Assembly: GCA_043816965.1 (NCBI GenBank)
Contig: JBDRHK010000103.1
Span: forward strand, 1-23,157
Reading direction: 5' to 3'
DNA: 23,157 nucleotides
Source: Candidatus Iainarchaeum sp.
GTDB taxonomy: Archaea > Iainarchaeota > Iainarchaeia > Iainarchaeales > JAFCCJ01
Shown piece after piece: positions 1-23,157 of the stretch; the stretch's first letter is position 1; each line of letters begins with the position of its first letter. The notes below the pieces were generated by a model. The model ran no database searches. It had not been told where the DNA came from and worked only from the letters and a program-made list of their open reading frames with translations. The translations under genes were made by a program, and so were the position numbers.

Positions 1-250
1 ACTATTTTAGCAGAAACGGCAGGATTCTGTGCTGCGATATGCCCTAAAAACGCGTATTTTTCGGTTTTCAAGAGGATTTTCGTGCCCTCTAGGGCGGGAT
101 TCTGGAGTGGCATGAGAATCGGATAAAATTAGAACTGGAAATGGTTAAAGGAAAATACTGTTATGTATAAAGTGGCTACATAATCTGCCTATGGCCGCAT
201 CCGAAACGAGGTTCTTTTTCTTCCCGCATTTGTTCCACGACCAGATTCCC

Positions 251-493
251 TTATTCCCGACATCCTCCGAGTTCCAGGAGCTTTTCTTTTTTTAGGATCA
301 ATAAATTTTCTTTTACTGTACTATCAGTGACATGCCCAGCCATTACCTTTCTAGCCTCTTTCAATTTAACTTTCGCTCTTTTTGCTATTTTCTTCGCCAG
401 ATTATCCAAAAAGTAGGCCTTGGCATCTGGTGAAGCATACTCACATAATATTCCCGCAATCACTTTCAAATCATTCCCTGTCAGATTGACCAA
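251..493 (-). CDS. hypothetical small basic protein (80 aa)
   Basis: ORF with TTG start preceded by GGTGGG RBS, directly downstream of the 503-1048 ORF; no recognisable family. Confidence 0.55.
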   Translation of the reverse strand: MVNLTGNDLKVIAGILCEYASPDAKAYFLDNLAKKIAKRAKVKLKEARKVMAGHVTDSTVKENLLILKKEKLLELGGCRE

Positions 494-502
494 GTTCCCA
501 CC

Positions 503-1048
503 TTATTTTTGTTCTTTTTGCTTTTTCTTTATCTCGGCCTGAATTTCACTAATTTCCAATCTTAGCCTACCCATTCTATCAAGAATTTCATTGTGTTCCT
601 TTCCGATTTTTCCGTGCAGATTTAGTGCCAATTCTCCAAGACGTTCTTGCCGCCCTTCCAAATCATTATGAAGAACTTTTAAGGAGGGCGACAATTTCTT
701 GTCTCCCTTTTTCTTGAGTCTTGCATGGGGATTTAACTGCATAAATGCCTCATCTTCCGCCATCCGAAGCTCATCCCTTCTTGCAGTAAGGTCATCTATC
801 TGCGAGATCAGATTAGCAAGTTTTTCCCGGTTAAATGGTGTTTGCGTCGCTTTGTTTCCTTTCATTTGTGTTTCGAGAACTCTCCTGCGATTTTTTACCC
901 CTCTTAATTCTTGGTCAACAACTTCAGATGGGGGCGATTTAGAGCTCTTGACTTTTACCTCGTTTCCCTCACCAAATCTTCCTCTCCCCCTTGAACCATG
1001 AGCTCCAGGCACTCTAAAGTCCCTTGATCCAAATCTCCTTGTTACCAT
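503..1048 (-). CDS. hypothetical coiled-coil protein with Arg/Gly-rich N-terminus (181 aa)
   Basis: Long ORF with heptad-like Leu/Glu/Arg segments; N-terminus MVTRRFGSRDFRVPGAHGSRGRGRF. Confidence 0.7.
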   Translation of the reverse strand: MVTRRFGSRDFRVPGAHGSRGRGRFGEGNEVKVKSSKSPPSEVVDQELRGVKNRRRVLETQMKGNKATQTPFNREKLANLISQIDDLTARRDELRMAEDEAFMQLNPHARLKKKGDKKLSPSLKVLHNDLEGRQERLGELALNLHGKIGKEHNEILDRMGRLRLEISEIQAEIKKKQKEQK

Positions 1049-1122
1049 CAGATTTCACTAACCACAATTTCCAATAAAAGATAAATCGCGCAGAGTATTT
1101 ATTCCTTTGCCCTTTGACCGAC

Positions 1123-1137
1123 AGAAAGATTTAATAA
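1123..1137 (+). promoter_or_regulatory. putative archaeal BRE/TATA promoter for the 1160 ORF
   Basis: AGAAAGA-TTTAATAA, TATA starting 30 nt upstream of the GTG at 1160. Confidence 0.45.
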
Positions 1138-1159
1138 AATTAGAAAATATACTTGATAT

Positions 1160-1363
1160 GTGCCAAGAGAGTACAATCATCCAAGATTAACGTCTAGGCT
1201 ACATGCTGCAATAAAGGACAGAAAAGTCGCTAATGTTAGCAAAGCTATTGATTCATTAAAGAAACAAAAAAAACAAGTTACCCCCCAATCATTGGCGAGA
1301 GAAACCGGAATTCCTCTGGAAGTTATACCTGCTTTATGGAAAGCAGCGGTTAGAAAAAAATAG
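1160..1363 (+). CDS. small basic HTH-like protein (67 aa)
   Basis: VTPQSLARETGIPLEVIPAL resembles an HTH; promoter upstream; paralogous sequence immediately downstream. Confidence 0.6.
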   Translation: MPREYNHPRLTSRLHAAIKDRKVANVSKAIDSLKKQKKQVTPQSLARETGIPLEVIPALWKAAVRKK

Positions 1364-1445
1364 CAAATTTCTGTTATGTAGAAAACTATTTCTTTTTGCG
1401 CCTCCTTATAAAACAAAACCTTAATAAACAATAAAACATTACTTT

Positions 1446-1650
1446 ATGCAGGGGTGGAAGAATAGCTCGCAGGGACGTAGCAACTCTCGGTAACTTAATT
1501 CTTGCAAGAGATAGAATTAAAGCTACTGGGAAGCCAATTACTCACGGAAGATTAGCATCGCACTTGAAAATTCCTGTTAGACAAATACCTGCACTTGAAC
1601 GAGAATTAAGAAACTTAAAGGACCGAGAACGAAAGCAAAAGAAAAAATAA
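1446..1650 (+). pseudogene. frameshifted paralog of the 1160-1363 HTH-like protein
   Basis: Open frame 1447-1650 reads CRGGRIARRDVATLGNLILARDRIKATGKPITHGRLASHLKIPVRQIPALERELRNLKDRERKQKKK and aligns by eye to the 1160 ORF. The ATG at 1446 is one base out of frame and there is no in-frame start after the TAA at 1432. TATA-like CTTAATAA at 1420-1427. Confidence 0.6.
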
Positions 1651-1652
1651 TT

Positions 1653-2114
1653 TCAAGCCAGCGCCCAATTCCCGGCCTTTTCCTTGAATGTGCCCATCAC
1701 TATGTGGGTTTCTGTTCTCTGCACTTTTTCCAGTTTCAGAATATCCCTGATAAACGCCCTCATCTCATTCCTGTTTTTGAATTTGGCTACCACTATTGCG
1801 TCAAAGCTGCCTGCAACACTGTAAACAGCTGTTGAATTTTTCATGTCTGCAATAGCCTTCTCAACCTCTTCAGTATATGCCTGCCTGGTCCTGATAGTTA
1901 TTATTGCAGTAAGGCTATAGCCCATTTTCTCATGGTCAATCTCGGCGCTAAATCCCTTTATCATGCCGCTCCCCTTAAGCCTCTCAAGCCTTGAGCTGGC
2001 AGTACTAACCGCGATTCCCAATTTCCTGGAAATGCTCCTCAATGACTGCCTGGAATCAGCCACCAATTCCTGCAAAAGCAGCACGTCAATATTGTCCATT
2101 TCTTTCTGTTTCAT
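1653..2114 (-). CDS. Lrp/AsnC family transcriptional regulator
   Basis: N-terminal HTH (DNIDVLLLQELVADSRQSLRSISRKLGIAVSTASSRLERL) plus RAM domain (VYSVAGSFDAIV...RTETHIV). Confidence 0.95.
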   Translation of the reverse strand: MKQKEMDNIDVLLLQELVADSRQSLRSISRKLGIAVSTASSRLERLKGSGMIKGFSAEIDHEKMGYSLTAIITIRTRQAYTEEVEKAIADMKNSTAVYSVAGSFDAIVVAKFKNRNEMRAFIRDILKLEKVQRTETHIVMGTFKEKAGNWALA

Positions 2115-2166
2115 GAAGAAATATGGGGGCGATAATTATTAAATAATTACTATAAATGACCTAAAA

Positions 2167-2184
2167 ATCGAACAAAAGTTCGAT
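2167..2184. promoter_or_regulatory. perfect inverted repeat, putative operator
   Basis: ATCGAAC-AAAA-GTTCGAT, about 55-70 nt upstream of the Lrp start in an AT-rich intergenic region. Confidence 0.55.
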
Positions 2185-2545
2185 ATATTACACTAATCTC
2201 ATAATTAGTCACTACATTAAATGACTATTAATGGTTTTTTTGAAACATTTGTTTTCTGAGACTATTTAACAGCGTTAATTGCAGGCCGATTGTTTCCTTT
2301 TTCCGGAATCAGGATTATATACGGCACAGGCAGCAATCTATTCAATGGGGAGACGTATACATCCCATAAAAAAACGGGCAGGCGAAAAAATGGATGTTAG
2401 GGAGCAAAAACAAAAATCGAGAATAACCCTTATTGATGGTAACAGTAACAGAGACCGTACAGAAAGATAATAATGCTTTCTAAATCCTACAGCCCATTTT
2501 AGGGCATTAACTAGATATTTCCTTTTCTAAAATTTCCTTTTCTAA

Positions 2546-3025
2546 TTATCTCCTTTTAGTAAGGTCTTCATCAGGTTCTATAAGGCCAAATGTTCTCTTT
2601 GTTTCCTCAAAGGCTTCTTTCTCAATTCTGTAAATTTCCTTAGTCATTTTGCCCCCCTTCAGGAAAATGTCCCTTAATTCTTCTGGAGATTGAACTCTTC
2701 CGTCAAGGCCTATTCCTGCTTCCCCCATCTTCTTTTTGCAAAGATCATAGTAGTATTCTTGGGCGTCAATTTTAGGCTTATTTTTAACTGGCCTTGTGAG
2801 ATTGTTATCAAATGTTTCCGCAATCTTATGCTCCAGTTCAAAGAGATTCCTGGATGCTTTGAAGTGCATAACCAAGCTTGTTCCATAATATGCGGTCAGG
2901 AAAATGCCCAAAAAACCAGCAGCTATCTTCAGTTTTCGCCCCTTGAAATAATTCCCAGTTCTTGACAGAATTTCCCTGGCTTTTTTCCGGGAAATTAGCA
3001 ACCGCCTTCTCTCTGGCAGGGGCAT
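2546..3025 (-). CDS. hypothetical single-pass membrane protein (159 aa)
   Basis: Basic N-terminus followed by hydrophobic IAAGFLGIFLTAYYGTSLVM; AGGGA RBS; follows the 3036 ORF by 10 nt. Confidence 0.75.
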   Translation of the reverse strand: MPLPERRRLLISRKKAREILSRTGNYFKGRKLKIAAGFLGIFLTAYYGTSLVMHFKASRNLFELEHKIAETFDNNLTRPVKNKPKIDAQEYYYDLCKKKMGEAGIGLDGRVQSPEELRDIFLKGGKMTKEIYRIEKEAFEETKRTFGLIEPDEDLTKRR

Positions 3026-3035
3026 TTAGTTCCCT

Positions 3036-3392
3036 TCAGTCTTCAATTTGCAGCTCAAGCCTTTTTTTGTACTCTTTCTCAACATATTTGTATTCCTGAT
3101 AGTGCTCAAGGACCTTTATTAGGATACCATGATCGCCACTCCTTGTTATGTGCTTTGGGAATATATCAAAAAAGAATTCCTGCGTCTTTCCAGGCGCCAG
3201 AGAATCAATTCTTTTCGAGGTGTTGTAGAGCAAGCCACCCTTGTCGAGGGACAGCTCCCTGGAAAGAATTACGTCCATGGAGATTTTTCTTGTCTCATCG
3301 CCCTTGTTGGTCAGTTCTACAGTAAACTGGACAGGCTCTCTCCTGCTGAGCTTCATCCTGAAGGGATGGAAAGAAGTGTTTATGGATATCAT
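3036..3392 (-). CDS. hypothetical protein, Ig-like beta-sandwich (CARDB-like)
   Basis: Pattern FTVELTNKG...IDSLAPGKTQEFFFDI...GDHGILIKV; AGGTG RBS. Confidence 0.7.
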   Translation of the reverse strand: MISINTSFHPFRMKLSRREPVQFTVELTNKGDETRKISMDVILSRELSLDKGGLLYNTSKRIDSLAPGKTQEFFFDIFPKHITRSGDHGILIKVLEHYQEYKYVEKEYKKRLELQIED

Positions 3393-3470
3393 TTATGCAC
3401 CTATAATTATTAACCTGTGATTCGTATTAAATATCTATTTGTGCAAGATTCTAGCATTGGTGGATTGGCG

Positions 3471-4004
3471 ATGAAGGAACTGGTTTTAAAATTCGATGAA
3501 AAGAAGGGCGAGGTCCAGTTTGAGCAGTACAGCTCTGAGATTCACAGCAGAGGCATGATTGCAGAAATCCAGAGGAAATTCCATACTGTTGTCGGGGAAA
3601 TGGCTGAAATGCTGATATATTCCGCCGCAAAGGATTATTCAATCAAAACCGTTGAGAAATATGAGCTGCTTTTTGTCGCATTCACAATGGTGAGCAAGAG
3701 GCTGTTTGCAGAGCAGCTTATGAAGCAGCTGCCGAAAAGGGGCTATGGAGTTGGGGAAATAATCCACTGGGATGAGCAGAAGAAACAGCTCGCGATTACT
3801 GTAAAGAACTGCTTCAACGCAGTTGGCTTTCCTCCTGGGAAGAAACCGGTCTGCTTTGCAATGGCAGGGATTCTCGCAGGGGCGGCACAAACTATTTTCA
3901 GGACAGATATGCAGTGCCTGGAAACCAAATGTGTTGCAAAGGGCGATGAAATCTGTGAGTTCAGGATGGGCACTAAAACAGAAAGAACCTATTCCCAGAA
4001 ATAG
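3471..4004 (+). CDS. V4R (4-vinyl reductase-like) domain protein
   Basis: GYG...ITVKNCF...KPVCFAMAGILAG...CLETKCVAKGDEICEF signature; start placed at ATG 3471 after GGTGG RBS. Confidence 0.9.
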   Translation: MKELVLKFDEKKGEVQFEQYSSEIHSRGMIAEIQRKFHTVVGEMAEMLIYSAAKDYSIKTVEKYELLFVAFTMVSKRLFAEQLMKQLPKRGYGVGEIIHWDEQKKQLAITVKNCFNAVGFPPGKKPVCFAMAGILAGAAQTIFRTDMQCLETKCVAKGDEICEFRMGTKTERTYSQK

Positions 4005-4077
4005 CGGAAAGGATTAAAAACTCCGGGGGAATAATATATTAGAAAGGGAAAAAGATTGTTTCCCTAATTATGTATAA

Positions 4078-4560
4078 GTGATTGGCTTGAGCAGCGAATT
4101 TCCTGAGGCAGAACTGGTTAGGAAGACTTTTATGATCCGTTCCATGGATCTCCCACCTAATATTGCAATGACAAGGCGTTCTTTATTGCGGTGGTTTGCC
4201 CTTGCATTTGGCCTTCTCTCGGCAAAGGAGAGCAGGAACACAGTTATAGATGTGCTTGATTCACTTTTTTACTTTCAGCTTGCCCAGAAAAAGGAGCCAA
4301 CCACCAATGAATTGCAGATGTATCTAAAGGAGAAGAAGAAGCCAATTAGCGATAAATTGTTGCGGTATCACCTGAAAAGGATGATTGATGTCGGAATGCT
4401 GCAAAGGAAAAAGATGAAATATTCCTTCTCCCATTCACCCTATGCTGAGAAGGTGGATTTAATTGAGGGCTTCAGGCACAACATAAAGGAACCTGTGAAC
4501 AAATCCCTCGATGATATTGAGGCAGTACTCACTAAAATTAAATCCAATTACTCCCAATGA
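4078..4560 (+). CDS. winged helix-turn-helix protein
   Basis: PTTNELQ...ISDKLLRYHLKRMIDVGMLQRKKMKYSF is wHTH-like; start may instead be TTG 4087. Confidence 0.7.
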   Translation: MIGLSSEFPEAELVRKTFMIRSMDLPPNIAMTRRSLLRWFALAFGLLSAKESRNTVIDVLDSLFYFQLAQKKEPTTNELQMYLKEKKKPISDKLLRYHLKRMIDVGMLQRKKMKYSFSHSPYAEKVDLIEGFRHNIKEPVNKSLDDIEAVLTKIKSNYSQ

Positions 4561-4591
4561 CTTAAATTCTTTTTCAACCGGAATTTATCCT

Positions 4592-5404
4592 ATGAAAACT
4601 TCAATTATTGTTTCAAAGGAGGATATTGCCGGAATGAACATGGCGAAATTCCTTAAGGAAACTTTTGGGTTTAAGGAAACCGAAAGGGAATTTGATGGGA
4701 ACAATGTTTGGGTGAAAGATAAATTCGAACTGGTTTTTGTGAATGAGTTTCAGATTTATGCAGAGCATTTGAACAATTTGGAAACTGATTTGATTGTTTT
4801 CGCTTCCCGGCACTCTTCTGCTGCTGAAAAGCCAAGCCTGACAGTCCATGCTCCGGGGAATTGGGGGAAGGCTGAGATGGGTGGGAAGGACGGGGAATTA
4901 TGCCCGACTTATGCTGGTTTGATTAAGAATTATTTATTGGAATTGCAGAAGAAAAAAGATGAACTGAATTTGGAGTATGAGGTTTCTTTAGAGACGACCC
5001 ATCATGGACCGTTTTTAGAGAAACCCGCCGTATTCATTGAGCTAGGGAGCTGCGAAAAACAATGGGGGGATTTGAAAGCTGCTGAAATCATTGCAGGAAT
5101 AATTTTCAATTCAACAAAAGTTGAGAATGCGGGTGTGGTTGCGATTGGGATCGGGGGGAACCATTACTGCCCTGAATTCACCAAATTAGTTTTGCGGACT
5201 GATTACGCGACCTCGCACATAATTCCAAAATACATTCTCCAGAATTTCAGCGAGGAAATGTTGGGAAAAGCGATTGAAAAAACCGTTGAAAAAGTGGATG
5301 AAATTGTTATTGATTACAAGGGATTGGGGCTGGAGAAAAAGAGGGTTCTTCCTGTGCTGGAAAAGTGCGGGCTGCCGATAAAAAGGGTTAGGAAATTGCT
5401 GTAA
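4592..5404 (+). CDS. dtdA: D-aminoacyl-tRNA deacylase (archaeal DTD2)
   Basis: Motifs FASRHSS, PSLTVHAPGNW, EVSLETTHHGP, FIELGS, GGNHY; start at ATG 4592 avoids overlap with the upstream gene. Confidence 0.93.
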   Translation: MKTSIIVSKEDIAGMNMAKFLKETFGFKETEREFDGNNVWVKDKFELVFVNEFQIYAEHLNNLETDLIVFASRHSSAAEKPSLTVHAPGNWGKAEMGGKDGELCPTYAGLIKNYLLELQKKKDELNLEYEVSLETTHHGPFLEKPAVFIELGSCEKQWGDLKAAEIIAGIIFNSTKVENAGVVAIGIGGNHYCPEFTKLVLRTDYATSHIIPKYILQNFSEEMLGKAIEKTVEKVDEIVIDYKGLGLEKKRVLPVLEKCGLPIKRVRKLL

Positions 5405-5430
5405 AAAATTATATGTTATGTATAAGTCAC

Positions 5431-6483
5431 CTAGAATTTCCTCTGATCAATCCATTCTTTTGTTGCACCTAGCAAAACATATTTTTTACTTTTCAAATCA
5501 GAAAACTTTTTCGCCCCGAGCAAAAACATTCCGATTTTGATTTCATCAATCAGATTCTCCAAATACTTCTCAACTCCCTTAGCCCCTCCCTTGTGTTGGG
5601 CCTTCAATACAGGGAGTGCAACACCGCAAAGGTCAGCACCTAAAACACATGCCTTTACAACATCCAACCCGCTTCTAATGCCACCTGTTGCAATAATCTC
5701 CCCCTCAAATGCCTTCCTAACCTCCAAAACACTGACTGCGGTAGGAATTCCATAATCCCAAAAAACGTGCTTTTTCTTTTTAGTCCTCAAATACTCAATC
5801 CCTGTCCAGCTTGTCCCTCCAGCTCCCCCTACATCGATTGCCTTAATATCTGTCTTTGAAAGGCCCTTTGCAACCTCGTATGAAACCCCTGAACCGACCT
5901 CTTTCACAATTATTGGATAGGAAAGGTCCTTTGCGAGCCGGGAAATTGTCTTAATTCCCTTTGAAAAATCAGTTGTTCCCTCTGGTTGAATCGCCTCATG
6001 GGCGGCATTTACATGAACTGCCAAAGCATCTGCCTCAATTGTTTCCAGGGCGTGCTCAATCTCAAGGGTTGAGTAGGAACTTGCCTGCGCAACCCCAATA
6101 TTTCCTGCAAGAAAAATATTCGGCGCGTATTTCCTCACCTTGTAAGTGTCAGAAAGTTCCGGCTTTTCCAGCATAGCTCGCTGAGAGCCCAAACCCATCC
6201 CAATTCCAACATTCTCACAGGCCTTCGCAATATCCTTGTTTATCTTCTTTGCCTTTTCCACCCCGCCGGTTATTGCCGCAACCATTATTGGCGCGGAGAA
6301 ATCCTTTCCTAGGAATTTGGTTTTACAGCTAACCTTTGCCTTATCAATCTCAGGAAGGGTTTTGTAAATAAGTTCAACCCCGCCGAAATTAATATCTCCC
6401 AAACCTGTTTTTTTGTTCTTGAACTGTACATTTTTCCTCAGGGAAATATTTATGTGGTCCAGTTTCCTGTCTTTTATTGCCAT
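5431..6483 (-). CDS. fni: type 2 isopentenyl-diphosphate delta-isomerase (FMN-dependent)
   Basis: RKLDHI, AITGG, MGLGSQRA, QPEG, VKEVGSG, GAGGTSW, ATGGIRSGLD motifs. Confidence 0.97.
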   Translation of the reverse strand: MAIKDRKLDHINISLRKNVQFKNKKTGLGDINFGGVELIYKTLPEIDKAKVSCKTKFLGKDFSAPIMVAAITGGVEKAKKINKDIAKACENVGIGMGLGSQRAMLEKPELSDTYKVRKYAPNIFLAGNIGVAQASSYSTLEIEHALETIEADALAVHVNAAHEAIQPEGTTDFSKGIKTISRLAKDLSYPIIVKEVGSGVSYEVAKGLSKTDIKAIDVGGAGGTSWTGIEYLRTKKKKHVFWDYGIPTAVSVLEVRKAFEGEIIATGGIRSGLDVVKACVLGADLCGVALPVLKAQHKGGAKGVEKYLENLIDEIKIGMFLLGAKKFSDLKSKKYVLLGATKEWIDQRKF

Positions 6484-6485
6484 CT

Positions 6486-7295
6486 TCACACCATCTTTAT
6501 TTCTGTTCCTGCAACATCTTTTTCCATAAGCGCATTATATAAGTTATCTTTTTCAGTGATGTCAAAAATGAAAACCCTCACTCCCTTTAAGGTCTTAAGG
6601 ACCTCAACAAGCTTTCCCTTCATTCCCCCTGTGACATCAACATCCTTTGAGCCTGAAACCTTTAGCAGCACATCATCAACATTCTGCCCATCAATTTTTG
6701 AAATAAGCTCTGCGTCCTTATTTGTCCTTGGGTCCTTGTCATGTATTCCCGGGACATTTGTGCCAAACAAAACCCTTTCAGCCGCAAATTCCTTCGCGAG
6801 ATATGCAATAATGGCGTCCCCGCTGATAACGCTAGCCTTCAATTCCTTATCAATCACCATATCTCCATACATTATCGGAATCACCCCAAAATCTATTTCA
6901 AGCAAATTTTTTATAATTGAGGTATTGAAGGAAACTATTTTTTTATTTTCCTGAACTATGCATGCGCTTGCCTGCACAGGAAACGCTAACAGGCCGGCTT
7001 TAACAAATTCATTAACAACTATCCTGTTCAGCTCTTCCATTGAATTATGTGTTTTGACAAATCCCTCAAAATGCTCGCTGGTTTTAAGGCCATTGTCAAT
7101 CCCATAATCTGTAACGAATTTGTGCCCATATGGCCCTGCACCATGCACCACAATAAGGCTGAACTCTTTCTCTTCCTTTGCCTTCTTGATTTCCTCAACA
7201 GACCTCCTGATGACATTATTCCTTACCTTAGGAATATTCCTTTTCTTGTAGGTAATTGCAGAACCGCCCAGCTTGAGAATTATCAAATCTTTCAT
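6486..7295 (-). CDS. ipk: isopentenyl phosphate kinase
   Basis: Amino-acid-kinase fold: LKLGGSAIT, VHGAGPYGH, ISGD, DVTGGMKGK; adjacent to fni. Confidence 0.95.
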   Translation of the reverse strand: MKDLIILKLGGSAITYKKRNIPKVRNNVIRRSVEEIKKAKEEKEFSLIVVHGAGPYGHKFVTDYGIDNGLKTSEHFEGFVKTHNSMEELNRIVVNEFVKAGLLAFPVQASACIVQENKKIVSFNTSIIKNLLEIDFGVIPIMYGDMVIDKELKASVISGDAIIAYLAKEFAAERVLFGTNVPGIHDKDPRTNKDAELISKIDGQNVDDVLLKVSGSKDVDVTGGMKGKLVEVLKTLKGVRVFIFDITEKDNLYNALMEKDVAGTEIKMV

Positions 7296-7299
7296 GCAT

Positions 7300-7692
7300 C
7301 TAACCCGGAATCTTCACAATGCCCTTTTCAGCATCTACCTCTATCTCATCGCCGTCTTTAATCTTCTCAATGTCTATACTGTCAACACAGGGAATTTCTG
7401 AAATAATTGCCCCTACAGCAACAATAGTTTCGCACTCCTTATTTATGATTGCCTTTGGTGCAACGCCATTCTTTTTCATCTGGTAAAGCGTATATGAGCC
7501 AACAGTAGAGCCTTTTCCCTGCGGAAAAACCAGGATCTTCCCTGCAACACTCTTTCCCTCTAACGGGTGCCCCTTCTCAACAACATTTCCGTTTTCAGGA
7601 TCTACCCCGCCATAAAATGAAATCCCATCACTGCTTACAATTGCCTCTCCCTTTGCAATTCCGGCAAAAATCTTTCTTCCTTTCAGTTCCAT
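7300..7692 (-). CDS. phosphomevalonate dehydratase small subunit (AcnX swivel domain, DUF126)
   Basis: ISFYGGVDPENG, HPLEGKSVAGKILVFPQGKGSTVGSY motif. Confidence 0.93.
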   Translation of the reverse strand: MELKGRKIFAGIAKGEAIVSSDGISFYGGVDPENGNVVEKGHPLEGKSVAGKILVFPQGKGSTVGSYTLYQMKKNGVAPKAIINKECETIVAVGAIISEIPCVDSIDIEKIKDGDEIEVDAEKGIVKIPG

Positions 7693-8868
7693 TTACTCAC
7701 CCACTGCCTCTTTAACGCACTCTTCGAGAGTGCAGAATTTAGTTTTGAATGCATTCTTTCCCCTCCCATAATAAACGCCCTTTGCAGAGTTGGTCGCTAT
7801 TCCCTTGAACCTTCCCTTCAACGGGGCAACCGCGAGACAGGTATCGCATGCGAATTTCGCCCCTGCATCTGTAATTGTTTTCGCAAATCCTTTTTTCTCA
7901 GCCAGCTCCTTAATCGGCCTTGCAAGGCACACCCAAAATTCCTTCCGCACTTTCTTTCCTTCTAACATTCCCGCAATCTTCCCAACCTCTTCAATTGTGC
8001 AATGAGGGCAGCCTATTGAAACAAAATCAACCTCGTCGGCATCATTCATTTCCTTAACCGCATTCTCCACTTCCCCTTTCGTGATTTCCACCTTCTCAGC
8101 AGGAATTTTTGTTTTTTCGGGGGTGATTCCATCCATATGGAACAATGCAGTCCCTCCATAGGTCGCGATTGATGCGCAGAAACTTTTCAGCTGCTCCAAA
8201 TCTGCTTTCTCAACTCCCCTTATTAGCGGAATCTTCTTGCCTATCTTTTTTCCGATTGCATATCCTAAAGCGCCAAATTCCATCACATTTTTTGGGCTTT
8301 CAGGAATATCAACAACAACCTCTGCCTGCCGGTTCTCATCAAGGTGAAAGCCGAACTCCGCGGTTTTCCCTGTAAGCGCAGAGGCCAGCGCGCTGGGGCC
8401 TCCTTCACGGTTGGTTTTCGCGCCGAGGACAGAATTGGCATAACAAACCGCGCTGCTCTCACTCCAGGAAATATGGTCGCCTTGATTCGGCTTGTTGCCA
8501 ATGAGATAAGGCGTGCAGGTGCAGGTTGTGATAACTCCCATCTTACCAAACGCATCAATAACCAGTTTCTGCTTCTTTGCAAATTCCGCATCTATGCCCA
8601 ACTCTTTCCAATTCTCCAAATCCATTCCCGCAGGATTCAAAGTGGTGTAAACCCTAGCCTTCCCATCCTTTGCAAGCTCTGCCAAAAATTCCAGACCAGC
8701 ATCTCCCAGATTGTGATAACTAACTCCTGCAATCTGGACAGATGTTACAGGAATCAGCCTTTTCGCGCCGAAAATATCCCCGAGCGCGGTAAGGATTTCC
8801 ATGCTTTTTTTTACGGCATTCCCGTGCTTCCCTTCCAGCATCTCCTTTTCTTCAGCAGTCAGTTCCAT
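7693..8868 (-). CDS. phosphomevalonate dehydratase large subunit (AcnX, DUF521; Fe-S)
   Basis: GVSYHNLGDAG, TCTCTPY, WSESSA, GCPHC, DTCLAVAP, ATNSAK motifs. Confidence 0.93.
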   Translation of the reverse strand: MELTAEEKEMLEGKHGNAVKKSMEILTALGDIFGAKRLIPVTSVQIAGVSYHNLGDAGLEFLAELAKDGKARVYTTLNPAGMDLENWKELGIDAEFAKKQKLVIDAFGKMGVITTCTCTPYLIGNKPNQGDHISWSESSAVCYANSVLGAKTNREGGPSALASALTGKTAEFGFHLDENRQAEVVVDIPESPKNVMEFGALGYAIGKKIGKKIPLIRGVEKADLEQLKSFCASIATYGGTALFHMDGITPEKTKIPAEKVEITKGEVENAVKEMNDADEVDFVSIGCPHCTIEEVGKIAGMLEGKKVRKEFWVCLARPIKELAEKKGFAKTITDAGAKFACDTCLAVAPLKGRFKGIATNSAKGVYYGRGKNAFKTKFCTLEECVKEAVGE

Positions 8869-8871
8869 TTT

Positions 8872-9453
8872 CTAGCCCCCACTCAATTGAATTTCCAAAT
8901 CCTTGAAAAAATTAACAATATATTCATAATCGTTTTTCGCCAGATCTTTACTTTCCTTAAGCGCCAGACCCTCATACCTTTTTGTACAGAGCGCAACAAC
9001 ATCCTCCATCGTTATCCTCCCTGCCTCAATAAAAAGAATGTGCCTGTAAACCCCTATTATTCCCAACGCATCCATTTTATCCACATCGTAAAGTATTTTC
9101 GCTTCAAGCAATTTTCTGTTTTCGGCAGGGAAAGTATAATCGTGCTGGGCTATTGCCTCAAGAACTAAGGGGATTTTCTCTTTTGGAAACTCGTGTTTAT
9201 CAAGTATTGGTTTTGCCAACTCAACTGACTTCTCTCCGTGAATCTCCAAACCATAATGCCTTCCCAAATCATGAAGCAAAACTGTGGCAACCATAACCTC
9301 CATATCTCCCTTTAACTTCTCGCAAAGAATCTTTGATTTTGTCCAGACTCTCAATATGTGATCTGTTTTGTGCACCGGGGAAATTTGAGGCGATGTTTCC
9401 ATCTGTTTCTCCATCTCCCCCAAAAGAACAGGATACCATTTTTCCCAAGCCAT
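8872..9453 (-). CDS. HD-domain metal-dependent phosphohydrolase (193 aa)
   Basis: H..DHILRV, LLHDLGR, HGEKS, IAQHD, YDVDKMDALG; start reassigned to ATG 9453 after AGGAG RBS. Confidence 0.9.
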   Translation of the reverse strand: MAWEKWYPVLLGEMEKQMETSPQISPVHKTDHILRVWTKSKILCEKLKGDMEVMVATVLLHDLGRHYGLEIHGEKSVELAKPILDKHEFPKEKIPLVLEAIAQHDYTFPAENRKLLEAKILYDVDKMDALGIIGVYRHILFIEAGRITMEDVVALCTKRYEGLALKESKDLAKNDYEYIVNFFKDLEIQLSGG

Positions 9454-9466
9454 CTGATTACTCCTT

Positions 9467-10804
9467 TCACTTTTTGTAATCTTCAAGTTTAATCTTTTCT
9501 TCTCCAGGGATGTAAGGCCTTGCGAAATCCTTATTTTCTCGGTCAGCAGGAATTGTTGCATCCATTCCAACTCTTGTTGTTTTCTGCCTGTCGCTCCCCT
9601 CAATCTTTGTTCCGCTAGGATCAACCGAGCTACCTTTCAGATACTCCTCAATCACTGCGTCGTTATTTGCCTGAAATCTTGTTGCAATTGCCCATTCCAA
9701 CTGGTCCCGATCATAGATATCAATATCCTCATCGATAACCAGCACATGCTTCAAACTGCTATGTCCTTTGTATGCTGCCTCAATCGCCTTCTTTCCATCA
9801 TCCGCATTCTTCTTCTTTATCTGCACAATCGCCTGCAGCCATCCGCAACCGCCAGGAGTTAGAACAACATTCTTGCATTCGCAAACATTATTCACTTCAT
9901 TGTAAATCGTTGGCTCCCTTGGCATACCCATATACAGCCTGTGCTCGCTAAATCCTGGCAGCAATGCATGGAATAGGGTGTCTTTCCTCATTGTAATTGT
10001 TTCAACAGTAAATACAGGTTCCTCTCGCTTAGGGAAATCATATGTGCCAGTAATATCTACAAAGGGCCCTTCCCCTACCCTTTCCTTCGAACTTAGTTTT
10101 CCTTCCAAAACAATTTCTGCCTCACTAGGCACCGTAATATTTTTCGTTAAGCATTTCACAGTTGGCGTTTCAACAAGTGCATTGGCAATACCCAACTCAT
10201 CCTGGTCGATAGCAACCCTTGTTGCAGAAGCAAGCTGTACTGCAGGATGGGTGCCGATGCAAATAGCGGCATCAATTTCCCCGCCACCTTCATTAAGATG
10301 CTCCATTGTATCCCTTGCACAAACCCTAACAACTAATTTGTTATTTGGCCCATAGAGCATCATCCTATGGGTGGCCATATTCTGCCCCCATTTCTCGTTA
10401 TTCACAAACAAAACACTTGAGCTTAAGTAAGGGCCGCCATCCTTCTCATAATGGGTAAGAATGGGGATTTTAGTTAAGTCAGCGTCCTTCCCTTTCCAAA
10501 CAATCTCTTGACAGGGTGCGTCCTTTACAACTTTTGGCTCCTTGGGATTCTTGATGGCGTCAGCCATCCTAAACAAAAGGTCTTTCTGCTCAACACCTAA
10601 TGCCTCTGCAATAAGCTCTCTTGAGCTTCCAACCCCCCCAACCACAGAAATGTCATGGCCTTTAACATTTGTGAATTTGACTGCTTTGCCTTCAGCACTC
10701 TTTAATATGGCGGCAATCTCAAATTTGGCATCAACTTCTTTCTCTACTATGGCCAATTTTCCTTCCTTCTCTAACTGCTCTACAAAATCTCTCAACCCAG
10801 TCAT
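9467..10804 (-). CDS. ubiD: UbiD-family decarboxylase, probable trans-anhydromevalonate 5-phosphate decarboxylase
   Basis: EKDGGPYL, THRM, EAEIVLEG, EGPFVDITGTYD, WAIATR, SSVDPS, GMDAT motifs; context with AcnX and ipk. Confidence 0.92.
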   Translation of the reverse strand: MTGLRDFVEQLEKEGKLAIVEKEVDAKFEIAAILKSAEGKAVKFTNVKGHDISVVGGVGSSRELIAEALGVEQKDLLFRMADAIKNPKEPKVVKDAPCQEIVWKGKDADLTKIPILTHYEKDGGPYLSSSVLFVNNEKWGQNMATHRMMLYGPNNKLVVRVCARDTMEHLNEGGGEIDAAICIGTHPAVQLASATRVAIDQDELGIANALVETPTVKCLTKNITVPSEAEIVLEGKLSSKERVGEGPFVDITGTYDFPKREEPVFTVETITMRKDTLFHALLPGFSEHRLYMGMPREPTIYNEVNNVCECKNVVLTPGGCGWLQAIVQIKKKNADDGKKAIEAAYKGHSSLKHVLVIDEDIDIYDRDQLEWAIATRFQANNDAVIEEYLKGSSVDPSGTKIEGSDRQKTTRVGMDATIPADRENKDFARPYIPGEEKIKLEDYKK

Positions 10805-11355
10805 TTATCCCACCTCTTAAATTCTGTGTTTTCTATCCCTAAACAGTCCATTATCTTTCCATTAATAAAAGAGAATACGTCCTTAATTTCCTTTGGTTTG
10901 TGATAAAAGCCAGGTGCCAAAGGCATTACAATTGCCCCTGCAAGGGACAATTTATGCATCTGCTCAAGTGCAGGGGTGCTGAGCGGAGTTTCCCTGACCC
11001 CCAAAACAAGGGTTTTTTTCATTTTCAGCACATTATCCGCGGCCCTTGTAAGCAGGGTGCCTGTATGGGCATTTGCGATTTCGCTAGCGGTTTTCACAGA
11101 GCAAGGCACAACAACCATGCCGTCAACCAAAAAACTGCTGGATGAAATTGGGGCATCCATTTCCATATTCCCGAAAGATTTTGTTGCGAGCTTTTTCACT
11201 TCCTCAGAGTCATAATCGGTTTCAATTCCAATCAGCTTTTCAGCCCACTCGCTCATAACCAAATAAGTCTCAATCTTTTTCGCCTTGAGTGCCTTGAGCA
11301 ATTCAACCCCGTACTGGATTCCAGAAGCTCCGGAAATTCCAACAATAATTCTCAT
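10801..11355 (-). CDS. ubiX: flavin prenyltransferase (prFMN synthase)
   Basis: VGISGASG, APISSSS, VPCSVKT, TRAADNVLK, RETPLS, PGFYHKP motifs. Confidence 0.95.
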   Translation of the reverse strand: MRIIVGISGASGIQYGVELLKALKAKKIETYLVMSEWAEKLIGIETDYDSEEVKKLATKSFGNMEMDAPISSSSFLVDGMVVVPCSVKTASEIANAHTGTLLTRAADNVLKMKKTLVLGVRETPLSTPALEQMHKLSLAGAIVMPLAPGFYHKPKEIKDVFSFINGKIMDCLGIENTEFKRWDK

Positions 11356-12299
11356 CAGACTACCCCTTTCCCCAAAGAGGTTTTTGTTGCCTCAAAACCA
11401 GCAGATTCAACAGCCTTTGCGATTTTGTCCTGTGTTTCCCCATCAGGCGCAAGGCATATGACCAATCCGCCCCTTCCTGTGCCGGTTAACTTTGCGCCCA
11501 ACGCGCCATTTTCCTTTGCAACAGAAATTATTTTTTCAACCTCATCACAGCTGACGGTAATTCTCCTCAAAAGTTCTTGATTACTGTCCATCAATTGCCC
11601 CAACTTTTCAACATTACCTTCCTTCAATGCAGCAAGCCCTTCTTCAAAAACCCCTTTATACTCAGCAAAAATTTTATCATATTCGGCAGGATTTTTTTCC
11701 TTCTCAGCCCTTACATCAGCAACAACCTCTTTTGTTTCCTGTGTTATGCCTGTGCTCGCGAGAACAATCTTTATCGGTTCCTTAACCTCAAGCAAATCAA
11801 TTTTGTTCGGCTCCCCTTCCAAATTCTTCTCAAAAACCAGCATTCCTCCATATGTTGAGCAGGTGTTGTCTATTCCGCTAGGGGTCCCCGCACTCCCTTT
11901 CTCCCCTTCATAGGCAACCTCGTTTATGCCATCATCATCCAAACCAAGGGAGAATTCCTCGTTCAATGCTCTTGCAACAGAACTCGCAAGCGCAGCACTG
12001 GCACCTACGCCTGAAGCGCATTTCAGATTCCCAGCAAGAGTTATTTTAAGGGGCGTTTTCTCAACATCAATTTTCAGGAATTTTATAATAAGGTCCAGGC
12101 CTCTCGTTATTTCACCCTGCTTTTTTGTTTTGTATCCTTCAATTGCGGGCCTGTTGTCAATTAATTCCAAGCCCTTTCCCCCCTGCTTCACTTCCGCAGT
12201 AGTGGTGTCAGAAATAGCGGAAGCGATTGCGGGAAGGCCGTAGACAACAAAATGCTCGCCAAAAAGAATAGTTTTCCCGTAACCGGTTCCTTTTCCCAT
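11355..12299 (-). CDS. mvk: mevalonate kinase
   Basis: GKTILFGEHFVVYG, SGVGASAA, TPSGIDN, KLTGTGRGG GHMP motifs. Confidence 0.95.
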   Translation of the reverse strand: MGKGTGYGKTILFGEHFVVYGLPAIASAISDTTTAEVKQGGKGLELIDNRPAIEGYKTKKQGEITRGLDLIIKFLKIDVEKTPLKITLAGNLKCASGVGASAALASSVARALNEEFSLGLDDDGINEVAYEGEKGSAGTPSGIDNTCSTYGGMLVFEKNLEGEPNKIDLLEVKEPIKIVLASTGITQETKEVVADVRAEKEKNPAEYDKIFAEYKGVFEEGLAALKEGNVEKLGQLMDSNQELLRRITVSCDEVEKIISVAKENGALGAKLTGTGRGGLVICLAPDGETQDKIAKAVESAGFEATKTSLGKGVV

Positions 12300-12339
12300 T
12301 TGATTGCCCCCTTAATAAATCTAATAATAGGCTGAACTA

Positions 12340-12744
12340 TTATCCAACCACTTTGAACTTGTAACCGTAAGCGATTGCCCCTTCAGGATCGTTGTCTGAA
12401 ATTTTACGAAAGACTTTTTCAACCTTTGCGCCGAATTTCACCTTTTCCTTTTCGCTGTCCACAATCTGGCTCAAAACCTTCACCTTATTTCCCAATTCAA
12501 TAAGCGCAAGGAAGTAGGGTGTTTCTGTGTCAAATCCCTCTGGGCCGACAAAAACCTCGGTAAAGGAAATTATTTTGCCTTCTCTTGGCATGTTCTTTGG
12601 AACTAATTTCCCTTTTCTCCTGCAGTTTGCGCAAATTGTTCTCGGGGGGAAATATTCAGTCCCGCAGGTCTCGCATTTATTCCCCTCTAAATTGTATCTC
12701 TGGAAGTAGTTCCTCCACATCAATGGCAGTGCTGCATCAACCAT
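12340..12744 (-). CDS. DUF35 Zn-ribbon/OB-fold scaffold of the thiolase/HMG-CoA synthase complex
   Basis: CETCG..YFPPRTICANC, GKIISFT, PYFLALIEL, YGYKF. Confidence 0.93.
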   Translation of the reverse strand: MVDAALPLMWRNYFQRYNLEGNKCETCGTEYFPPRTICANCRRKGKLVPKNMPREGKIISFTEVFVGPEGFDTETPYFLALIELGNKVKVLSQIVDSEKEKVKFGAKVEKVFRKISDNDPEGAIAYGYKFKVVG

Positions 12745-12745
12745 C

Positions 12746-13021
12746 TTAAGCCCTCCTATACCCTGCTGTTGCCGGGCCTACGATTTTTCTTCGCTTCTTC
12801 CGAATTCTCCTCATTTCATCGCCTTGGAGTTTTCCGATCCTTCTTCCAAACAAATCATTGTACCTGCTAATACCTGGTGCATTTCCAAACCCAGCTCTTT
12901 CAGCTTCCAGGTAAAGATTGGCAAATTTGCCCTGTGATTCTCGGGAGCCTGTTTCCAAAAAAACAGCCAATGCCTTTCTTAGTTCTGAACGAAACCATTC
13001 CTCACTATTAATTGGTGCCAT
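12746..13021 (-). CDS. hypothetical basic protein (91 aa) inserted between thiolase and DUF35
   Basis: ORF exactly fills the gap, has an AGGAGG RBS and 1-nt spacing at both ends. Confidence 0.7.
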   Translation of the reverse strand: MAPINSEEWFRSELRKALAVFLETGSRESQGKFANLYLEAERAGFGNAPGISRYNDLFGRRIGKLQGDEMRRIRKKRRKIVGPATAGYRRA

Positions 13022-13034
13022 TCTAAGCCCTCCT
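12747..13034 (-). repeat. 11-bp direct repeat AGGAGGGCTTA flanking the 91-aa ORF
   Basis: + strand TAAGCCCTCCT at 12747-12757 and 13024-13034. Confidence 0.75.
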
Positions 13035-14183
13035 CAGAATATGGATTGCGCAGGTTGCGCCGCTTCCGCCGATATTGTGGGTAAGGCCTATCTCCGCGCC
13101 CTTTACCTGCCTCTTGCCGGCATTTCCCTTCAAATGCTCGTAAATCTCCGCCGCCTGCTTTATTCCCGTTGCACCAACAGGATGGCCTGCTCCCTTAAGG
13201 CCCCCGGAAGGGTTTATTGGAATGCTCCCATTCAATTTAGTTTCCCCTCTCTCAACAGCTGCCCCACCTTCCCCTTTCTTGAAAAATCCCAAATCCTCTA
13301 TTGCGAAAATTTCCGCAATGCTGAAACAGTCATGGACCTCGGCAACATCAATATCCTTTACTCCAATCCCTGCCATCCTATATGCGCTTTCGGCGGCAAA
13401 CTTTGTTGCCGCAAGTTCTGTCAGTTTCTTTCTCCCGGCAAGTGCAAGCGTGTCAGAGGCCTGTGCTGAAGCGATTATTTCAATAGGATTATCAACCAAT
13501 TCTCTCGCCTTTTTGGTTTCGCACAATAATACAACAGCTGCCCCGTCTGAAATCGGCGAGCAATCAAGCAATTTCAAGGGGGAGGCAATATACCCTGATT
13601 TCATAACATCATCAACTGTAATCTCCCTGTGGAAATGCGCATTTGGGTTAAGCATTGCATTTTTGTGGTTTTTCACAGAGCACATTGCCATCTGCTCCTC
13701 AGTGGTGCCAAAATCATGCATATGCCTTCTTGCCAGTAAAGCATAAAGTGCTGGAAATGTCGCCCCATGGAAGAGCTCAGTTTCCTGGTCGCCTGCACCG
13801 CCAAGCGCAAATGCCGCCCTGTCAGTGCTTATCTCAGTCATTTTCTCAACACCTGCAACTGCAACAATATCGTGTGCGCCTGAAGCAACAGAAAGGAATC
13901 CTGCCCTCAAAGTAACACCGCCTGAGGCGCATGCCGCCTCCAGCCTTGTGGATGGGATTGGATTCAGGCCTAATTGGTCGGCAATCAATGCACCAATATG
14001 CTCCTGGCCAATAAACCTTCCTGAAGCCATGCATCCGCCATAGGCAGCCTCAATATCCCCGCCCTCAATTCCGGAATCATGTATTGCCTTTATTCCTGCC
14101 TCCGCTATAAGGTCCCTGAAACTTTTATTCCAGTACTCGCCGAAGCGGGTGAGACCAGCGCCGATTATCGATACACTACGCAC
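13023..14183 (-). CDS. acetoacetyl-CoA thiolase (archaeal acetyl-CoA C-acetyltransferase)
   Basis: EAACASG, AEVHDCF, GHPVGATG, HNIGGSG motifs; start set at GTG 14183 after GAGGTG RBS (14191-14196). Confidence 0.95.
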   Translation of the reverse strand: MRSVSIIGAGLTRFGEYWNKSFRDLIAEAGIKAIHDSGIEGGDIEAAYGGCMASGRFIGQEHIGALIADQLGLNPIPSTRLEAACASGGVTLRAGFLSVASGAHDIVAVAGVEKMTEISTDRAAFALGGAGDQETELFHGATFPALYALLARRHMHDFGTTEEQMAMCSVKNHKNAMLNPNAHFHREITVDDVMKSGYIASPLKLLDCSPISDGAAVVLLCETKKARELVDNPIEIIASAQASDTLALAGRKKLTELAATKFAAESAYRMAGIGVKDIDVAEVHDCFSIAEIFAIEDLGFFKKGEGGAAVERGETKLNGSIPINPSGGLKGAGHPVGATGIKQAAEIYEHLKGNAGKRQVKGAEIGLTHNIGGSGATCAIHILRRA

Positions 14184-15332
14184 CCTCAGCCACCTCATAA
14201 AAACTATTTGGATCTAATTTATTTTCAAGAATTAGTTTTCTTTCCTGAATGGTAGTATGTGGCGGACAAAACCCAAATTTCTTCCATACTAAATATTTTG
14301 TCATATGTTTTGGATTCCGAAAAGAGATTTTATCCATCCATTTTTCTAATTGTTTATAACCTATAATTTTAAGGGCATATTGCTTATTCTTTTCTTTTCT
14401 TATCTCAACTCTTTTAATTGGCTTAAATCCCATTTTCTTAAGTATGCTTGCTGTTTGATCAATTATTTTTTCTGAATTTAAACTCCCAGCTATGTAAGGG
14501 TAATAATGCCTATTCTTATGTTTCTTTTGGAAGGACAAGCTAAAATCAGTATCAAATAATCCTCTAATAAAAGAGCCCTTTATCAACTCGTTTCCAGACT
14601 CAAGAATTTGCGCAGGTATTTCCACAATACTCGCTTTTTTGCCCAGGGGGAATCCCAGGCATTTATTCTTATAAGTGTAGATTGCTTTTGAAGAGGCTAC
14701 AAAACCAAATGTTTTGCCCCCAGATAACTTACGCAATTTTATATCTAGATTATATATTCTTTTGAAAATTTTATGAACATAATCTTTGTAGAAATCTGTT
14801 TCTTGGTTTGCGTCCCCAGCTAAACAGTAAAGATATCCTGTCTTCTTTTTTGCGTAAAGGGAGCCATCTCCAGCATGCCATCCTGCTTCTTCGGCAACTA
14901 ATTCATTAATTTTTTCTGGGATGGTTACTCCCCTAGAAATATCCTGAAGACTAAATTCCACTCCCTTAAAAGAAATTTTTTCTTTGTTACATTTATATTT
15001 CCCAGATTTCCTTTTTAAATCCTCCAAAGAATCAAAATACAAATTTATAATTTTGTGTGATTTATAGCCAGATTTCTTAGCGATTTCTCTAGCAGAAGAT
15101 CTATGTGCCAATTCTTTGGTTGCTTCAATTAGTTTTTCTTGTGGAGATTTTATCTCAATACCAATCGAGCCAAATAGATTCTTTCTTGTCCCAAAATAGT
15201 AATTAATGGCTTTTCTTGATTTAAACCCTGCGTCTTTAGCTATTTTACTCGAAGACGCTCTCAAGCCATTTTTCTTTGCAGAAGATTGTATCAATTGTTT
15301 AGCATTGTCCATAAAATAAGAAGAATTTACGT

Positions 15333-15348
15333 TATTTAAATTCGTTTC
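15333..15348 (-). promoter_or_regulatory. putative internal BRE/TATA promoter of the endonuclease
   Basis: GAAACGAA-TTTAAATA with the TATA starting 28 nt upstream of ATG 15312 (leaderless geometry). Confidence 0.55.
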
Positions 15349-15364
15349 TAGAGGGTAGGTTTCC

Positions 15365-15399
15365 GGTGCCAACTCCCCAATAATGCTTACGCTTCTCAT
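15365..15399 (-). pseudogene. remnant 5' end of thiolase gene
   Basis: ATG AGA AGC GTA AGC ATT ATT GGG = MRSVSIIG, the same peptide as the thiolase start at 14183-14160; GGAGG RBS and ATGA coupling to the upstream gene. Confidence 0.75.
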
Positions 15400-16004
15400 T
15401 TTCTCGTCCTCCAATAAACAAAGCCATAGGAAACTGCAAGAATAATAATCAAATCAACAAAAAATGCAATAAAATCAGGATTGGGACAGGGGAATAAAGT
15501 GGCAAGATTAGAGGCAGGTGGTGGACATACACCATTTACAAGATATTTTAGTGGTAATCCTCTATCAAACTCATTCCCATAAATAAATGGCGAAAGAAAA
15601 TGCAATACCAAAAGTGTCCCAATTGCCAAAGCAATTGCCATCTTCAGCCGTTTTCTGTTATACAGAATACAACTCCATAGATAAGCACTAAAAATCGAAA
15701 AAACAATAAAAAGCCCTAGGTTTAGTGGAGAAGAAAAATATAAATAACTAAACAAGTCAATCTTAAAACTAAATAAAAGTATGTTTAGTATTATGGTGCT
15801 TAAGACCCAAAAAATAAAGAAAACAAAATTTATTATCAGCATACTTGATAAACTCAAAATAACGCATGCCCCATAAGCCGGCTCTCTGCACAAGTCAGTA
15901 TAACTCACTAGAAAAAGGACATTAGCTAAAACAATAATCAAAGCACTAAGAATAATTTTTTCCCGGTTGGGCCTGAAAAATTCCTTCCAATCCATTTCCA
16001 TCAC
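15396..16004 (-). CDS. hypothetical multi-pass membrane protein (about 200 aa)
   Basis: About five hydrophobic segments, two Cys-pair loops; overlaps hmgS stop; AT-rich. Confidence 0.8.
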   Translation of the reverse strand: MMEMDWKEFFRPNREKIILSALIIVLANVLFLVSYTDLCREPAYGACVILSLSSMLIINFVFFIFWVLSTIILNILLFSFKIDLFSYLYFSSPLNLGLFIVFSIFSAYLWSCILYNRKRLKMAIALAIGTLLVLHFLSPFIYGNEFDRGLPLKYLVNGVCPPPASNLATLFPCPNPDFIAFFVDLIIILAVSYGFVYWRTRK

Positions 16005-17047
16005 AAACTCTTCAGTTTCTTCCTGGCAATTACATACTCGGAATAATCAATGTACTCCTTTTTACCAATCATTTCACTCACAGGAAATTTATTCTTGTTC
16101 TTTGCGAGGTTCTTTGTTGCGGTAATGCAGAATGCGTCGCTCCCTGCACCTGAACCATAGCTGATTGCCAGAATTTTATCGCCGGGCTTTGCGACATCAA
16201 GGATTGCCGTCAGGCCAAGCATTGTTGCCCCGCTGTAGGTGTTCCCGATTATCGGTGTGAGGAGCCCGGTTTCAACCTTCTCCTTTGGAAAGCCGAGTGT
16301 TTTTGCTACGCGAAGGGGAAATTTCCCATTTGGCTGGTGGAAAACCGCATAATCATAATCCTCTGCCTTTGTTTTTGTCTTCTTAAAAATCCCCTCGGCG
16401 GCACTTACAACATGCCTGAAATATGCCGGCTCCCCTGTAAATCTCCCTGCATGGCGCGGAAATTCCGCATGCTGCCTTCTCCAGAAATCAGGGGTGTCTG
16501 TTGTAAATGAAAATGTGCAATCCAAGGAGGCGATAATTTCATCCTTTTTTGTCCCGATAATAAAACCAGCCCCACCAGAGGCCGCGGTGAATTCCAAAGC
16601 ATCATTCGGCCTTCCCTGTGCGGTGTCTGCACCAATTGCCAAACCATAATCAATCATTCCTGATTCAGTCATTCCCATAACCATCTGCATTCCTGCAGTT
16701 CCAGCCTTGCATGCAAATTCCAAATCAGCAGCAGTCAATTCAGGCCCTGCATTTATCGCATCAACAACAATGGATGCTGTTGGCTTAACGGCATAGGGGT
16801 GGCTTTCAGAACCAACATAAACTGCGCCTATTTTTTGCGCGTCAATTCCGCAATTTTCAACAGCCCTCCTTGCAATCTCAACAGAAATTGTTGCGCTGTC
16901 CTCATCAAAACTCGCCACGGCTTTTTCCTTGACATTCAGCCCTGCGGAAATCTTTTTCCCGTCCTTCTTCCAGACCCTGGCAATTTCCTCAACAGTAATC
17001 CTTCTTAGGGGAACATATGCCCCATAACCAACAATTCCGGAAGTCAT
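16001..17047 (-). CDS. hmgS: hydroxymethylglutaryl-CoA synthase (archaeal type)
   Basis: GSESHPYAVKP, DLEFACKAGT, DTPDFWRR, FHQPNGKFP, GNTYSG, SYGSGAGSD motifs. Confidence 0.96.
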   Translation of the reverse strand: MTSGIVGYGAYVPLRRITVEEIARVWKKDGKKISAGLNVKEKAVASFDEDSATISVEIARRAVENCGIDAQKIGAVYVGSESHPYAVKPTASIVVDAINAGPELTAADLEFACKAGTAGMQMVMGMTESGMIDYGLAIGADTAQGRPNDALEFTAASGGAGFIIGTKKDEIIASLDCTFSFTTDTPDFWRRQHAEFPRHAGRFTGEPAYFRHVVSAAEGIFKKTKTKAEDYDYAVFHQPNGKFPLRVAKTLGFPKEKVETGLLTPIIGNTYSGATMLGLTAILDVAKPGDKILAISYGSGAGSDAFCITATKNLAKNKNKFPVSEMIGKKEYIDYSEYVIARKKLKSL

Positions 17048-18279
17048 TTCTTCATCTCCTCAACTATTTCTTTAGCTCTCACAAGCCTTATATTTTTTTC
17101 CTCGATCATCTTCGCAGCGACTAAATCAGCAGCATTTCCTTCGGCACCTGCCGAAATTGCGATGTTTTTTGCGTGCAATTTCATATGCCCTTTCTGTATT
17201 CCCTCTGTAGAGAGGGCCCTTAAAGCGGCAAAATTCTGCGCTAAACCAACTGCAGCAACCACTTCCCCCAATTCCTGCGCACTCTTTACCCCTAAAATTT
17301 TCAGTGAAATCCCTGCAACAGGATTAATTTTCGTTGCGCCCCCTACAATCCCTAATTGTACTGGAATCTCAATCTCCCCAATTAAATTTCCTTCACCATC
17401 TTTCGAGTATTTTGTAATAGGTTTGTAACTGCCAAGCGAGGCATATGAATGCACCCCTGCCTCAAATGCCCTCCAGTCATTTCCTGTGGCAACAACAACT
17501 GCATCCATTCCGTTCATCGCCCCCTTGTTATGGGTTGTGCACCTGTATTTGTCGGCTTTCGCTATTTCATAGGCCTCAATAACCAAATCAACTGTTCCCT
17601 CTCCAATCTTTTCTTTATTCCAGACTGTTTTCGCTTTTGCAATCCTCTCTGTCGCCAAATTTGAAATAATTTTCAATCTTGCCTTCCCCCCGGAAATTTC
17701 CTCAAGTTCTGGCGCGATTTTCTCGCACATTGTGTTCACTGCATTTGCACCCATTGCATCCCTTACATCAACAAGCAAATGAACCTGGATGAATTTTCCA
17801 ATTTCATTAACCTCAATTTTCTTTGCCCCTCCTCCGAGGTTTATGAGTGTGGAATCCTCAGAATTCGCGGTTCTCAGCAGTTCCTTCTCCTTGGATTTAA
17901 TTTCCTCAACAGCTTTTGCGGAATCATTCACCCCAACCAAATGAATCTGCCCTATCATAATTGGGTCTGTTGATTCTGTCTCAAATCCTGAGGAGAGTTT
18001 TGCCGCATTTGAGGCAGCTGCAATAACCGAGGGCTCCTCCAAGGCCATTGGAATCATATATGGGTTCCCATTTATTTCAAAATTAGTCGCAACACCGAGC
18101 GGGAGGGTAATTGCACCAATAACATTCTCAATCATCCTGTCAGCGTTCTCCTCTCCAAGAGAACCAAATTGCTTAAGATGATTAACTTCATCAGCACTGA
18201 GTGAAGCAAAATCCTTTACAAATTCCGCCCTTTCATCCAGGCTTTTTTTGTAGAACTTGCTGACCTTCGAAGTTTTCAT
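17044..18279 (-). CDS. mvaA: hydroxymethylglutaryl-CoA reductase, class II
   Basis: MIENVIG, EEPSVIAA, DAMGANAVNT, THNKGAMNG, TGNDWRA, GLAQNFAAL, GIQKGHMKLHA; start ATG 18279 after GGTGGG RBS. Confidence 0.95.
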   Translation of the reverse strand: MKTSKVSKFYKKSLDERAEFVKDFASLSADEVNHLKQFGSLGEENADRMIENVIGAITLPLGVATNFEINGNPYMIPMALEEPSVIAAASNAAKLSSGFETESTDPIMIGQIHLVGVNDSAKAVEEIKSKEKELLRTANSEDSTLINLGGGAKKIEVNEIGKFIQVHLLVDVRDAMGANAVNTMCEKIAPELEEISGGKARLKIISNLATERIAKAKTVWNKEKIGEGTVDLVIEAYEIAKADKYRCTTHNKGAMNGMDAVVVATGNDWRAFEAGVHSYASLGSYKPITKYSKDGEGNLIGEIEIPVQLGIVGGATKINPVAGISLKILGVKSAQELGEVVAAVGLAQNFAALRALSTEGIQKGHMKLHAKNIAISAGAEGNAADLVAAKMIEEKNIRLVRAKEIVEEMKK

Positions 18280-18371
18280 ATTCCCACCAAATATGCTGCA
18301 ATTATACAATATATTAAATCATTAAATATATACAATAACGCCAACAAACCAAAAAATTAGCGTTTTAGGAA

Positions 18372-18485
18372 TCAATAGCTATTCGCAGTAGGAAAGAGCC
18401 GGGACGGGGTTTTGAATGCCCCAAGTATCTTTTCCCTTGCCTTCTTCTTTTCTTCGCCTTTTTGGAGCATTTCCTCAGTACTCAT
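18372..18485 (-). CDS. possible small protein (37 aa)
   Basis: MSTEEMLQKGEEKKKAREKILGAFKTPSRLFPTANSY with a GAAAGA-TTTATATA promoter-like element upstream (about 18520-18533). Confidence 0.3.
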   Translation of the reverse strand: MSTEEMLQKGEEKKKAREKILGAFKTPSRLFPTANSY

Positions 18486-18583
18486 AAACTCACAGTTTAC
18501 ACATTAGCCCCTAATCCCATATATAAATCTTTCGTTAAATGCCAACCACATTAACGGCGATAGACGGAAGAATCCTCCAAGAT

Positions 18584-19501
18584 TTACATTGGTTTTCTTC
18601 TTTTGAATTTGGTGGATTTTAGGCTTGGCCAGATATCGGAGTGTTTGAAAATAAAATCCGCTAACTTGGAATCAGCAAATTTATTCAATCCATATTTGGC
18701 GGTTCTTTTAATATTTGTCTTTAGAGATTTCCCTTTTAAGGATCTAACTTTCTCAGAAAACTTTTTCTCCGGGATTCTTTCTTCAATTACCCCCATTTCT
18801 TCTCTCTGTTTTCTATCAGCATTGAACCTTCGCCTGAGCCTAACATAGTCAAGAACGGTTTCTGGGGAATAGGGATAGCTTTGTGCTTCTTCAACAATTC
18901 TAAATGCACAATTGTTGGTAAAGTGACGATCTTCGGAGATTGTGTCATTTGGCATTGTTTCTTCCATTCTCTTTGCGGTTTCTCTTCTCATGCAATAAAG
19001 GGAGCCACTTACAAAGCCCTGTGGATTCTGAAGTTGGTGTCTCCTTGCCTCTTTCGCACTCCCTCTAAGTATCCAACTCTTCTCCTTTCTCGGAATTGTG
19101 ATTGCTTTTGCCCCTGTAATTTCTAAATTTTTTTCCCTTCTAAGGGCATTTTTCAGGAATAAGAAGGCATTGGATGAATGGAAAACGTCGGCATCGGAAA
19201 ATATAATTTCTCGGGCATTTTTATTTGCAGCCTTCACAATCCTTTTCCAGGCAATAGTTTTGCCCTTCTCCGGTTCTTTTATTATTCGTATTTGATGGGG
19301 ATGCTCGCGGTTAACTTTCTCTGCAATTCCCTCCAGAAGTTCATAAGTCTTGTCTGTGCTACCATTTTCACATACGATTATTTCCCTCCTGTCTGGCGGT
19401 GTTTTTTTCCAGAGGCTTTGCCGCATAATATTATTCAAAACCTGCTCAATACTCTCTACTTCATTGTATGCAGGAATCCCAATAGTTAAGAAATCAGCCA
19501 T
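18584..19501 (-). CDS. glycosyltransferase family 2 protein
   Basis: IGIPAYNE, CENGSTD, GK, FSDAD (DxD), SGSLY, SED motifs; basic C-terminus; no obvious TM segment. Confidence 0.9.
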   Translation of the reverse strand: MADFLTIGIPAYNEVESIEQVLNNIMRQSLWKKTPPDRREIIVCENGSTDKTYELLEGIAEKVNREHPHQIRIIKEPEKGKTIAWKRIVKAANKNAREIIFSDADVFHSSNAFLFLKNALRREKNLEITGAKAITIPRKEKSWILRGSAKEARRHQLQNPQGFVSGSLYCMRRETAKRMEETMPNDTISEDRHFTNNCAFRIVEEAQSYPYSPETVLDYVRLRRRFNADRKQREEMGVIEERIPEKKFSEKVRSLKGKSLKTNIKRTAKYGLNKFADSKLADFIFKHSDIWPSLKSTKFKRRKPM

Positions 19502-19537
19502 AAATATCAGAATGTGTAGGAACTATAAAAAGCTGCA

Positions 19538-19981
19538 CTAGAGTTTCAGCTGCTCTTCTTTAATGGTGTTCAGGATGATTTTTGTCTCTGTCCTCTCCAC
19601 AAAATCATAGGTCTGGATTTTCTTCACAAAACCGTCCAAACCGCGCCTGTTCCTGAACCTTGCAACTACTATCACATCAGAGGGACCGGTTACATCATAA
19701 ACCGCGGAAACATTTGGATGGGAGGCGATTTTCTTCTCAACCTGGAAGAGTTTTCCTTTTGAAACTTTCAGCTCAACTATTGCCTCAAACTCAAAATCTA
19801 TTTTCGGGTAATCAATAATTGCAGAATATTTCCTTATTGCCCCATTCTTATCCAAAACCCTAAGCCGGTTCATAACAGTGGCTGTTGAGACCCCTGCTTT
19901 TTTTGCTATCTTTCTTAGCGAAAGGCGCGCATCGGAAGTCAGGAGGTTTATAATCGCAATATCAGTCTTGTCCAATTCCAT
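19538..19981 (-). CDS. Lrp/AsnC family transcriptional regulator, divergent from glnA
   Basis: LDKTDIAIINLLTSDARLSLRKIAKKAGVSTATVMNRL HTH; VYDVTGPSD...RTETKIIL RAM domain. Confidence 0.96.
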   Translation of the reverse strand: MELDKTDIAIINLLTSDARLSLRKIAKKAGVSTATVMNRLRVLDKNGAIRKYSAIIDYPKIDFEFEAIVELKVSKGKLFQVEKKIASHPNVSAVYDVTGPSDVIVVARFRNRRGLDGFVKKIQTYDFVERTETKIILNTIKEEQLKL

Positions 19982-20096
19982 TAAATCAACTCAATTTTCA
20001 CTTCAAATTTGTTTAATTTTTAGCTAAATTTCAAGTAATTATTGAATAAAAGTAATGTATTTGGTAATTGTTTTAAATATTTGTTTAGCAAAATAG

Positions 20097-20111
20097 CAAA
20101 AAAGTATATAT
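20097..20111 (+). promoter_or_regulatory. putative glnA BRE/TATA promoter
   Basis: CAAAAAAG-TATATAT about 25-30 nt upstream of ATG 20135. Confidence 0.45.
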
Positions 20112-20134
20112 TTGCCATGAAAACACCTTATTCT

Positions 20135-21475
20135 ATGGCTGAAAACAAGAAATTTCTGGAAAAAGTTGCCAGTGATAAGGCAAATCTGATTGAACTGCAA
20201 TTCACCGATATTTTCGGAACTATAAAAAGCGTTACCATCACTGCTGAAAGGCTTGAGGAGGTTATAGAAAAAGGGGCCTGGTTTGATGGCTCAAGCATAG
20301 AGGGTTTTGTGAGGATACATGAAAGCGATATGTTCCTTAAACCTGATATTTCCACCTATTCTTTGATTCCATGGAAAATTGATGAGAAATGCAGGTCTGC
20401 AAGGATTATTTGCGATGTGCATGTTCCTGGGGGCGGGGCTTTTGAGGGCGACCCAAGAAATATCCTGAAAATGGCAGTTGGCAAGGCAGAAGATATGGGC
20501 TATCTCTACAATGTCGGGCCTGAACTTGAGTTTTTCCTTTTTGAAAAGGCAAATGGCAAGCCAAGGCCTGTTCCCCATGATGTCGGGGGATATTTTGATT
20601 TCGCACCAAAGGATTTGGCGTCTGATGTGAGAAGAGACATAATCTTTGCCCTGCAAAAACTCGGGCTGCAGGTGGAAACCTCGCATCATGAGGTTGCACC
20701 AGGCCAGCACGAGATAGATTTCAAGTATGGGGGGGCTGTTTCAACCGCCGACAATGTTGTAAGTTTCAAATATGCCGGGAAATCAATTGCGCAGATTCAT
20801 GACCTTTACGCAAGCTTTATGCCAAAGCCCCTTTTCGGGGTAAATGGCTCAGGGATGCACGTGCACCAAAGCCTTTTCGACATTAAAACCGAAAAGAATG
20901 TTTTTTTTGATGCCAATGACAAGTACAAACTCTCGAAAACCGCAAAGCATTTCATTGCAGGGCAATTGAAGCATGCAAAGGCAATTGCCGCATTGGTAGC
21001 TCCCACTGTAAATTCATACAAAAGGCTTGTTCCGGGATATGAAGCCCCTGTTTACATCTGCTGGGGGCAGGTGAACAGGTCAGCGCTTATAAGAATCCCG
21101 AGGTATTCAAAAGGGAGGGAGGAAAGCACAAGGGCTGAGCTCAGGTGCCCTGACCCAAGCGCAAACCCATATCTTGCGTTTGCCGCAATGCTGACCGCTG
21201 GTTTAGACGGGATTGAAAAGGAAATTGAATTAGCTGATGCGGTTGAGGAGGATGTCTATGGCTTTGATGATTCAAAATTGAAAGAACTAAACATTGACAC
21301 CCTCCCTGGCTCATTGTATGAATCACTGCAGGAACTGAAAAAGGACAGGGTAATTTTCGATTCATTGGGGAACCATGCAAAGGAAACCTACTACAATGCA
21401 AAAATGAAGGAATGGGACAGGTTCAGGATTCAGGTTACTGATTGGGAACTGGGGCAGTATTTTGATGTGCTGTAA
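20135..21475 (+). CDS. glnA: glutamine synthetase type I (GSI-alpha-like)
   Basis: FDGSSIEGF, GPELEFF, HHEVAPGQHE, FMPKP, NGSGMHVHQS, NSYKRLVPGYEAP, NRSALIRIP, ELRCPDPSANPY; alternative start ATG 20117. Confidence 0.98.
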   Translation: MAENKKFLEKVASDKANLIELQFTDIFGTIKSVTITAERLEEVIEKGAWFDGSSIEGFVRIHESDMFLKPDISTYSLIPWKIDEKCRSARIICDVHVPGGGAFEGDPRNILKMAVGKAEDMGYLYNVGPELEFFLFEKANGKPRPVPHDVGGYFDFAPKDLASDVRRDIIFALQKLGLQVETSHHEVAPGQHEIDFKYGGAVSTADNVVSFKYAGKSIAQIHDLYASFMPKPLFGVNGSGMHVHQSLFDIKTEKNVFFDANDKYKLSKTAKHFIAGQLKHAKAIAALVAPTVNSYKRLVPGYEAPVYICWGQVNRSALIRIPRYSKGREESTRAELRCPDPSANPYLAFAAMLTAGLDGIEKEIELADAVEEDVYGFDDSKLKELNIDTLPGSLYESLQELKKDRVIFDSLGNHAKETYYNAKMKEWDRFRIQVTDWELGQYFDVL

Positions 21476-22480
21476 TCAATTCACCAAACGGTAAATTTTT
21501 TTCCTTCTGTCGAATTTGTGGCTTTTCTCTAAGATCAGCCTGTGTTCTATAAGGGATTCCAAAGACCTTCTCACCGTCCTTTCCGGAAGGCCGGTTTCCA
21601 GCACTAATTCAGTTTGTGTTTGCGGGCCCCTGAATTGAATAAGTTTATGCAGGAACCTTGCACTTGGGGAAAGTGTTTTGGGAATAGTTTGCCCTTTCCC
21701 AATATGGGTTTTCAGCGGGATGGTGAAGAGAACTGGTTTCCCTTTCCTTATCTCAACTTCTTCCGCCAGCTCAATCCTTTTGTGGCCGTCAATTACCGCC
21801 TCATTCCTCCCAAAATGCAGGCCCTTGACCTTAATCACGGAATTGTCATTGACAATCATCGGCCTTATCTCCCTGTTCATCGAGCTTAGGGAAATTATTG
21901 AGAAAACCTCTGCATCTGGCTTTATGAGGGAGCCTCCTGCGGAAAGGTTATGTGCTGTGCTCCCTGTCGGGGTGCTTATAAGCAAACCATCACTTACATC
22001 GCTCTTCTCATCCTTCCCGTTTATTTCAAGTGAGAAGTTCATCAAAGTCTGGTTTATTATCGGGCTGATTGTGATTTCATTCAGCGCAAAGGGAATTTTT
22101 TGCCCCTTCATTTTAAGCTCCAGCCTCGACCTTTTCTCAACAGTAAAATCACCGTTTACAATTTCAGGCAGGCTTCTTTTCAGGTTGTTGAAATCCAGTT
22201 CCATGAGGTAACCAACAGCCCCGCAATTAATCCCTAGCAGGGGAATTTTTCCAGGAATTTTCCTTGCCGCCCTGAGCATTGTCCCATCACCGCCGAAAAC
22301 CAAAACCAAATCAGAATTGAATTTTCCAATAGGAATTGAGTTTTTTGTTTTGAGGAAGGAGTCATCAACCTCTATTATAACCCCCATCTTCCTGAGTATT
22401 CCAAGTGCCTCCCTTGCAACAACCCTAGGGAGCTGGTTGCTAAAATGTCCGGTAATTCCTATTCTCGTTAGTTTCTTCAT
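21476..22480 (-). CDS. nadK: NAD kinase fused to a C-terminal winged-HTH domain
   Basis: GGDGT, LGIN.GAVGYL, ALNE, DGLLISTPTGSTAHNLSAGG; C-terminal LSPSARFLHKLIQFRGPQTQTELVLETGLPERTVRRSLESL...DRRKKIY. Confidence 0.9.
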   Translation of the reverse strand: MKKLTRIGITGHFSNQLPRVVAREALGILRKMGVIIEVDDSFLKTKNSIPIGKFNSDLVLVFGGDGTMLRAARKIPGKIPLLGINCGAVGYLMELDFNNLKRSLPEIVNGDFTVEKRSRLELKMKGQKIPFALNEITISPIINQTLMNFSLEINGKDEKSDVSDGLLISTPTGSTAHNLSAGGSLIKPDAEVFSIISLSSMNREIRPMIVNDNSVIKVKGLHFGRNEAVIDGHKRIELAEEVEIRKGKPVLFTIPLKTHIGKGQTIPKTLSPSARFLHKLIQFRGPQTQTELVLETGLPERTVRRSLESLIEHRLILEKSHKFDRRKKIYRLVN

Positions 22481-22543
22481 AAGGAAATTCCTGCAGGAAA
22501 GCCTTATAAACCATAGTTATGTAGCCATATTAGGGGACAGAAT

Positions 22544-22563
22544 GGCTGATGGGCCCACCAGCC
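22544..22563 (-). terminator. GC-rich hairpin/palindrome directly after the DUF2339-like stop codon
   Basis: Minus-strand RNA GGCUGGUG-GGCC-CAUCAGCC, an 8-bp stem including one G-U pair; no long U tract. Confidence 0.35.
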
Positions 22564-23156
22564 TAAACAATTTTCTCATATCTCGCATAGAGAAATGCTG
22601 CGGCAATAAGAATTAGCCCAAGAACAAAGAAAGAAATTATCCTGTACAGGACATCCAAACCGGCTAAATCTATTAAGAACACTTTTATTATTGAAAGCAG
22701 AAATAAAAGGACACCCATAATTCTGAATAGCCTAATTCTGAAAACAAATCCCAAAAAAAGCATTATTATTGCCTGCACTATCCATGCGACAGAAATGCCT
22801 GTTTGTTGCCAACTTTGCGACCAATCTGTGGCAAAAATCTCAGATGTTGCCAAGACGGTGGTTAATGCCGTTGCCCCAACCGCAAAAAGATTCTGAGCCC
22901 AATTTACCGCTTCCGCGTATTTTCCAAACAAGTTTTTATTATTGCTAAGCCAGACATAAATGGCATAAAATGCAATTATTGCAAGTGCCATGACAATAAC
23001 CCTTTCACTCCCGAGAAGGTTGAAGAGATCAAATTTCGCCAGGGTGAATGCATCCCATATTCCGATTTTCACAAATGTCAGCAAGCCTGCAATGCCTGCC
23101 AATGAGAAGAAGGTCAGGCTCCTGAACCTGAAGCTCATGAACAGCAGGAAGAGGAC
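22563..23156 (-). CDS. DUF2339-like multi-pass membrane protein, C-terminal part (5' end outside window)
   Basis: C-terminal IKVFLIDLAGLDVLYRIISFFVLGLILIAAAFLY signature; frame is open to the window edge. Confidence 0.8.
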   Translation of the reverse strand, partial: VLFLLFMSFRFRSLTFFSLAGIAGLLTFVKIGIWDAFTLAKFDLFNLLGSERVIVMALAIIAFYAIYVWLSNNKNLFGKYAEAVNWAQNLFAVGATALTTVLATSEIFATDWSQSWQQTGISVAWIVQAIIMLFLGFVFRIRLFRIMGVLLFLLSIIKVFLIDLAGLDVLYRIISFFVLGLILIAAAFLYARYEKIV

Positions 23157-23157
23157 T

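Follow-up and report, generated by a model that had tools for sequence, protein, structure and literature searches.

In the window analysed here (a stretch of 23,157 nucleotides from a Candidatus Iainarchaeum sp. assembly, hereafter genome G000), the single-copy acetoacetyl-CoA thiolase gene very probably carries a homing-endonuclease cassette of about 1.2 kb, inserted within the first ~25 bases of the gene and equipped with a replacement start. The original prediction, that a nuclease element replaces the thiolase start, is largely supported by empty alleles in relatives, by further occupied alleles, and by a respelling of the start that is confined to occupied genomes.

A nuclease gene between two copies of the thiolase start

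On the minus strand, positions 15399-15376 read ATGAGAAGCGTAAGCATTATTGGG (upstream copy) and positions 14183-14160 read GTGCGTAGTGTATCGATAATCGGC (downstream copy). Both translate as MRSVSIIG, with GTG read as a start, while 10 of the 24 bases differ, as had been predicted for two synonymously spelled copies. Since RSVSIIG was found at no other site among the 2,686,682 residues obtained by translating the 1.34-Mb assembly in six frames, coincidence is excluded. Two translation signals that had been predicted were also recovered: the upstream copy retains its ATGA coupling, its ATG overlapping the stop of the preceding membrane-protein ORF (aATGA), and a GAGGTG ribosome-binding site is read directly within the final codons of the nuclease, 7 bases 5' of the thiolase GTG. 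The stop codon of the nuclease sits within the thiolase codons CGT AGT. All features are collected in Table 1.

Table 1. Features of the thiolase locus, numbered from the first letter of the window
Feature	Position	Strand	Remarks
Acetoacetyl-CoA thiolase, 386 aa, intact, single-copy	13023..14183	-	Pfam Thiolase_N and Thiolase_C_1; one match in G000
Putative replacement thiolase start (GTG CGT AGT GTA TCG ATA ATC GGC ...)	14136..14183	-	Foreign tract of roughly 48 bases
Predicted LAGLIDADG nuclease ORF	14176..15399	-	407 aa from the captured thiolase start; stop TAG at 14178-14176
GAGGTG, Shine-Dalgarno-like site of the working thiolase start	14191..14196	-	In the last nuclease codons
Second LAGLIDADG motif (..FIRGLFDTDFS..), Asp283 and Asp285	14539..14589	-	Gly280, Asp283 and Asp285 invariant in 28 family members
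First LAGLIDADG motif (..AEEAGWHAGDGS..), Asp178	14860..14904	-	Gly173, His175, Gly177, Asp178 and Gly179 invariant in 28 family members
N-terminal helical region of the nuclease, residues 26-131	15007..15324	-	Helices in the model
Promoter-like cassette	15333..15368	-	CACCGGAAACCTAC (15368-15355), 14 bases, TTTAAATA (15340-15333)
Stranded native thiolase start, ATGAGAAGCGTAAGCATTATTGGGG	15375..15399	-	ATGA-coupled to the membrane-protein ORF, in frame with the nuclease ORF
Small-membrane-protein ORF, native, outside the element	15396..16004	-	Between HMG-CoA synthase and thiolase

The ORF between the two copies is, as judged by Pfam, an AlphaFold2 model and Foldseek, a predicted single-chain (two-motif) LAGLIDADG nuclease. 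The Pfam match is marginal and covers the second half-domain only (LAGLIDADG_3, 24.3 bits vs a cut-off of 22.5). The model (mean pLDDT 88.4; residues 1-24 below 50) has the expected helices and strands of two alpha-beta-beta-alpha-beta-beta-alpha half-domains over residues 166-400, and 112 PDB chains match it at E <= 1e-3; WhiA is among the Foldseek hits. I-Tsp061I is matched with E 5e-7 and TM 0.76, and I-DmoI with TM 0.72-0.79 (TM over the target). A profile of the orthologs matches the endonuclease-bearing VMA intein (E 1.3e-4) and PI-PfuI in the PDB. The motifs AGWHAGDGS (D178) and IRGLFDTDFS (D283, D285) are invariant in the four orthologs too, as is GYKSHKIIN of the N-terminal region. 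This region contains two similar helix-turn-helix-like repeats of ~45 residues (..GFKSRKAINYYF.. and ..GYKSHKIINLYF..) and has a weak TetR_N match (E 0.0018, below the cut-off). An alternative internal start, MDNAKQ at 15312, lies behind the promoter-like motif and would give a protein of 378 aa.

The promoter-like cassette that follows the stranded start is probably the left end of the inserted element. A CAYCGG and an A/T-rich box follow the stranded start in G012, G009 and G173 as well, and GAGTTGGCACCGG, the beginning of the motif, recurs verbatim at another nuclease paralog (contig C66). The reading of GGA GTT GGC ACC (GVGT) as a remnant of the thiolase did not hold, because GAGTTGGCACCGG opens the promoter-like motif. 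In its degenerate form the motif has 29 copies in the genome, the downstream ORF starting mostly 48-59 bases past it, and from this sequence pattern it may function as a promoter. We rejected the idea that the motif is confined to the mobile element: it is also present 5' of MCM, NurA, RibD, radical-SAM, PIN and MazE-type genes.

Regarding the surroundings, the host gene is essential and lies in the mevalonate operon (the archaeal lipid pathway). A homologous membrane-protein ORF is found at the same position in the empty alleles of G001, G027, G011, G035, G131, G134 and G135, and its 3' end aligns with G001. Its presence in empty alleles led us to reject the reading of the low-GC block 14150-16000 as a single inserted island that includes this ORF.

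Occupied and empty alleles across the order

Among 27 relatives, inspection of the thiolase 5' ends revealed 25 empty alleles and 2 occupied ones, and an order-wide search added G133 and G173, the latter with a nuclease broken by stops. The orthologous nuclease is thus present at the same site in four further genomes, and the occupied set (G000, G012, G009, G133 and G173) amounts to 5 of the 196 genomes of the order, in five different families and every one at the thiolase start. The same five genomes are the only matches among 215 genomes of the class at E <= 1e-55. Three of them have empty alleles within their own genus: G001 for G000, G004 for G173, and G131, G134, G135 and G136 for G133. 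The thiolase 5' DNA of nuclease-free relatives had been expected to match the upstream copy, and this is the case in G001, whose thiolase start shares 24 of 25 bases with the upstream copy and does not match the downstream one.

A native-spelled stranded start lies upstream in all four alleles with a visible upstream flank (G000, G012, G009 and G173), and a working start spelled CGT AGT lies downstream in all five, with a GG-rich stretch 5-10 bases before it. In 4/4 alleles the frame of the stranded ATG runs into that of the nuclease with no stop, whereas each of the eight other frames contains 1-5 stops. All five occupied genomes retain an intact thiolase. In G009 and G173 the upstream copies have decayed past codon 5-8, and the junction of the stranded copy varies between genomes (about 25, 35, 19 and 15-25 bases), a variation as compatible with decay or independent end-joining as with clean homing. 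Identity among the five nucleases is only 48-63%, and transfers therefore need not be recent. In metagenomes, a scan with the ortholog alignment gave 33 loci, of which L069 alone is of the thiolase type; being near-identical to G009, it is not an independent case. Four DNA runs, which yielded short contigs only, contained no contig bridging the upstream junction or joining the membrane-protein ORF directly to the thiolase.

The five working thiolase starts all read RTG CGT AGT GT, a spelling seen in 0/191 of the other genomes of the order. RTGCGTAGTGTNTCNRTA, a pattern derived from those five starts, is found only there (5/196 genomes). The native pattern ATG AGA AGY (RTGAGAAGYGTNWSNRTNRTNGG) occurs once each in 43 of the 196 genomes, namely as the stranded copies of G000 and G012 and in 41 further genomes, which from this spelling were taken as empty alleles; one empty allele, that of G017, reads CGT AGC. 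C4, T6, T9 and A18 of the working start of G000 recur in the four other occupied alleles, and ACCCGCTTCGGCGAG is shared with G133. Comparisons within genera, each resting on 48 bases per pair, gave 65-67% identity in the first 48 thiolase bases vs 80-85% in the rest: 32/48 (67%) vs 651/792 (82%) for G000 and G001 (binomial P 0.007), 32/48 vs 631/789 for G173 and G004, and 31/48 vs 673/792 for G133 and G135. This lower identity in all three pairs indicates a short foreign tract at the thiolase 5' end.

Possible mechanism and competing explanations

The cassette consists, from left to right, of the promoter-like motif, the nuclease gene, and a ribosome-binding site with the synonymously respelled first ~48 bases of the thiolase; the old start of the host is stranded upstream and the respelled one serves the thiolase body. 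The nuclease would cut the highly conserved native start (ATGAGAAGCGTTTCAATAATYGG...) of empty alleles, repair would copy the cassette into the cut allele, and the respelling, along with the interruption of the old copy, would protect occupied alleles from cutting. The nuclease may have two starts: on the operon mRNA it would be translated from the captured thiolase start codon, and a promoter of its own would serve the internal Met. The stop-start overlap (RTGCGTAG) may let ribosomes restart on the thiolase. Cleavage, immunity and mobility are predicted here from sequence comparison. The codons CGT AGT could simply be those that the first donor lineage happened to use, rather than the result of selection for resistance to cutting, or could be kept because they supply the TAG stop of the nuclease. 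Tentatively, we also entertain a stronger version, which seems to us a real possibility if hardly a safe bet: an actively homing "start-codon hijacker" that cuts the first codons of its target, borrows the start and the operon coupling, and returns ribosomes via RTGCGTAG to a cut-resistant start, its clade having arisen when tRNA-gene-linked relatives took a protein-coding gene as their new target, and every invasion leaving a short foreign tract.

A different history would be a single ancestral entry followed by vertical inheritance and many losses, the element being an old immobile insertion whose nuclease is inert or repurposed, for instance as a regulator of the mevalonate operon acting through the helix-turn-helix-like N-terminus. 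The divergence of the orthologs is compatible with such a history, as is the fact that neither polymorphism nor a joined form was seen in the four DNA runs with their short contigs; LAGLIDADG folds do occur in regulators, as with the WhiA match, and the N-terminal repeats weakly resemble TetR_N. We nevertheless consider it unlikely, because the occupied alleles are few and scattered over five families, with same-genus empty alleles in three genera, and because recombinational loss between the two copies would often leave the respelled start behind, of which none of the 191 other genomes retains a trace. Moreover, the stranded copy of G000 is still nearly identical to G001, which points to a recent insertion, the catalytic Asp residues show no variation, and the copy in G173 is decaying, as expected of a homing cycle rather than of a needed regulator.

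The upstream start being in frame with the nuclease, one may also think of an intron or an intein, in which the nuclease region would be removed at the RNA level (at a bulge-helix-bulge) or at the protein level, so that the thiolase body would follow directly on the upstream MRSVSIIG. This we regard as very improbable. An intein is opposed by the TAG stop that ends the nuclease ORF and by the lack of a Pfam match to an intein splicing domain, the same Pfam library detecting an MCM intein in the same genome. A scan for bulge-helix-bulge motifs under loose criteria returned 58 candidates vs 40 +/- 8.6 in shuffled sequences, but no strong or conserved one. Furthermore, 5/5 alleles preserve the downstream start codon, MRSVS(I/V)(I/V) and the ribosome-binding site, with changes mostly at third positions, which is unexpected for an intron, and the decay of the upstream copies in G009 and G173 speaks against both forms of splicing. 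That neither is needed, as originally predicted, agrees with the downstream start, which is collinear with all relatives and has its own Shine-Dalgarno-like stretch. Least credible of all is that the assembly is wrong here, or that a local duplication arose by chance and has nothing to do with the nuclease: the assembly is fragmented (109 contigs), but the same architecture is shared by five genomes assembled separately and by a metagenome contig, and a contig of run X1 (possibly the source sample) spans 14095-14245 across the nuclease/thiolase junction with no difference.

Relation to other homing systems

The thiolase element is a mirror-image variant, with the same logic, of the gene-end replacement by mobile endonuclease ORFs (mORFs) of fungal mitochondria. 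Such mORFs with a foreign gene end are described in Allomyces macrogynus atp6 and in Glomus atp6, atp9, cox2 and nad3 (PMC3630166). Both systems have a free-standing LAGLIDADG gene (in fungi also GIY-YIG) lying in a protein gene without an intron, a carried terminal segment that is diverged in DNA and conserved in protein (64-81% DNA identity in Glomus), a native segment stranded alongside that matches close relatives, and a horizontal origin of the carried segment that is inferred (PMC3630166). In mORFs the exchanged segment is the 3' end (the C-terminus), with the native end situated downstream (PMC3630166), whereas the thiolase element replaces the 5' end, including the start codon, the ribosome-binding site and the first ~16 codons, and the native start lies upstream. 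The hosts also differ, an organelle in one case and an operon gene of an archaeal chromosome in the other. Unlike in mORFs, the nuclease frame of the thiolase element continues from the captured start codon, and there is an overlap between its stop and the new start.

Mobile insertions in annotated introns of mitochondrial genes also bring along a diverged duplicate of part of the host gene, and replacement of part of a gene by foreign sequence has been proposed for them; there, however, the duplicate is the following exon and not a gene start with translation signals, and cDNA outcomes are mixed. The nucleases I-DmoI and I-Tsp061I share with ours the fold (the Foldseek matches above, with TM taken over the target) and two acidic LAGLIDADG motifs each, at 15-19% identity. 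They are encoded in bulge-helix-bulge introns of archaeal rRNA genes, whereas the thiolase-linked nuclease is free-standing in a protein gene, about twice as long, and has the extra N-terminal helical region. The T4 Seg and Mob endonucleases are likewise free-standing; in intronless homing they cut at a conserved site within a neighbouring gene or next to it and co-convert flanking markers. Phage endonuclease genes sit between genes, with no gene start to rebuild, and we know of no duplicated or respelled gene end in phage systems. Common to these and to the thiolase element is a free-standing nuclease gene that spreads (here putatively) into genomes lacking it. Collaborative homing is described for F-CphI (PMC6083498).

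Our search of the open literature returned no report of a homing endonuclease at an archaeal thiolase or, judged by titles and the opening of abstracts, of such a design in DPANN, and nothing on this design among papers on free-standing archaeal LAGLIDADG genes and tRNA genes; so far it has been described mainly for gene ends in fungal mitochondria. If our reading is right, a homing endonuclease can colonise the start of an essential archaeal chromosomal gene with neither intron nor intein, by means of a carried replacement start, and such elements would write short foreign tracts into core metabolic genes. It would offer a concrete target/immunity pair, the native ATGAGAAGCGT... start vs the CGT AGT start, and an explanation for annotations of a "duplicated N-terminus" or an "N-terminally extended nuclease" in small archaeal genomes.

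The nuclease family as a whole is present in 60 of the 196 genomes of the order. That its members carry a duplicated start held at the thiolase site, in the four alleles with a visible flank, but not beside tRNA genes: upstream of 25 tRNA-linked relatives we found duplicated tRNA ends in 0/25 (no match better than E 0.057). The duplication is therefore specific to the thiolase clade, and in these loci gene-end duplication appears to be no general family trait. A tree of 35 family members places the thiolase-linked nucleases in a single clade (SH-aLRT 99), and those linked to tRNA-Ile and to tRNA-His in clades of their own. Elsewhere the family is confined to the ends of tRNA genes, and the thiolase clade would therefore record a change in the class of target.

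Two spellings of the thiolase start

The nuclease ORF and the thiolase gene that follows it begin with the same peptide, MRSVSIIG, encoded by ATG AGA AGC GTA AGC ATT ATT GGG in the former and by GTG CGT AGT GTA TCG ATA ATC GGC in the latter. The two differently spelled starts of the original prediction are thus borne out (10 of 24 bases differ), and the duplicated-start feature is real. Translated in all six frames (2,686,682 residues), the 1.34-Mb assembly contains RSVSIIG at no third place. The upstream ATG overlaps the stop of the preceding membrane ORF (ATGA), GAGGTG lies upstream of the thiolase GTG, and the thiolase codons CGT AGT contain the nuclease stop TAG.

Features of the thiolase locus and further LAGLIDADG-family loci of the same genome (G000)
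Feature	Position	Strand	Remark
HMG-CoA reductase	18309-17044	minus	first in gene order
HMG-CoA synthase	17047-16001	minus	after HMG-CoA reductase
202-aa membrane ORF	16004-15396	minus	between HMG-CoA synthase and nuclease ORF
Nuclease ORF	15399-14176	minus	between membrane ORF and thiolase
Promoter-like motif	15333-15368	minus	
Internal ATG (MDNAKQ)	15312		
GAGGTG	14196-14191		
Thiolase	14183-13023	minus	after nuclease ORF
Nuclease stop TAG	14178-14176		within CGT AGT
91-aa basic ORF	12746-13021	minus	between thiolase and DUF35-type gene; no Pfam match
DUF35-type OB-fold/zinc-ribbon protein, then mevalonate kinase		minus	downstream of 91-aa ORF
LAGLIDADG-family loci	C86:8063-8902, C26:23468-24235, C81:8596-9234		tRNA-end-linked family
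L111, LAGLIDADG_3 ORF	C15:44648-47104	plus	819 aa
L109, MCM helicase with intein	C5:4372-7911	minus	

In archaea, thiolase, HMG-CoA synthase and the DUF35 protein form a complex. The membrane ORF, with no Pfam family above cut-off, resembles two fused copies of a unit of ~100 aa, found in relatives as a single copy (96 aa in G001, 100 aa in G135) or a tandem pair (108 and 117 aa in G131). At the thiolase/DUF35-type junction, relatives either have no ORF or have different, unrelated-looking ones (G027, 83 aa; G012, 392 aa; G014, 441 aa).

After the upstream copy, hereafter the stranded copy, the sequence reads GAGTTGG-CACCGGAAACCTAC, 14 bases, TTTAAATA, 20 bases and the internal ATG. It follows a promoter-like consensus, CACCGGAAACCYAC plus ~10-14 bases and an A/T-rich box, of which a degenerate pattern finds 29 copies in the genome (e.g., C22:30201+, C66:622+, C50:9163-). 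Downstream of 28 of them, within 150 bases, lies an ORF of 50 aa or more, mostly starting 48-59 bases after the motif. Pfam matches among 20 of these 28 ORFs were LAGLIDADG_3 in six (five genes and an MCM intein), PIN (2), MazE, NurA, RibD_C, radical SAM and DUF7718. Since the motif heads many unrelated gene types, it is a general promoter-like consensus of this genome and not part of the thiolase, which rules out the thiolase remnant "GVGT" that had been read from the same bases. A hairpin-like repeated sequence was seen upstream of several motif copies (on contigs C21, C5, C57, C22 and C50).

Empty and occupied alleles

We searched for thiolase in 41 genomes (the window's own and 40 relatives); it was present in 29, with the 5' end visible at 27 loci. 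A genome of the same genus, G001, lacks the nuclease; its locus comprises HMG-CoA synthase, a membrane ORF of 96 aa and thiolase. Its thiolase start, GTGAGAAGCGTAAGCATTATTGGGG, equals the stranded copy at 24 of 25 bases, as predicted for a nuclease-less relative, and not the downstream copy. An orthologous nuclease ORF stands at the same place in two of the 27 loci (G012 and G009), both with a native-spelled start upstream (ATG AGA AGT ...) and a working thiolase start reading ATG CGT AGT. In an order-wide search, with the C-terminal 261 residues as query, family members were found in 60 of 196 genomes; besides the window's nuclease, close relatives (50-62% identity) were confined to G133, G012, G009 and G173, the last disrupted by stops and a frameshift, and all four lie immediately upstream of thiolase. 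Widening the search to the class (215 genomes, E <= 1e-55) recovered these same five genomes. Genus g66 has four other genomes in which the thiolase start is visible (G131, G134, G135 and G136), and each of them is empty.

All five working starts of occupied alleles share RTG CGT AGT GTN TCN RTA, a pattern derived from them and without further match in the 196 genomes. In 43 genomes there is a single match to the native pattern RTG AGA AGY GTN WSN RTN RTN GG; we take 41 of these matches to be empty alleles, and the remaining two are the stranded starts in G000 and G012. Compared with a consensus built from 19 empty alleles, C4, T6, T9 and A18 are common to the occupied starts; among the empty alleles, G017 reads CGT AGC and G035 reads CGC AGC. 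Indicative of a short foreign tract, the first 48 thiolase bases are less identical than the rest in three same-genus pairs: G000/G001 (32/48 vs 651/792; binomial P 0.007), G173/G004 (32/48 vs 631/789; P 0.02) and G133/G135 (31/48 vs 673/792). The cassette therefore carries roughly the first 50 thiolase bases along. ACCCGCTTCGGCGAG (TRFGE) is common to G000 and G133, its closest nuclease relative; G001 and most others encode TKFGE.

In G012, G009 and G173 too, the stranded copy is followed by CAYCGG, an A/T-rich box and an internal ATG. In four of four alleles the reading frame runs from the stranded ATG into the nuclease without stops (29, 38, 26 and 26 codons), and the eight alternative frames hold one to five stops each. 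The nuclease would thus be made by two routes: the operon mRNA would be translated from the captured thiolase start, and the promoter carried by the element would give a second, separate transcript; ribosomes ending at or beside RTGCGTAG would be placed on the new thiolase start.

The proposed insertion and its alternatives

The best-supported reading of these sequences is the mechanism originally proposed, in which the nuclease inserted at the thiolase start and replaced it with a respelled copy; cleavage specificity, immunity by respelling and current mobility are putative. Five occupied genomes spread over five families, same-genus empty alleles in three genera and a respelled start in none of the other 191 genomes fit poorly with vertical inheritance followed by many losses, or with a nuclease domesticated as a regulator; so do the nearly undecayed stranded copy of G000 and the decaying nuclease of G173. 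An intein is excluded because a stop codon is present and splicing blocks are absent. A bulge-helix-bulge intron is not needed, because the downstream thiolase is complete, its start is conserved as protein and the changes are mostly at third positions. A loose scan for the motif gave 58 candidates, against 40 +/- 8.6 in shuffled sequences, and no single one stood out. An assembly artefact is excluded because the arrangement recurs in five assemblies and in a metagenome contig.

Our search of the open-access literature turned up no account of homing endonucleases in thiolase genes or of the gene-start-replacement design in archaea. The closest description found there (PMC3630166) concerns mitochondrial mORFs of the LAGLIDADG or GIY-YIG type in Allomyces atp6 and Glomus atp6, atp9, cox2 and nad3, which carry a foreign C-terminal segment and leave the native one stranded downstream. 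The movement of the cassette with the first ~50 thiolase bases parallels that of these elements with a foreign C-terminus; setting the present case apart from known elements of this kind are the 5' end, the archaeal chromosome, the essential lipid-pathway gene and the captured start codon.

A nuclease family otherwise linked to tRNA genes

The nuclease barely exceeds the Pfam LAGLIDADG_3 cut-off (24.3 vs 22.5 bits); a profile of four orthologs matches an endonuclease-bearing VMA intein (E 1.3e-4) and PI-PfuI in PDB. An AlphaFold2 model from a 28-member alignment (mean pLDDT 88.4) predicts residues 26-131 as helical and 166-400 as two alpha/beta half-domains, with residues 1-24, MRSVSIIG included, below pLDDT 50. 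In Foldseek it resembles I-Tsp061I (TM 0.76 over target) and I-DmoI (TM 0.72-0.79). The acidic residues of both LAGLIDADG motifs (D178, D283 and D285) are invariant in 28 of 28 aligned members.

Among 29 loci fetched, all 25 not at thiolase have a tRNA gene (ARAGORN) at most 65 bases from the nuclease ORF end; in most cases this is tRNA-Arg(TCG), head-on at the ORF's 5' end, tRNA-Ile(GAT), tail-to-tail, or tRNA-His(GTG). A duplicated tRNA end upstream of the nuclease was found at none of the 25, so among these loci gene-end duplication is particular to the thiolase-linked nucleases. The nuclease stop often falls within the first bases of the adjoining tRNA (loci L043-L068, same order). In G000, ARAGORN places an abutting tRNA at 3 of 13 LAGLIDADG genes, with only 21 tRNAs detected in the whole genome.

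In a quick IQ-TREE phylogeny (35 rows; the G173 pseudogene and a partial C66 paralog omitted, one stop at L049 read as X), the four intact thiolase-linked nucleases form one clade (SH-aLRT 99), sister (87) to tRNA-His/Leu-linked nucleases; tRNA-Ile-linked (94) and tRNA-His-linked (100) nucleases are each a clade. Nuclease clades thus track targets, as site-specific homing enzymes should, and the thiolase clade appears to have changed target, with a protein gene taking the place of tRNA genes. The respelled start GCGTAGTGTA (14171-14183, minus strand) is similar to the tRNA-His 5' end GCGGTAGTGTAG at locus L058 (G104), which adjoins a nuclease belonging to the sister clade; GGCTG lies upstream of both. 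The likeness is absent in two other tRNA-His genes compared; it may be coincidental, or it may hint at where the cassette came from.

Elsewhere in G000, the L111 ORF lies downstream of the same promoter-like motif, has a LAGLIDADG_3 region at residues 205-323 and an HTH, and reads in frame, without stop, into an Obg/YGR210-like GTPase; the start of the GTPase itself, MQIGCVGKPSSGKST, falls at residue 422 with an AGGGG site upstream. From its sequence it looks like a second nuclease at a protein gene's start. In the MCM helicase gene (L109), it is the intein that contains a LAGLIDADG endonuclease domain, together with an HTH_3 domain.
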